In this document: in pieces, positions 1 through 64,000 of the stretch
How positions within the stretch are numbered: the first letter of the stretch is position 1
How the letters are laid out: the number at the start of each line of letters is the position of its first letter
Source: Clostridia bacterium
GTDB taxonomy: Bacteria > Bacillota > DAOUPZ01
Direction of reading: 5' to 3'
Assembly (NCBI GenBank): GCA_030625885.1
Contig: DAOUPZ010000011.1
Span: 27,353 to 91,352 of the forward strand
DNA: 64,000 nt
Program-made: the position numbers and the translations under genes
Notes under the pieces: model-generated
The model's database searches: none
The model's input: the letters and a program-made list of their open reading frames with translations, nothing else
What the model was told of the DNA's origin: nothing

Positions 1-62
1 GGTTACAGAACATCTCAGGCTTATTTCAAGTTATTAAGAAAGCCGAGGATTAGAATGCAGAA

Positions 63-105
63 TAAAAAATAGCCTGGTTCCATTTGGATCCAGGCTATTT
101 TTTAT
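63..105. terminator. Bidirectional intrinsic terminator
   Basis: aaaaaatagcctgg-N12-ccaggctatttttt hairpin with A and T tracts. Confidence 0.75.
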
Positions 106-226
106 TCCATCTCTGATACAAAGATTTTGTGTAAATCCTCCGTCAGTTTAATATCATACTTTCTAAACACTTGATTCAAAGCCTTTAAGGTGATATATAA
201 TTTCTCTTCGTAACAATTTTCACCTA

Positions 227-748
227 TTAATTGGTTTGTTTATTTAATATATTTACTTTTATTGTTCCTGTTTTGCTTAAAGCGATTCCTAATATAACAG
301 CTGTAATCGCGCCTAGACCACCCTGTACTAAGTTTCCGGGAATTTCAGATGCTGCGGGAGCCATTCCCACCATAAATATTTCCACCATGAAATATCCCAT
401 AGCCATCCATATGCCGCCGGTGATGGTGGCAAGCAATGGATATTTTTGGCCTAAACGTTTCTCTAGAATCCATCCTGCGATAAAACCTTCGAGTCCTTTA
501 ACAATCAAGGTGAAGGGAGCGAAGTATCCATAGCCTAGGATCACGTCGGCTAGAGCGGAACCTAATCCCCCTACGATGAAGCCGCCTTTTTTACCAAAAA
601 TCATAGCCGCTAAAAATACGACCATATCGCCTAAATTAAGATAACCTTTTGTTGCCGGGTTAGGAATACTGATCAGCATGGTCATAACAGTTGTAAGTGC
701 CATCATCAAGGCGTAGCGAACCATCAATTTTATTTTTTTGCTTTCCAT
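227..748 (-). CDS. ECF transporter S component, probably vitamin B6 (PdxU/HmpT-like)
   Basis: Small hydrophobic protein with GYLNLGD...GGLGSALAD...APFTLIVKGLEG motifs; divergent from a MocR/PdxR regulator. Confidence 0.8.
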   Translation of the reverse strand: MESKKIKLMVRYALMMALTTVMTMLISIPNPATKGYLNLGDMVVFLAAMIFGKKGGFIVGGLGSALADVILGYGYFAPFTLIVKGLEGFIAGWILEKRLGQKYPLLATITGGIWMAMGYFMVEIFMVGMAPAASEIPGNLVQGGLGAITAVILGIALSKTGTIKVNILNKQTN

Positions 749-886
749 TTAAGTCATCTCCTTATTGGTTATAAAAAGGGTTAGAAATTTGAACAACAAG
801 TCATACTAATGTATGTGGGTCATTGTTAAGGATTCATTTTTGCTTTCCCCCCTTTTAATATTTGATTAAATCTGATATAATTGAAC

Positions 887-968
887 CGATACAAAATATG
901 ATCGATACAATAAATTTTATTTGTTCTACTATTATAATAATATAAGACAGATTGTATTGTCAATACAA
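887..968. promoter_or_regulatory. Candidate MocR/PdxR operator (direct plus inverted repeats)
   Basis: CGATACAA at 887 and 903; palindrome TTGTATTG-T-CAATACAA at 952-968 in the divergent intergenic region. Confidence 0.45.
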
Positions 969-983
969 AGGAGAAAAAACTTT

Positions 984-2429
984 ATGACTAAAATTGAATC
1001 CATACAATTAGACAGAGATGACTCAACGTCTCTTTATATACAATTGTATAAAATTATACATCAATACATTATTGAAGGCGTGCTGCAACATGGGGATAAA
1101 TTGCCGCCCATACGTAAATTGGCTGAGCAGCTAGGGGTTAATAATGTGACGGTTGTCAATGCTTATCGTATGTTGGAAGAACATCATATTGTTCACAAAA
1201 TTGTCGGCAGCGGTACGTTTGTATCGATGCCTGCTGCCGGATTTACAGAAGATCATTATGAGTATTCAGAGAATGAGACAGCATATATTGACTTTGCCAG
1301 TGCGACATTATCACCGGGATTATTTCCAGTGGATGATTATAAGAAGATCATGAATGAGGTCATCGATCATGAAAGAGGTCATGCCTTTAGTTCAAATGAG
1401 AGCCAGGGGCTTCTGAAGTTAAGGCGGGAGATTGCTGTATTGTCACAGAATTATCACTTGAATACGAAGCCGCATCAGATTCAAGTCATTTCAGGGGCGC
1501 AGCAGGGAATTGATATCTTAGCAAAATCACTACTTAACCATGGAGATTATGTTATTGTGGAAAAACCAACTTATACAGGGGCTTTTCTCGTCTTTCAGGG
1601 AAAGGGTGCCAAAATAAGTGAAGTGCCTTTGACAGCAGATGGTATGAATATGGATGTGCTTGTGGAGCAAATTGAAAAATATCATCCTAAATTGGTCTAT
1701 GTTATGCCTGATTTTCAAAACCCGACCGGATATCAGTATGCTGAGGAAAAGAGAAGAAAATTACTCCAATTAGCAGAAGAAAATGATTTTTATATTATTG
1801 AAGATGATCAATTGAGTGAATTACAATTTTCGGGTGAGAAAGTACCTCTGCTCAAATCAATGGATACCGGGGAACGGGTTATTTATATTAAAAGCTTTTC
1901 TAAACTTTTAATGCCGGGGGTTCGTTTGGGATTTCTGGTCCTGCCCGAAAAAATATGTGACCGAGTGCTTAAGGCAAAACAGTTCACGGATATTGCTACT
2001 TCTGGTTTTGCACAGCGCGTTTTTGCGCAATATTTACAGCAAGGGCATTGGCAAAAGCAGATTGAGCGGGTTAGAATGCTTTGTAAAGATCGCTACAATA
2101 AGATGATTTATGCCTTAAAGACATATATGCCTGATGATGTGACTTATACAACGCCCATCGGCGGGCTTCATGTATGGGTTTGTTTGCCTGAAGGATATTC
2201 CGTTCAAGAATTATTTAATATGGCTTCTCAGCGTCAGCTTACCTTTATACCAGGACATGTTTTTTTCCCTACGGATCACATGGACCAGTTTTTTCGTTTG
2301 AGTTTTGCAGATGTATCTGAAAAAAATATTGATAAAGGTATAAAACTACTTGCAGATATGATTAAAAATGAGATGCAGCCGCGATCTGATGGTGTAGAAG
2401 CGCGTCATTCGTACATGTCTCTACTATGA
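984..2429 (+). CDS. MocR/GabR (PdxR-like) GntR regulator with PLP-dependent aminotransferase domain
   Basis: wHTH LPPIRKLAEQLGV...GSGTFV; PDFQNPTG; SFSKLLMPGVRLG; start moved to ATG 984 after AAGGAG. Confidence 0.9.
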   Translation: MTKIESIQLDRDDSTSLYIQLYKIIHQYIIEGVLQHGDKLPPIRKLAEQLGVNNVTVVNAYRMLEEHHIVHKIVGSGTFVSMPAAGFTEDHYEYSENETAYIDFASATLSPGLFPVDDYKKIMNEVIDHERGHAFSSNESQGLLKLRREIAVLSQNYHLNTKPHQIQVISGAQQGIDILAKSLLNHGDYVIVEKPTYTGAFLVFQGKGAKISEVPLTADGMNMDVLVEQIEKYHPKLVYVMPDFQNPTGYQYAEEKRRKLLQLAEENDFYIIEDDQLSELQFSGEKVPLLKSMDTGERVIYIKSFSKLLMPGVRLGFLVLPEKICDRVLKAKQFTDIATSGFAQRVFAQYLQQGHWQKQIERVRMLCKDRYNKMIYALKTYMPDDVTYTTPIGGLHVWVCLPEGYSVQELFNMASQRQLTFIPGHVFFPTDHMDQFFRLSFADVSEKNIDKGIKLLADMIKNEMQPRSDGVEARHSYMSLL

Positions 2430-2439
2430 TTCGCTTACT

Positions 2440-2465
2440 AAAAAACAGCTTAAGCTGTTTTTTTA
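2440..2465 (+). terminator. Intrinsic terminator
   Basis: aaaaaacagc-ttaa-gctgttttttt. Confidence 0.7.
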
Positions 2466-2563
2466 TTGCAGGAAAAGTTGTTAAAGAGAAGAATAATTTT
2501 ATATGTAGTTTTTAATAAAGCGGCAAAGATATCCCTAAAATATGCTAAAGGAAGTGAATTAAT

Positions 2564-3139
2564 ATGAAGTTTGGGGTTGTGGAAAGAAAAGCACCGGGTC
2601 AAAAAGTAAGCGGGGATAGTTATTTGATAGAAGAATTTGATGATCAGGTTTTTATTGGTGTGTTGGATGGACAGGGATTAGGGGAAGAAGCAAGAGCATC
2701 TGTGGAAAAAGCGAAAAAATATATTAAAGATAATGTGAGAAATTATGGGGTTGGTTTTGCAGACCTAGTACAAGGATGCCACCAATTACTTCGTCATGCT
2801 CGCGGCATCGATTTAGGTATGATATGGATCGATACGAAACAAAAGAGACTTTTTTATACAGGGATTGGCGGGACGGAAATAAGGATATTTGGGCCTCGTC
2901 GTGTCGATTTTCCCTCTCAATCAGGTGTTGTAGGACTTCAAATCAATGGGATTCAAATTCATGACTATAATTATTTTGCGGAAGATATTTTTGTATTATT
3001 TACTGATGGGATTTCATCTAAGTTTTCTTTCGTCGATTCACGTATTAATGTTTCGCTGCCGCCTCAGGCATTAGCTGAACAGATTGCTGAATTATTTGGT
3101 AAAGAAGATGATGATTATGTGATCGTAGTGGGGGTTTAA
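2564..3139 (+). CDS. SpoIIE/RsbX-like PP2C protein phosphatase
   Basis: SGD, LDGQGLG, FTDGI and DDD metal-binding motifs. Confidence 0.75.
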   Translation: MKFGVVERKAPGQKVSGDSYLIEEFDDQVFIGVLDGQGLGEEARASVEKAKKYIKDNVRNYGVGFADLVQGCHQLLRHARGIDLGMIWIDTKQKRLFYTGIGGTEIRIFGPRRVDFPSQSGVVGLQINGIQIHDYNYFAEDIFVLFTDGISSKFSFVDSRINVSLPPQALAEQIAELFGKEDDDYVIVVGV

Positions 3140-3155
3140 AAATAACCCCCACCCC

Positions 3156-3974
3156 CTATTCTTTTCTTTGATAAAAAAAGTGTCGTATGGAAGAAAAACC
3201 GATTTCGTGAGCTCGGAAAATTTGTTCTGTACTTCCGGTAAATAGAACCCCATCAGGTTTTAAAGATTGGTAAAAACGCTTGTAAAGTTCAAATTTAGTT
3301 TCTTCAGTAAAATAAATGACGACATTACGGCAAAGAATAAGATCAAAGCCTGTTTCAAAACGGTCTAAAAGTAAATTGTGATGCTTAAAGGTGATATGCT
3401 TTTTAAGATGGGGATCAATTTGACAGGTATCTGCATTGTTTTTGGTAAAGTGTTTTTGGAATATAGGCCGAGGTACATTTACAGTATTTTTTATAGGATA
3501 GATCCTTTTTTGAGATTTAGAAAGTACATTTTTGTCGATATCCGTTGCTAAAATGGTGTAATGGCACCTTGGAAAATATTCTTCCATGATCATGGCTATT
3601 GTGTAGGGTTCTTCTCCCGTAGAAGATCCAGCACACCAAAATTTCAACGTATTATTTTTCGTGTTTTCTAGAAGTAGAGGAATAATTTCCTTTTGTAAAA
3701 CATTGAATTGTTCGGGGTTACGAAAAAATTCAGAAACATTAATGGTAATATGGTTAATGAGTTTTTCATAAAGTATTGCATCCTTATCAACAATATTAAA
3801 GTATTCGCAAAAGGTATGTGCGCCTGCGCCTTGTACAAGCATGTTAATACGACGCATCATTTGTTTGCTTTTGTAGTTTGATAGATTAATACCCGATTTT
3901 TTATAGAGTTTTTCTTTGAATTTCTCATAATCTGGGTCAATCACATTATTTTCTCCTATAGGCATGCTAAACAC
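3156..3974 (-). CDS. cheR: Chemotaxis protein-glutamate methyltransferase
   Basis: TINVSEFFRN, AGSSTGEEPYT, ATDID, HNLL, CRNVVIYF motifs. Confidence 0.92.
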   Translation of the reverse strand: MFSMPIGENNVIDPDYEKFKEKLYKKSGINLSNYKSKQMMRRINMLVQGAGAHTFCEYFNIVDKDAILYEKLINHITINVSEFFRNPEQFNVLQKEIIPLLLENTKNNTLKFWCAGSSTGEEPYTIAMIMEEYFPRCHYTILATDIDKNVLSKSQKRIYPIKNTVNVPRPIFQKHFTKNNADTCQIDPHLKKHITFKHHNLLLDRFETGFDLILCRNVVIYFTEETKFELYKRFYQSLKPDGVLFTGSTEQIFRAHEIGFSSIRHFFYQRKE

Positions 3975-4102
3975 CGTCCTTATACGTAATCATTACTTAA
4001 TTCTCTGTTTTAGGTTATTTACCTTTAACTTTTAATCTTTAATATATCGTTTTTTATATAGTATCAGAATTTATAAATCTTAGTATGAAATTTTGTAATT
4101 TT

Positions 4103-4257
4103 TAGTTGGAAAGTTGGAAGTAAAAGATTAATGAATTTAATTACAGAATGTTTCACTATTCCTTATCTCTAGTCTTTAGTTTTTTAACTTTCAGCGAACG
4201 CAGTGAGCGATCTTTCCACTTTCTACTTTCCGCTGAAAAACGGCGCAGCCGTTTTTC
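4103..4257. repeat. Intergenic composite repeat family C (AAGTTGG arms, CAGCGAACGCAGTGAGCGATCTT core, AAAAACGGCG..GCCGTTTTT hairpin)
   Basis: Segments recur at 10421-10473, 21262-21432, 40235-40270, 50832-50855 and 60687-60830. Confidence 0.75.
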
Positions 4258-4289
4258 TAATATATACACTTCTAAAGGAGTTATAAGAC

Positions 4290-5780
4290 ATGGCACAATC
4301 ATTTTCTATACAAGGAAATATAATAAAATATATGCCTAACGTAGAAGAGATTATACATCTTTTTTTCCCTCAAGCAAACATTGTGGCAGATGGCTGCGCG
4401 GATTACCATCTGGAATTTAATTTGTTATTAGAGGATCCGGGGAATGTACGGGTAAAGCTTCACGAGCAAAGGTTTGGTAAGGCGTGGCACCATCTTGAAC
4501 AGCGACAGTTTCAAATAGATTTAGGAATGAAGGATGAAACGATGAGAATGTTAAAAGTTGCTGTTTTTCGGTTGTTACAAAACGTATTTCCTCATTTGGC
4601 CAGTCCATGGGGGATTCTAAGAGGTATCAGGCCGACAAAGTTAGTACATCAATTTTTAGATCGCGGGCTTAATGAACGCGAAATAATTGAGATGTTTCAA
4701 GTGGGTTATGGATTGCAAGAGGAGAAGGTACGGTTATTATTACAGATTGCGATACAACAGCGGCCGTTTTTGCTTTCGAGGGAGGAAATGTTACGTAAGA
4801 TAAGCATTTATATTGGGATTCCTTTTTGCCCGACACGATGTGTGTATTGTTCTTTTATTTCCTGTACTTTAAAGCAAGGGGAAAAATGGTTGGAAGATTA
4901 TATGAAGGCATTGCATCACGAAATTAATGAAATTGGCCAATGGATGCATAAGGAAGGCTTGATCGCTGATAATATATATATTGGCGGGGGAACACCCACC
5001 GTTTTATCTTTAGAGAAATTGGATTTGTTGCTAGATACGATTAAACGGGATATTCCTAAAGCCAGTCAGATAGAATATACCATGGAGGCGGGGCGTCCTG
5101 ATAGTATCACGCTGGAAAATCTGCGTATGATCAAGGCGGCAGGGATTAATCGCCTTTGTATTAATCCCCAGACTTTAAATGATAAAACGCTAGATATTAT
5201 TGGACGCAAGCATTCTGTGGCAGAGTTTATGCAAGCATTTAATTGGGCGCGGCAAGTCGGTTTTAGTAATATTAATTCGGATTTAATTATTGGGCTGCCG
5301 GGAGAAAAAGCAGCAGATGTACAAAGAAGTCTGGAATATTTATTGCCTTTAGGACCGGAAAATGTGACGGTGCATACGATGGCGATAAAACGGGGGTCGC
5401 GTCTGATGGAAGAATTAGAAGAGACCGTACTCCCTCAAGCAAAAGAAGTAGAAAAAATGCTTCGCATATCTCAAGAAATGCTTCTTAAAGCAGGTTATAA
5501 GCCTTATTATTTATACAGGCAGCAAAAGATACTAGCGCATTTGGAAAATACCGGGTATACGCTTTCGGGACATGTTTGTTCCTATAATATTCAGATGATA
5601 GAGGAAAGACAAAATATTCTTGGGTTGGGGGCGGGTGCTTCTTCGAAGTTTGTAAGCCCGGATTTGAAGATCATTAAGGCCGTACATCATCCCAAAGATC
5701 CTAAAACATATATAGACAAAGTTGAGGGCCTCATTCAGGAAAAAATAGTGAAGATGAGGACTATATTGACAAGGGTGTAA
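4290..5780 (+). CDS. hemZ: HemZ-type radical SAM protein (coproporphyrinogen dehydrogenase-like)
   Basis: PWGILRGIRPTK; CPTRCVYC CX3CX2C motif; YIGGGTPT; EAGRPDS; position upstream of hisS. Confidence 0.88.
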   Translation: MAQSFSIQGNIIKYMPNVEEIIHLFFPQANIVADGCADYHLEFNLLLEDPGNVRVKLHEQRFGKAWHHLEQRQFQIDLGMKDETMRMLKVAVFRLLQNVFPHLASPWGILRGIRPTKLVHQFLDRGLNEREIIEMFQVGYGLQEEKVRLLLQIAIQQRPFLLSREEMLRKISIYIGIPFCPTRCVYCSFISCTLKQGEKWLEDYMKALHHEINEIGQWMHKEGLIADNIYIGGGTPTVLSLEKLDLLLDTIKRDIPKASQIEYTMEAGRPDSITLENLRMIKAAGINRLCINPQTLNDKTLDIIGRKHSVAEFMQAFNWARQVGFSNINSDLIIGLPGEKAADVQRSLEYLLPLGPENVTVHTMAIKRGSRLMEELEETVLPQAKEVEKMLRISQEMLLKAGYKPYYLYRQQKILAHLENTGYTLSGHVCSYNIQMIEERQNILGLGAGASSKFVSPDLKIIKAVHHPKDPKTYIDKVEGLIQEKIVKMRTILTRV

Positions 5781-5835
5781 GGATGCTATAACATAGAAAA
5801 GAAATTGAAAATTTAAAATGTAAAATTAAAATTAT

Positions 5836-5953
5836 AGCAGGTAGCGAACAGCAGGTAGCAGGTAGGGAAAGATAAAATACGAGGAATGAGGAAAGATCGC
5901 AGCCTATGGCTGCTGAACGAGCAACGAAAAAGATAAGGAAACGAGCTACCTGC
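5836..5953. repeat. Heptamer-arm element B ((AGCAGGT)n ... CTACCTGC)
   Basis: Tandem AGCAGGT units and an inverted CTACCTGC arm around a GCAGCC-TAT-GGCTGC hairpin; recurs at 9688, 18399, 20223, 29261, 60765. Confidence 0.75.
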
Positions 5954-6056
5954 CTAGTTTACTTTTAATCTTAAAGTTTACATGATTAAATAGAATTATG
6001 ATAATGAAGGAAAATAAATTGTCAATTGTAAAAATATTACTGGAGGTGGAGCTGCC

Positions 6057-7310
6057 ATGTTAACCAATGGGCCTCGGGGGACAAATGATATTTTACCTCA
6101 AGAAGTGGGAAAGTGGCATATATTAGAAGGGAAAATTCGCGCCTGGTGTGAGCGATATCGTTTTGGTGAAATTCGCACGCCCATCTTTGAGCATACGGAA
6201 TTGTTTTTAAGAGGGGTTGGCGAAACAACGGATATTGTTGAAAAAGAAATGTATACATTTACAGATAGAGGTGACCGTAGTATTACGCTGCGGCCGGAGG
6301 GGACAGCCTCGACGGTTCGTGCTTTTTTGCAGCATAAATTAGCAGGACAGGCGCCGCTGCAAAAAATGTATTATATGGGTCCCATGTTCCGATATGATCG
6401 GCCTCAAGCAGGACGGTACCGCCAGTTTCATCAATTTGGTGTTGAAATGCTCGGGAGTAGTGAAGCGATAGCGGATGCGGAGACGATTGTGATCGCGCTT
6501 GATATATTGAAAGAATTGGGTCTTAATGATCTTGAGGTTCATATCAATAGTATCGGTTGCCCTCAGTGTCGTCAGGTTCACAAGGAAAAATTGATGGAAT
6601 TTTTAGGGGATCGGTTATCAGAATTATGTCCTGATTGCGTATCCCGGTTTGAACGTAATCCGCTGCGTATTTTAGATTGTAAAAACAAAAAATGCCAGGC
6701 GATTGTGTCAGATGCACCTGCAGTCATGACATGTTTGTGTGATGAATGTCGCACGCATTTTGAAAAGTTGCAATCTTACTTACAAAAGCTCAATGTTAAA
6801 TATGAAGTGGATACCAATCTGGTTCGTGGATTGGACTATTATACTAAAACGGTATTTGAAATTATGTATAGCGGTCTGGGTGCCCAAAGTACGGTTTGCG
6901 GCGGGGGGCGATATGATGGTTTAGTAGAGGAATGTGGCGGTCCGTCCACCCCGGCAGTAGGATTTGCTATGGGTTTGGAACGGGTATTATTGACTTTGGA
7001 AAAAATGGATATTCAATTAGCCGTTCCTCAGGGGATTGATCTCTTTATTGCTTCTATGGGTGAAGAAGCCCAGGTAGAAGCGTTTTCACTGCTGCACCAG
7101 TGTCGTGCGCATGGCTTGAAGGCAGAGATGGACTATCGAAAACGCAGTTTAAAGGCACAAATGAAGCAAGCGAATAAACTGGGTGCCGAAAAAGTCGTGA
7201 TTTTAGGAGAAGAAGAATTAAATAAGGGACAGGCTATTATTCGTTTAATGGAAACCGGTGAGCAGTTAGAAGTCGAATTGAGCCAATTAACTGAGAAATT
7301 AAAAGGATAG
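6057..7310 (+). CDS. hisS: Histidine--tRNA ligase
   Basis: PRGTNDILP, LRPEGTA, RPQAGRYRQFHQ, RGLDYY, GGRYD. Confidence 0.98.
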   Translation: MLTNGPRGTNDILPQEVGKWHILEGKIRAWCERYRFGEIRTPIFEHTELFLRGVGETTDIVEKEMYTFTDRGDRSITLRPEGTASTVRAFLQHKLAGQAPLQKMYYMGPMFRYDRPQAGRYRQFHQFGVEMLGSSEAIADAETIVIALDILKELGLNDLEVHINSIGCPQCRQVHKEKLMEFLGDRLSELCPDCVSRFERNPLRILDCKNKKCQAIVSDAPAVMTCLCDECRTHFEKLQSYLQKLNVKYEVDTNLVRGLDYYTKTVFEIMYSGLGAQSTVCGGGRYDGLVEECGGPSTPAVGFAMGLERVLLTLEKMDIQLAVPQGIDLFIASMGEEAQVEAFSLLHQCRAHGLKAEMDYRKRSLKAQMKQANKLGAEKVVILGEEELNKGQAIIRLMETGEQLEVELSQLTEKLKG

Positions 7311-7359
7311 CCAGCTAAAAGCAACTGCGAATATATATGTTTTTATTCTTTTGTCTTTT

Positions 7360-7392
7360 AATTATGAATTATAAATTATGAATTATTAATTG
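7360..7392. repeat. (AATTATG)n heptamer tandem repeat, family D
   Basis: Also at 10036-10068 (reverse), 10645-10672 and 52411-52443; AATTGAC variant at 20286-20324. Confidence 0.65.
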
Positions 7393-7417
7393 CCGCAGGC
7401 AACAAGGGGGAGCAAAA

Positions 7418-9208
7418 ATGGATCTAATGCAAGAATTGGAGCGTACGCATCATTGTGCGCAGTTAACTAAAGAAGATGTTGGCAAAGAAGTCATACTCAC
7501 GGGTTGGGTACAAAAAAGAAGAGATCATGGGGGACTTATTTTTGCTGATTTGCGAGATCGTTCGGGATTAGTTCAGGTTGTTTTTAGTCCGGAAGTGGAT
7601 CAAGCTGCTTTTGAAAAAGCAGAAAGTGTACGCAGTGAGTTCGTTTTAGGAATTGTTGGAAAAGTTGACTTAAGGCCCGAAGGTACGGTTAATCCTAATT
7701 TAGCGAGTGGAGAGATTGAAGTTTATGCTCATGAACTACGGATATTGAATAAATCTAAGACACCGCCTTTCTATATTACGGACGATGTTGATGTGGATGA
7801 GATGCTGCGTTTGAAATATCGGTATTTAGATTTACGCCGTCCTGTTATGCAGCAAAATATGATTTTGCGTCATCGCGTTACCAAGATTGTACGTGACTTT
7901 TTAGATGGAAGAGACTTTTTGGAAATCGAAACACCGATGCTTACAAAGAGTACACCGGAAGGCGCAAGAGATTATTTGGTACCGAGCCGAGTTAATGCCG
8001 GAAAGTTTTTTGCCTTGCCACAGTCACCACAGATTTTTAAACAGTTGCTGATGGTTGCAGGTATGGAACGGTACTTCCAAATTGTTCGTTGTTTCCGTGA
8101 TGAGGATTTACGTGCTGATCGTCAGCCTGAATTTACGCAAATTGACTTGGAAATGTCTTTTGTCAATCAAGATCAAATTCTTTCCATGATGGAAGAAATG
8201 ATGGCTAAGATATTTAAAGAAACCATTGGGGTGGAGGTTCCATTGCCACTGCCACGTTTGACTTATAAAGAAGCGATGGATCGCTTTGGTTCTGATCGGC
8301 CAGATTTGCGTTTTGGATTGGAACTTATTGATGTAGCTGATGTCATAGAAAATGTTGAATTTAAGGTCTTTAGTTCTGTTTTAAAATCAGGGGGTCAAGT
8401 CAAAGGGATTAATGCCAAAGGCTGTGGTGAAAAATTCAGTCGGCGTGAAATTGATGCCCTAACCAAATATGTGAATACGTATAGAGCAAAAGGGTTGGCC
8501 TGGATTGTGGTGGCGGAAGATGAAGTGAAATCACCTATTGCTAAATTCTTCAAACCTGAAGAAATGGAAGCCCTTAAAGAACGGATGGGTGCAGAGCCGG
8601 GCGATTTATTGTTATTTGTAGCGGATAAGCCTGCCGTTGTAGCAGATGCTTTAGGCCATCTGCGGTGCCATATTGCAGAAAAACTCGAATTAATTGATGA
8701 TCAAGTATTTAATTTTCTTTGGGTTATCGATTTCCCGATGTTTGAATATGATGAGGAAGCACAGCGTTATAACGCGATACATCATCCTTTTACAATGCCC
8801 AAGGAAGAAGATATTCATATGCTGGATTCAGAGCCGGGTCAGGTTCGCGCCAATGCGTATGATATGGTGTTAAATGGGGTAGAATTGGGTGGCGGTAGTC
8901 TTCGTATTTATCGTCGTGATATTCAGCAAAAAGTTTTTGAGACGTTAGGTTTATCACCGGAGGAAACAGAAGAGAAGTTTGGATTTATGTTAGAAGCATT
9001 TGAATATGGGGCGCCGCCGCATGGTGGATTAGCTTTTGGCTTAGATCGTGTGATTATGCTTTTGGCGGGCAAGGATTCTATTCGTGACGTCATTGCTTTT
9101 CCGAAAACCCAGAGTGCTTCTTGCATGATGACAGAAGCACCATCAGAAGTAGCCCCCGTGCAATTGAAAGATCTGCATATTAAATTAGACATTACAGAAG
9201 ATAAGTAA
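7418..9208 (+). CDS. aspS: Aspartate--tRNA ligase
   Basis: [43 protein letters not shown]. Confidence 0.98.
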
Positions 9209-9217
9209 AGAAATACA

Positions 9218-9245
9218 GAGAATCCTCGTACAGGGGATTCTTTTT
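9218..9245 (+). terminator. Intrinsic terminator after aspS
   Basis: gagaatcct-cgtaca-ggggattctttttc. Confidence 0.65.
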
Positions 9246-9261
9246 CTCTTTTCTCTGTTTT

Positions 9262-9576
9262 CTATAATGATCTCTTATTATTCTGTCTCTTTATGTGTTT
9301 GGTAATATTGGCCTGCTCAATTAAATCATGAAGGAAATTTGAACCGCGCGATATGATGACACCTGTTGCTATAAAATCAATAAGGGGATAAGTAATATTA
9401 AAGCCTAAAGTAGAAAGTAATCCTGCTTTGGTAGAAATGGCAAGCAGTATTCCAACTAGAATGGCGACCAGGCTTTTTCTGGAACGGGTAACGATTTTGG
9501 GGAAAGAACTTTTGAAAATATTGGTGATTTCTTCCGTCAGTAAAGTCAAGATTGCCAGCGATGAAAAACTAATCAT
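9262..9576 (-). CDS. Small membrane protein, holin-like hypothetical
   Basis: Three hydrophobic segments, TGVIISRGSNFLHDLI motif, basic C-terminus; RBS AGGAAGGTG. Confidence 0.55.
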   Translation of the reverse strand: MISFSSLAILTLLTEEITNIFKSSFPKIVTRSRKSLVAILVGILLAISTKAGLLSTLGFNITYPLIDFIATGVIISRGSNFLHDLIEQANITKHIKRQNNKRSL

Positions 9577-9687
9577 GCTATCACCTTCCTTTTAGTTATA
9601 GAAGTATAGGCCTAACTAGGATATAGATATGCTTTCAGTAAATTTCCTTTTTCAACATAATGATACCCAAGTGGTTTTAATCTTTTT

Positions 9688-9715
9688 CTACCTGCTACCT
9701 GCTGATTGCTACCTG
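9688..9715. repeat. Heptamer element B, reverse arm
   Basis: ctacctgctacctgctgattgctacctg. Confidence 0.65.
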
Positions 9716-9803
9716 ACGAAAGACAGCATCGCTGGCTTTCTTATTATCTTATTTCATAAATCCAAAAAAGGTGACAGCACGGTGTGAGAGTAAATTTTCC
9801 CAC

Positions 9804-9832
9804 TTGAAAACCATTACGGAATATGCTATGAT
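9804..9832 (+). promoter_or_regulatory. SigA promoter of 6S RNA
   Basis: TTGAAA-17-TATGAT with extended TG. Confidence 0.65.
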
Positions 9833-9851
9833 TTTTACAGAAAGAGGAATA

Positions 9852-10029
9852 AATCCCTACTTTGTTCGTGCAAAGTCGATATCGTTTTGAGCTAACACTT
9901 TTACATGGGAGCCTGGACTCTGTTTGTGTCGTATAAGCCCTTTATGAGGGGACATACATAGCTGGCAGGAGGGCGCCAATCTGCTCGTTGAGCAGTTCAA
10001 AACGCTCGACCTACGGCAATAGTGGGGCT
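9852..10029 (+). ncRNA. ssrS: 6S RNA
   Basis: About 180-nt self-complementary rod (ccctact...tagtgggg, gttttgagc/gttcaaaac, gtcga/tcgac) with GGGAGC...GAGGGCGCC motifs; downstream of aspS as in Bacillus bsrA synteny; followed by a T tract. Confidence 0.85.
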
Positions 10030-10072
10030 TTTTTTAATTCATAATTCACAATTATTAATTCATAATTAAAAG

Positions 10073-10213
10073 GGCTCAACACCAAACTCTGTTGTTGACA
10101 AGTCAGTTTTAATATAATCGAGCCTCATAGGGTTTTATTACGGCTATTTTATTGTCTATATGTACGATTTTAGATTCTGAATTCATGTCAACAACATGTT
10201 TTGCTGAAGAGCC
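10073..10213. mobile_element. MITE-like element (~141 bp) with TIRs and 8-bp target-site duplication
   Basis: GGCTC...TGTTGTTGACA / TGTCAACAACA...GAGCC inverted ends; ATTAAAAG on both flanks (10065-10072 and 10214-10221). Confidence 0.75.
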
Positions 10214-10245
10214 ATTAAAAGATTGAAGAAACTTTATATATGTAA

Positions 10246-10371
10246 CGCAATAAAGAACTTACATTGCAATTTTGCACGAAAAGCGAAGGAAAGATGGGGA
10301 CATTCCACGAGGCACGAGTGGTGTGTCCCCATGTTGCCAGAGCCATTGTAAATGTAAAAACTTTAATGTGA
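10246..10371. repeat. Palindromic ~125-bp repeat family A, copy 1
   Basis: GCAATAAAG...GATGGGGACA-TTCCACGAGGCACGAGTGGTG-TGTCCCCATG...CTTTAATG; similar copies at 52240 and 60484. Confidence 0.85.
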
Positions 10372-10506
10372 TTTATAGGAGGATGCATTAAATATTTTTC
10401 ATTGATTTTATTATCAGGGGAAAGTTGGAAGTAAAAGATTAAGGAATTATATTATAGAATGTCTTACTATTCCTTTCATATATTTAATGCGCTTCATATA
10501 GGTTAA

Positions 10507-10535
10507 TTGACAAGTATAAATAGGTATGATATCAT
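10507..10535 (+). promoter_or_regulatory. SigA promoter for the rseC-like gene
   Basis: TTGACA-17-TATCAT with extended TG. Confidence 0.55.
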
Positions 10536-10689
10536 CAATCTGTAATAATTTCCGATAATATTGGTTGGGATTTACTGTTATTGCAGAATATAAAACCAGT
10601 ATATTTTTTTAATTTGCTTTACGCAGTAAAGCTACAATAATTAATAATTGTGAATTATGAATTGTGAATTGAAAAAGGGGGGGAAGTAT

Positions 10690-11136
10690 ATGGAGCAATA
10701 CGGAAAAGTCATTGAAGTAAAGGATCACTCAGCGCGGGTTGAATTTATTCGCCATTCTGCTTGAGCGCATTGCGGCGCTTGTGGTATGGGACATACCCAC
10801 GAAGATCAGATGATAGAAGTAGATGCGCGAAATTTAGTTAATGCAGAATCAGGAGACAGGGTGAAACTGGAAATATCTGCAAGAAGTGTGCTTATGGCTT
10901 CATTTATTGTATACGTTGTGCCCTTGATTGGTTTGTTTTTAGGTTATTATGTATTTAGCGGGATGGCCAAAATAATAGGCTACGCGGCGCGGGCTGATGC
11001 CATAGGGGGCGTTGCAGGGGTAACTATATTGGTACTTTCCTTTTTAATTGCGCGGTGGTATGATCGTAAATTAACTAATGAGCAACGATTTCATTTAGAA
11101 ATAACGAGAATAGTCGATCCAGCTGATATTTATTAA
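10690..11136 (+). CDS. RseC/MucC (SoxR-reducing system) family membrane protein, putative selenoprotein (UGA=Sec at codon 25)
   Basis: RBS GGGGGGGAAG then ATG 10690; MEQYGKVIEV...IRHSA-U-AHCGACGMG in frame with ORF 10786; TGA 10762-10764 sits at the first Cys of the family C-x2-C-x2-C motif; GDRV, YVVPLIG and two TM helices. Confidence 0.8.
10781..10800 (+). promoter_or_regulatory. Candidate bacterial SECIS hairpin
   Basis: GT-GGTATG-GGA-CATACC-C-AC; G-containing apical loop about 25 nt after the TGA. Confidence 0.6.
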
Positions 11137-11158
11137 GACGAGGCCTGCCTCGTCTTTT
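11135..11158 (+). terminator. Intrinsic terminator
   Basis: aagacgaggc-ct-gcctcgtctttt. Confidence 0.65.
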
Positions 11159-11196
11159 GTATATAACAAGTAAAAATACATAATGGAGGCTGTTTT

Positions 11197-12471
11197 ATGA
11201 AACCTTTAGCAGAGCGAATTAGACCGAAACAATTAGAAGATGTCGTGGGTCAAACACACCTATTGGGTGAGAATAAAATTTTAAATCGAATGATTACATC
11301 CGGAAGGATTTCTAATATGATTTTTTATGGTCCGCCGGGAACCGGAAAGACCACAGCGGCTAACATTATAGCACAAAAGACAGATAAGAAATTTTATAAA
11401 CTGAATGCAACAAATGCTTCGGTGCACGACATTCAATCCATTATAAAAGATTTGGATAGTTTGCTTGCAGTCAATGGGGTATTGTTATATTTAGATGAGA
11501 TGCAAAACTTTAATAAAAAGCAGCAGCAATCGTTGTTGGAGTTTACGGAAAACGGAAAAATCACTTTGATTGCCAGCACCACTGAGAATCCTTATCATTA
11601 TATTTACAAGGCGATATTAAGCCGCTCCACGATATTTGAATTTAAGCTGCTCCAAAAGAGTGAGATCAGAGTTGGATTAGAACGAGCCATTCAGATGGCG
11701 CAGGAAGACTTTCCGGATTCGAAGATAAGATATGATGGTCAGGTGCTTGACTATATTGCTGAGGTGAGCAATGGGGATTTGCGAAAAGCCATTAATGCGC
11801 TTGAACTTGCAATCTATTCAACGAATCTGGATATAAATGGCGATTTATTGATCACACTGGAGACGGCGCAGGAATGTACCCAGAAGAAAGTATTAAATTA
11901 TGATCAATCAGGGGACAGCCATTACGATATTTTAAGTGCATTTCAAAAATCCATCAGAGGCAGTGATCCCGATGCAGCGCTGCATTATTTGGCGCGCCTT
12001 ATTAAGGCCGATGATTTAATTTCCATTTGCCGGCGCTTATTGGTCATGGCTTCAGAAGATATCGGAATGGCCTATCCGAATGCCATATCTATTGTAAAAA
12101 GCTGCGTGGATGCGGCGATGCAGCTGGGGTTTCCGGAAGCCCGAATACCGCTGGCACAAGCGGTTATTACACTGGCTACCGCACCAAAATCCAATTCGGC
12201 GATGACGGCCATTGATGCGGCTTTGAGAGATATAGAGACAAAAAACATCGGCGATATTCCGGTGCATCTGAAGGATGCGCATTATGCGGGTGCTAAAAAG
12301 ATGGGACGGGGTGTGACCTATAAATACCCGCACGCTTATCAAAATAATTATGTTAAGCAGCAATATTTGCCGGATACGATCAAAGATGCAACTTATTATG
12401 TAGCAGGGAAAAATACGATGGAAGATAAGATAGAGAAGTTTATGGATATACTGAAAAATGAGAGAAGTTGA
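11197..12471 (+). CDS. rarA: Replication-associated recombination protein A (MgsA AAA+ ATPase)
   Basis: PLAERIRP, GPPGTGKT, STTENP, SAFQKSIRGSDPDAA, YKYPHAY. Confidence 0.93.
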   Translation: MKPLAERIRPKQLEDVVGQTHLLGENKILNRMITSGRISNMIFYGPPGTGKTTAANIIAQKTDKKFYKLNATNASVHDIQSIIKDLDSLLAVNGVLLYLDEMQNFNKKQQQSLLEFTENGKITLIASTTENPYHYIYKAILSRSTIFEFKLLQKSEIRVGLERAIQMAQEDFPDSKIRYDGQVLDYIAEVSNGDLRKAINALELAIYSTNLDINGDLLITLETAQECTQKKVLNYDQSGDSHYDILSAFQKSIRGSDPDAALHYLARLIKADDLISICRRLLVMASEDIGMAYPNAISIVKSCVDAAMQLGFPEARIPLAQAVITLATAPKSNSAMTAIDAALRDIETKNIGDIPVHLKDAHYAGAKKMGRGVTYKYPHAYQNNYVKQQYLPDTIKDATYYVAGKNTMEDKIEKFMDILKNERS

Positions 12472-12478
12472 TCATTTT

Positions 12479-12512
12479 AAAATCCCTACCTCCTAATGGA
12501 GGTAGGGATTTT
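12479..12512. terminator. Bidirectional terminator
   Basis: aaaatccctacctcc-taat-ggaggtagggatttt between convergent genes. Confidence 0.8.
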
Positions 12513-12513
12513 A

Positions 12514-14013
12514 TTATTTTGTAACAATAACTTTTGCTGCGTGACTGATGGGTGGAATACTCATTGTAACTGCCGGTCCATAATAACCTTTAACTTTTGT
12601 GCTTTCTTTTATATCTTCAATGGATAATTCTGAACCATCTGCTTCGTTTATTATTTGAGTTTTATCATTAATCGTAAGTTTTATCTTATCATAGACCGTA
12701 TTATTTGATTCTTGTCCTTCGATAAGAATCATAACACCATCTTTAATATCTGTAATATTTGTAACTGTTCCTTCAATAACACTTAAATCTATTTTCCCTT
12801 CTGCGTCATTTTTTTCTAAAACAACGGTCTGGTTATTTTTGTCCCAATCAACATAATACCCTAAAGCTTCTGTTATAAATCTTATAGGAACATAAGCTCT
12901 ATTATTTATCAATTTTGCAGATGAATCAAATGTTATTTTTTCTCCATTAACAGTAGCATAGTTATGGTTTATAACAAATTTTATTTCTTTATCATTCAAA
13001 TTAATAGTTACCATTTGGTTCTCTTGATCCCAATCAACAGCAGCTCCTAATTGTTCAACAATAAATCTCACAGGTGTTATGGTTCTGCTTTCAGATGTAA
13101 TTAAGAGAGGCTTTGCGTCAGGGAACGCAACATCTTTTCCATTAATTTTTACCTTGACAACGATATTATGATCATCTAAGTCGTTAGTTTCATCCATTAC
13201 AATAATTTTTTTTGCATTTGTTATAGGGGGGATGCTTGCTGTCATGATTGGACCATAATATACTTTTACTTTTGAATCATCTTTTATATCATCAATAGAT
13301 AGTTTTGCTCCGGTTTCATTTACGATTTGTGTTTTTTCACTAACAACAAATTTAATTCTATCATACATATCTTTGCCAATAAAAATCATCTTACCTTCTT
13401 TGATCTCTTGTATATTTGCAATTTTTCCTTCCATGCAATAAGCATCTTTTACTATTATTTTTTCAGCGGTTCCTATCGGTGGTATGCTTTTAGTAACGGC
13501 TGGTCCATAATAAGCGATCACTTTTGAATCTTGTTTAATATCATCAATAGACAGTTTTATGCCATATTCATCTTCTATTTGTGTTTTATCACTTACATTA
13601 AGTTTTATTTGACCATATAATCCATCTCCTTCGACAAGGAGCATTTTACCATTCTTTATATCTTGAATATCTTTAACGACACCATCATTTTTGTATAACC
13701 CTGTAACCTCATCAAAATATTTACTTCCTCCTGTATAAACTTCTTCTTTAGAAGTAGGTTTTTTAGTGTCATATAAAACCGGTTCAGCATCATATAAAGT
13801 TGGAATTGCTCGGGTTTGACCGATTACTTCGCCCTCATCATTTTTCACTTCCTGCATGACATGTTGTACGTAATATTCAGTACGATTGATGTTTTCATTT
13901 GCCATCGCGACGCCGGAAAGTGTTGGCGCAATTAATGCAGCGCTTAATAAAGGGATAATAATCGTTTTCTTTGGTTTTAACATGGTTGTATCCATCCTTT
14001 CATTTTTCACCAA
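12514..14013 (-). CDS. Secreted protein with a copper amine oxidase N-terminal (stalk) domain and three internal ~85-aa repeats
   Basis: Signal peptide ending VAMA; stalk motifs TPVRFIVEQLGAAVDWD and YVPIRFITEALG; repeat motifs YYGPAVTKSIPP, YYGPIMTASIPP, YYGPAVTMSIPP; start may be ATG 13983. Confidence 0.75.
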   Translation of the reverse strand: MVKNERMDTTMLKPKKTIIIPLLSAALIAPTLSGVAMANENINRTEYYVQHVMQEVKNDEGEVIGQTRAIPTLYDAEPVLYDTKKPTSKEEVYTGGSKYFDEVTGLYKNDGVVKDIQDIKNGKMLLVEGDGLYGQIKLNVSDKTQIEDEYGIKLSIDDIKQDSKVIAYYGPAVTKSIPPIGTAEKIIVKDAYCMEGKIANIQEIKEGKMIFIGKDMYDRIKFVVSEKTQIVNETGAKLSIDDIKDDSKVKVYYGPIMTASIPPITNAKKIIVMDETNDLDDHNIVVKVKINGKDVAFPDAKPLLITSESRTITPVRFIVEQLGAAVDWDQENQMVTINLNDKEIKFVINHNYATVNGEKITFDSSAKLINNRAYVPIRFITEALGYYVDWDKNNQTVVLEKNDAEGKIDLSVIEGTVTNITDIKDGVMILIEGQESNNTVYDKIKLTINDKTQIINEADGSELSIEDIKESTKVKGYYGPAVTMSIPPISHAAKVIVTK

Positions 14014-14225
14014 TTTTTAATATTGTTTAATTGATTTCATACATAAAAACGAAAGTATGCCAAAAATGTTTCTATAATTTAAAAAATGGTTAATGTTATA
14101 TGTAAACATTAAATATAAATGAGAAATAGTGTTTGTTATGTAACACGCTTTACTGAATTGGGTATATTATTAAAAGGTTTTTGACATCATTATGATACGT
14201 GCTAACAATGAAAAATATTTGGTAA

Positions 14226-14288
14226 TTGACAGCATCCTTATTAAATGATATATTATTCTCAATAATTCCTATGGGAATAGTATGTATT
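14226..14288 (+). promoter_or_regulatory. SigA promoter plus candidate Rrf2 (IscR/CymR) operator
   Basis: TTGACA-17-TATATT; imperfect inverted repeat AATAATTCCTAT-GGGA-ATAGTATGTATT at 14261-14288. Confidence 0.45.
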
Positions 14289-14345
14289 AAAGTGGTTTAA
14301 TATATGTTTTTAAAAATATAAAAATTAGGGATAGGAGGAATTAAA

Positions 14346-15533
14346 ATGAAGCGGATTTATTTAGACCATAATGCCACAACACCATTAGATCCAGAAGCAT
14401 TAAAAGTGATGATGCCGTATCTGACAGAAGAATTTGGCAATGCTTCTTCGATTTACGAAAAAGGACGGGTGACCAAAAAGGCAATTGCTGAAGCCCGTGA
14501 AAAAGTGGCGCGGTTGATTGGCGCGCAAAGTGATGAAGTGTTTTTTACCGGCGGGGGAACGGAAGCGGATAACTGGGCGATTAAAGGCGCAGCAGAATCC
14601 TTGCGTGATAAAGGGAACCATATTATTACGACCGTTATTGAGCATCATGCTGTTTTGCATACCTGTGAATATCTGAAGGAGCATGGATTTGAAGTGACCT
14701 ATCTGCCGGTTGATGAATATGGGTTGGTAGATCCCGAAGCAGTCAAACAAGCGATAACCGATCAGACCATTCTCGTTTCGGTGATGTATGCCAATAATGA
14801 GATTGGCACGATTGAGCCGGTGGCGGAAATCGGCAAAATTGTGAAAGAAAAAAACATTCTTTATCATATTGATGCGGTACAAGCTGTTGGTAAAATTCCG
14901 GTCGATGTGAATGCGATTGGTGTTGATTTATTATCCATGTCAGCCCATAAATTATACGGACCCAAAGGAGTCGGCGCGCTATACATCCGCAAGGGAACCC
15001 AGATTAAGAATCTGATACATGGTGGGGCACAGGAGAGAATGCGCCGTGCTGGGACAGAAAATGTGGCGGGTATTGTAGGATTTGGAAAAGCCGCAGAATT
15101 AGCATTTGATCATTTATCAGAAACGGAAGAGCGGTTAACCCAATTGCGGGATAAGCTCCTTAACGGGATGATGGAAAAAATGGATCATGTGCGTCTTAAT
15201 GGTCATCCGATTCATCGTTTACCGGGAAATGTGAATGTCAGTATTGAATTCATTGAAGGTGAATCACTTTTGATTAGTTTGGATATGAAGGGGATTTCCG
15301 CTTCCAGTGGTTCTGCTTGTACATCGGGTTCATTAGATCCTTCTCACGTCCTTCTGGCAATCGGCTTGCCGCATGAAATTGCGCATGGCTCTTTAAGAGT
15401 CACACTGGGAAAAGAAAATACAGAAGCAGATGTGGATTATTTATTGGACATATTGCCGGAGATTGTACAGAAATTACGTGCCATGTCACCGCTTTATGAA
15501 GCCTATTTAAAAGGAGAGGGTAATCGTGTATAG
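14346..15533 (+). CDS. iscS: Cysteine desulfurase, copy 1
   Basis: YLDHNATT, SAHKLYGPKG (PLP Lys), SSGSACTSGS (group I catalytic Cys). Confidence 0.96.
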   Translation: MKRIYLDHNATTPLDPEALKVMMPYLTEEFGNASSIYEKGRVTKKAIAEAREKVARLIGAQSDEVFFTGGGTEADNWAIKGAAESLRDKGNHIITTVIEHHAVLHTCEYLKEHGFEVTYLPVDEYGLVDPEAVKQAITDQTILVSVMYANNEIGTIEPVAEIGKIVKEKNILYHIDAVQAVGKIPVDVNAIGVDLLSMSAHKLYGPKGVGALYIRKGTQIKNLIHGGAQERMRRAGTENVAGIVGFGKAAELAFDHLSETEERLTQLRDKLLNGMMEKMDHVRLNGHPIHRLPGNVNVSIEFIEGESLLISLDMKGISASSGSACTSGSLDPSHVLLAIGLPHEIAHGSLRVTLGKENTEADVDYLLDILPEIVQKLRAMSPLYEAYLKGEGNRV

Positions 15534-15897
15534 TGAGAAAGTAATGGATCATTTCAGTCATCCGCGTAATGTCGGGCAAATTGAAAACGCTGACGGGACA
15601 GGCCAGGTAGGGAATGCCAAATGCGGGGATATTATGAAAATTGATTTAAAAATAGAGGATGATCATATTGTCGATGTTAAATTTAAAACATTTGGTTGTG
15701 GCGCAGCGGTAGCGACAAGCAGCATGGTTACGGAAATGGTAAAAGGAAAAACGATCGAAGCAGCATTAGCAATTTCCAATAAAGCGGTCGCTGAAGCATT
15801 GGGTGGATTGCCGCCGCAAAAAATGCATTGTTCAAATTTAGCCGCTGATGCATTACATGAAGCGATTAAGGATTATCAGAAAAAGCAGGCGCAATAA
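15526..15897 (+). CDS. iscU: Fe-S cluster scaffold IscU/NifU, copy 1
   Basis: HPRNVG, CGD, FGCGAA, KMHCS; GTG start overlaps iscS. Confidence 0.95.
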   Translation: MYSEKVMDHFSHPRNVGQIENADGTGQVGNAKCGDIMKIDLKIEDDHIVDVKFKTFGCGAAVATSSMVTEMVKGKTIEAALAISNKAVAEALGGLPPQKMHCSNLAADALHEAIKDYQKKQAQ

Positions 15898-15905
15898 GAA
15901 GATGA

Positions 15906-15951
15906 AATAAAGAAAACTTTAGATTGTACAATCTAAGGTTTTCTTTATTTA
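15906..15951 (+). terminator. Hairpin/terminator between the two iscS-iscU units
   Basis: aaataaagaaaactttagattg-ta-caatctaaggttttctttattt. Confidence 0.65.
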
Positions 15952-15955
15952 TTGA

Positions 15956-15984
15956 TTGACATTTAGCGTAATTAATAGTATGTT
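15956..15984 (+). promoter_or_regulatory. SigA promoter for the second iscS unit
   Basis: TTGACA-17-TATGTT. Confidence 0.5.
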
Positions 15985-16044
15985 AAGCCTATAAAAACAC
16001 TCGGAAATGAAATTATTTACATATATCAATAGGGAGGAATCAAT

Positions 16045-17202
16045 ATGAAACGGATTTATTTAGATCATAATGCGACGACGTCATTAGATCCAGAGGTTTT
16101 AAAAGCGATGATGCCGTATCTGACAGGGGAATTTGGTAATGCTTCTTCAATTTATGAATGTGGGCGTATGGCCCAAAAGGCGGTTGTCGAAGCCCGTGAA
16201 AAAGTGGCGCGGTTGATTGGCGCGCAAAGTGATGAGCTGTTTTTTACCAGCGGGGGAACGGAAGCGGATAACTGGGCGCTTAAAGGCGCTGCAGAGGCTC
16301 TACGCGATAAGGGAAATCATATCATTACAACCGTTATTGAGCATCATGCTGTTTTGCATACCTGTGAATATTTGGAGGAACAGGGGTTTGAAGTAACCTA
16401 CTTGCCGGTTGATGAATATGGCCTGGTAGATCCCGCAGCAGTAGAGCAAGCGATAACGGATCAGACCATTATTGTTTCCGTGATGTATGCTAATAATGAG
16501 ATTGGCACGATTGAGCCTGTAGAGGAAATCGGCAAGATTGTCAAGGAGAAAGGTATCCTTTATCACATTGATGCGGTACAGGCTGTCGGGAAAATACCAG
16601 TCGATGTGAATGCGATCGGGGTTGATTTATTATCCATGTCAGCCCATAAATTATACGGACCCAAAGGGGTCGGGGCTTTATACATTCGTAAGGGAGTGAA
16701 AATTAATAACCTACTGCATGGTGGGGCCCAAGAGAGAAATCAGCGCGCCGGGACAGAAAACGTGGCCGGTATTGTGGGTTTTGGTAAAGCAGCGGAATTA
16801 TCATGTGATAATTTGATAGAAACGGCGGAAAGATTAACCCGGTTGGGGGACAGGCTTGCTAAAGGGATTACGGAAAAAATGGATCATGTACGATTTAATG
16901 GCTATCCGCTTCATCGGCTGCCAGGTCATGTGAATGTCAGTATTGAATTTGTGGAAGGGGAAGCGCTTGTAATGAGCCTGGATATGCAAGGAATTTCTGT
17001 TTCCAGTGGTTCAGCTTGTGCCGCCGGTTCAGCGGATCCTTCTCATGTACTGCTGGCGATCGGTTTACCGCATGAGATTGCGCATGGTTCTCTGAGGATG
17101 ACTTTGGGAAAAGATAGTACAGAAGCAGATGTGGATGAGGTACTGACTATCTTACCCCGTATTGTGGAGAAATTACGGGCTATGTCACCACTTTATCAAT
17201 AA
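16045..17202 (+). CDS. iscS: Cysteine desulfurase, copy 2
   Basis: Close paralog of 14346-15533; catalytic loop SSGSACAAGSADPSH. Confidence 0.95.
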   Translation: MKRIYLDHNATTSLDPEVLKAMMPYLTGEFGNASSIYECGRMAQKAVVEAREKVARLIGAQSDELFFTSGGTEADNWALKGAAEALRDKGNHIITTVIEHHAVLHTCEYLEEQGFEVTYLPVDEYGLVDPAAVEQAITDQTIIVSVMYANNEIGTIEPVEEIGKIVKEKGILYHIDAVQAVGKIPVDVNAIGVDLLSMSAHKLYGPKGVGALYIRKGVKINNLLHGGAQERNQRAGTENVAGIVGFGKAAELSCDNLIETAERLTRLGDRLAKGITEKMDHVRFNGYPLHRLPGHVNVSIEFVEGEALVMSLDMQGISVSSGSACAAGSADPSHVLLAIGLPHEIAHGSLRMTLGKDSTEADVDEVLTILPRIVEKLRAMSPLYQ

Positions 17203-17225
17203 AATCAAGAAGGAGTTGTATAACT

Positions 17226-17597
17226 ATGTATGAAGATAAAGTAATGGATTATTTTAACAATCCACGCAATGTGGGTGATATTGAAAATGCGGATGGAACA
17301 GGGAGAATAGGCGATGCGGGTTGTGGAGATATTATAAAGATTGATATAAAAGTTGCGGATCGTCATATCGTTGATGTTAAATTTAAGGCATTTGGTTGTT
17401 GTGCGGCCATCGCTACAAGCAGTATGGCTACAGAAATGGCAAAAGGGAAAACCATTAAAGAAGGGTTGGCAATTTCCAATGAAGCGGTAGCGAAAGCACT
17501 GGGGGGATTGCCGCCGCAAAAAATGCATTGTTCTAATTTAGCGGCTGATGCATTACATGAAGCGATTAAGGATTATCAGAAAAAGCAGGCGCAATAA
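17226..17597 (+). CDS. iscU: Fe-S cluster scaffold IscU/NifU, copy 2 (extra Cys, GCC)
   Basis: NPRNVG, CGD, FGCCAA, KMHCS. Confidence 0.92.
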   Translation: MYEDKVMDYFNNPRNVGDIENADGTGRIGDAGCGDIIKIDIKVADRHIVDVKFKAFGCCAAIATSSMATEMAKGKTIKEGLAISNEAVAKALGGLPPQKMHCSNLAADALHEAIKDYQKKQAQ

Positions 17598-17610
17598 GGA
17601 GATGAGATTG

Positions 17611-18393
17611 GTGGATGTCACCCGTACCATTAATATTGAAAAAATAGCAGGAAAGATGAGAGGCGTTGAGGCGGATGTTGTCATTGCCGAATATCCGTTT
17701 ACGATTCATATCAATGACAAAGAATTGGTTACGTTATTATGTTCACCCACTCATTTAGAGTATCTTGCTTTAGGATTTTTGCAATCCGAAGGTTTTATTC
17801 AGGATGATTCATCGATTAAAAATATTGAATTTGATGAGGAAAAAGGGTATATCAATGTCCATATTTATAATGGAGAACGTATTCTTAACGAAAAAGCATT
17901 TGGGAAGCGAACGCTGACCACGGGATGTGGCAAAGGGACTACGTTCCATGATGTGGCGCAAAGTTTGGCATCTGATCCCATTCATTCTAAAATGATGATC
18001 TCTACTGAGAAAGTATTCGAGTTTGTGAATCAATTGCATGAAAGCGCACAAATTTTTCGGAAAACAGGAGGGGCTCATATCTCGACACTTGCTTCTGAAC
18101 AAGAGATGATGTTTGTTCATGAAGATATCGGACGGCATAACGCACTGGATAAACTGTTTGGGGAATGTATTATGAAAGATGTTGGTTTTGAAGATAAAAT
18201 CATTATTACCAGTGGACGCATATCCTCAGAGATGCTCATTAAGAGTGCAAAAAGGAAAATACCCATTCTGATTTCGCGCAGTGCGGCTACCCAATTATCT
18301 GTAGAATTAGCGGAAAAAGCAGGGATTACCTTAATTGGATTTGTCAGAAATGACAAAATGAATATCTATACTAATGGGTGGAGAATTGTATAA
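17611..18393 (+). CDS. fdhD: Formate dehydrogenase accessory sulfurtransferase
   Basis: TTGCGKG, TGGAH, EDIGRHNALDK, SGRISSEM, GITLIGFVR; GTG start after AGGAG (ATG 17602 is an alternative). Confidence 0.93.
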   Translation: MDVTRTINIEKIAGKMRGVEADVVIAEYPFTIHINDKELVTLLCSPTHLEYLALGFLQSEGFIQDDSSIKNIEFDEEKGYINVHIYNGERILNEKAFGKRTLTTGCGKGTTFHDVAQSLASDPIHSKMMISTEKVFEFVNQLHESAQIFRKTGGAHISTLASEQEMMFVHEDIGRHNALDKLFGECIMKDVGFEDKIIITSGRISSEMLIKSAKRKIPILISRSAATQLSVELAEKAGITLIGFVRNDKMNIYTNGWRIV

Positions 18394-18398
18394 AAGGC

Positions 18399-18602
18399 AG
18401 CAGGTAGCGAACAGCAGGTAGGAGGTAGGGAAAGATAAAAGATTTTTTCTTCTTTGTTTTTATCTTTAGCTTTCAGCCTTAAGCCTATTTTTAAGTACGA
18501 GTGGTGTGTCCTCATTCTTGCATGAAGCAAAAAGCAGGAAATATCAAAATAAGACCTACCTGCTACCTGCTACAAGCGACCTTCGGGAGCGTCCTACCTG
18601 CT
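18399..18602. repeat. Composite heptamer-arm element B, upstream of rrf2
   Basis: AGCAGGT arms inverted around a fragment of repeat A (GTACGAGTGGTGTGTCC) and AGGAAATATCAAAATAAGACCTACCTGCTACCTGC. Confidence 0.75.
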
Positions 18603-18612
18603 TAAACGTTTA

Positions 18613-18641
18613 TTGACATTAAAAAAACGGTATGATAGCAT
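18613..18641 (+). promoter_or_regulatory. SigA promoter for rrf2-mnmA
   Basis: TTGACA-17-TAGCAT with extended TG. Confidence 0.5.
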
Positions 18642-18692
18642 AAAATACACCATTCCGATGAAAATACTGTTATATATTGAGAGGGATTAATT

Positions 18693-19151
18693 ATGATGAA
18701 AGTTTCAACAAAAGGTAGATATGGGGTACGGGCGATGTTTTATTTGGCGACACAATATGATAAAGGTCCCATAGCGCTTAGAACCATTGCCGAGCATCAA
18801 GAAATTTCCGAACATTATCTAGAACAACTCATTGCAATTTTACGTAAAAATGGTCTGGTAAAAAGTATTCGTGGGGCGCAGGGCGGATATTTACTTGCCA
18901 GAGCGCCTGAAGCGATTACAGCAGGTGATATCATCAGAACATTGGAAGGACCGATCGCGCCTGTTGATTGTGTTGTGGAAGATGACAGTCAGGACTGTAA
19001 TCGTGTTGATATTTGTATGAGTCGTATGATATGGCAACGGGTAAGGAATAGTATGATTGAAGTGCTTGATGGGATTACTTTAGCCGATATGTGTCAGCAG
19101 TCTGAAGCGTTAGGTAAAGAAGGCTTTGTGATTGGAAAACAGGGAGAATAA
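18693..19151 (+). CDS. Rrf2-family regulator (IscR/CymR type with three Cys)
   Basis: STKGRYGVRAM, YLEQL, SIRGAQGGY; C-terminal DC...DC...IC cluster ligands. Confidence 0.92.
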   Translation: MMKVSTKGRYGVRAMFYLATQYDKGPIALRTIAEHQEISEHYLEQLIAILRKNGLVKSIRGAQGGYLLARAPEAITAGDIIRTLEGPIAPVDCVVEDDSQDCNRVDICMSRMIWQRVRNSMIEVLDGITLADMCQQSEALGKEGFVIGKQGE

Positions 19152-19154
19152 GGG

Positions 19155-20219
19155 GTGAAAGATTTGCAACAGAAAGGGAAAGTAGCGGTTGCTATGAGTG
19201 GTGGTGTGGACAGTTCAGTGGCAGCTGCTTTGCTTATGAAGTTAGGTTTTGAAGTTTTTGGTATTACATTTGATTTATCAGTTCTCTCCGCAGGGGCGAT
19301 TGAAGATGCTAAAGCCGTGGCGGAGAAATTAAATATAGCACATTACGTTGTTAATGTGCGGGATACTTTTGAAAAGAATGTAATCGATCATTTTTGCCAT
19401 GAATATGGTTGTGGCAGAACGCCGAATCCTTGTGTACAGTGTAATCGCAAGATTAAATTTGGTGTTTTGCTGCATGAAGCTTTAGCTTTAGGCGCAGATT
19501 TTCTGGCAACCGGTCACTATGTACGTAAAGTGTTTAATGAAGAAAAGCAGAGATATTTGCTTACAAGAGCAGCAGACTTGCATAAAGATCAAACCTATAT
19601 GCTTTATGGGCTTAGTCAGCGGCAATTAAAGCATGCTTTGTTTCCGTTGGGGGATTTTGAAAAACGAGATATTCGCAAATTAGCCACAGAACTGGATTTG
19701 ATTGTTGCGGATAAACCGGAGAGTCAGGAAATTTGTTTTATTGAAGATGATGATTATGGCCGGTTTTTAAAAGAGCGAATGCCCAAGTTAGTACAGCCGG
19801 GATATTTTAAGGATACCCAAGGAAATATTGTTGGAAAGCATGAAGGGGTTGCGTTTTATACCATCGGGCAGCGTAAAGGGTTAGGTTTAGCGTTAGGCAG
19901 TCCCGTATATGTTGTCGATATTTTACCTCGGGAAAAGGTTGTTGTGGTGGGTAAAAACGAAGAAACGTTTTCTTCTGGATTGATAGCGGAAGACTTGAAT
20001 TTCCTTCCGTTTGACTGGCCTCAGGAGTCACTTGAAGTGGGCGCAAAAATTCGCTATTCTGCTTCGCCTACCAAGGCCATCATTATGCCTCTTGACGGGA
20101 ATCGGGTAAAATGTACTTTTGCCGAGCCGCAGCGTGCCATTACCCCTGGACAGGCGGTTGTATTTTATGAAGGTGATGTGCTGATTGGCGGGGGGACGAT
20201 TGTAAAGGCTGAAGGATAG
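19155..20219 (+). CDS. mnmA: tRNA 2-thiouridine synthase (CxxC, Fe-S type)
   Basis: AMSGGVDSS, TPNPCVQCN, ATGHY, KDQTY, ESQEICF, TIGQRKG, TPGQ. Confidence 0.96.
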   Translation: MKDLQQKGKVAVAMSGGVDSSVAAALLMKLGFEVFGITFDLSVLSAGAIEDAKAVAEKLNIAHYVVNVRDTFEKNVIDHFCHEYGCGRTPNPCVQCNRKIKFGVLLHEALALGADFLATGHYVRKVFNEEKQRYLLTRAADLHKDQTYMLYGLSQRQLKHALFPLGDFEKRDIRKLATELDLIVADKPESQEICFIEDDDYGRFLKERMPKLVQPGYFKDTQGNIVGKHEGVAFYTIGQRKGLGLALGSPVYVVDILPREKVVVVGKNEETFSSGLIAEDLNFLPFDWPQESLEVGAKIRYSASPTKAIIMPLDGNRVKCTFAEPQRAITPGQAVVFYEGDVLIGGGTIVKAEG

Positions 20220-20222
20220 AGA

Positions 20223-20432
20223 AGCAAGTAGCACGCTCGCACTGCTCGCTGTAGCAGGTAGGAGGTAGGGGAAAGATAAAAGATTAATTGACAATGGACA
20301 ATTGTGCATTGTGAATTGTCAATTATATTGAAAGTAATAGGTACTATCGGTGTGTCTCTCTTCGGGCATGAAAGGGAAAAGTAGGAAATATCAAAATAAG
20401 ACCTACCTGCTACCTGCTGTTTGCTACCTGCT
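20223..20432. repeat. Composite heptamer-arm element B, downstream of mnmA
   Basis: Direct-orientation homolog of 18399-18602; shares AGGAAATATCAAAATAAGACCTACCTGCTACCTGC. Confidence 0.75.
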
Positions 20433-20563
20433 TTAAAAAACGGTTATGCCGTTTTTTTTTGTTTTTTTTTCCTTTATACGAATCAACTGCCTAAATGATT
20501 TTTCAAACTTTTGGTCATAATAAAATAAGTAAAAAATTAAATATCATAATGGGAGGAAAATGT

Positions 20564-21115
20564 ATGCGTAAAGCGAATGCGCTGCATGGGATGGACATTA
20601 TGGATCGTTATACAGGAGAAAAAATAGGTGAAGTTGTGGATGTCGTTTTTTCTTCTGTAGAAGGCAGATTAGTCGGATTTGTTATTCATAACGGCAAATG
20701 GATTAATGGGAAAAAATTTCTCCCTTTTTCTGATGCTACGCGAATTGGTCAGGATGCCATCATGATTTCCGATCAATCTCTCATTCTTAAAAAAGAAGAA
20801 ATGAAAAAATGGTCAGATGAATACAGTTTCTTGGAAGCAAAAGTCATGACTGAAAGCGGCAAAGAATTAGGCATGATTGAAGATTATATGTTTGATGAAG
20901 AAATCGGCATGATAGAAGGATATGAGATTTCAGGCGGTTTAATTCAGGATATTATGGAAGGTCGTAACATGATCAACAAAAATGATCTATTAGTAACAGG
21001 AAAAGATACAATACTTGTTCCCGATTATATGGAAGAAAAATTACAGCAATCTATTACACAAGAGGAAACAGTCAAACGTACTAAAGGAGGTGAATCTGAT
21101 GATGCGCAACAATAA
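20564..21115 (+). CDS. Tandem PRC-barrel protein (YrrD-like)
   Basis: Two PRC repeats (GEKIGEVVDV; GKELGMIED); start moved to ATG 20564 after GGGAGG. Confidence 0.8.
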   Translation: MRKANALHGMDIMDRYTGEKIGEVVDVVFSSVEGRLVGFVIHNGKWINGKKFLPFSDATRIGQDAIMISDQSLILKKEEMKKWSDEYSFLEAKVMTESGKELGMIEDYMFDEEIGMIEGYEISGGLIQDIMEGRNMINKNDLLVTGKDTILVPDYMEEKLQQSITQEETVKRTKGGESDDAQQ

Positions 21116-21257
21116 AATAATGGGCGGCTTGCTCATGGGGAGTATGGCGGCATGGGGGATCAGTAGAATGGTAAAGTCCCGCCGCCCCTGGTATCGCACA
21201 ATAGGAAAAAGTTTTTCCAATGCGGGAAAAATGGTGGAGAAGATGGCGAAGAGATAA
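21099..21257 (+). CDS. Small basic membrane-associated protein (YrzQ-like position)
   Basis: Strong RBS AAAGGAGGTGA; MMRNNKIMGGLLMGSMAAWGISRM; overlaps the end of the PRC gene. Confidence 0.6.
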   Translation: MMRNNKIMGGLLMGSMAAWGISRMVKSRRPWYRTIGKSFSNAGKMVEKMAKR

Positions 21258-21261
21258 AGGA

Positions 21262-21432
21262 AGTTGGTTAGTTGGAAAGTTGGAAGATTAAAGATAAAAA
21301 ATTAATTATTATCTCGGTTCTCAACTCTAAGATAGAAATGTAATGGAGTCTGGGAATCGAGATTTTATCTTTCAGCGACCAAAGGGAGCGGTCGTTCCTC
21401 TTTCAGCGAACGCAGAGAGCGATCTTCCTTCT
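21262..21432. repeat. Repeat family C copy
   Basis: AGTTGGAAAGTTGGAAG and TTCAGCGAACGCAGAGAGCGATCTT. Confidence 0.65.
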
Positions 21433-21487
21433 AAAAACATATAAAATGATCATTTTGGGAAACCTATATAGAACTTGATAGACAGGA

Positions 21488-22534
21488 ATGAGGCATGTAC
21501 GGATGGACGGATTAGCGAAAAAGAGAATGAAAATCATCATTTTAATAGCATTCACTATCATTGTCTTACTGTTTTTTTACAAAGTGCGTACCCTTTTAAT
21601 TCCATTCTTATTAGCGTTTATCATTACCTATCTTTTTGATCCAGCGGTTAATTATTTTGAAAAGAAAGAAGTTCCCCGTTGGCTATCAATATTAGGTATT
21701 TATGTGGTTATTGGAGGGGTTATTTTTATTTTTTGTTATTATTTGTTTCCTGTTATGTATCAAGAAATGCAAAATCTTGCAGATGATTTGCCACACTATT
21801 TTAAAGTGGTACAAAACTATTCTGATTACTTTGCTGAAAAATACAATGATACACCTATCCCTGCTGAAGTGAAGGACTCATTGGAAGCATCTTTTGTGGA
21901 AATTCAAAATAAATTTTTAAATATAATCAGAGGAATAGGAAACCGTATTTTTTCCTTATTTGGTTACATGGTTCATCTCGTTTTGGCGCCTATCCTCGCT
22001 TTTTACTTCCTCAAGGATAGTGATAGAATTAAAAAAAACATGCGCAAAGTGATACCGGTTGATTACCGAGCAGAGATCATAGGTGTTATTGAAGAAATCA
22101 ATAAAGGGGTACATGGTTTCATCAGAGGGCAAGTGCTGGATAATGTCATTGATGGTGCCCTTGTAGCGGGTGGTTTATATTTTTTAGGAATGGATTATGC
22201 TTTATTGATTGGTATTATGGTGGCGATTATTAATATGATCCCTTTTTTGGGGCCTATTGTTGGGGGTATTATAGCGAGTTTACTTTCGCTTCTTGAATCA
22301 CCGGTGCTAACGTTAAAAGTGATCATCTTATTTCTGATTGTTGAGCAATTAGATAATTCGATTATTAATCCTAAGCTGGTAGGTGATCAGACGGACTTAC
22401 ATCCCGTATTCATTATCTTTGCGCTCTTGGTGGGTGCGGATATAGCAGGTATTTTGGGAATGCTTTTGGCCGTTCCGGTTGTGATTGTGGTTAAAGTGTT
22501 ATTGAAGTATGGTTTTCAAAAATTAACATCTTAA
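21488..22534 (+). CDS. AI-2E family transporter (YrrI-like)
   Basis: Multi-TM; PFLLAF, FIRGQ, IPFLGP, LHP...LLAVP. Confidence 0.88.
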   Translation: MRHVRMDGLAKKRMKIIILIAFTIIVLLFFYKVRTLLIPFLLAFIITYLFDPAVNYFEKKEVPRWLSILGIYVVIGGVIFIFCYYLFPVMYQEMQNLADDLPHYFKVVQNYSDYFAEKYNDTPIPAEVKDSLEASFVEIQNKFLNIIRGIGNRIFSLFGYMVHLVLAPILAFYFLKDSDRIKKNMRKVIPVDYRAEIIGVIEEINKGVHGFIRGQVLDNVIDGALVAGGLYFLGMDYALLIGIMVAIINMIPFLGPIVGGIIASLLSLLESPVLTLKVIILFLIVEQLDNSIINPKLVGDQTDLHPVFIIFALLVGADIAGILGMLLAVPVVIVVKVLLKYGFQKLTS

Positions 22535-22542
22535 TGCGTTCG

Positions 22543-22572
22543 TTGACAAGGTAATTAAATTTAATATATAAT
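22543..22572 (+). promoter_or_regulatory. SigA promoter of alaS
   Basis: TTGACA-18-TATAAT. Confidence 0.6.
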
Positions 22573-22596
22573 GAAATAATAAGGCAAGCAGCGGAG

Positions 22597-22645
22597 AACT
22601 TCTCGTCCCTGACCGGGGGTTTAGGCAGGGTGTGGGAAGTTTTTT
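22597..22645 (+). promoter_or_regulatory. Structured 5' leader hairpin of alaS (attenuator-like, not a T-box)
   Basis: AACTTCTC-GT-CCCTG...CAGGG-TGT-GGGAAGTT followed by a T run, between promoter and RBS. Confidence 0.45.
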
Positions 22646-22674
22646 ATAACCTGTTTTAAGGAGGCGCTTTAGCG

Positions 22675-25302
22675 ATGAAAGGAACGGATATTCGTCAAAA
22701 ATATGTAGAGTTTTTTGAAGGGAAAAATCATAAAGTTTTGCCCAGTGCTTCTCTTATTCCTGATGATCCCACGATTTTGATTACCATAGCAGGTATGGTA
22801 CCCTTTAAACCGATATTTATGGGGAAAGAAAAACCGACCTATCCACGGGTCACTTCGTGTCAAAAATGTGTTCGTACGAATGACATTGATAATGTAGGAA
22901 GAACGGCTCGGCACCATACTTTCTTTGAAATGTTAGGGAATTTTTCCTTTGGTGATTATTTTAAAGAAGATGCTATAAAATGGGCTTGGGAGTTTGTAAC
23001 AAAAGAATTAAAGCTGGATAAAGATCGACTATGGATTTCTGTCTATAAAGAGGATGAGGAATCCCTTCGTATTTGGCATGAAAAAGCAGGTGTGCCTAAG
23101 GAACGCATTGTAAAAATGGGGGAAGAAGATAACTTCTGGTCCGCAGGACCAACCGGTTCTTGTGGTCCATGTTCCGAAATTTACTATGATCTAGGTGAAG
23201 AAATAGGATGCGGGTCCCCTGATTGTGCGGTTGGTTGTGAGTGTGACCGTTATCTTGAAATCTGGAACCTGGTATTTACCGAATATGATCGAGATGAAAA
23301 TGGCAAACTTCATCCTTTGCCTCAAAAGAATATTGATACCGGGATGGGTTTGGAACGAATTGCATCTGTTATGCAAGGGATGACGTCTAATTTTGATGCC
23401 GATCTCATACGTCCTTTAATAGATAAAATGGCAGCGATAGCCGGTGTATCCTATAAAGAGAATGAGAAAACGGATTTGTCTTTGAAGGTCATAGCGGATC
23501 ATATACGTGCCATTAATCATTTGATTTCTGATGGTGTATTACCTTCTAATGAAGGGCGTGGATATATACTGCGCCGTATTTTACGCCGTGCCGTACGGCA
23601 TGGTAAACTGCTGGGTGTGAAAGAATCATTTTTAGATAAAATGGCTGCGTTAGCTATTGAAATGGGTCAGGATGTTTATCCGGCGCTTCGTGAGAAACAG
23701 GCATACATTATACGGATTATTCGAACGGAAGAAGCGCGTTTTCAAGAAACATTGGATCAAGGCTTAGAAATATTAAAAGAAATGGTGGAAAAGATAAAAG
23801 AAGCAGGGACAAATCAGCTTACTGGTGAAGATGCTTTCAAGCTGTATGATACCTATGGTTTCCCATATGAATTAACCGAAGAAATTTTGGAGGAAAATGA
23901 GCTTTGTATTGACCGTCAAGGGTTTGAACAAGCTTTGGAAGCCCAAAGAGAAAGGGCGCGTTCTGCACGTACCGATGAACAAGGCGGATTATCCGCGCAG
24001 GCGTATGATGAACTGAAGAAGATATCGCCAACACAATTTGTTGGGTATGATACTTTAAAGGATGAGGTTCGTGTAGAAGCAATTATTGCTAACGACCAAT
24101 TGATCAACGAAGCGTCTGCAGGAGAAAAAGTGGGTATTATTTTAAATAAGACACCTTTTTATGCAGAAAGCGGGGGTCAGGTTGGTGATAGGGGTGTTAT
24201 AGAAAGTAATTCAACACAGGTTGTTGTGGAGGATACGAAAAAGTTTGCCGGGGATAAATTCATTCATCATAGTGAAATCAAGAGTGGCAAATTATCCGTA
24301 GGTGATGTACTTTGTGGTGCAGTTGATGAAGAACGACGCTTAAATACCAGTCGGAATCATACCGTAACACATCTTCTGCAGCAAGCATTGCGTGATGTGG
24401 TAGGAGATCATGTCAACCAGGCGGGTTCTATGGTAGGCCCGGAACGATTACGATTTGATTTTACCCACTTTGAAGCCTTAACACCTCAGGAAATTGAAAA
24501 GGTAGAGAACCGTGTAAATGAGAAAATTTTTGCCAACCTTGCCATTGATATTTCTGAAGGAAGTATCGAGGAAGCTAAAGCTAAAGGGGCAACGGCTCTG
24601 TTTGGTGAGAAGTATGGCGAAATCGTGCGAATGGTTAATATTGATGGGTATAGTCTGGAGCTATGTGGTGGGTGTCATCTGCAAGTTTCCAGCGAGGGCG
24701 GATTATTCAAGATTATTGCGGAAGAAGGTATTGGTTCCGGGTTAAGGCGTATTGAAGGGGTAACGGGACCTAAAGCGCTGGCATTCTATCATCATGAGGA
24801 AAAGTTGCTTCAAGAAGCAGCTGCTCTTCTGAAAACGCGTACGGAGGAATTGCCTGCTCGTATTGAGCAGATGATGCAAGGCGTAAAAGAAAAAGAACGG
24901 GAAATTGAGCAATTAAAAGCGAAGTTGATTCAAGGCGAAACCAGTGGCGTAATGAGTGATGCAGTAGATGTAGAAGGTATTCAAGTGGTTGCTCATTTGG
25001 CAGAAGGTTTAGATATGGAAGGGTTACGGCAGATGGGAGATAATCTCCGTGACCAAATTGGCTCTGGTGTGATCGTGCTGGGTGCAGTACAAAAAGGGAA
25101 AGTTAATCTTATGGTTGTTGTTACCAAAGATATGATTCCCAAAGGCATCCATGCCGGTAAACTCATTAAAGAATTGGCTGCCGTTGTTGGCGGCGGGGGT
25201 GGCGGCCGCCCCGATATGGCTCAAGCCGGCGGTAAATTACCCGAAAAATTACCGGAAGCCTTGCAAAAAGTACCCGAGCTTGTTAAAAAACAATTGCTTT
25301 AA
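22675..25302 (+). CDS. alaS: Alanine--tRNA ligase
   Basis: RHHTFFEMLGNFSFGDYFK, IDTGMGLER, NHTVTHLL and ELCGGCH editing motifs, GGGGGRPDMAQAGG. Confidence 0.98.
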   Translation: MKGTDIRQKYVEFFEGKNHKVLPSASLIPDDPTILITIAGMVPFKPIFMGKEKPTYPRVTSCQKCVRTNDIDNVGRTARHHTFFEMLGNFSFGDYFKEDAIKWAWEFVTKELKLDKDRLWISVYKEDEESLRIWHEKAGVPKERIVKMGEEDNFWSAGPTGSCGPCSEIYYDLGEEIGCGSPDCAVGCECDRYLEIWNLVFTEYDRDENGKLHPLPQKNIDTGMGLERIASVMQGMTSNFDADLIRPLIDKMAAIAGVSYKENEKTDLSLKVIADHIRAINHLISDGVLPSNEGRGYILRRILRRAVRHGKLLGVKESFLDKMAALAIEMGQDVYPALREKQAYIIRIIRTEEARFQETLDQGLEILKEMVEKIKEAGTNQLTGEDAFKLYDTYGFPYELTEEILEENELCIDRQGFEQALEAQRERARSARTDEQGGLSAQAYDELKKISPTQFVGYDTLKDEVRVEAIIANDQLINEASAGEKVGIILNKTPFYAESGGQVGDRGVIESNSTQVVVEDTKKFAGDKFIHHSEIKSGKLSVGDVLCGAVDEERRLNTSRNHTVTHLLQQALRDVVGDHVNQAGSMVGPERLRFDFTHFEALTPQEIEKVENRVNEKIFANLAIDISEGSIEEAKAKGATALFGEKYGEIVRMVNIDGYSLELCGGCHLQVSSEGGLFKIIAEEGIGSGLRRIEGVTGPKALAFYHHEEKLLQEAAALLKTRTEELPARIEQMMQGVKEKEREIEQLKAKLIQGETSGVMSDAVDVEGIQVVAHLAEGLDMEGLRQMGDNLRDQIGSGVIVLGAVQKGKVNLMVVVTKDMIPKGIHAGKLIKELAAVVGGGGGGRPDMAQAGGKLPEKLPEALQKVPELVKKQLL

Positions 25303-25378
25303 TAGCAGGAAAAATTTATATATCATAGAATATACTGGTAATATATTTTAATTTATATGAAGGTCAGAGGTGTTATAA

Positions 25379-25648
25379 ATGACAAATCGATTAGATGATA
25401 CAGTATATTTCAGCAAGGAAGAAAAAGAAGAAGAGAATCAAGCCCGACGTATCTTAGAAAACGTTTATCAAGCGTTAACCGAGAAGGGATATGATCCCAT
25501 TAATCAAATGGTTGGATACTTATTGTCAGGAGAACCTGCTTATATTACAGGTCATAATAATGCGCGTTCTATTATCAGAAGATTAGAACGAGATGAATTG
25601 TTGGAAGAGTTGGTGCGTTATTATGTGCAGAATGCAGGTAGCAAATAG
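25379..25648 (+). CDS. IreB/ReoM family regulatory phosphoprotein (UPF0297)
   Basis: [26 protein letters not shown]. Confidence 0.92.
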
Positions 25649-25662
25649 AGGAGCTGAAGATC

Positions 25663-26610
25663 ATGGAATATCGCCGATTGGGGGATACCGATCTGATGGT
25701 ATCGCGCTTGTGTTTTGGTGCATTAACCATAGGGCCGCTTCAAGCTCATCTATCTATACGCGATGGGGCACGTGTTATTCGTGAAGCTTTGGAAAGTGGG
25801 GTAAACTTTATTGATACGGCAGATCTGTATGAGACGTATCCCTACATTCGAGAAGCGTTAAAAGGCTATTCTAATGAAGTCATTATTGCTTCTAAATCCT
25901 ATGATTATACCCGTGAAGGAATGGAAAATTCTCTTGATAAAGCATTGAAGCAATTAAATCGAGATGTGATCGATCTGTTTTTGTTGCATGAACAAGAATC
26001 ACGTTTGACTTTAAAAGGGCATTGGCCTGCATATGAATATCTAATGGAAATGAAGGAAAAAGGATATGTTCGTGCCGTTGGTATTTCGTCTCATACCGTA
26101 GAAGCAGTGGATGCGGCTGGGGATATGAAGGAAATAGATGTGATTCATCCGCTCTATAATATGACGGGTATTGGCATTCAAAACGGAACGCGGGAGACAA
26201 TGGAAAAAGCTATTATTAAGGCGCATGATCAGGGTAAAGGCATTTATGGCATGAAGCCTCTTGGGGGCGGAAACTTGTTAAAACATTATAGTGATTGTCT
26301 TTCTTTTGTGCTGGAAAAACCTTTTTTGGATGCGGTGGCTGTGGGTATGAAAACCCCCGAGGAAGTTGAAATGAATATTCAATTTTTTAATGGGGAACCT
26401 ATATCAAAGGAATTGAAGGAGAAGGTCGCACGTCAACCCAAACATTTGCATATTGATGAGTGGTGTGAGGGCTGTGGGGAATGTATTAAACATTGTCAAA
26501 GCCAAGCGCTGTTTATCCAAGCGGGTAAGGCGTGTGTGGATGAAGATAAATGTTTGTTGTGTGGATATTGTGGTGCCTATTGTCCCCAGTTTTACATTAA
26601 GATTGTATGA
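25663..26610 (+). CDS. Aldo/keto reductase with C-terminal 2x[4Fe-4S] ferredoxin domain
   Basis: [20 protein letters not shown]; [11 protein letters not shown] and [12 protein letters not shown]. Confidence 0.9.
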
Positions 26611-27047
26611 GGAGTGAAATGATGCGCATAATAGGACTGGATGTCGGTGATCGTCGCATCGGTGTTGCTTTGAGCGATGCTTTTGGTTGGACGGCTCAAG
26701 GATTAGAAGTGATTCATCGAAAAGATATTGATAAAGATATTGAGAGAATAAAGTATCTTTGCAAGGAAAATGATGTGCAAAAATTGGTTGTAGGTTTACC
26801 CAAAAATATGAATGCTTCAATCGGGCCTCAAGGGGAAAAGGTACTTGAATTTGTTGAAATTCTGAAGGAAAATGTTCTAGAGGATATCGTTATGTGGGAT
26901 GAACGTCTTACGACGGTGGCAGCGGAAAAAACGCTTTTAGAGGCTGATACCAGTCGGAAGAAACGCAAGAAAGTCATTGATAAGGTAGCAGCTGTTTTTA
27001 TCTTGCAAGGTTATCTTGATCATTGCAGCAGGCAACAACTAAAATAA
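26607..27047 (+). CDS. ruvX: RuvX/YqgF pre-16S rRNA nuclease
   Basis: [38 protein letters not shown]. Confidence 0.95.
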
Positions 27048-27077
27048 CTGCTATAAGCAGGAAGGAGATAATATAAT

Positions 27078-27350
27078 ATGAATGATGAAGAATTACAAAC
27101 GATTACTTTAACAGATGAAGAAGGGAAAGAACACGAATTTGTAGTAGTTGATATTCTTAATGTAGAAGATAAGGACTATGTCATTCTTCAACCTAATACA
27201 GACGAACCGGAGGAAGGCATTATTTTACGGATAGACCAGGATGATGATGGAAATGATGTGTTAGTAGAAATCGAATCAGATGACGAATTCCAAAAAGTCG
27301 TTGATGTGTGGGAAGACTTAACTTATCAAGCAGAAGAGGAAGACGAATAA
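27078..27350 (+). CDS. DUF1292 (YrzB-like) acidic protein
   Basis: ITLTDEEGKEHEF; highly acidic; synteny with ruvX. Confidence 0.85.
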   Translation: MNDEELQTITLTDEEGKEHEFVVVDILNVEDKDYVILQPNTDEPEEGIILRIDQDDDGNDVLVEIESDDEFQKVVDVWEDLTYQAEEEDE

Positions 27351-27375
27351 AAACAGCCATTGGCTGTTTTTTTTA
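27350..27375 (+). terminator. Intrinsic terminator
   Basis: aaaacagcca-t-tggctgttttttt. Confidence 0.7.
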
Positions 27376-27506
27376 TGCGATTTTTTGAGAAACTGCGATA
27401 AAAATGTGCTTGAATTATTGTATATACTGTATATACAGTACCCATAATAAAAAGTATCTATTGTAAATCATAGAGTAATATAGTTGAGGATAAAAAAGGA
27501 AGAAAT

Positions 27507-27535
27507 TTGAAGTTCACATTCTAATATGCTATAAT
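27507..27535 (+). promoter_or_regulatory. SigA promoter for the coiled-coil gene pair
   Basis: TTGAAG-17-TATAAT with extended TG. Confidence 0.6.
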
Positions 27536-27561
27536 GAAAAAATAGAGGAGCGTGAAATAAT

Positions 27562-27897
27562 ATGGAAGACACGTTAAAGCAAATTTTAGAAGGTCAAAAA
27601 CGAATGGAACAACGTCTGGATGGAATGGATAAGCGTTTAGATGGAATGGATCAACGGATGACTTCGTTGGAAGCGGGTCAGGCAGACTTAAAGTCTGAGG
27701 TTTCAGATATTAAGGTTACCGTAGATCGAATTGAGACCAGACAAAACGGGATCTTGGAGCAGACTGCGGGTCTCATTGAATTTAAAGGGGAAGTCAGCGA
27801 AAAGCTGGATGAAATCATTCAAACACAGAAATCGACAGCCGGGATGTTAGGGGAACATGAAATACAGATTAGAAACTTACAGAGACGACCAGTTTAA
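27562..27897 (+). CDS. Small heptad-repeat coiled-coil hypothetical protein
   Basis: RLDGMDK/RLDGMDQ heptads; RBS AGAGGAG. Confidence 0.75.
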   Translation: MEDTLKQILEGQKRMEQRLDGMDKRLDGMDQRMTSLEAGQADLKSEVSDIKVTVDRIETRQNGILEQTAGLIEFKGEVSEKLDEIIQTQKSTAGMLGEHEIQIRNLQRRPV

Positions 27898-27927
27898 TAA
27901 TGAATCAATTTTAAGGGGTTGAGTTTT

Positions 27928-28224
27928 ATGGCCGATAAGATATTAGAATTAGTAGAGAAAATGTATATTGAATTTAGCCAAAAATTTGAAGCAATAGACG
28001 ATAGATTTGATGAAATGGGAAAAGAGATTAAGCGTAACCGTGACGAGATTAAGAAAGTTGGGGCGACGATTGATGACGAGGTTACGCCTAAAATAGATGC
28101 GTTATTTGATGGGTATAAACAGAATCATGATCAGATCACAGAAATTAAGCATGATGTTAAAGAATTGAGCTGTAAGGTTGATAAGCAAGAAGTTGAGATA
28201 AAAGTGATTAAAAATGTTCAATAA
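27928..28224 (+). CDS. Small coiled-coil hypothetical protein
   Basis: KFEAIDDRFDEM...KIDALFDGYKQ; ATG 27928 preferred over TTG 27919. Confidence 0.7.
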   Translation: MADKILELVEKMYIEFSQKFEAIDDRFDEMGKEIKRNRDEIKKVGATIDDEVTPKIDALFDGYKQNHDQITEIKHDVKELSCKVDKQEVEIKVIKNVQ

Positions 28225-28252
28225 TGAAAATGCAATTGATAGTTGAGATTAG

Positions 28253-28313
28253 AGGCTTCATTCTAAAAAGGATGAAGCCTTTCCTATATAGTGACATCCG
28301 AAAGGATGTCTTT
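28253..28313 (+). terminator. Two tandem hairpins/terminators
   Basis: aggcttcattc...ggatgaagcct and gacatcc-gaaa-ggatgtc followed by Ts. Confidence 0.55.
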
Positions 28314-28493
28314 CTTTTGTATACCCTCTTGTGTTCATGTCAATACTGAAAATATGAGGACATGTTTTTGACACAGGGAGGGAGCTTGATGAAGATTACA
28401 GATAAAGTGGTAAAAAATAGATTTCATGATTAGGGTGTGCTTTGCATAAAATTGATTTTAGAGAAAAGAAAATTGTGAAAGGGGGTACAAAGT

Positions 28494-29240
28494 ATGCAGA
28501 AAATTGTTGTTGTCGGCCGGAATGATGCTGGAAAATCAACCCTCCTTGGCGAGATTTATCGTGGCTTGACAGCCAAAGGATATCAACCTATGGTCATTGG
28601 TTCTGGTATTCAAGATGAAAAGCCTTTTTTGGAAAAGGGAATCCCTTCAGCGTATATTACCATTGAAACGCCGGAAACTAGGCGAGATTTAGCAGATAAT
28701 ATGGAACGGGTGATGCGGAATTCTCTCAATAAAATTGAAGAAAACAATAAGCTCATTCAACATGCAAAGCATGCTTTAAGTGAATTAAATAAAGTGCGGT
28801 CTGTCTTGGAGCTAGGGCAAATTTTTCAAAATGATTTACCTTATCCATCAAAATTGCCCGATACCTTTTTGTTAGAAGCGGTGGGGATTGGCGATGGATA
28901 CAAATCTTTGGATGGGAAGCAGGTTGCGGACATACTGGTAACGGTCGTTCCTGCAGGGATTAAATCAGAATTATTAATGGAAAACGATAATATTCTTTTA
29001 GATAAAGCCGATGTGATTGCGGTCACTAAAATTGATGTCACGTCAAAAACGGTTGCCAATTCGAATGTCAAGCTGCTCCAAAGGATTTATCGTAACAAGC
29101 CCATTATTCCTATTGTGGCTTCAGAAGGGATCCATACGGATTTAGTGGTGAAAGAAATTATTAATAAGATGGGTGACCCGGTAGAATTATTGAATAAAGC
29201 AACGTATAATCGTAAGGCAAAACCAATTCCAGCGCATTAA
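28494..29240 (+). CDS. P-loop GTPase, MeaB/ArgK (G3E/SIMIBI)-like
   Basis: GRNDAGKST (G1), LLEAVGIG (cf. MeaB ETVGVGQ), VTKID (G4), IVASEG. Confidence 0.65.
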   Translation: MQKIVVVGRNDAGKSTLLGEIYRGLTAKGYQPMVIGSGIQDEKPFLEKGIPSAYITIETPETRRDLADNMERVMRNSLNKIEENNKLIQHAKHALSELNKVRSVLELGQIFQNDLPYPSKLPDTFLLEAVGIGDGYKSLDGKQVADILVTVVPAGIKSELLMENDNILLDKADVIAVTKIDVTSKTVANSNVKLLQRIYRNKPIIPIVASEGIHTDLVVKEIINKMGDPVELLNKATYNRKAKPIPAH

Positions 29241-29331
29241 AAGCAGCTTTGCTGCTTTTGGCAGGTAGGAGGTAGCAGGTAGCAGGTAGGAAAAGACAGG
29301 GAAAAGCAGCCTTCGGCTGTTTTTCTTGTCT
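29241..29331. repeat. Heptamer element B arm between two short hairpins
   Basis: gcaggtaggaggtagcaggtagcaggtagg between aagcagc..gctgctt and aaagcagcc-ttc-ggctgttttt. Confidence 0.65.
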
Positions 29332-29387
29332 ATACATACAAAACAAGTTATAATATGAATATAAAATAAGTAGAGGATGGTTCAATT

Positions 29388-30413
29388 ATGGGCGTTATTG
29401 TACAGCAAAAACAAAAGCGCAAGATCATTGGGCGTTTTACAGGAATCCTGCTGCTGGTTATTATAATAGGTGGATTTTTTTTAATGAACCGGTTTTCCGC
29501 TATGACTTCTTCTAAAGGAGAGTATGAGGAAAATACCATATGTATCGTCGATCGCGGGGCTACAACTGAGGAGATTGCTAATCAATTAAAGCAAGCCAAT
29601 GTAATTAAATATCCCCTGGTATTTCGTCTCCTTACAAAAATGGACGGGAAAGAAGGCCAGCTAAAGGCAGGAACTTATCAATTTCCGGCGGGTTTAACGT
29701 TAGAACAAATTTTGCAAAAGGTATACGAAGGGAATACAGCTTACGTTTGGATCACGATTCCGGAAGGGTTTAAAACGAAGCAAATTGTTGAACTGCTTGA
29801 CACGAAGGGATTGATCGATAAAGAACAGTTTATGCAGGAAGTGCAAGAAGGGCAGTTTAAATATTCATTTTTAAACGAACGGGTCCCTTCAGAAAAACGG
29901 TTAGAAGGATTTTTGTTTCCGGATACCTATCAAGTTGCAGATGGCATGACGGAACATGCTCTTATTAAGATGATGTTGCAGCGGTTTGAAGACGTTTTTG
30001 TAAAAGAATGGGACAAGCGGTCCGATGAAATAGAACTATCTTTTAATGAGGCGGTTATACTGGCATCCATTATTGAACGAGAAGCAGCAGTCGATCAAGA
30101 ACGTCCAATCATTGCTTCTGTTTTTTATAATCGGCTTCAAAAAAACTGGAGATTGCAATCTTGTGCAACGGTGCAATATCTTTTTGATAAGCCTAAACCA
30201 CGGTTGCTTACAAAAGATACGAAAATTGAATCGCCATATAACACTTATCTTCATCAGGGATTACCGCCAGGTCCCATTTCTAATCCTGGGGAAGCTTCTT
30301 TGAAAGCGGTATTGAGTCCTGCTGATACGGATTATATGTTTTTTGTTGCGCAAGCGGATGGAACGCATCATTTTAGTAAAAAATATAGTGAGCATTTAGA
30401 TAATAAACAATAG
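29388..30413 (+). CDS. mltG: Endolytic transglycosylase
   Basis: N-terminal TM; TIPEG, LEGFLFPDTY, ASIIERE, SPYNTY, GLPPGPI. Confidence 0.95.
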   Translation: MGVIVQQKQKRKIIGRFTGILLLVIIIGGFFLMNRFSAMTSSKGEYEENTICIVDRGATTEEIANQLKQANVIKYPLVFRLLTKMDGKEGQLKAGTYQFPAGLTLEQILQKVYEGNTAYVWITIPEGFKTKQIVELLDTKGLIDKEQFMQEVQEGQFKYSFLNERVPSEKRLEGFLFPDTYQVADGMTEHALIKMMLQRFEDVFVKEWDKRSDEIELSFNEAVILASIIEREAAVDQERPIIASVFYNRLQKNWRLQSCATVQYLFDKPKPRLLTKDTKIESPYNTYLHQGLPPGPISNPGEASLKAVLSPADTDYMFFVAQADGTHHFSKKYSEHLDNKQ

Positions 30414-30435
30414 AGGGAAGAAAGGAACTTTTACC

Positions 30436-31101
30436 ATGCCCTTAGATATTACGAACTTGGAAGTGGAAAAATATATTAGAGGTTTTGTGCCGCCTCGGGA
30501 TGCTTTGATGACGGAACTGGAGCAACAGGCGGAAAAGGAAACCATCCCGATTATCCGGCCGGAGGTTGGAGAACTGCTTTATCTGCTGACCTGTCTGAAA
30601 AAGCCGCAGCGTGTATTGGAAATTGTGACAGCTATTGGTTATTCAACGTTATGGCTGGTAAAAGGAATGGCATCCACTGGCGAAATTGTCACCATTGAGA
30701 TTGATGAAACAAGAGCAGCGCAGGCCCGGGAAAATTTTGTGCGTGCCGGGGTTTCAGAGAAAGTTAAACTTAAAGTAGGGGATGCCCGCGATATTTTGCC
30801 TGCTTTAACGGGGGCGTTCGATCTCGTATTTATGGATGCGGCTAAAGGTCAGTATCCTTTTTTTCTGGAGAATGTGTTGCCCCTTCTTAAGGAAGGGAGC
30901 GTGTTGATTACAGATAACATTTTAATATATGGGATGGTGGTCGAAGAACGTCCACCCAGGCGTCATCGTACCATGGTCAAACGAATGCATGATTATTTAA
31001 ACCAGGTGTCTGATCCGGAGCAATGGGAAACAGTGATGCTTCCTGTTGGGGATGGATTGGCGATTAGTATGAAGAAAGGAAGTCAACCGCATGAATCATA
31101 A
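30436..31101 (+). CDS. O-methyltransferase (YrrM/TrmR tRNA ho5U methyltransferase-like)
   Basis: LEIVTAIGYS, FMDAAKGQY, TDN, PVGDG; synteny with a U32 peptidase. Confidence 0.85.
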   Translation: MPLDITNLEVEKYIRGFVPPRDALMTELEQQAEKETIPIIRPEVGELLYLLTCLKKPQRVLEIVTAIGYSTLWLVKGMASTGEIVTIEIDETRAAQARENFVRAGVSEKVKLKVGDARDILPALTGAFDLVFMDAAKGQYPFFLENVLPLLKEGSVLITDNILIYGMVVEERPPRRHRTMVKRMHDYLNQVSDPEQWETVMLPVGDGLAISMKKGSQPHES

Positions 31102-32314
31102 ACCGGAACTTTTAGCACCCGCAGGCGATTTAGAGAAACTAAAATTTGCAGTGATATTTGGTGCAGACGCAGTATATATTGGCGGCAATGAATTTGGACT
31201 GAGAGCGACTGCGCGAAACTTTACAATAGAACACATGCAGGAAGGTATTCAATTTGCACATCAACACGGCGCCAAAGTCTATTTAACCGTTAATATTTAT
31301 GCGCATAATGAGGACATTGCAAAATTACCGGACTATCTATCAAGTTTAAGCGGATTGGATTTGGACGGACTGATTGTTTCCGATCTCGGTATATTATCAT
31401 TGATTAAGGCGGAATTACCTCATATGCCGCTTCATCTGAGTACACAGGCCAATACAACCAATTGGTGCAGTGCCCAATTCTGGCAGCAGCAAGGTTTAGA
31501 GCGGATTATAGGTGCGCGTGAGCTTAGCTTAAAGGAAATTAAGGAGATTACCCAAAAAGTTGATATTGAAATGGAAGGGTTTGTGCACGGTGCCATGTGT
31601 ATTTCTTATTCCGGCCGTTGTTTGCTGAGTAATTTTATGGCTGGAAGGGATGCGAATCGGGGTTTATGTACACATCCTTGCCGTTGGGAGTATGCTGTAG
31701 TAGAACCCAAAAGGCCCGGTCAGTATTTTCCTGTCATTGAAGACGAAAGGGGAACTTATATTTTCAATTCTAAAGATATGTGTATGATTGAAAACATTCC
31801 CGAACTAATTGAGAGCGGCCTTGGCAGCTTGAAGATTGAGGGAAGGATGAAAAGTGTTTATTATGTTGCGACGGTGACGCATGTTTACCGTCAGGCGCTA
31901 GATGCATATTTTAATGATCCGGATGGATATCAATTTGATCCGCAGTGGTTAGAAGAACTCCAAAAGGTCAGCCATCGTCCATTTACAACAGGATTTTATT
32001 TTAACAATCCAGGCAAAGAGGGGCAGAATTATGAAGATTCGGGATATATTAGAGATTATTCTTTTGTTGGGGTTGTTTTGGATTATGATCAGCAAAAAAA
32101 GGAAGCCGTGATTCAGCAGCGTAATCATTTTGCTGTTGGGCAGGAAGTTGAGCTATTTGGTCCCCACACGCCTTTATTTACTCAAACAATAACCTCGCTT
32201 ATAGATGAGGAAGGCCAGTCTGTAGAGGTGGCGCCGCATCCCCAGCAAACCTTGCGCATGCCGGTTGATTATCCTGTTGAACCCTATACAATTCTTAGGC
32301 GAAAGGATAACTAA
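31091..32314 (+). CDS. U32 family peptidase (TrhP/YrrO-like tRNA hydroxylation protein)
   Basis: KPELLAPAG, HGAMCISYSGRCLLS, RDANRGLCTHPCRW, KIEGRMKS. Confidence 0.92.
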   Translation: MNHKPELLAPAGDLEKLKFAVIFGADAVYIGGNEFGLRATARNFTIEHMQEGIQFAHQHGAKVYLTVNIYAHNEDIAKLPDYLSSLSGLDLDGLIVSDLGILSLIKAELPHMPLHLSTQANTTNWCSAQFWQQQGLERIIGARELSLKEIKEITQKVDIEMEGFVHGAMCISYSGRCLLSNFMAGRDANRGLCTHPCRWEYAVVEPKRPGQYFPVIEDERGTYIFNSKDMCMIENIPELIESGLGSLKIEGRMKSVYYVATVTHVYRQALDAYFNDPDGYQFDPQWLEELQKVSHRPFTTGFYFNNPGKEGQNYEDSGYIRDYSFVGVVLDYDQQKKEAVIQQRNHFAVGQEVELFGPHTPLFTQTITSLIDEEGQSVEVAPHPQQTLRMPVDYPVEPYTILRRKDN

Positions 32315-32392
32315 ACCTGCTTATATTAGAGTGTTTTTTCATGTATAAATAAGTGCTAACTCGAAAAAAATAATCCTAGGTTCGTCCAATAA

Positions 32393-34102
32393 ATGAGAGA
32401 AAGGATGAAGCCCATGGATGATATGAAACAATCGAATGGGTTAATTAAGCGAACCATCATTTTAGGGTTCGTTTTTTTAATGATATTCAGTTTTTTAGGG
32501 CTGCAATTATATCGAATACAAATGATTCATGGTAAACGTTTGGCGGAAGTGGCTTTTTCCCAACGCGCGCAAAAATTACCTTTAAAGGTGCCCCGTGGGG
32601 ATATTTTAGATCGACACCTTGAACCGTTTACCAATCAAATGAAAGCATTAAGTTGTTGCGCTTTCCCTGTGATTATTCCACCACAGCAACGTAGAGATAT
32701 AGCGGTCAAACTTGCCCGGATTCTGCCGCTTGAGCAGGAAACGATTTTAAAAAAGTTAGAAGCACCTGTTTCTCCGCATGCTATATACGAACCATTGACG
32801 CTTGAAATGCAAGAAGAAATTTCATCTTTAGATATGCCTGGGATTATCGTTATTGATAAAAGAATGCGGTATGGAATTCCAGGTATCGCCCATCATGTTT
32901 TAGGTTACCTGAAGGAATGGAATAGTCAAGGGGATGCAGGTGTGGAGAAAAGTGCAAACTCGATATTACAACATCAGGAAAGAGAAAATGTTGTTGCTAT
33001 GGTCGATGCGAGACGGGGAATGATTAGCGGTTTAGGTGTACGGCGGCAGCCTCCTAATAAAAAGAAAGAGCGGCATGTGGTATTAACATTAGATAAAAAG
33101 GTCCAGCAGTGTGTGGAAGATACCATGAATCGTTATATATCCAGCGGTGCGGTCATTGTTTTAAAGCCGCAAACAGGAGAAATTCTGGCTATGGCCAGTC
33201 GCCCGGACTTCCAACCTGAGGCACCAAACTTTCAAGAGGAAGATACGGAAGAGAACGGGAAGCTATTAAATCGGGGTATACGATCTTTTCCACCGGGTTC
33301 TGTATTTAAGGTGGTTGTAGCGGCAGCTGCATTAGAAGAGAAGTTGGTAGATCAGCAAGAAAAATTTTTGTGCCCGGGATATATTGAAGTGGGTCAACGT
33401 ATGATTAAATGTCACCAATATAAGTCAGGGGGTCACGGAGAGATTACGTTTTCTGAGGGTATGGTGCATTCTTGTAATGTTGTTTTCATAGAGCTTGCAA
33501 ACCGTTTGGGAAAAGAAATACTTATCAAGTATGCACAAAAATTTGGGTTTGGTGAAAAAACAGGAATCGGTTTACCGGGAGAGAAGGACGGACCGCTTCC
33601 CAATCTTTCTCAAATGTATTGTGGTGATCTGGCAAATGCAGCAATTGGGCAAGGGGAAATTAAAGTGACACCGTTGCAGGTGGCTCAGATGATGGCGGTC
33701 GTTGCTAATAATGGGGTTAGCGTACCGTTAATGCTCTTGAAAGAGGTGCGAGATGGAGAAGGTACATTGATTGAACGGTTTTCTAAGCGTCAGTCAACAC
33801 GAGTTATTTCGCCTGATACGGCGTATGCACTGCAAAGGATGCTGGTAGATGTGACCCTGAAAGGAACAGGATACCGTGCGCAAGTCAAGGGAACCGTAGT
33901 GGCCGGAAAGACGGGAACGGCTCAAACCGGGCAATACAATGAGGATGGCGATGAAATGACGCATGCCTGGTTTGCAGGTTATGCGCCGTCGGTTCAACCC
34001 CAATATGTTGTGGTGGTATTTGCAGAGAATGGTGGTTCCGGCGGCAGTGAAGCAGCCCCTGTGTTTAGAGAAATAGTGGAAAGTCTGCTAAAAGTTAATT
34101 AA
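32393..34102 (+). CDS. Class B penicillin-binding protein (PbpI/SpoVD-like)
   Basis: N-terminal TM; RGDILDR; PGSVFK (SxxK), SCN (SxN), KTG. Confidence 0.92.
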   Translation: MRERMKPMDDMKQSNGLIKRTIILGFVFLMIFSFLGLQLYRIQMIHGKRLAEVAFSQRAQKLPLKVPRGDILDRHLEPFTNQMKALSCCAFPVIIPPQQRRDIAVKLARILPLEQETILKKLEAPVSPHAIYEPLTLEMQEEISSLDMPGIIVIDKRMRYGIPGIAHHVLGYLKEWNSQGDAGVEKSANSILQHQERENVVAMVDARRGMISGLGVRRQPPNKKKERHVVLTLDKKVQQCVEDTMNRYISSGAVIVLKPQTGEILAMASRPDFQPEAPNFQEEDTEENGKLLNRGIRSFPPGSVFKVVVAAAALEEKLVDQQEKFLCPGYIEVGQRMIKCHQYKSGGHGEITFSEGMVHSCNVVFIELANRLGKEILIKYAQKFGFGEKTGIGLPGEKDGPLPNLSQMYCGDLANAAIGQGEIKVTPLQVAQMMAVVANNGVSVPLMLLKEVRDGEGTLIERFSKRQSTRVISPDTAYALQRMLVDVTLKGTGYRAQVKGTVVAGKTGTAQTGQYNEDGDEMTHAWFAGYAPSVQPQYVVVVFAENGGSGGSEAAPVFREIVESLLKVN

Positions 34103-34185
34103 GTAAAAAAGGGCTTTGACAGGCACTAATATCATTAAACCTCCATATGATAGTTTTAAAACCTAATGGGTGGAGGTGAAAGTAC

Positions 34186-34890
34186 GTGCTGTCAGCCATC
34201 GTTGGCTTAGCTCTTTCATTATTAAAAGGCACATTATTGCTTGTATCTTTTGTTGCGAATAATACATTTCCTCAGCCTTTAACAAAAGAAGAAGAGGAAG
34301 AACAGTTAAAACGTTGGAAAGAAGGGTGCGATGAAGCAAGAGATATTTTGGTGGAAAGAAATTTGCGTTTAGTAGCCCATATTGTAAAAAAGTTTCCTTG
34401 TGTGGAAGTTGAGCAAGAAGATCTTATATCAATTGGAACCATCGGATTGATTAAGGGTATTAATACATTTGATATGGATAAAGGCGTTCGCTTAGCAACT
34501 TATGCTGCTCGATGTATTGAAAATGAAATTTTAATGCATCTGCGCGCCACCAAAAAGAATCGGCTGGAAGTTTCTTTACAGGATTCCATTGGTACGGATA
34601 AAGAGGGGAATGAAATTTCTCTTATCGATATTCTTGGGACAGATCCGGATGTTGTATTGGATATCGTGGAAACCAAGCTTGAATACCGGCATTTGTATAA
34701 AATCATTAAAGAATTAGATGAACGGGAAATGCAGGTACTTCATATGCGTTTTGGGTTAATGGATGGGATACGGAAAACACAAAAAGAGATTGCCAAACAA
34801 TTAGGGATTTCTCGCTCTTATGTCTCGCGGATCGAGAAGAAGGCGATTTCTAAAATATTAAAAGAGTTAAAAGTAGAAAACTGCCAGTAG
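34186..34890 (+). CDS. sigK: Pro-sigma-K sporulation sigma factor, uninterrupted
   Basis: Hydrophobic pro-sequence, FPQPL, NLRLVAHIVKKF, ENEILMHLR, LGISRSYVSRIEK. Confidence 0.93.
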   Translation: MLSAIVGLALSLLKGTLLLVSFVANNTFPQPLTKEEEEEQLKRWKEGCDEARDILVERNLRLVAHIVKKFPCVEVEQEDLISIGTIGLIKGINTFDMDKGVRLATYAARCIENEILMHLRATKKNRLEVSLQDSIGTDKEGNEISLIDILGTDPDVVLDIVETKLEYRHLYKIIKELDEREMQVLHMRFGLMDGIRKTQKEIAKQLGISRSYVSRIEKKAISKILKELKVENCQ

Positions 34891-34903
34891 CTGGCAGTTT
34901 TTT
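34876..34903 (+). terminator. Intrinsic terminator overlapping the sigK stop
   Basis: aaaactgccag-tag-ctggcagtttttt. Confidence 0.75.
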
Positions 34904-35134
34904 CTGTGTAGTCGGGCAGTGTGGCTAAGATAGCGGCTAACGAAGATCGTTAGGGATCGTTACTAAGTAAAGATATGAATAAAAAGTGGTTAGTGCTAAA
35001 GGGCTGTTAAATATTCTATTAATCAAAAGTACCATAATGAAACAAAAAAATATAAAAAAGATACAAATAATGCAGGATTTTGTAAAAAAAAGTATAATAT
35101 AACTTTAATACTAAAGTTATGAGGAGGGAAACAA

Positions 35135-36781
35135 ATGGTTAACAACTTAAGTTCTAAACATAGTAAGCTGGTTGTTGACTTTTTATTGGAGACGATCGGC
35201 ATAGAAACAGATGATTTTTATTGGTTATCAAAGGAAGTATCCGATTTTTATTCGGATAGCATTAAAGAGTTAGGGATTATAGAACAGATAACAGAATTAT
35301 TTCCATTAGCAATTATACTTATTGATTGTAATTACAATATTATTTTTGCTAATTCAGCCTATAAAAAGCATTTTTGTTCTGATAAATCAGAATTGAAAAA
35401 TAAAAACTACTTGCAAACCATTTTTGACAATAAGAAGTATGATCATCAGGGACGTTACTGCAGCCCAGTACTTTATAGTCTGGACACAGAACGGGAATTA
35501 AGACGTCAATACGCACGTATTAAACTGAGCTTAAGGCAGGAGCCTTATCGTTATGAGATTTCAACTAAATTAATCCGTGATGACAATCTAGAAGTAAAAG
35601 GTGTTTGTGGCGTTTTCTTTGGCTTAGACGTTCATAATGATATCAATAAAACCATTGTCGATTTTAACTCGAGTCTTTTTTCGCATAACCCTAACCTCTT
35701 TTTTCTTATAAATGAGAAGATCGATACATTAATTCCTCAATATGGCCAACATTTTAGTCATGTTGTTGAAAATTCAGAACTTTTGGGAAAAGCTTACGGT
35801 TTAAATGAACAGGACTTAGATTTATTGAAGAAAGCGGCAACCTTGCATGAGTTTGGCAAGATTGCGATTCCGTCTGAAGTTTTACAGAAGGAGAAAGATT
35901 TTACAAAAGAGGAATTGGATATGCTTATGAAGCATTCTGAAACGGCCTATCACCTATTTAAGAATGTAACAGGTTATGAAAAAGTGGCTTTGATTATTCG
36001 GCATCAATATGAACGATATGATGGGAAGGGCGAACCTTTTGGTTTAAAAGGGGAACAGATTCCGTTAGAATCTAGAATGATTGGTTTGGTTGATCACTTT
36101 GAACATATGCTAAGTGAGAATTTATATCTCAAAAACCTATCCATTAAAGAGGTATTGCACAAAATCAAAAATCAAAGCGGCAAGAACTTTGATCCTAAGT
36201 TGGTCAGTTTATGGGAAAGTATTATCAGTGATAAGCGCTTAAAAATAGAAAAACACCAAGAACTGAAGAAAACGCAAAACAGGTCGTTGCTCTACGAGAG
36301 TTATTCAATATGCAGAATTTTAGAAAAAGTAATTGCTGAAGAGATTGGAAATCATGCTAAAATTTCAGGGATTACTTTTCCTCAATATCATGTTCTGACA
36401 ATCCTTCGTTTGCAAAATGATTTAATGATTTCCGAAATAGCGCGTTTAGGCTATTGGAGTATTGCTGGTGTTATGAGTTTGGTTGATGGTTTGAAGAAAA
36501 AAGGGCTGGTAAAAACCGAACCGGTTGAAAAGGGGAGAGGTTCTAAAGTTTTAATAACGGCCAGGGGTGAAGGTATTGTTGTAAATCAAATGGAGAATAT
36601 GATGTCAAACCTCGATGAGGTTTTTGAAGATACTGAACTTGAAAATATACAAAATATAGTTTCATTTATTCAGCATAACGTGTTGAATAAATTTTTAGAT
36701 CAGGAGGTGATTGAAGATATCGAAGAGCATTTCTTTTTAGCAAAGCGCAAATTTGAGTTAGACAATAGGAATATTCATTAA
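35135..36781 (+). CDS. PAS + degenerate HD-GYP + MarR-type (Hpr/ScoC-like) wHTH fusion protein
   Basis: PAS (LAIILIDCNYNIIFAN); HEFGK and HQYERYDGKGEP replace HDIGK and HHERxDGxGYP; C-terminal ITFPQYHVL...ISEIARLG...LKKKGLV...ITARG. Confidence 0.75.
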   Translation: MVNNLSSKHSKLVVDFLLETIGIETDDFYWLSKEVSDFYSDSIKELGIIEQITELFPLAIILIDCNYNIIFANSAYKKHFCSDKSELKNKNYLQTIFDNKKYDHQGRYCSPVLYSLDTERELRRQYARIKLSLRQEPYRYEISTKLIRDDNLEVKGVCGVFFGLDVHNDINKTIVDFNSSLFSHNPNLFFLINEKIDTLIPQYGQHFSHVVENSELLGKAYGLNEQDLDLLKKAATLHEFGKIAIPSEVLQKEKDFTKEELDMLMKHSETAYHLFKNVTGYEKVALIIRHQYERYDGKGEPFGLKGEQIPLESRMIGLVDHFEHMLSENLYLKNLSIKEVLHKIKNQSGKNFDPKLVSLWESIISDKRLKIEKHQELKKTQNRSLLYESYSICRILEKVIAEEIGNHAKISGITFPQYHVLTILRLQNDLMISEIARLGYWSIAGVMSLVDGLKKKGLVKTEPVEKGRGSKVLITARGEGIVVNQMENMMSNLDEVFEDTELENIQNIVSFIQHNVLNKFLDQEVIEDIEEHFFLAKRKFELDNRNIH

Positions 36782-36858
36782 GTTTTGATTAAAAGTAATA
36801 ACTTAAGGTTGATATGAACAAGCAACCAAACAAATACGACTATTATTGTTCAGGAGGA

Positions 36859-37983
36859 ATGATTATGGGGGATGGTATAGAACCATATAAGCTGTTTTTT
36901 AATCATGTGCGGGATATATTCTTGTTTGTCAGTTTAGACGGGCAAATATTAGAAGCCAATCAGGCGGCTGTTGACGCGTATGGATATAATTATAATGAGT
37001 TATTGTCCATGGCAATTAACGATTTGAGGGCAAAAGATGCCTCTCATTTGGTTAGCCAACAAATCAAGGATACTCAGGAAGGGTTGTTGTTTGAAACCGT
37101 TCATCAGCGGAAAGACGGTTGTGTTTTTCCCGTAGAAGTGCATTCTAATGGTGTTCGGTTAGGTAGTGAAATAGTCTTGATGAGCGTTATTCGTGATATA
37201 ACGCTGCGTAAGAAGCTTCAAGAAAAAATAGTGGCCAGTGAATTAAGGTATAGAGAATTATTCAAAAATATGAGCAGCGGGGTAGCGATATATGAAGCCC
37301 AGGATAATGGAAATGACTTTGTATTCAAGGATATTAACCTGGCTGCAGAGCAGATCGATCGGATCACTAAAGAAGAGGTGATCGGCAGGAGCATCATCGA
37401 GATATTTCCCGGTGTTAAAGCATTTGGCTTTTTTGAGGTCCTAAAAAATGTTTGGCAAACCGGTGTTTCGGAGTATTTTCCCATCTCAGAGTATAATGAT
37501 GAAAGAATTGTGGGTTGGCGGGAAAATTTCGTATATAAGTTGTCTTCAGGGGAAATCGTTGCCATTTATGATGATGTTACAGATGTTATGAAGATGCATG
37601 AACAGTTACGGGTTTCCGATCAATTATTAATGCAGATGGATGATGCGATTTTGTTTACCGATCTAAAGGGTAAAATTTTGCGATGGGAAGGGAAAGCTGA
37701 GGAAATAATGGGTTATAAAGCAGAAGAAGTGTTGGGTAAGACTGTCGATTGTTTTCATCAGCCTGAAGTAAGGGAGACGATGACTGCAGACATTATTAGA
37801 GAGGTTAATGAAAAAGGCATGTTTGTGGGTCACATTCCCTGTTTGAGAAAAGACGGTACCAAAATAGATATTGAGACAATTGTCAAATTGGTTCTTGATA
37901 TAGTAGGCAATCCTATAGGTTTAATTGGTATCAATAAGCCGATGATGCAGAGTAAACAATCTGCTGAGGTAAAATCAACCTAA
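36859..37983 (+). CDS. Triple-PAS protein with no output domain
   Basis: Three PAS S-boxes (RKDGCVFPVEV; YKLSSGEIVAIYDDVT; RKDGTKIDIE); start after CAGGAGG at ATG 36859 or 36865. Confidence 0.75.
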   Translation: MIMGDGIEPYKLFFNHVRDIFLFVSLDGQILEANQAAVDAYGYNYNELLSMAINDLRAKDASHLVSQQIKDTQEGLLFETVHQRKDGCVFPVEVHSNGVRLGSEIVLMSVIRDITLRKKLQEKIVASELRYRELFKNMSSGVAIYEAQDNGNDFVFKDINLAAEQIDRITKEEVIGRSIIEIFPGVKAFGFFEVLKNVWQTGVSEYFPISEYNDERIVGWRENFVYKLSSGEIVAIYDDVTDVMKMHEQLRVSDQLLMQMDDAILFTDLKGKILRWEGKAEEIMGYKAEEVLGKTVDCFHQPEVRETMTADIIREVNEKGMFVGHIPCLRKDGTKIDIETIVKLVLDIVGNPIGLIGINKPMMQSKQSAEVKST

Positions 37984-38077
37984 AGAATGGTTAAAACATA
38001 TTATTGAAAAGTACCATTGACGAATGATTTTAACAGATGTATAAGAAAAAATAATGCTTTACAAAGGGGGCAATAAG

Positions 38078-40147
38078 ATGTCAGAAAAATCAAAAAACCT
38101 AAAAACAGATAGTATCAAATCCAGCATCGCAAGTAAATTTTCAGTGATCATGTGCATTTCAATCATTCTAGTGTTTGCCATGATTGGCACCTTTTTCTAT
38201 AACTATTCCAAGAACCTTATAACAAATGATGTGACCAATGAATTGCAATTAAAGTCTGACTCTATATCCAAAGAAATAAATGACTACTTTGAAAATGCGA
38301 TGATTGTCACCAAACAAATGGCTACGAATCAGGAGATAAAACATTATTTGCGCAACGTCAATATTAGGGCGGATATTACGTCTAATTCTTATTATGCATC
38401 TGTATTGAAAACGCTGAAAGAAATCGAACAAGAAAATGAACAAATTTACTTGTCGTGGATTGCTAATGAGAATGCTAACTTTTATATTGACCACCTAGGG
38501 AATATTTCGGGGGAAGATTATGATGTTCGGGTTCGTCCCTGGTATCAATTAGCAACGGGTGCTCAAGGGGTGGTTTTTACATCACCGTATGTTGATGTGG
38601 GGACTCAAAGTACAATTATGTCTGCGATAATGGCGATCAGGGAAAATAATGAGGTCATAGGATTTGCATCATGTGATATAAGATTAGACGCTATTCCTGG
38701 GATCATGGATCAATACCGGATTGGCGAAAATGGGAGAAATGTTTTGATCGCCAATGACGGAACCTATATTTATAATGAAGATGCAGAGAAAATCATGAAC
38801 GCCAATATTCTGGATGAAAAGCAGGAGATTCGACAAATTGGAAACGAAATGCTGAGCGGGAAAACAGGGATAGAAGAAATTGAATATAAAGATCGTGACT
38901 ATTATTTATCTTATTATCCCATACCGAGTAACCATTGGTCTGTAGGGCTTTTGACAGATAAAGAAGAGGCGTTACAAAGATTATCAAAACTGACCATCAG
39001 AATATTGTTATATTTTATTCTCGCTACAATTGGTTTGATCTTAATGGCTTATATAACCGTCAAAAAAACAATTAGTCCTTTGACCCTTGCCAGCGCCTTT
39101 GGGGAAAAGATAGCAAGTGGCGACTTTACCCAAAAAGCAGACGAAACATTCTTGCATAAAGAGGATGAGATTGGGCAGCTCGCAAGAGCGTTTAATAATA
39201 TTCAAACGAATCTATCAGAGACGATCAGGAATATCTTGCAATCTTCACAGGAATTAGCGGCATCATCAGAAGAAATGGCAGCCATAACGGAACAAACGGC
39301 AACGGCTTCTGAGGAAGTGGCCAAAACCATAGAAGAAATTTCCAAAGGCGCTACACAACAGGCAGCAGATACCGAGAATGGGTCTGAAAAAGCCACAGAA
39401 TTGGGAGAAATTATTGAAAAAGATTATCATAACATTGAAGCACTAAATCAATCATCATTGGAAATCGGTAGATTAATCAATGATGGGCTAGAGATCATCA
39501 AAGTTTTAATTGAAAAAACAAAAGAAAACAATCAGGCGACTCAAGATGTATATGAAGGCATCTTAAAAACAAATGAAAGTTCGGAGCAAATTGGGCAAGC
39601 GAGTAAGGTGATTGCTTCGATTGCGGATCAAACCAATTTATTAGCGCTCAATGCTGCGATTGAAGCGGCCAGAGCCGGCGAAGCCGGGAAAGGCTTTGCG
39701 GTTGTAGCGGAGGAGATACGTAAACTGGCGGAACAATCCACATCGTCTACCAAACAAATTGATGAAGTGGTTAAGAAATTACAGGAAAATGCACAGGATT
39801 CTGTGGAAACAATGGAAAGTGTAGCAACTACTGCGAAAAAGCAAGAAGAAAGCGTCAAAGCGACGGAAGAAAAATATCAAGAGATTGCCGGTGCCATTAA
39901 GGCAGCTGAAGCGGCAACGGAAGCATTAAACATTTCGGGTAAAGAAATGGAGAAGAAGAAAGGAGAAATTATCGGCGTTTTACAAAATTTATCCGCTATC
40001 GCGCAGCAGAATGCTGCTGGCACACAAGAAGCGTCTGCAGCTACGGAAGAACAGACGGCGTCAATTGAAGAAATTGCGAATACTTCTGATAACTTATCGC
40101 AATTGGCACAAGCACTGCAGCAGGCGGTTGCACAATTCAAGATTTAA
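38078..40147 (+). CDS. Methyl-accepting chemotaxis protein (dCache-HAMP-MCP)
   Basis: Two TMs; YDVRVRPWY...PYVD dCache motif; [40 protein letters not shown]; ATG 38078 after AAGGGGG. Confidence 0.95.
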
Positions 40148-40372
40148 ATAATAAAAGTTAGTATATAGAACGCATTAAATATTTTTCAAAGGTTATAAGA
40201 ATAATTTTTTTGTTTCCATATTAGGATAAAGGGGAAAGTTGGAAGTAAGGGAGCGATCTTTCTACTTTCCCATTTAACCTAAAATCCAAAATAGGCAGAA
40301 AGTTTATCCATCTCATTTTTTACAATAAATATTATGTCATATATCTATTGTAAGCTATATATGAAATAAAGG

Positions 40373-42754
40373 GTGTGGAACGTTATGGAAAGGGACCTAA
40401 AGGTGTGTAAGGCGTTTGAGGAGAAACTGGCGGAGAGTGAAGTCCTGTTTCGGGGGCTTTTCGATACCATGCCCAGTGGGGCGGCGGTTTATGAAGTGGT
40501 TAATGAGGGCATTTGCGGAAAAGACTACATCATCAAAGATTTTAACCGAACCAGTTTGCAAATGGAAGGCAAGAAAAAAGAAGATGTTGTGGGTAAAAGT
40601 TTATATGATTTGCGTCCTAATATCGATCAATTTGGTTTGATTGATACGTTTCGCCAAGTATGGCAGACCGGTCAACCTGCCTTTTTGCCCGGAAAGGTTT
40701 ACAGAGATGATCACTTTTGTAATTGGTATGAAAACTGGGTTTTTAAACTGCCTTCTGGGGAAATTGTTGCAATTTATAATGATGTAACGGAACGGAAACG
40801 GGCGGAAGAGAATTTAAAGAAACGATTAAAGTATGAACAATTGCTATATAAGATTTCCTCCCTTGCGGTTAATTACAAAAAGATTGATGCGTTTTTAAAT
40901 GAATGCCTTGCATTAATGGGTGAAACGTTAGAAGTGAGCCGAATTTATATTTTTGAATATCGCCAAAATACGGACATTATGGATAATACTTACGAATGGG
41001 TTGCGCCGGGTATTAGGCCGGAAAAGGAGAATCTGCAAGGGATTGATAGTGCAACTATTTTTTGGTGGACACAAATACTGAAAGGTAACAGAATCATTAA
41101 TTTTAGCGATATTGAGGAAATCACTGACAAAGGGACAAAAGAAGTATTGCGGGCACAAAATATAAAATCCATTTTGGCGGTTCCTCTTTTTATTGATAAT
41201 ATTTTTTGGGGTTTTTGGGGTTTTGATGACTGTCTGGAATATCATGAATGGCCGAAAGAAGATATTGATCTGTTGCTTTCTATTGCCAGTATTATGACTC
41301 AGGCATTTTTGCGCAAACGCGCGGAGCAATCTTTGTTTTCCGAAAAGGAACGATTAAGGGTGACGTTACATTCAATTGGCGATGGTGTGATCACCACTGA
41401 TAAAAAAGGCTGCGTCACCATGCTCAATGACGTAGCCGAACAACTCACCGGATGGACTCAAAGAGAAGCTGCAGGAAAACCCTTAATTGAAGTTTTTAAT
41501 ATCATTAATGAAAAGACACGTCTTCAATGTGAAAATCCGGTTGACAAGGTGCTTCAAACGGGTATGATTGTAGGGCTTGCCAATCATACTGCGCTAATTT
41601 CAAAGGATGGAACAGAACGGGCGATCGCGGATAGTGCGGCACCGATCAGAGATCAAAAAGGAAATGTGCTGGGTGTTATTTTGGTTTTTCGTGATGTTAC
41701 CCAAGAAAAGCAGAAAGAAGAGGAAATTATCTATTTAAGTTACCATGATTTGTTAACGGGTCTTTATAATCGTGCATTTTTTGAGAAGGAATTAGAACGA
41801 TTAGATATGGAAGCGTATCTTCCCTTATCATTAATCATGGGGGATGTCAACGGATTAAAGATAACCAATGATGTGTTTGGTCATCAAGAAGGAGACCGTC
41901 TCCTGAAGACAATAGCACGTTTGATGAAGGAATCCTGTCGGCAGGGAGACATCATTGCCAGATGGGCCGGGGATGAATTTGTTATCCTTTTACCCAATAC
42001 TTCTAATAAGGCAGCAAACGAAATATGTGAACAGATCAATCAATCATGTGTTAATAAAGAGCAGGATGGACTGCATGTCAGCATTTCTCTAGGATGTGCG
42101 ACAAAAGAACAATCATCTGAAAGCATATTGAGGGTACTTAAAAATGCTGAAGATTTCATGTATAAGCGTAAATTGTTAGAAAGCAAAAGCTTACGTAGTG
42201 CCATTGTTTCTTCTATGAGGAATACGCTGTTTGAGAAAAGCCATGAAACGGAAGAGCATGCAGAACGGTTAAGTCATTATTGTAAACAAATAGGTATGGT
42301 GATGGGCTTATCAGAGAATGAACTCAATGAACTTGAATTATTAGGTATGCTTCATGATATCGGCAAAATAGGAATAATGGATAGTATTTTAACTAAGCCG
42401 GGTCCATTAAACGATGAAGAGTGGGTGGAAATGAAAAAGCATCCTGAAATTGGTTATCGCATCGCTCAATCCGTACCACATCTATTACAAATTGCGGAAT
42501 ATATTTTATCTCATCATGAACGGTGGGATGGTAAAGGATATCCACAAGGGTTGGAAGCAGCAAACATACCGTTTTTGGCACGGATTTTGGCAGTTGTAGA
42601 TGCTTATGATGCCATGAGATCGGATCGAGTTTATCGAAAAGCTTTACCAGAAAGCAAGGCGAGAGAAGAACTGAAGAAGCATGCTGGTACACAATTTGAC
42701 CCTAGCATCGTACATGTTTTTCTTAATCAAGTACTCAAGGATAAAGAATCATAA
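40373..42754 (+). CDS. PAS-GAF-PAS-GGDEF-HD-GYP c-di-GMP metabolism protein
   Basis: HDLLTGLYNR, RQGD I-site, AGDEF; HDIGK, HHERWDGKGYP. Confidence 0.92.
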   Translation: MWNVMERDLKVCKAFEEKLAESEVLFRGLFDTMPSGAAVYEVVNEGICGKDYIIKDFNRTSLQMEGKKKEDVVGKSLYDLRPNIDQFGLIDTFRQVWQTGQPAFLPGKVYRDDHFCNWYENWVFKLPSGEIVAIYNDVTERKRAEENLKKRLKYEQLLYKISSLAVNYKKIDAFLNECLALMGETLEVSRIYIFEYRQNTDIMDNTYEWVAPGIRPEKENLQGIDSATIFWWTQILKGNRIINFSDIEEITDKGTKEVLRAQNIKSILAVPLFIDNIFWGFWGFDDCLEYHEWPKEDIDLLLSIASIMTQAFLRKRAEQSLFSEKERLRVTLHSIGDGVITTDKKGCVTMLNDVAEQLTGWTQREAAGKPLIEVFNIINEKTRLQCENPVDKVLQTGMIVGLANHTALISKDGTERAIADSAAPIRDQKGNVLGVILVFRDVTQEKQKEEEIIYLSYHDLLTGLYNRAFFEKELERLDMEAYLPLSLIMGDVNGLKITNDVFGHQEGDRLLKTIARLMKESCRQGDIIARWAGDEFVILLPNTSNKAANEICEQINQSCVNKEQDGLHVSISLGCATKEQSSESILRVLKNAEDFMYKRKLLESKSLRSAIVSSMRNTLFEKSHETEEHAERLSHYCKQIGMVMGLSENELNELELLGMLHDIGKIGIMDSILTKPGPLNDEEWVEMKKHPEIGYRIAQSVPHLLQIAEYILSHHERWDGKGYPQGLEAANIPFLARILAVVDAYDAMRSDRVYRKALPESKAREELKKHAGTQFDPSIVHVFLNQVLKDKES

Positions 42755-42775
42755 AATTTAATTTTGTCACATAAC

Positions 42776-42805
42776 AAAAAACTGCCCATAACGGGCAGTT
42801 TTTTT
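42776..42805 (+). terminator. Intrinsic terminator
   Basis: aaaaaactgccc-ataac-gggcagttttttt. Confidence 0.75.
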
Positions 42806-42888
42806 GTTATGAAAAACATCATATTGGCTAATAATACAAGAAACAGAAAGATAGTAGTAAGTGAAATAAGCGAATAGAGGGTACCGAT

Positions 42889-44469
42889 ATGTTTAAGAAC
42901 ATTAAAGATAGGATTATGAATAAAAAGAGAAATGAAAATATAAATGAAAATATAACTGAAAATATAACTGAGCATGAAGCATGGGAATTGAATCAATCTC
43001 TTGATAAGAATAAGGCATTGCTTCAAACCATTTTGGATAATGATGATATGGTTACATTTAGAGATTTTGAAACAAAGGGTAAAGCATCCCTAAAATGTTT
43101 TATTGTTTGTGTCAATGGGATGGTAAACAATGAAATGATCAATGAAAATATTATTCAACCTGTTACAAATGCCTCATTAGATGAAATTAGCAAGCAGACC
43201 AAGATAACAGATGCCTTTATTAACAAGATCATTGTATCCAACAGTATTACCAAAACTTCTGATGTGAATCAATTGGTGTGCTCCGTGTTATATGGGGATA
43301 CGATTTTATTGATTGAAAACGAAACAGAAGCTTTGATAATCGATACGAAGGGTTGGGGAATGAGGGGCATTTCTGAGCCTTTAGCTGAAAGAGTGGTTCG
43401 GGGGCCAAGAGAAGGTTTTACAGAATCTGTTATGCCTAACTTAGCCTTAATAAGGAAGAGAATATCTAATCCGGATCTGAAATTTCAATTCAAAGAAATC
43501 GGTGTTCGTACAAAGACAAAAACTTGTCTCTGCTATATCAACGGATTGGTCAATCCAAAAATACTTCAAGAATTAATGGAAAGATTGGATGATATTAACA
43601 TCGATGGTATCACGGATTCAGGTATGATAGAAGAATTAATAAAGGATGCACCCCTTTCTCCATTTGCGACAATAGGCAATACGGAAAGACCGGATGTGGT
43701 TGTCAGCAAGTTGCTAGAAGGTCGGATTGCATTGGTGTGTGACGGGACACCATTTGTTTTAACGCTGCCTTATTTATTTATTGAATACTTTCAAGCCAAT
43801 GAAGATTATTATAATAATTATATATATGGGTCTATTAACCGACTCCTTAAAGGATTTGGATTTTTCCTATCTACCAGTGTTCCTGCTGTTTATGTGGCGC
43901 TGATCACATTTCATCAAGAAATGATTCCCACCCCTCTGATTTTGAGTGTTTTTGCAGCAAGGCAAGGTATTCCTTTTCCTACTGTGGTTGAAGCGGTTAT
44001 TATGCTCATTGCGTTTGAAATACTAAGAGAAGGCGGCATTAGATTGCCAGGGCCGATTGGATCAGCTATTGGTTTTGTAGGGGCGCTTATTATCGGGCAG
44101 GCAGCAGTAGAGGCCAAGTTTGTTAGTGCACCTATGATCATTATCGTTGCATTAACCGGCATATCTAATTTTCTGGTTCCTAAAATGTTTGGTCCGCTTC
44201 TTGTTATGCGATTGCTTTTCTTAATTTCGGCTTCGTTTTTAGGGCTATTTGGTTATTTGTTTGGGGTGATTGGATTATTTATTCATTTGATGTCAATACG
44301 ATCGTTTGGTCTTCCTTATATGTTGCATACAGGGGATCTGAAAATGCAGGATATTAAAGATACAACGATTAGGGCACCCTGGTGGACGATGAAAAATCGC
44401 CCTAAATTGCTTGCGAATGAAGATTCAAATCGTCAATTCACAGGTAACTTGGGAAAGAAGGAAAGATGA
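42889..44469 (+). CDS. Spore germination receptor subunit A (GerKA-like)
   Basis: VRGPREGFTE, TERPD, LLEGRIA, EILREGGIRLP, GQAAVEA. Confidence 0.93.
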   Translation: MFKNIKDRIMNKKRNENINENITENITEHEAWELNQSLDKNKALLQTILDNDDMVTFRDFETKGKASLKCFIVCVNGMVNNEMINENIIQPVTNASLDEISKQTKITDAFINKIIVSNSITKTSDVNQLVCSVLYGDTILLIENETEALIIDTKGWGMRGISEPLAERVVRGPREGFTESVMPNLALIRKRISNPDLKFQFKEIGVRTKTKTCLCYINGLVNPKILQELMERLDDINIDGITDSGMIEELIKDAPLSPFATIGNTERPDVVVSKLLEGRIALVCDGTPFVLTLPYLFIEYFQANEDYYNNYIYGSINRLLKGFGFFLSTSVPAVYVALITFHQEMIPTPLILSVFAARQGIPFPTVVEAVIMLIAFEILREGGIRLPGPIGSAIGFVGALIIGQAAVEAKFVSAPMIIIVALTGISNFLVPKMFGPLLVMRLLFLISASFLGLFGYLFGVIGLFIHLMSIRSFGLPYMLHTGDLKMQDIKDTTIRAPWWTMKNRPKLLANEDSNRQFTGNLGKKER

Positions 44470-45635
44470 TGAAAAAGTTGTTCTTAAAGATGATAGTACT
44501 CATTCTTATAGCAGCCAATGTGTTCATGGTTTCGGGATGTTGGAATTATCGAGAAATTGATGAAATGGAGATTATTTTAGGTGCAGCCATCGATTATGAT
44601 GAGAAAAGCAATAAAGTGATTTTAACCGCAGAATATGTTAAACGATCAGGTGGCGGAGAGGGTGAAGTTGGGCCTGAAGTTGTCAAAACAGAAGGTGAAA
44701 ATGTATTTGACGCCGTCAGAAATCTCGTTATAAAAACAGGGCGAAAAGCACTTTGGAGTCATACCAAGGTGCTCATCATAAGCGAGGACGTGGCAAGAAG
44801 GAAAGAACAGCTGATATCGATCATGGATTGGGTGCAGCGGCTTACTGAAACCCGAGATGATATCTGGATACTCCTTTCCAAGGAAAAGACGGCTGGTGAA
44901 ATATTGGAGATGGGTATTGAAGCGCAAAAAATGGTTTCTATGGACCTAACGGATTTATTAAAAAATGAGGGCAGTATATCTAAATTTCATGCCGTTCCAA
45001 TATGGCAATTTATCGATCGGATTGCTGCAGATGGCATTTCGCCTACGATTCCTACGGTACACAAAACATTAACTGAGTACAAAACAATGAGTGAAATATT
45101 TGGGACAGGTGTGTTTAATAAAACAAAATTAGTGGGTTGGCTGAATGGCGCTGAAACGATGAGTTATTTATGGGTGATTGGGAAATTGAAAGGCGGTATT
45201 CTCGTTCTTCAGGGAAATGATTCTAATGAGACTGGGAAAATGTCATTGGAAATACAGAAAAATAGAACAAAAAGGAAAGTTAACTATTCCGAAGGGGAAA
45301 TAACGATGCAGTTGGACATTAAAACAACTGTGAGAATTGCTGAAATTGGCGGTGAAGTCAATTATATGGATGAATCTGCGACGGAGAAGCTGGAAAATGA
45401 TGCGGCAGAATTAATCCAAAAGCGTGTAGACGATGTGATCACAAAAGTACAACAAGCATATCATAGCGATATTTTTGGGTTTGCGGGTGTGGTTGAAAGA
45501 GAATTGCCCGATGAATGGGAAAAAATTAAGCGGGATTGGGATCAAGTTTTTACGGATTTAAAAACAGACATTAACGTAGAAGTAGAGATTAGGGAAAGTG
45601 CTTTAAAATCAAAGCCAATCAAAGTAGGTGAGTAG
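44466..45635 (+). CDS. Ger(x)C spore germination lipoprotein
   Basis: Lipobox VSGCWNYREI; SDIFGF. Confidence 0.92.
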   Translation: MMKKLFLKMIVLILIAANVFMVSGCWNYREIDEMEIILGAAIDYDEKSNKVILTAEYVKRSGGGEGEVGPEVVKTEGENVFDAVRNLVIKTGRKALWSHTKVLIISEDVARRKEQLISIMDWVQRLTETRDDIWILLSKEKTAGEILEMGIEAQKMVSMDLTDLLKNEGSISKFHAVPIWQFIDRIAADGISPTIPTVHKTLTEYKTMSEIFGTGVFNKTKLVGWLNGAETMSYLWVIGKLKGGILVLQGNDSNETGKMSLEIQKNRTKRKVNYSEGEITMQLDIKTTVRIAEIGGEVNYMDESATEKLENDAAELIQKRVDDVITKVQQAYHSDIFGFAGVVERELPDEWEKIKRDWDQVFTDLKTDINVEVEIRESALKSKPIKVGE

Positions 45636-45848
45636 ATGATGAATACGGTCGCGGTCATATTTTTATACGCCATTATTGGGAGTATTGAAACGGTATCTCT
45701 GTATAAAAATAACCCCAAAAAAGAATGTGTACTATATGAAATTGCATTATTGACGGCATTCATCATTAGTTTGCTGCTCAGTGCAGGGGTTGAATTGCCA
45801 AATCCTGCTGATTATATACGACATATGGTTGAAAGATTAGTAGGATGA
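45636..45848 (+). CDS. Small membrane protein, germinant receptor D subunit-like
   Basis: Two TMs, GVELPNPA; between the C and B subunit genes. Confidence 0.7.
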   Translation: MMNTVAVIFLYAIIGSIETVSLYKNNPKKECVLYEIALLTAFIISLLLSAGVELPNPADYIRHMVERLVG

Positions 45849-45872
45849 ATAAGATGTTTGGGGGAACAAATC

Positions 45873-46982
45873 ATGAATAAGGAAGTTATTTCTGATAAAC
45901 AAGGCATATCCATCATCATTCTATATATGGTTGGTACGTCTTCAATATTTATGACAGCACTTGAGGCTGAAAAAGATTCATGGCTGGCAATTATAATGGC
46001 GCTATTTATGGCATTGATTGTAGCGTTTATCCTGGCTCGCATTAAAACGTTATTTCCAGAGGATGATTTGTTTCAAATTATAGAAAAATGCTTTGGTAAA
46101 TTCTTGGGTAAGGGGATCATCCTATTATATACCGGGTATCTATTTTATACAGGGGTATTGGTTTTAATGAATATTACGCAATTTATTAATATTTCTTCTC
46201 TTGATGAAACACCCGAAATTATTATTAGAGTCGCACTCATGCTGTTATGTGTCTGGATCGTAAAAGAAGGAATGGAAGTATTGGGGAGATGGTCAGAATT
46301 TTTTGTGATTCCCATCATTGGTTTTATTCTCATATTTATTTGTTTGTCCATTCCCAAAATGAATATCCATCATCTTTTCCCTATTTTATCGGTGGGGATT
46401 ACGCCAATGATTCATGCGACGCACTTTGTGTTTGCATTTCCGCTGGGAGAGACGGTGATCTTTACGATCGCGATATCTCAATTAAGCGTTAAGAAATCTT
46501 ATTATAAAGTATACATGACAGGGGTACTCATTGGCGGTATCATTTTATTAGTTATTTGTTTAACGAATTTATTAGTATTAGGAATAAACATTACTTCAGG
46601 CGTATACTTTCAGACGCATTTAACGGCTTCATTAATCGATATCGGCGGTTTTTTACAGAGAATAGAAGCAGTTATGACCGTTGTATTAATATTAGCGGGA
46701 TTTATTAAATTGAGTATTTATTTATTGGCTACAAGTATGGGTGTTGCAAAGATATTTGGAAGACCCGATTATCGGTTTGTTGTAACACCGGTTGCTTTAC
46801 TGATGATCAATTTATCCGTTATTCTATTCGATAGTATCATGGAATTTATGAAATGGGATGTAGAAATATGGCCTTATTTTTCTTTACCCTTTCAAGTCAT
46901 TTTCCCTATCATTATTCTTATTATCGCAGAAGCTAAGAAGAAAAGAACAAAAAATAGTATCAGAGAACAAACCTGCCCATAG
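45873..46982 (+). CDS. Spore germination permease subunit B (GerKB-like)
   Basis: KEVISDKQ, DSWLA, ETP, FLQRIEA; multi-TM; ATG 45873. Confidence 0.92.
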   Translation: MNKEVISDKQGISIIILYMVGTSSIFMTALEAEKDSWLAIIMALFMALIVAFILARIKTLFPEDDLFQIIEKCFGKFLGKGIILLYTGYLFYTGVLVLMNITQFINISSLDETPEIIIRVALMLLCVWIVKEGMEVLGRWSEFFVIPIIGFILIFICLSIPKMNIHHLFPILSVGITPMIHATHFVFAFPLGETVIFTIAISQLSVKKSYYKVYMTGVLIGGIILLVICLTNLLVLGINITSGVYFQTHLTASLIDIGGFLQRIEAVMTVVLILAGFIKLSIYLLATSMGVAKIFGRPDYRFVVTPVALLMINLSVILFDSIMEFMKWDVEIWPYFSLPFQVIFPIIILIIAEAKKKRTKNSIREQTCP

Positions 46983-46994
46983 TGGGCAGGTTTT
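46969..46994 (+). terminator. Intrinsic terminator
   Basis: aaacctgccca-tag-tgggcaggtttt. Confidence 0.7.
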
Positions 46995-47089
46995 ATATTA
47001 TGGCAGGATTATGATGGCAATAAATAGAATAAATGAGATTAATATGAATAATGATTTAATACAATCATTTCTTGAAAGGAAGAAAATAA

Positions 47090-49069
47090 ATGAATGATAT
47101 CAATTTGTGTGAAATCGAAAACCATTTAGATTATTTACAATTATTATCTAATCAATTTCCGGCTATCCCTGCTGTATGCACGGAAATTATTAATTTGCAA
47201 GCCATTTTGAATCTGCCTAAAGAAACCGAACATTTCTTGACAGATATTCATGGAGAGTATGAATCCTTTATACATGTATTAAGAAATGCATCGGGTGTAT
47301 TGAAGATTAAAATCAATGAGATTTTTGGTGATGAATTAACGGATGATGATAAAAAGGGTTTAGCGACTTTATTATACTATCCCGAACAAAAATTAGAAAT
47401 CGTAAAAAAACAGGAAACGAATATGAGGGATTGGTATAAAGCAACTCTTTCGAGACTCATTCGACTTTGCAGGGTGGTGGCTTCAAAATATACCCGGTCA
47501 AAGGTTAGAAAAGCACTGCCGCAAGAGTTTGCTTACGTCATCGAGGAATTGCTGCATGAGAATGAAAACCGGCTAAACAAACAGGAATACTATAATCAGC
47601 TGATCAATACGATGATCGATATTGATAGAGCAGAGCAATTTATTGCGGCGATTGCTAAATTAATTCAGAGGTTGGCTGTGGATCGACTGCATATTGTTGG
47701 AGATATCTATGATCGAGGACCCGGTGCGCATATTGTTTTAGACCGGTTAATGGCCTATCATTCTGTTGATATTCAATGGGGGAACCATGATATTTTATGG
47801 ATGGGTGCAGCGGGCGGTTCCAATGCCTGTATTGCTAATGTAATTCGGATATGCACTCGATATGCGAACATGGAAACCATTGAAGAAGGCTATGGGATTA
47901 ATATGTTGCCGTTGGCGCGATTTGCTGTTGAATATTACGGAGATGATCCTTGTGTTCAATTTCAACCTAAAGTATCTGTGAATACCCATCATAGTGAGAA
48001 AGATTTAAGATTGATTGCAAAAATGCATAAGGCGATTGCAATCATCCAATTTAAGTTGGAAGGACAGCTTATTCAGGAAAATCCCCAATACCAAATGGAG
48101 AAGCGGTTGCTGTTAGATAAGATGGATTACCAAAATGGTACCATTAAGATCAATTCTAAGTCCTATCCATTGAATGATACCTATTTTCCAACCATTGATC
48201 GTGACAATCCCTATCAATTAACAGATGAGGAAGAAGAGGTGGTTGCGAAGCTGCATGCCTCGTTTATCAATAGTGAAAAATTACAAAAGCATGTTCGCTT
48301 TTTATATTCCAAAGGGAGTATGTATTTGAAATATAATTCTAACTTGTTGTATCATGCTTGTATTCCAATGAATGCGGATGGTACATTTAAAGATGTTTTT
48401 TTCGGGAACAATAGCTATCAGGGTAAAGAACTATTGGATCTATTAGATCGCTCAGCCAGAGATTTTTACTTTTATCAAGATAACTTCAATAAAGCATTAT
48501 TGGGCACAGATATTATGTGGTATTTATGGTGTGGCGAATATTCTCCTTTATTTGGCAAAGATCAGATGACGACTTTGGAACGGTATTTTATTGATGAAAA
48601 AGAAACGCATACAGAAAATAAAAATCCTTATTTTAGATTAAGAGATGATGAAACATGTTGCAACTACATATTGAATAATTTTGGATTAGATTCCCGTGTT
48701 GCCCATATTATTAATGGACACGTCCCTGTAAAAGCTAAAAAAGGAGAAAGCCCTATCAAAGCGAATGGGAAACTACTGGTCATTGATGGGGGATTTGCGA
48801 GAGCGTACCAACCGACAACGGGTATTGCTGGCTATACTTTAATATATAATTCATATGGGCTGCTTTTGGTTTCGCATGGTCCTTTTGAATCCACGGGAAA
48901 AGCGATTACAGAAGGACAAGATATTCTATCAACTATGATTGTGTTGGAGAAAGTGAATCGAAAATATATTTCCGATACGGATTTAGGGCTGAAATTGAAA
49001 GAGAAAATAAAATATTTAAAAATGTTATTGATGGCTTATCGAAAGGGCATGATAAAAGAGCAGCAATAA
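47090..49069 (+). CDS. fbp: Fructose-1,6-bisphosphatase class III
   Basis: [45 protein letters not shown]. Confidence 0.95.
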
Positions 49070-49165
49070 TGTTTGTAGTACGAAACAAAACCTATTTTTC
49101 CCTTTTCATTATGACTTCATTAGTGTACGATACAATAAAAATAATAATGAGAGGGACAGAAAAAA

Positions 49166-50233
49166 ATGAATATCAATAAGGGTATTATTTATATAATGGT
49201 GTTTTTTATGGTGGTTGGGGCTGTTGATAAAATATTAGGGAATAAATGGGGTTATGGCAAGCAATTTGATGAAGGTTTTATGGTTATGGGGCCGTTGGCA
49301 CTGGCCATGTTGGGTATCGTATCGTTATCACCGGTGCTGGCAACCCTTTTAAGTCCTGTTTTACTTCCTGTATATGATTTACTAGGGGCTGATCCGGCGG
49401 TGTTTGCCGGAACCATTTTAGCGATTGATATGGGGGGATATTCATTAGCCATGGATCTTGCCGGGACTTTGGAGGCGGGGATGTTTTCTGGTCTTATTCT
49501 ATCAACGATGTTGGGGACGACAATCGTTTTTACAATACCTGTATCACTTGGCATCATCCCCAAAGAAGATCAGCTGTTTTTAGCTAAAGGGTTATTGGCA
49601 GGCATGGTAACCATTCCGATTGGTTGTTGGGTAGGCGGGTGGCTTGCAGGATTTGAACCTGTCATGATGATGCATAATCTTATGCCAGTCGTTATTGCAG
49701 CAGGGGTTATTGCGTTTGGACTGTGGAAAAAACCAGCGAAAATCATCAAGGGTTTTAGTGTCTTTGGACGAGCCATGGTGATCGTGAGTACGATTGGTTT
49801 AGCCGCGATTATCATTGAAACGCTGACCGGTGTTGGTGTTATACCGGGTATGGCGCCTATTTCAGAAGGGGTACAGATTGTGGGGTCAATCGTTATTATT
49901 TTGGCGGGTGCTTTTCCCATGCTTTACTTTATTAAAACAGTATTTAGGAGACCTTTGATGAAGTTGGGAAATTTACTGGGGATGAGTGATGTCGCTGCAG
50001 TAGGAATACTTTCATCTCTTGCGAATAATATTGCTATGTTTGGTATGATGAAGAATATGGATGATAAAGGAAAAGTTTTTAATGCTGCTTTTGCCGTAAG
50101 CGGCTCCTTTGTATTTGGGGGTCAGCTGGGGTTTATTGCAAGCGTGAACGAAGAAATGATCGTTCCTGTCATTGTTGGGAAGTTAGCAGGGGGAATCACA
50201 GCGATAATCGTTGCCCGCAGATTGATGGATTAA
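49166..50233 (+). CDS. eutH: EutH-family ethanolamine transporter
   Basis: DKILGNKWGYGKQFDEGF, LAIDMGGY, TIVFTIPV, AFAVSGSFVFG, VGKLAGG. Confidence 0.85.
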   Translation: MNINKGIIYIMVFFMVVGAVDKILGNKWGYGKQFDEGFMVMGPLALAMLGIVSLSPVLATLLSPVLLPVYDLLGADPAVFAGTILAIDMGGYSLAMDLAGTLEAGMFSGLILSTMLGTTIVFTIPVSLGIIPKEDQLFLAKGLLAGMVTIPIGCWVGGWLAGFEPVMMMHNLMPVVIAAGVIAFGLWKKPAKIIKGFSVFGRAMVIVSTIGLAAIIIETLTGVGVIPGMAPISEGVQIVGSIVIILAGAFPMLYFIKTVFRRPLMKLGNLLGMSDVAAVGILSSLANNIAMFGMMKNMDDKGKVFNAAFAVSGSFVFGGQLGFIASVNEEMIVPVIVGKLAGGITAIIVARRLMD

Positions 50234-50270
50234 AATTAAATGTGTAAAAAATGAGATGGAGGTATTTAGA

Positions 50271-50804
50271 ATGTTTTATAATAGCGAAACATTGGAAGGT
50301 CGGGCTGTCTTAAATACGGCGCAAAGGATGTGCGCGGCTGCACGAACAGCCCCTAAGGCGAAAGGGGTTGACCACATTGTAACAGCAACCATAACGGGAG
50401 ATGAAAAAGAAAAATTGGCCATAGAGATGGAACGGGTTGCGGAAACAGAAGGGATTGGGTTTTTTGTCCGTGATGCGGGATGTGTCAGGGAAGCAGCGGC
50501 TGTTGTTTTGATTGGCACAACGATGGGTGTCAGAAACGTACCCTGTTGTGGGCTTTGCGGATTTAAAAATTGTGAGGAAAATATTAAAAATGACGGCGTC
50601 TGTTCCTTTGACCCCGGCGATTTGGGAATCGCAATGGGTTCTGCTGTGAGTATTGCTGCTGATGATCGGGTGGATAATAGAATTATGTTTAGTGCCGGAA
50701 AAGCTATTGTGAACTTAAACCTTTTGGGAGATGAGGTAGGCATAGCCTATGGTATTCCGTTAATGGCAAAAGGAAAAAATATATTCTTTGACAGAAAAAG
50801 ATAA
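50271..50804 (+). CDS. DUF2148-type ferredoxin-domain protein
   Basis: AARTAPKAKGVD, CCGLCGFKNC, DLGIAMGSA, VDNRIMFSAG, KNIFFDR; ATG 50271 after GGAGG. Confidence 0.8.
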   Translation: MFYNSETLEGRAVLNTAQRMCAAARTAPKAKGVDHIVTATITGDEKEKLAIEMERVAETEGIGFFVRDAGCVREAAAVVLIGTTMGVRNVPCCGLCGFKNCEENIKNDGVCSFDPGDLGIAMGSAVSIAADDRVDNRIMFSAGKAIVNLNLLGDEVGIAYGIPLMAKGKNIFFDRKR

Positions 50805-50831
50805 GACTGTCAATTGTCCACTGTCAACTTA

Positions 50832-50855
50832 GAAAAACGGCGTCAGCCGTTTTTC
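50832..50855. terminator. Bidirectional hairpin (family C end motif)
   Basis: gaaaaacggc-gtca-gccgtttttc between convergent genes. Confidence 0.65.
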
Positions 50856-51835
50856 TAAAAAAGTCCTTCGATCAATTGATCAAGTGTCAGATGAGAAAAA
50901 TACTTGCCTATTTCAAATTTTGACAGGGTCTTTCGTATAGATGCTTCAGAATGTGGTACACCGGTTAGGGCATTTTCGATGGTACTGATATCAAGTTGAC
51001 TGAAGAAATCACCAAATATTTTAACATTTTTTATAATACCATTTTCAACATTTAAATAAAACTCAAGGGTACCCGCCGGGTATCTTTTTTCATTTTTAAA
51101 TGTATAGTTTGGGGAACTACCGAAATTCCATTCCCAGGTGTCGTATTTTTCTTTAACCAATTGATTGATCTTTTCAATATCCTCACTTTTAAATTCGAAA
51201 AGATGGTCTGCCATATTCGTTGTCATAACATGGTTCATAATTAATTCTTTAAATTCAATAATAGATAATGGCGATTTAAGATGCTTACTAATATTTGTGA
51301 CCCGTTTTGATATGGATTTAACGCCTTTGCCTTCAAACTTGGCAGGTTTAGCCTTAAGAGCAGCAGATAGATCTGTTATGTCTGATGTAAAAAGGAGCGT
51401 TCCATGATGCAAAATCCGATTCTTATGTTTATATTGCGCATTGCCTGAAAATTTTTTGCCATCAATCGTTAAATCATTTCTACCGGTAAATTGAGCATTA
51501 ATAGCAAGTTTTTGTAATACATCTAATATGGGCTGGGTAAATTTCTCAAAATTATTAAAGCTATTGCCATCTTCATTCATGATAAACGTAAAGTTTAAAT
51601 TTCCTAGATCATGAAATACGGCACCACCGCCTGAAAGTCTTCTAACAACAGGAATATGATGTTCTTTTACATAGTGAACATTGATTTCGGATAAGGTATT
51701 TTGATTTTTACCCACAACGATGCAGGGTTCATCTCGCCAGAGCATAAAACAGTCTTCTTGGAAATTTCTCAGAATATATTCTTCCGCTGCAAGATTAAAA
51801 TACGGGTTAGTATGATTATTCATAATATTAAGCAT
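50855..51835 (-). CDS. lplA: Lipoate--protein ligase (LplA/LplJ)
   Basis: FNLAAEEY, GKNQN, RRLSGGGAVFHDLGN, GRND, KFSGNAQ, HHGTLL; ATG 51835 after AAGGAG. Confidence 0.95.
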   Translation of the reverse strand: MLNIMNNHTNPYFNLAAEEYILRNFQEDCFMLWRDEPCIVVGKNQNTLSEINVHYVKEHHIPVVRRLSGGGAVFHDLGNLNFTFIMNEDGNSFNNFEKFTQPILDVLQKLAINAQFTGRNDLTIDGKKFSGNAQYKHKNRILHHGTLLFTSDITDLSAALKAKPAKFEGKGVKSISKRVTNISKHLKSPLSIIEFKELIMNHVMTTNMADHLFEFKSEDIEKINQLVKEKYDTWEWNFGSSPNYTFKNEKRYPAGTLEFYLNVENGIIKNVKIFGDFFSQLDISTIENALTGVPHSEASIRKTLSKFEIGKYFSHLTLDQLIEGLF

Positions 51836-51928
51836 GATTAACACTCCTTTGATTTTTATATTTGCTCTGAAATACAATAAAGCTCTTTATTATCGCATAA
51901 CAAGTATAGTTCCTATGATATTTTATAC

Positions 51929-52202
51929 TTAGGAATGGTTATGCTTCCAGTCATCTTCTAAGCTAAAGAAATTTGTATCATATAGAAAGATATTGCTCAT
52001 GAAGTAAGGTGGTTATTATTGTGATATATTTGAGACCACCGACGCGATGACAGTGAAACTTTTCAGTGAAAGTTTTTTTCTTCCACTGAATTTAGTTGAA
52101 CAAATCTGAATGCGTAGCCTCCGTTAACTTTCACATATTAATGTGAGAGTTTTACGGAGGGTAGTCATCAGATAAGCTGCCTTGCAGCATAACCATTCCT
52201 AA
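51929..52202. mobile_element. MITE-like element E (17-bp TIR) carrying a nested insertion
   Basis: TTAGGAATGGTTATGCT / AGCATAACCATTCCTAA; internal sequence homologous to 61794-61937. Confidence 0.8.
52046..52170. mobile_element. Nested ~125-bp palindromic insertion
   Basis: GATGAC...GTCATC ends; hairpin CTCCGTTAACTTTCACAT-ATTA-ATGTGAGAGTTTTACGGAG; absent from the 61794 copy. Confidence 0.7.
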
Positions 52203-52239
52203 TGTTAGTTTTTCTACTTTAAAATTTACATATTTATAA

Positions 52240-52364
52240 TGCAATAAAGAATTTACATTGTGGGTTTGCAGGAAAAGCGAAGGCAAGATGGGGACATTCC
52301 ACGAGGTACGAGTGGTGTGTCCCCATGTTGACAGAGTAATTCTAAATACAAAACCTTTATTGCA
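52240..52364. repeat. Repeat family A, copy 2
   Basis: TGCAATAAAG / CTTTATTGCA terminal IR; central ATGGGGACA/TGTCCCCAT stem. Confidence 0.85.
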
Positions 52365-52522
52365 AATCATATATTAACTTATTGTAATATTATTTAGTAT
52401 TTCGTCTTTTAATTATGAATTATGAATTATGAATTATCAATTGTCAACCTTTGTATAATTTGAAACATTAAAAAAAATTATGCTGAATAAGCATTTTTTA
52501 TTAATAAAAGCGAAAAAATGCA

Positions 52523-52551
52523 TTGACAAGACAAAAAAATACAGATACAAT
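52523..52551 (+). promoter_or_regulatory. SigA promoter of the glycine/C1 operon
   Basis: TTGACA-17-TACAAT. Confidence 0.65.
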
Positions 52552-52636
52552 AAATAAAACAAAGTATTAAAACACATTTAAATTTTAAACACGTTTATTT
52601 TTATCATGTAAACAAAATTAAATATCAGTGAATGAT

Positions 52637-52820
52637 AATTATTGAAGACATCCTTACAGGGTGACCGAAGAAGCAAGGAATAAGCTGAGCTAAAAGCTTG
52701 TTCTGAAACTTTCAGGTTTGGAACAATAATTGGACACACCTCTGGAGAGACTCCTTAAGTGGGGCATCGAAGAAGTAACTTACTTTTGTAAGGTAACTTT
52801 CAGATAAAAGGACAGGGGAT
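52637..52820 (+). ncRNA. Tandem glycine riboswitch
   Basis: Aptamer 1 GAAGAC...CCGAAGAAGCAA...GAAACTTTCAGG; linker GGAC; aptamer 2 CTCTGGAGAGACT...CATCGAAGAAGTAA...AACTTTCAGATAAAAGGACAGGGG; upstream of gcv genes. Confidence 0.9.
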
Positions 52821-52867
52821 AAAATAGCATCAAATGGTGTTGTGCTATTTTATCCCCTGTCCTTTTT
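52807..52867 (+). terminator. Riboswitch expression-platform terminator
   Basis: aaaaggacaggggataaaatagca...tgctattttatcccctgtccttttt; the 5' arm overlaps aptamer 2 P1, consistent with an ON switch. Confidence 0.8.
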
Positions 52868-52965
52868 ATTATGAATATTTACAATATCCTTAAAAAGAAG
52901 GTGATATGAAGTAAATTTAAACCTATTTTGTTTTATGAAAAAATTTAGCGGAAAGGTGTGTTGTA

Positions 52966-53814
52966 ATGACAGCGAAGATCATAGATGGAAAAGCAGTAGC
53001 ACAAGATATTCGGGGCAAATTAAAACAGGAAATTGATCATATGATAAATGAACAGGGAATGACCCCGGGATTGGCAGTTGTTTTGGTTGGAAATAATCCG
53101 GCTTCGGAAGCTTATGTCAATATGAAAGCAAAAGCATGTCAAGAACTGGGGATGTATTCGGAAAAACATCACCTTGAAGCAGATACGACGGAGCAAGCAT
53201 TATTGGATTTAATTGAAAAGTTGAACGGCAAAGCAGATATTCATGGGATTTTGGTACAATTGCCTTTGCCAGAGCATATTGATACGACCAAGGTGATATT
53301 AACCATTGATCCAAAGAAAGATGTGGATGGTTTTCATCCGATCAATACGGGTAATTTTCATATCGGGATCGAATCTTTTATTCCCTGTACACCTTATGGG
53401 GTATTGAAATTGATTGAAACGACAGGCCTGGACATTGCCGGTAAAGATGTAACCGTTGTAGGGGCTAGTAACTTAGTAGGAAAACCAGCGGCAATGCTGA
53501 TGCTTCAGGAAGGTGCAACTGTGACGCTTTGCCATAAAATGACGCATGATTTAGCGTTGCATACCCAAAAAGCAGATATTTTAATTTTAGCCGCAGGCTG
53601 CCCGGGCCTTATAACAGCGGGCATGGTAAAAGAAGGTGCTTGTGTTATCGATGTCGGAACAACCAAAGTGGCAGGAAAGTTAAAAGGTGATGTTGATTTT
53701 GAAACGGTAAAGGAAAAGGCAGGATGGATTACGCCTGTTCCAGGCGGGGTAGGCCCCATGACCATTACTATGTTGCTTTACAATACCGTACAGGCAGTGA
53801 AACAAGCTACTTAA
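52966..53814 (+). CDS. folD: Methylene-THF dehydrogenase/cyclohydrolase
   Basis: IIDGK, YVNMK, VQLPLP, KDVDGFHP, PCTP, TPVPGGVGPMT. Confidence 0.97.
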   Translation: MTAKIIDGKAVAQDIRGKLKQEIDHMINEQGMTPGLAVVLVGNNPASEAYVNMKAKACQELGMYSEKHHLEADTTEQALLDLIEKLNGKADIHGILVQLPLPEHIDTTKVILTIDPKKDVDGFHPINTGNFHIGIESFIPCTPYGVLKLIETTGLDIAGKDVTVVGASNLVGKPAAMLMLQEGATVTLCHKMTHDLALHTQKADILILAAGCPGLITAGMVKEGACVIDVGTTKVAGKLKGDVDFETVKEKAGWITPVPGGVGPMTITMLLYNTVQAVKQAT

Positions 53815-54047
53815 CCGTTTCATTTTTTGCTAAAAATTTTATGTATGTATGGGTTGCAAAGTATATAGGAAAAATTAGAAACCAAAGAAATGATTTAACG
53901 ATGTTTTACATATTTTTAATGATAGAATGCTTTAATGGATTTGATTAAAAAACCAATCATATTTTATAAATTATTTGGGAACGATAGGTGATGAGGTTTT
54001 TTTATAAATTTTTTTAAATTATAAAAAATGAAAGGAGGAATTATTTT

Positions 54048-55172
54048 ATGGCAGAGCTTAAGAAAACATCTCTTTATGAGGCACATGAGAGATATGGCGG
54101 TAACATAGTTGATTTTGCCGGTTGGGCCCTTTCTGTAGAATTTGAAGGATTAACAGAAGAACATGAAGCTGTAAGAAAAGCAGCAGGATTATTTGATGTT
54201 TCACATATGGGAGAAGTGGAGGTAAAAGGCAGCCAGGCATTTGACTTTGTGCAAAATTTGATAACCAATGATGCGTCTGTTCTTGAAGACAATCAGGTTC
54301 TTTATACGCTGATGTGCTATCCTCATGGTGGTGTAGTTGATGATTTATTGGTCTATAAGTTTGCAAAAGATGATATATTATTAGTCATTAATGCGAGTAA
54401 TATTGAAAAAGATTACGAATGGATGAAAAAAAATATTGGGGACTATGATGTTAAGCTGACTAATGTTTCCGATAACGTTTCTCAAATTGCATTACAAGGT
54501 CCAGCAGCTCAAAAAATATTACAAAAGCTGGCGGATACGGATCTTTCTGATATAGGGTTTTTCCGTTGTAAGAGAGATGTTAATGTAGGCGGTGCAAAAT
54601 GTTTGGTTTCCAGAACAGGCTATACCGGGGAAGATGGGTTTGAAATCTATTTAGAGAATGGAGATGCGACAGCGGTATGGGATAAGGTGATGGAGGCAGG
54701 AAAGGAACACGGGATTAAACCGGTTGGCCTTGGTGCTAGAGATACATTGCGATTTGAAGCGGCATTGCCCCTTTATGGCAATGAATTATCGGAAGATATC
54801 ACACCTTTGGAAGCAGGACTCGGTTTCTTTGTAAAACTTGACAAACCTAATTTTATTGGGAAAGAAGTGCTGGTTAAACAGAAGCAAGAGGGATTAAAAA
54901 GAAAGATTGTTGGTTTTGAAATGGAAGGTAAAGGGATACCTCGACATGGATATGATGTTTTTGCAGATGGAAAGCAAATTGGTTTTGTTACGACGGGATA
55001 TTATTCACCTTCATTAAAGAAGAATATCGGCTTGGCCATGGTGGATATTGAATATTCTACTCTTGAAACGCCTATTGAGATTAAGGTGCGGAAAAGAAAT
55101 GTCAAAGCCAGGGTGATTAGTAAAAAATTCTATACGAAGAACTATAATAAAAATACAAAAACAAAAAAATAG
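54048..55172 (+). CDS. gcvT: Glycine cleavage aminomethyltransferase T
   Basis: FDVSHMGE, ALQGP, SRTGYTGEDGFE, GLGARDTLRFEA. Confidence 0.97.
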   Translation: MAELKKTSLYEAHERYGGNIVDFAGWALSVEFEGLTEEHEAVRKAAGLFDVSHMGEVEVKGSQAFDFVQNLITNDASVLEDNQVLYTLMCYPHGGVVDDLLVYKFAKDDILLVINASNIEKDYEWMKKNIGDYDVKLTNVSDNVSQIALQGPAAQKILQKLADTDLSDIGFFRCKRDVNVGGAKCLVSRTGYTGEDGFEIYLENGDATAVWDKVMEAGKEHGIKPVGLGARDTLRFEAALPLYGNELSEDITPLEAGLGFFVKLDKPNFIGKEVLVKQKQEGLKRKIVGFEMEGKGIPRHGYDVFADGKQIGFVTTGYYSPSLKKNIGLAMVDIEYSTLETPIEIKVRKRNVKARVISKKFYTKNYNKNTKTKK

Positions 55173-55182
55173 CTTAGGAGGA

Positions 55183-55587
55183 ATGAAAATGAATATCATA
55201 CAAGGGCTTTATTACACGAAGGATCATGACTGGGTTAAAGTAGAAGGAGAAAAGGCATACATTGGTATTACACAATATGCAGAAAACAAATTGGGCAAAA
55301 TTGTTTATGTTGAATTGCCGGAAATCGATGATGAGTTTGCAGCAAGTGAAGACTATGCTGTTATTGAATCTGTTAAGGCAGCAACTGATTGTCATATGCC
55401 TATTACCGGAAAAGTAGTAGAAGTCAATGAAGAGGTTGTTGACGAGCCCGAACTGCTTAATGCAGATCCGTTTAAGAACTGGATGATTGCGATAGAAATT
55501 TCTGATCAATCTGATCTTGAAAGCTTAATGGATTCAAAACAATACGAAGATTTATGCAATGAATTATGTTCAAAATGTAAAGGTTAA
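55183..55587 (+). CDS. gcvH: Glycine cleavage H protein with Cys-rich C-terminal tail
   Basis: [19 protein letters not shown] (lipoyl Lys); tail CNELCSKC; start may be ATG 55189. Confidence 0.95.
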
Positions 55588-55601
55588 GGAGGCATAATAA
55601 T

Positions 55602-56945
55602 ATGCACAGGTATATACCGACTACCAAGGCCGATGAAGCGCAAATGCTGGGAAGCATGGGCGTAAAATCGATTGATGACCTATTTAAAGATATACCACAG
55701 GGACTTCGTATGAAAAAAGATCTTAATCTGGGTGAACCGTTATCAGAGACAGAACTTTCTAAGCATATGAAGACGCTATGTGATAAAAATAAGAGTACCG
55801 AGGATTTAGTTTGTTTTCTAGGTGCGGGTGCATATGATCACTATATCCCCTCTGTACTCAAGCATATCACAGGAAGATCAGAATTTTATACCGCCTATAC
55901 GCCTTATCAACCGGAAATTAGTCAAGGAACGCTTCAAGTTATTTTCGAGTATCAAACCATGCTGAGTGATTTAACGGGCATGGACGTATCGAATGCGTCT
56001 ATGTATGATGGTGCCACAGCTTGTGTGGAAGCGGCGATCATGGCCACTGAGAGTACAAGAAAAAAATCAATCGTTGTTTCTAAAGCCGTTCATCCGGAAA
56101 CAAGAAAGGTTCTGCAAACTTACTTGAAATTTAGAGATATTGAACTGGTTGAAATTGATATAGAAGACGGCGTTACGGATCTTGAAAAGTTAAAAGCTGC
56201 GGTGGGTAAAGATACGGGTGGTGTCATTATCCAAAACCCGAACTTCTTTGGAAACCTTGAAGATTTAGAAGAAGTAGAGAAGATGACACACGAAACTAAA
56301 GCAAAATTTATCACAATTGCGGATCCAATTTCTTTGGGAATATTAAAAAGTCCGGGAGAATTAGGGGCAGATATCGTGGTAGGAGAAGGTCAATCCCTTG
56401 GAAATCATTTGAACTTCGGCGGACCCTATCTGGGGTTTATGGCTACCACTTCAAAACTCGTACGAAAAATGCCGGGAAGAATTGTCGGTCAATCAGTAGA
56501 TGATGATGGCAAACGTGCATTTGTACTGACACTGCAGGCAAGAGAACAGCATATTCGAAGGTATAAAGCGACGTCTAATATTTGTTCTAATCAGGGATTA
56601 ATTGCCTTAAACGCAGCTGCTTATCTTATAACCATGGGAAAACAAGGGTTAAAAGAAGTGGCAACACAAAGCTTACAGAAAGCGCATTATGCTTTTAATA
56701 AAATTACGGAAAGTGGTAAATATAAACCGCTGTTTAATCAGCCATTCTTTAAAGAATTTGCCGTACAGAGTGATGTTGAAACTAAAACAGTCAATGCGGA
56801 ACTCATGAAACACCATATTCTTGGCGGCTATGAACTGGGTAAAGACTATGAAGCATATAAGAACGGTTTATTGCTTTGTGTCACAGAAAAAAGAACAAAA
56901 GAAGAAATCGACCAGTTAGCCAGTGCGATGGAGGTGGTCAAGTGA
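55602..56945 (+). CDS. gcvPA: Glycine dehydrogenase subunit 1
   Basis: [37 protein letters not shown]. Confidence 0.97.
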
Positions 56946-58396
56946 AGACATACGATCAATTAATATTTGAGATTTCTAAAGAAGGACGAAAAGCATACGA
57001 CCTTCCTAAACTTGATGTAGAAGAAGCTAAAATAGATGATATGCTGCCGGGCAAATTTCTAAAAGAAAATGATCTTGAATTGCCGGAAGTGAGTGAATTG
57101 GATGTTATGAGACACTTCACGCTTTTATCCAATAAGAATTTCGGTGTGGATACGGGTTTTTACCCGCTGGGCTCTTGTACCATGAAATACAATCCTAAGA
57201 TCAATGAAGATATGGCATCACTTAGCGGTCTTGCGGCACTTCATCCTTATCAGCCGGAAGAGACGGCACAAGGCTCGCTGCAAATGATGTATGAATTGGA
57301 TCATATGTTAGCGGAAATAGCAGGTATGGAAAGGGCGACCCTTCAACCCGCTGCCGGTGCACATGGGGAATTGACGGGACTATTTATTATCAAGGCGTAT
57401 CATGAAAGCAGGAACGATACGAAGCGGAAAAAGATCATTGTGCCTGATTCCGCTCACGGGACGAATCCCTCTAGTGCAGCGGTTGCCGGATTTGATATTG
57501 TGGAAGTTCAATCAGATGAAAATGGTGCAGTTGATATTGAAAGCCTTAAATCTGTTCTGAATGATGAAATTGCTGGTTTAATGCTGACCAATCCGAGTAC
57601 GCTGGGTCTTTTTGAGGAAAATATAAAAATGATTGCTGATTTGGTTCATGAAGCAGGCGGACTTTTATATTATGACGGCGCGAATATGAATGCCATTATG
57701 GGCATTGCCAGACCGGGAGATATGGGATTTGACGTGATGCATTATAATTTGCACAAGACGTTTGCATCGCCTCACGGCGGCGGCGGACCAGGCAGCGGTC
57801 CGGTTGGCGTAAGAAAAGACCTGGTTCAGTTTCTTCCCGTACCCGTTATTGAGAAAAAAGGCGATCAATATATTTTGGATTATGATCGACCCTCCTCTAT
57901 TGGTAAAATTAAAAGCTTTTATGGTAACTATGGCGTGATGATTCGATCTTATGCGTATATCCTGACGATGGGTGCCGCAGGACTGAAGAAAGCCAGTGAA
58001 ATGGCAGTGCTTAATGCCAATTATATGATGAATCGACTTAAGAAATATTATTATCTTCCGATTGATCAAGTTTGTAAGCATGAATTTGTTTTAGGCGGGC
58101 TTGGAAAAGGTCATTCAGAAGTAAGTACGCTTGATGTAGCTAAAAGATTACTGGACTATGGTTATCATCCCCCAACAATTTATTTCCCATTGATCATTGA
58201 TGAAGCGATGATGGTGGAGCCGACAGAAACTGAGAGTATAGAAGCAATGGATGCTTTTATAGACACCATGATAAAAATATCAGAAGAAGCTGCTAAAGAG
58301 CCGGAAACTTTAAAACATGCACCTTATAATACACCCGTTAGAAGAATTGATGAAGTCAAGGCAGCTAAAGATTTGATTTTAAAATGGACGAAGTAA
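56942..58396 (+). CDS. gcvPB: Glycine dehydrogenase subunit 2
   Basis: [35 protein letters not shown]; GTG 56942 overlaps the gcvPA stop. Confidence 0.97.
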
Positions 58397-58439
58397 TCAT
58401 GAAATGGGCTGACTAAATAAATTTAAAGGAGAATGATCT

Positions 58440-60110
58440 ATGAAAACAGATGTGCAGATAGCGCAAGAAGCTAAAATGATTCCCATTGTAGATGTAGCTA
58501 AGAAACTTGGTATTAAAGAAGATGATTTAGAGCTCTATGGAAAATATAAAGCGAAAATATCATTAGATGTCTATAAAGAACTAGAAGGTAAAGAAGATGG
58601 GAAGCTCATATTAGTAACGGCGATCAACCCAACGCCAGCAGGAGAAGGAAAGACCACAACCAATGTTGGGCTAAGTATGGGCTTAAACGAGATCGGTAAA
58701 AAGGCCATTACAACATTAAGAGAACCCTCATTAGGACCTTGTTTTGGGGTAAAAGGTGGCGCTGCAGGCGGTGGGTATGCACAGGTTGTCCCTATGGACG
58801 ATATCAACCTCCACTTTACAGGCGATATTCATGCAATTACAACAGCCAATAATCTCCTGGCAGCATTACTTGACAATCATTTGCATCAAGGAAATGCTCT
58901 AAATATTGATCCCAAAAGAATTACTTGGCGAAGAGCCCTTGACATGAACGATCGAGTCTTAAGAGATATTGCGATTGGCTTGGGAGCCAAAGGGAATGGT
59001 GTTTCTAGACCCGATGGTTTTGACATATCCGTGGCATCTGAAATTATGGCTATTATGTGTTTGGCAACCAGCATGACCGATTTGAAAGAAAGACTTTCAA
59101 GAATGATTATCGGTTATACCTACCAGAACACACCCGTAACAGCAGGGGAACTGGATGCAACCGGTGCTTTAGCATTGTTGCTTAAAGATGCCATCAAACC
59201 AAATTTGGTTCAGACATTGGAAAACACGCCAGCCATTATCCACGGCGGTCCATTTGCAAATATTGCTCATGGTTGTAACTCTGTTATGGCGACTAAAACA
59301 GCACTAAAGATAGCAGACTATGTCGTAACGGAAGCCGGTTTCGGTGCCGATCTGGGTGCAGAAAAGTTCTTCAATATCAAGTGTCGGTATGCCGGATTGA
59401 AACCAAGTGCCGTGGTTATTGTTGCAACGGTAAGAGCGCTTAAGAACCATGGTGGTGTTCCAAAGGCGGATTTATCTCAAGAAAATATGCAAGCACTATC
59501 TGATGGATTTGAAAACTTGGAAAAGCAAATTGAAAACGTACAAAAATTTGGTGTACCGGCCGTGGTGGCAATTAATGCCTTCCCAACCGATACCAAAAAA
59601 GAACTTCAATTCTTAGAAGATAAATGTAATGAGCTTGGCGTGAACGTGGTACTATCTGAAGTTTGGGCTAAAGGCGGCAAAGGCGGCAGTAAACTGGCTA
59701 AAAAAGTCGTAGAGATTGTAGAAAAGGGCCAAGCTGACTTTAAGCCCCTTTATGATCTGGATATGTCAATCAAAGACAAAATACAAACCATAGCCAAAGA
59801 AATCTACGGTGCAGATGGTGTGGAATTCAGCGGTAAAGCTCTAAAAGAAATTACTAAATATGAGGAAATTGGGCTAGGCAACCTTCCGGTATGTATGGCT
59901 AAAACACAATATTCCCTATCTGATAATCCGAAACTTTTGGGTAGACCAAAAGGATTTAAAGTTACTGTGAGTGCGGTACGAGCATCAGCAGGTGCTGGAT
60001 TCTTGGTTGCATTGACTGGAGATGTCATGACCATGCCCGGGCTGCCAAAAGTTCCAGCGGCCAATAAGATGGATATTTTGGACAATGGCGAGATTATCGG
60101 TTTATTCTAA
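58440..60110 (+). CDS. fhs: Formate--tetrahydrofolate ligase
   Basis: [52 protein letters not shown]. Confidence 0.98.
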
Positions 60111-60173
60111 CAAACGGGCCGAGATACGATTGTATATCTAATAGAATATGACAAAGAGAAAGGGGATGTAAAA

Positions 60174-60470
60174 ATGTTTGCTGCGGAAGGAAATGTAGAA
60201 CAGGCACTCAAAAATTGTATTCAGGATTCTCTTAAAGAACGGGAAGCCAGCGCGTGTGAAACTTGAGACCTTGCCAAAGTATTGGCAGTGGCGTGGGGCG
60301 TCAAAGAAGAGTTAGATCCTAAGAATGCAGCTACAGTAAAGCAATATATAGAAGGCTTAGTGGGTTCAAATATTACCCTGGAAACCGGTCAAGAAGTTGC
60401 GATTCTCAAAGGGGACGTAAAGGAAAGAAAAGATAAAGCCATGCTGATTTTCAGATATCAACTGGTATAG
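60174..60470 (+). CDS. Putative 98-aa selenoprotein with CxxU motif (C-E-T-U, Sec at codon 31), family unassigned
   Basis: RBS AAAGGGG, ATG 60174; MFAAEGNVEQALKNCIQDSLKEREASACET-U-DLAKVLAVAWGVKEE...FRYQLV; TGA 60264-60266 is in frame with ORF 60282-60470, whose TTG has no RBS. Confidence 0.75.
60267..60290 (+). promoter_or_regulatory. Candidate SECIS hairpin
   Basis: TGCCAA-AGTA-TTGGCA stem-loop just 3' of the TGA; G at loop position 2. Confidence 0.5.
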
Positions 60471-60483
60471 TAGCACGATGTAA

Positions 60484-60608
60484 CGCAATAAAAAACTTAC
60501 ATGACAGGTTTGCAGGAAAGGCGAAGGAAAGATGGGGACATTCCGCGAGGTACGAGTGGTGTGTCCCCATGTTGCCAGAGCCATTCTAAATGTAAAACTT
60601 TAATGCGA
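60484..60608. repeat. Repeat family A, copy 3
   Basis: CGCAATAAAAAACTTACAT...GATGGGGACATTCCGCGAGGTACGAGTGGTGTGTCCCCATGTTGCCAGAGCCATT...TTTAATGCG. Confidence 0.85.
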
Positions 60609-60643
60609 TTTATTAAAATTAAAGAATAGAGTAACTTTTTTAT

Positions 60644-60675
60644 AAAAGACACATCCAATATTGGATGTGTCTTTT
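60644..60675 (+). terminator. Intrinsic terminator ending the gcv-fhs operon
   Basis: aaaagacacatccaa-ta-ttggatgtgtctttt. Confidence 0.75.
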
Positions 60676-60686
60676 AATGTTTTAAA

Positions 60687-60830
60687 TTCCTTATCTCTAG
60701 TCTTTTATCTTTCAGCGAACGCAGTGAGCGATCTTTCCACTATCTTTTAATCCTTAATCTTTTCCTACCTGCTAACTCCTACCTGCTATCTTTTAACTGT
60801 CAACTGAAAAAACGGCGTTAGCCGTTTTTC
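60687..60830. repeat. Hybrid family C/B repeat
   Basis: TTCCTTATCTCTAGTCTTT and TTCAGCGAACGCAGTGAGCGATCTTTCCACT match 4159-4220; also CTACCTGCT units and the AAAAACGGCG hairpin. Confidence 0.75.
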
Positions 60831-60895
60831 CCATAATGTGTTACAATCAATATGGATTCAGCGACGTGATTGATACTAAAAGGATGGTGCAAAGG

Positions 60896-61768
60896 ATGAA
60901 AAAGAGAGAAAAAGTAATTGCTTTAGTCATACTTATTTTATTATTGACAAATATGATGGTATACAGTCAGGTTAAACATCTAAAGCAAGACCTTAATCAA
61001 GTCCATCAGTTAATCAGTAATGTGGAAAATAGATTTAACAGTATTGATAATCATATTAATCGTACACTGAATAATATTGAAAGAGAGCATCAATGGATTA
61101 TCGATAAAGACTATAAGATTATCAATCAAAATGATGCCTATAAGCATGCCAAAGTTTCAATGACATGGATGCTGAGGGAATTAGAAAAAGGTTCACAAGT
61201 TTCTGTTTTATATGGTGTGGAGGATCAAGAAACTCGTGAAGTTGAAACGTGGGATAAAGTTGAAGCGATTGAGAAAGACGGCTTGAATTATGGGGTCAAC
61301 CTTGATTTATCTTATACTAACAATTATGTTTTGCAGGTTGTTGCAGAAAATAACCATGGGGTAAAAAGTGAAAAATTACAAGAAATAGACTTATATGACC
61401 GATTAATCGAGCGGATAGAGATTGATGCTGATTTTAGAAGCATGAGCTCCGATAAGGCTGAATATAGAGTGGACATTAGTAACTTTTATCGTGGAGAAGA
61501 GCAATTGAAAATAAACTCAGCAAAGGCGAATATTTATTTAGGCAATCAATTACTGGAAGCCGTTAATTTAAATGATGAAGCGGAAAAAGATCAAATGGCG
61601 GCGGGCGATGTTGAATTTTGGACATACAGCGGTACCGTTGCTTTAAAGGATGTTTTGCAAGATAAAGAGGTCTATGATCTCGAAGAGATTCACAGACAGT
61701 TAAAGATAAAAGTAACGCTAAAGGATCATTTGGGGATGGAATATAAGGGTGAGTCGAGAGAGTGGTAA
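60896..61768 (+). CDS. Membrane-anchored hypothetical protein with N-terminal coiled coil
   Basis: MKKREK, TM helix, heptad region; ATG 60896. Confidence 0.7.
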   Translation: MKKREKVIALVILILLLTNMMVYSQVKHLKQDLNQVHQLISNVENRFNSIDNHINRTLNNIEREHQWIIDKDYKIINQNDAYKHAKVSMTWMLRELEKGSQVSVLYGVEDQETREVETWDKVEAIEKDGLNYGVNLDLSYTNNYVLQVVAENNHGVKSEKLQEIDLYDRLIERIEIDADFRSMSSDKAEYRVDISNFYRGEEQLKINSAKANIYLGNQLLEAVNLNDEAEKDQMAAGDVEFWTYSGTVALKDVLQDKEVYDLEEIHRQLKIKVTLKDHLGMEYKGESREW

Positions 61769-61793
61769 TATTTTAATATGAAAGTTTGTGTTC

Positions 61794-61937
61794 GGGCATG
61801 GTTATGCCTCCAGCCACCTTCTAAGCTAAAGAAACTTGTGCAATATAGAAATGTAATATTCGTGAAGTAGGGTAATTGATATTTAATAATGATGAGGCCA
61901 TCGACGCGATAAGCTGTCTTCCGGCATAACCATGCCC
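61794..61937. mobile_element. MITE-like element E, empty form (15-bp TIR)
   Basis: GGGCATGGTTATGCC / GGCATAACCATGCCC; homologous to 51929-52202 minus the nested insert. Confidence 0.8.
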
Positions 61938-62047
61938 TGCACGAATATATTTTCAATGCAGGCACAAATAGTCATTTCTTGTATTACTACTCTTGTAAAG
62001 ATATTTGTTAAATAAAGTAAAACCATAGAGTAAAGGAAGGAACGCAA

Positions 62048-63964
62048 ATGAATTTATTATCCATTGAAAATATGAGTAAAAGTTATGGCGATAAAACGTT
62101 ATTTGAGGATATATCGTTTGGTATCGATGAAGGTGAAAAAATAGGGTTAATTGGTGTCAATGGCACCGGTAAATCCACTTTTTTGAAGATACTGGTGGGG
62201 AGTGAAATTTCAGATCAGGGAGAAGTGATTACGAAAAACGATCTGAGGATTGAATATTTACCGCAAAATCCATCCTTTGATGATGAAGCAACGGTATTGG
62301 AACAGGTTTTCAGAGGTAGTTCTCCTGTGATGAAAGTCGTACGGGAATATGAGTATACATTAGAAAAATTAACTGCGCAATCCGGTGACCCTGTTTTGCA
62401 AAAGAAGTTAATCGAATTAAATCAAAGAATGGATGACCATGAGGCTTGGCAATTGGAAAGCGAAGCGAAAATGATTTTGACAACATTAGGCATTCATCAT
62501 TTCGATGCCAGGGTAGGAACGCTTTCAGGGGGGCAGAGAAAGCGGGTGGCTTTAGCCAGTGCCTTGATTCAACCTGCCGATTTATTGGTTTTAGACGAGC
62601 CGACCAACCATATTGATAACGAAACGATCGTTTGGCTGGAAGGTTATTTAAATAAGCGTAAGGGCGCTTTGCTGATGATTACGCATGATCGATATTTCCT
62701 GGATCGAATTGTGAATCGGATCATCGAATTAGATCAGGGACAGCTTTATCGGTATATTGGGAATTACAGTGCTTTTTTGGAAAAGAAGGCGGAGCGAGAG
62801 GAACAACAGCGATCATCGGAACAAAAACGAGTGAATATTTTACGGCGGGAATTGGCCTGGATTAGAAGAGGGGCTAAAGCTCGATCGACCAAGCAAAAAG
62901 CAAGAATTGAACGCTTTGAACAATTGAAGGAAGAAAAGAAATTTGTTCCGGAGGAGCACCTGGCCATATCTGTGGGGACGAGACGTTTAGGGAAAAAAGT
63001 CATTGAACTCGAGCACATTTCAAAACGTTTTGGTGAAAAGCAGTGTCTTGATGATTTTAGCTATATTGTTTTAAAAGACGATCGTATTGGCATTGTCGGT
63101 CCTAATGGCATGGGGAAAACAACCCTCCTGAATATCATTGCGGATAAGCTATCAGCGGATCAGGGCACGATTGAAAAGGGACAAACCGTAAAAATCGGGT
63201 ACTTTTCTCAAGAAAATCAAGCAATGGATGAAAACATGCGGGTGATTAATTATATTAAAGAAGAGGCGGAATATATTTCGACAGCAGACGGCAGCCTGAT
63301 TAGTGCCTCACAAATGTTGGAGCGATTTTTGTTTTCTGCTGATTTGCAATGGACATTTATTGGGAAACTTTCGGGAGGAGAAAAAAGAAGGTTGTATTTG
63401 TTACGGGTGTTAATGAGTACCCCCAATGTCTTGCTCTTAGATGAGCCGACCAATGATTTGGATATTCAAACATTAACGATTTTGGAAGAATATTTAGAGG
63501 AATTTTTGGGAGCAGTGATGGTTGTTTCTCATGACCGTTATTTTCTTGATAAAGTAACTGAAAAAATATTTGCTTTCGAAGAAAATGGTAAGATTGCTGA
63601 GTATACGGGAAATTATGCCGATTATCAAGAGATGATTAAAAGACAAATTGACACTACTAAAAATAGCAAAGTCAAAGAGAATGAAAGCTCCAAAAAACAA
63701 GGGGAGAACAGGAAAGATCGTCCGCTAAAATTTACTTTTAAGGAGCAAAGAGAATATGAGCAGATTGATGATCAGATTGCCGGTGTTGAGGCCAAATTAG
63801 AGGTGGTCAATGAGAAAATCAATCAATCGGGCAGTGATTTTGAACGGCTGCAGGAATTAATGGATCAACAGCAAGGACTTGAGGTGGAATTAGAAGGATT
63901 ATTAGAACGCTGGACGTATTTAAATGAGCTGGCGGAAAAAATTGCTGAGAATCATAAAAAATAG
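62048..63964 (+). CDS. ABC-F family ATPase (Uup/YfmR-like)
   Basis: Two NBDs (GVNGTGKST, LSGGQ; GPNGMGKTT, LSGGE), no TM, C-terminal coiled coil ending ERWTYL. Confidence 0.93.
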   Translation: MNLLSIENMSKSYGDKTLFEDISFGIDEGEKIGLIGVNGTGKSTFLKILVGSEISDQGEVITKNDLRIEYLPQNPSFDDEATVLEQVFRGSSPVMKVVREYEYTLEKLTAQSGDPVLQKKLIELNQRMDDHEAWQLESEAKMILTTLGIHHFDARVGTLSGGQRKRVALASALIQPADLLVLDEPTNHIDNETIVWLEGYLNKRKGALLMITHDRYFLDRIVNRIIELDQGQLYRYIGNYSAFLEKKAEREEQQRSSEQKRVNILRRELAWIRRGAKARSTKQKARIERFEQLKEEKKFVPEEHLAISVGTRRLGKKVIELEHISKRFGEKQCLDDFSYIVLKDDRIGIVGPNGMGKTTLLNIIADKLSADQGTIEKGQTVKIGYFSQENQAMDENMRVINYIKEEAEYISTADGSLISASQMLERFLFSADLQWTFIGKLSGGEKRRLYLLRVLMSTPNVLLLDEPTNDLDIQTLTILEEYLEEFLGAVMVVSHDRYFLDKVTEKIFAFEENGKIAEYTGNYADYQEMIKRQIDTTKNSKVKENESSKKQGENRKDRPLKFTFKEQREYEQIDDQIAGVEAKLEVVNEKINQSGSDFERLQELMDQQQGLEVELEGLLERWTYLNELAEKIAENHKK

Positions 63965-64000
63965 GAGATGGTAGGTGTTATAGCCTGAATGGTTGTGGGA

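Follow-up and report, generated by a model that had tools for sequence, protein, structure and literature searches.

An in-frame TGA in an RseC/MucC-family gene of a Clostridia bacterium very probably encodes selenocysteine

The RseC/MucC-family gene at positions 10690 to 11136 of the window (the whole stretch of 64,000 nucleotides that was analyzed) very probably encodes a full-length selenoprotein of 148 residues, in which the UGA at codon 25 would be read as selenocysteine (Sec). An earlier note, made from the letters of this DNA alone, had proposed an RseC/MucC protein containing Sec, and that proposal is supported by the cysteine found opposite the TGA in homologs, by the Sec machinery of the genome, by a SECIS-like hairpin and by the recurrence of the TGA in other genomes. 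The features of the gene are as follows.

About 10675 to 10683, plus strand: Shine-Dalgarno-like sequence AAGGGGGGG, purine- and G-rich, 6 nt before the ATG at 10690, read directly from the sequence.
10690 to 11136, plus strand: gene of the RseC/MucC family, 148 codons long, with one TGA in frame and a TAA stop at 11134 to 11136.
10762 to 10764, plus strand: the TGA, codon 25 (putative U25), at the first position of a U-x2-C-x2-C motif (U25, C28, C31).
10779 to 10802, plus strand: candidate SECIS hairpin, a 10-bp stem (6+4) with one bulged C, -8.3 kcal/mol.
10786 to 11136, plus strand: 116-aa ORF reported by gene callers (P0002), a truncated annotation of the same gene, starting MGHTHEDQM.
11135 to 11160, plus strand: intrinsic-terminator-like hairpin with a U run, a 9-bp stem and a CCUG loop, overlapping the stop codon.

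The earlier note had described a ribosome binding site and ATG at 10690, a family-type N-terminus (GKVIEV...ARVEFIRHSA) and a TGA at 10762 followed in frame by AHCGACG and the rest of the protein, and all of these were borne out. The Shine-Dalgarno-like sequence ends six nucleotides upstream of the ATG, the expected string is present in the translated 10690 frame, whose N-terminus is MEQYGKVIEVKDHSARVEFIRHSA, and from AHCGACG onward the frame is open to the TAA. The internal ATG at 10786 is preceded by no purine run comparable to the Shine-Dalgarno sequence of the ATG at 10690. The terminator-like hairpin has a folding energy of -13.3 kcal/mol when computed on the 30 nt from the TAA onward. 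The note had also suspected that the gene would be annotated as truncated, and the protein database indeed holds it only as the 116-aa P0002.

The read-through product (P0001) matched the Pfam family PF04246 (RseC_MucC) with 109.1 bits against a cut-off of 24.4. This match extends over residues 7-140 and over profile positions 1-130 of 130, and homology therefore continues across the TGA. Against the NCBIfam model NF008115, the equivalog model of the SoxR-reducing system protein RseC, the product scored 47.2 bits, below the cut-off of 184; we therefore regard it as a member of the RseC family and not as an equivalog of E. coli RseC. The AlphaFold model of the 148-residue product (mean pLDDT 90.8, with the motif loop as its least confident part) has an OB-like beta-barrel with strands at residues 2-11, 14-20, 41-48 and 57-62, closed by a C-terminal strand at 136-141, and two long helices (64-95 and 99-130) after the barrel, so that two transmembrane helices are predicted to follow the N-terminal domain, as the family expects. 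Foldseek comparison of the model with the PDB gave only weak OB-fold matches (S17 and IF1, E about 0.01), and a profile search of PDB sequences returned nothing relevant.

Pairing of the TGA with cysteine in orthologs, which the Sec reading predicts, was found without exception. In an alignment of the 26 best same-phylum homologs, all 26 carry Cys at the TGA column, and this Cys opens a C-x2-C-x2-C motif. A second alignment combined the window's protein and another Sec form with 77 representatives from the database, and each of the 77 has Cys at column 25. Columns 25, 28 and 31 are invariant cysteines in the family, and the window's gene has TGA, Cys and Cys at these places. Among 60 other genomes of the phylum, 30 had a homolog, and the homologs of those 30 genomes contained no internal TGA, with one of them having a TAA. 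A larger phylum sample contained the RseC family in 177 of 401 genomes, and among the 150 RseC matches listed for these 401 genomes (there were 39 more matches) a TGA or other stop occurred only in the window's gene, which makes the Sec form rare in the sample of its own phylum. The window's genome (G000) is the sole member of its class in the genome set. A metagenome scan with P0001 gave a single match, a Cys homolog (L045) with 39% identity.

A search of 1.84 billion representatives returned 3232 representative clusters at E <= 0.001. The nearest relative in that set, P0003, is 85% identical over the 116 residues and was also called as a 116-aa ORF from the same Met (MGHTHEDQM). Among the best 150 of the 3232 matches, an N-terminal truncation of this kind was seen only in P0003 and in P0109. 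From the truncated call of P0003 alone we infer that the TGA and the hairpin would be conserved in the window's own lineage.

The Sec machinery without which the proposal could not stand is encoded in the genome, whose assembly is 98% complete in 39 contigs. SelA is present (557 bits), the SelB gene adjoins tRNA-Sec, the tRNA-Sec itself scored 68.1 bits against a cut-off of 47 and was assigned the anticodon tca by ARAGORN, and SelD contains a TGA of its own (Sec-type). In this genome fdhA and grdA contain a TGA too, and there are three full grdB copies, in which the frames run on past a TGA within U-GT-C-TR-C, again a U-x2-C-x2-C arrangement. Outside the window, on contig C20, selenium-related genes lie within 20 kb of each other at about 44.9-64.8 kb:

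44889: selA.
47285: Sec-type selD.
51523: Sec-type fdhA.
62399: grdB.
64352: Sec-type grdA.

Two further contigs (C15 and C16, positions 1-867 of each) both start with grdB fragments, scoring 476.4 and 476.2 bits, which probably represent paralogs so similar that the assembly broke at them.

The stem-loop that had been noticed about 25 nt downstream of the TGA is present. Its core, GGTATG-GGA-CATACC, occupies positions 10783-10797, and the GGA apical loop (10789-10791) begins 24 nt past the TGA. In the published model of bacterial SECIS elements, the loop measures 3-9 nt and has a G in its first two positions, the upper stem has 4-16 bp, the spacing from UGA to loop is 16-37 nt and the minimum free energy is -7.5 kcal/mol or lower; a subset of genuine SECIS elements falls outside the model (PMC13188914). 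We applied these limits through a simple script of our own, rather than bSECISearch or deep-Sep, and the hairpin at 10779-10802 lies within all of them. As a background, 4.2% of 5994 random TGA triplets in the genome pass the same hairpin test, and the 69-nt fold downstream of the TGA has a z score of -0.97; the hairpin is therefore supportive, and not decisive by itself. Taken together with the alignment of TGA to Cys, it is far beyond chance. The same script gave -9.0 kcal/mol for fdhA of this genome and -10.2, -6.8 and -4.6 kcal/mol for its grdB copies. The loops of fdhA and the three grdB genes are GUC, GGU, GGA and GGU at a spacing of 18-19 nt, compared with 24 nt for RseC, and the GGA triloop, like that of the RseC hairpin, belongs to the grdB copy on contig C20.

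TGA forms were also found in Peptostreptococcaceae and in the order to which they belong. The DNA of P0109 (L060, contig CAYFHQ010000058.1 of an uncultured Peptostreptococcaceae MAG) reads MNRSGIVLSKANDRALVRLLKHTA-TGA-GDCGACQLG..., with the TGA again on the first Cys. When 77 Peptostreptococcaceae genomes were scanned, 72 had a match and six of these had an internal TGA, which stands in the first-Cys column in all six (G401-G404, G466 and G464). A sample of the order comprised 111 genomes, 93 of them with a match, and nine further places were flagged as having one TGA. In two of the nine (L103 and L104, genomes G556 and G518) the TGA is on the first Cys, and four (L105-L108, in G514, G481, G492 and G534) have another arrangement, C-G-TGA-AQKS-C-SH-C. 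The remaining three, L100-L102, were rejected as TGA forms, as their Cys motif is intact and the stop that was counted falls at the gene end or beyond. The four genes with C-G-TGA represent a second RseC subfamily, with the frames intact on both sides of the TGA in four genomes; no SECIS of the model type was found in them, and a conserved CUUGC...GCAAG stem is found 13-36 nt after the TGA instead. SelA was detected in 11 of the 12 other TGA-bearing genomes, the search for it being negative in G534, and no tRNA-Sec above the cut-off was found in G401.

Codon differences were counted on either side of the TGA in three closely related TGA forms (L095, L096 and L097), all of which keep the TGA. 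Synonymous to nonsynonymous differences number 10:4, 9:4 and 5:0 in the part ahead of it and 36:12, 40:12 and 9:4 in the part behind it. An excess of synonymous changes on both sides indicates that both halves are translated in one frame. In these other lineages, coding constraint and a conserved UGA at the same column are thus found together, the column being shared by eight genomes. The earlier note had expected the hairpin to be kept in TGA-bearing orthologs, and this held in part. In the first set of seven genes with TGA on the first Cys, a model-passing hairpin follows the TGA in six, whereas only 4 of 57 Cys forms have one at the corresponding codon. The exception among the seven (L066, -6.0 kcal/mol) and all six of the later TGA forms (L103-L108) failed in our simple script. 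From L095 to L098 the second stem pair changes, being U-A in the former and A-U in the latter. In a quick tree, the window's protein and P0003 pair with an SH-aLRT value of 99, apart from a Peptostreptococcaceae clade supported at 96, within which Sec and Cys forms are intermixed. On the sequences in this quick tree, at least two changes between the Sec and Cys states appear to be forced by well-supported branches.

These data bear on whether the gene is a pseudogene, or produces only the 116-residue C-terminal part from the ATG at 10786, a TGY-to-TGA nonsense change having destroyed the N-terminal domain. A single base change does turn a Cys codon into TGA, and gene callers report the 116-aa ORF only, both here and in the 85% identical P0003. 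We nevertheless consider such a decay quite improbable, as the 24 codons before the TGA keep their start, a strong Shine-Dalgarno sequence and their fit to the family profile, whereas the ATG at 10786 lacks a Shine-Dalgarno sequence. The stop also falls exactly on an invariant Cys, with a SECIS-type hairpin behind it, in a genome rich in selenoproteins, and the same TGA is retained in no fewer than eight further genomes from several lineages, with a synonymous excess on both sides, which independent pseudogenes would not show.

A translated TGA might instead be read through with a residue other than Sec, either by near-cognate insertion of Trp or Cys or following a lineage-wide reassignment of TGA, and the inserted residue cannot be told from DNA alone. 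TGA terminates 5 of the 35 long open frames in the window; it has therefore not been reassigned genome-wide and is still a working stop. Homologs always carry Cys at this position, the residue that Sec usually pairs with, and the genome has the full Sec machinery and the SECIS-type hairpin, so that read-through of another kind seems very unlikely. That the TGA is an error of assembly or sequencing, the true codon being TGC or TGT, is scarcely credible: the assembly is metagenome-derived and in 39 contigs, and the only run containing the gene, X1, is probably the source sample of this assembly, but the Logan contig of that run (4100 nt, depth 23.8, from an independent assembler) reproduces the TGA and covers 10420-11400 with 0 differences, P0003, which comes from a different data set, has its truncation at the same point, and the TGA is not unique to this assembly, as other genomes have it at the same column. 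No RNA run was listed as containing the stretch, which weighs neither for nor against the Sec reading.

For the Sec reading, a mechanism may be outlined as follows. SelB, loaded with Sec-tRNA(Sec), would attach to the hairpin at 10779-10802, and Sec would be inserted at the UGA in place of termination. The product would have an N-terminal OB-like barrel bearing U25-x2-C28-x2-C31, followed by two transmembrane helices, and by analogy with E. coli RseC the barrel is predicted to be cytoplasmic. Of the three cysteines invariant in the family, Sec would thus replace the first. By analogy, Sec25 would most likely serve as a ligand to an Fe-S cluster or a metal, because the three conserved cysteines of E. 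coli RseC, a distant homolog, can hold an oxygen-sensitive Fe-S cluster (PMC11729352). Less likely, Sec25 may be a reactive selenenyl-sulfide partner of C28 that tunes a membrane-anchored redox module. Sec insertion, the topology and a physiological partner, which in this genome would not be Rnf, are what we infer for this RseC.

Genes surrounding the RseC gene in the window are listed below.

7418 to 9208: aspS, upstream of the RseC gene.
9851 to 10032, plus strand: 6S/SsrS RNA (81.7 bits), directly before a repeat-filled spacer.
11197 to 12471: rarA/mgsA, downstream of the RseC gene.
14346 to 17202: genes for a cysteine desulfurase, a nifU-like protein and a second desulfurase.

The iscS and nifU genes are 3.2 kb from the RseC gene, beyond rarA and a gene on the opposite strand. 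At 29 loci of Cys-type homologs in the phylum, rarA lies downstream in four (L017, L023, L026 and L037), aspS is close in three (L033, L034 and L041), ThiF is upstream in four and rnfC adjoins in three (L028, L039 and L040), and others lie beside hydrogenase-type or NfnAB-type genes. The two Sec forms whose surroundings were examined, L060 and L095, directly follow aspS, and aspS also precedes the window's gene. Since the order aspS...rseC-rarA is shared among homologs, we read the Fe-S assembly genes as syntenic neighbors, not partners. The location of the gene near Fe-S assembly genes, as described in the earlier note, stands, while a functional link between RseC and iscS-nifU was rejected as unsupported, the proximity looking like conserved housekeeping synteny. 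At one locus (L031, genome G009), selB is directly followed by the gene for an RseC homolog of the Cys type.

The 660-nt spacer between the 6S RNA and the RseC gene (10030-10690) consists of repeats that are dispersed through the genome. An AT-rich element of about 40 nt at 10030-10072 has 26 other matches on 15 contigs, and an inverted copy of it at 10638-10680 has 30 matches; the two include a perfect 25-nt inverted repeat (10036-10060 and 10639-10663). An element of about 140 nt (10237-10377) has 43 matches of at least 100 nt on 24 contigs with 76-94% identity and a fold of -45.7 kcal/mol, and a third element (10385-10475) has 23 matches. Short repeat pieces also match contigs of the runs X1-X3, with X2 and X3 covering only the vicinity of 10420-10475 and 10638-10682 and not the gene. 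Between aspS and the 6S RNA, a 104-aa ORF on the minus strand (9262-9576) has no Pfam match and is suspected from its translation to be hydrophobic. Elsewhere in the window, a glycine riboswitch aptamer (52732-52825, plus strand, 54 bits) precedes plus-strand ORFs at 52966-60110, which, as a guess from their sizes and order, may form a glycine-cleavage-type operon.

RseC had been expected to act with Rsx/Rnf, and here the expectation failed. Searches of the 98% complete genome for RnfA/E (PF02508) and RnfD (PF03116) gave 0 matches, while the controls matched in 4 of 14 reference genomes, and with neither homolog found an Rnf/Rsx partnership in the window's organism is unlikely. That a genome lacking Rnf retains RseC, at the cost of a Sec codon, argues against RseC as a mere Rnf accessory. 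Elsewhere such associations have been described: E. coli RseC has been linked to SoxR reduction (PMC11729352), and rseC of Clostridium ljungdahlii to the RNF complex and autotrophy. It is tempting to generalize, and we do so only tentatively, that RseC/MucC proteins may make up a selenoprotein family that is not yet catalogued and originated several times among strictly anaerobic Firmicutes-type bacteria, with at least two Sec positions (U-x2-C-x2-C and C-G-U-x4-C-x2-C). Se would then directly ligate or gate the oxygen-sensitive Fe-S cluster of an electron-transfer module that is anchored in the membrane and works without Rnf/Rsx here. If the module does work without them, RseC would have a function of its own, broader than that of an 'Rnf accessory' or a 'sigma-E regulator'.

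As to novelty, no entry for RseC/MucC or PF04246 exists among the 119 prokaryotic selenoprotein families and subfamilies in Table 1 of a 2026 review (PMC13188914). Neither RseC nor MucC, SoxR or sigma occurs in the main text of deep-Sep, BSepDB, the ISME J 2016 survey, the 2022 Biomolecules review or the Haft 2022 preprint, and the BSepDB supplement, which seems to carry no family names, contains no RseC-family words in its first 4 million characters. A full-text literature search that combined RseC/MucC with selenoprotein or selenocysteine, its scope excluding the BSepDB database and RefSeq annotations, returned only chemical 'RSeC' strings or unrelated co-mentions. RseC thus looks like a selenoprotein family that the current catalogue lacks, new but of the common type in which Sec replaces Cys, and the prokaryotic selenoproteome would grow by one family. 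According to the review, the majority of selenoproteins whose homology can be assigned are similar to thiol oxidoreductases or contain redox motifs (PMC13188914), which fits an electron-transfer role for RseC. RseC is widespread, with its 3232 representative clusters, and its function is poorly understood; a natural exchange of Sec for Cys would mark residue 25 as chemically critical and would offer spectroscopy an intrinsic Se probe of the cluster. A systematic error of annotation also comes to light, with the gene being stored as a 116-aa fragment here and in two unrelated data sets.

Among known systems, E. coli RseC shares with the window's protein the same Pfam family, PF04246, and an N-terminal three-Cys domain followed by two transmembrane helices (PMC11729352), but its motif is C-x5-C-x2-C-x5-C, as opposed to U-x2-C-x2-C here, where the first conserved Cys is encoded by TGA (putative Sec). 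The genomic settings differ as well, since no Rsx/Rnf genes were found in the window's genome, and the window's gene does not belong to an rpoE-rseABC operon but stands alone between the 6S RNA with its repeats and rarA. Cys-type RseC-like proteins of Clostridia and their relatives resemble the window's protein in length, architecture, C-x2-C-x2-C spacing and their aspS/rarA neighborhoods; they differ in having Cys for Sec and in that 3 of 29 lie beside rnfC, whereas the window's genome is without Rnf. With known Sec-for-Cys selenoproteins the window's gene shares a putative Sec within a conserved Cys cluster, a dominance of Cys homologs and a hairpin 3' of the UGA, and GrdB of the same genome has the matching U-GT-C-TR-C spacing, a likeness of motif spacing and not of homology. 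What sets the protein apart from known selenoproteins is its fold and family, an OB-like barrel with two predicted transmembrane helices.
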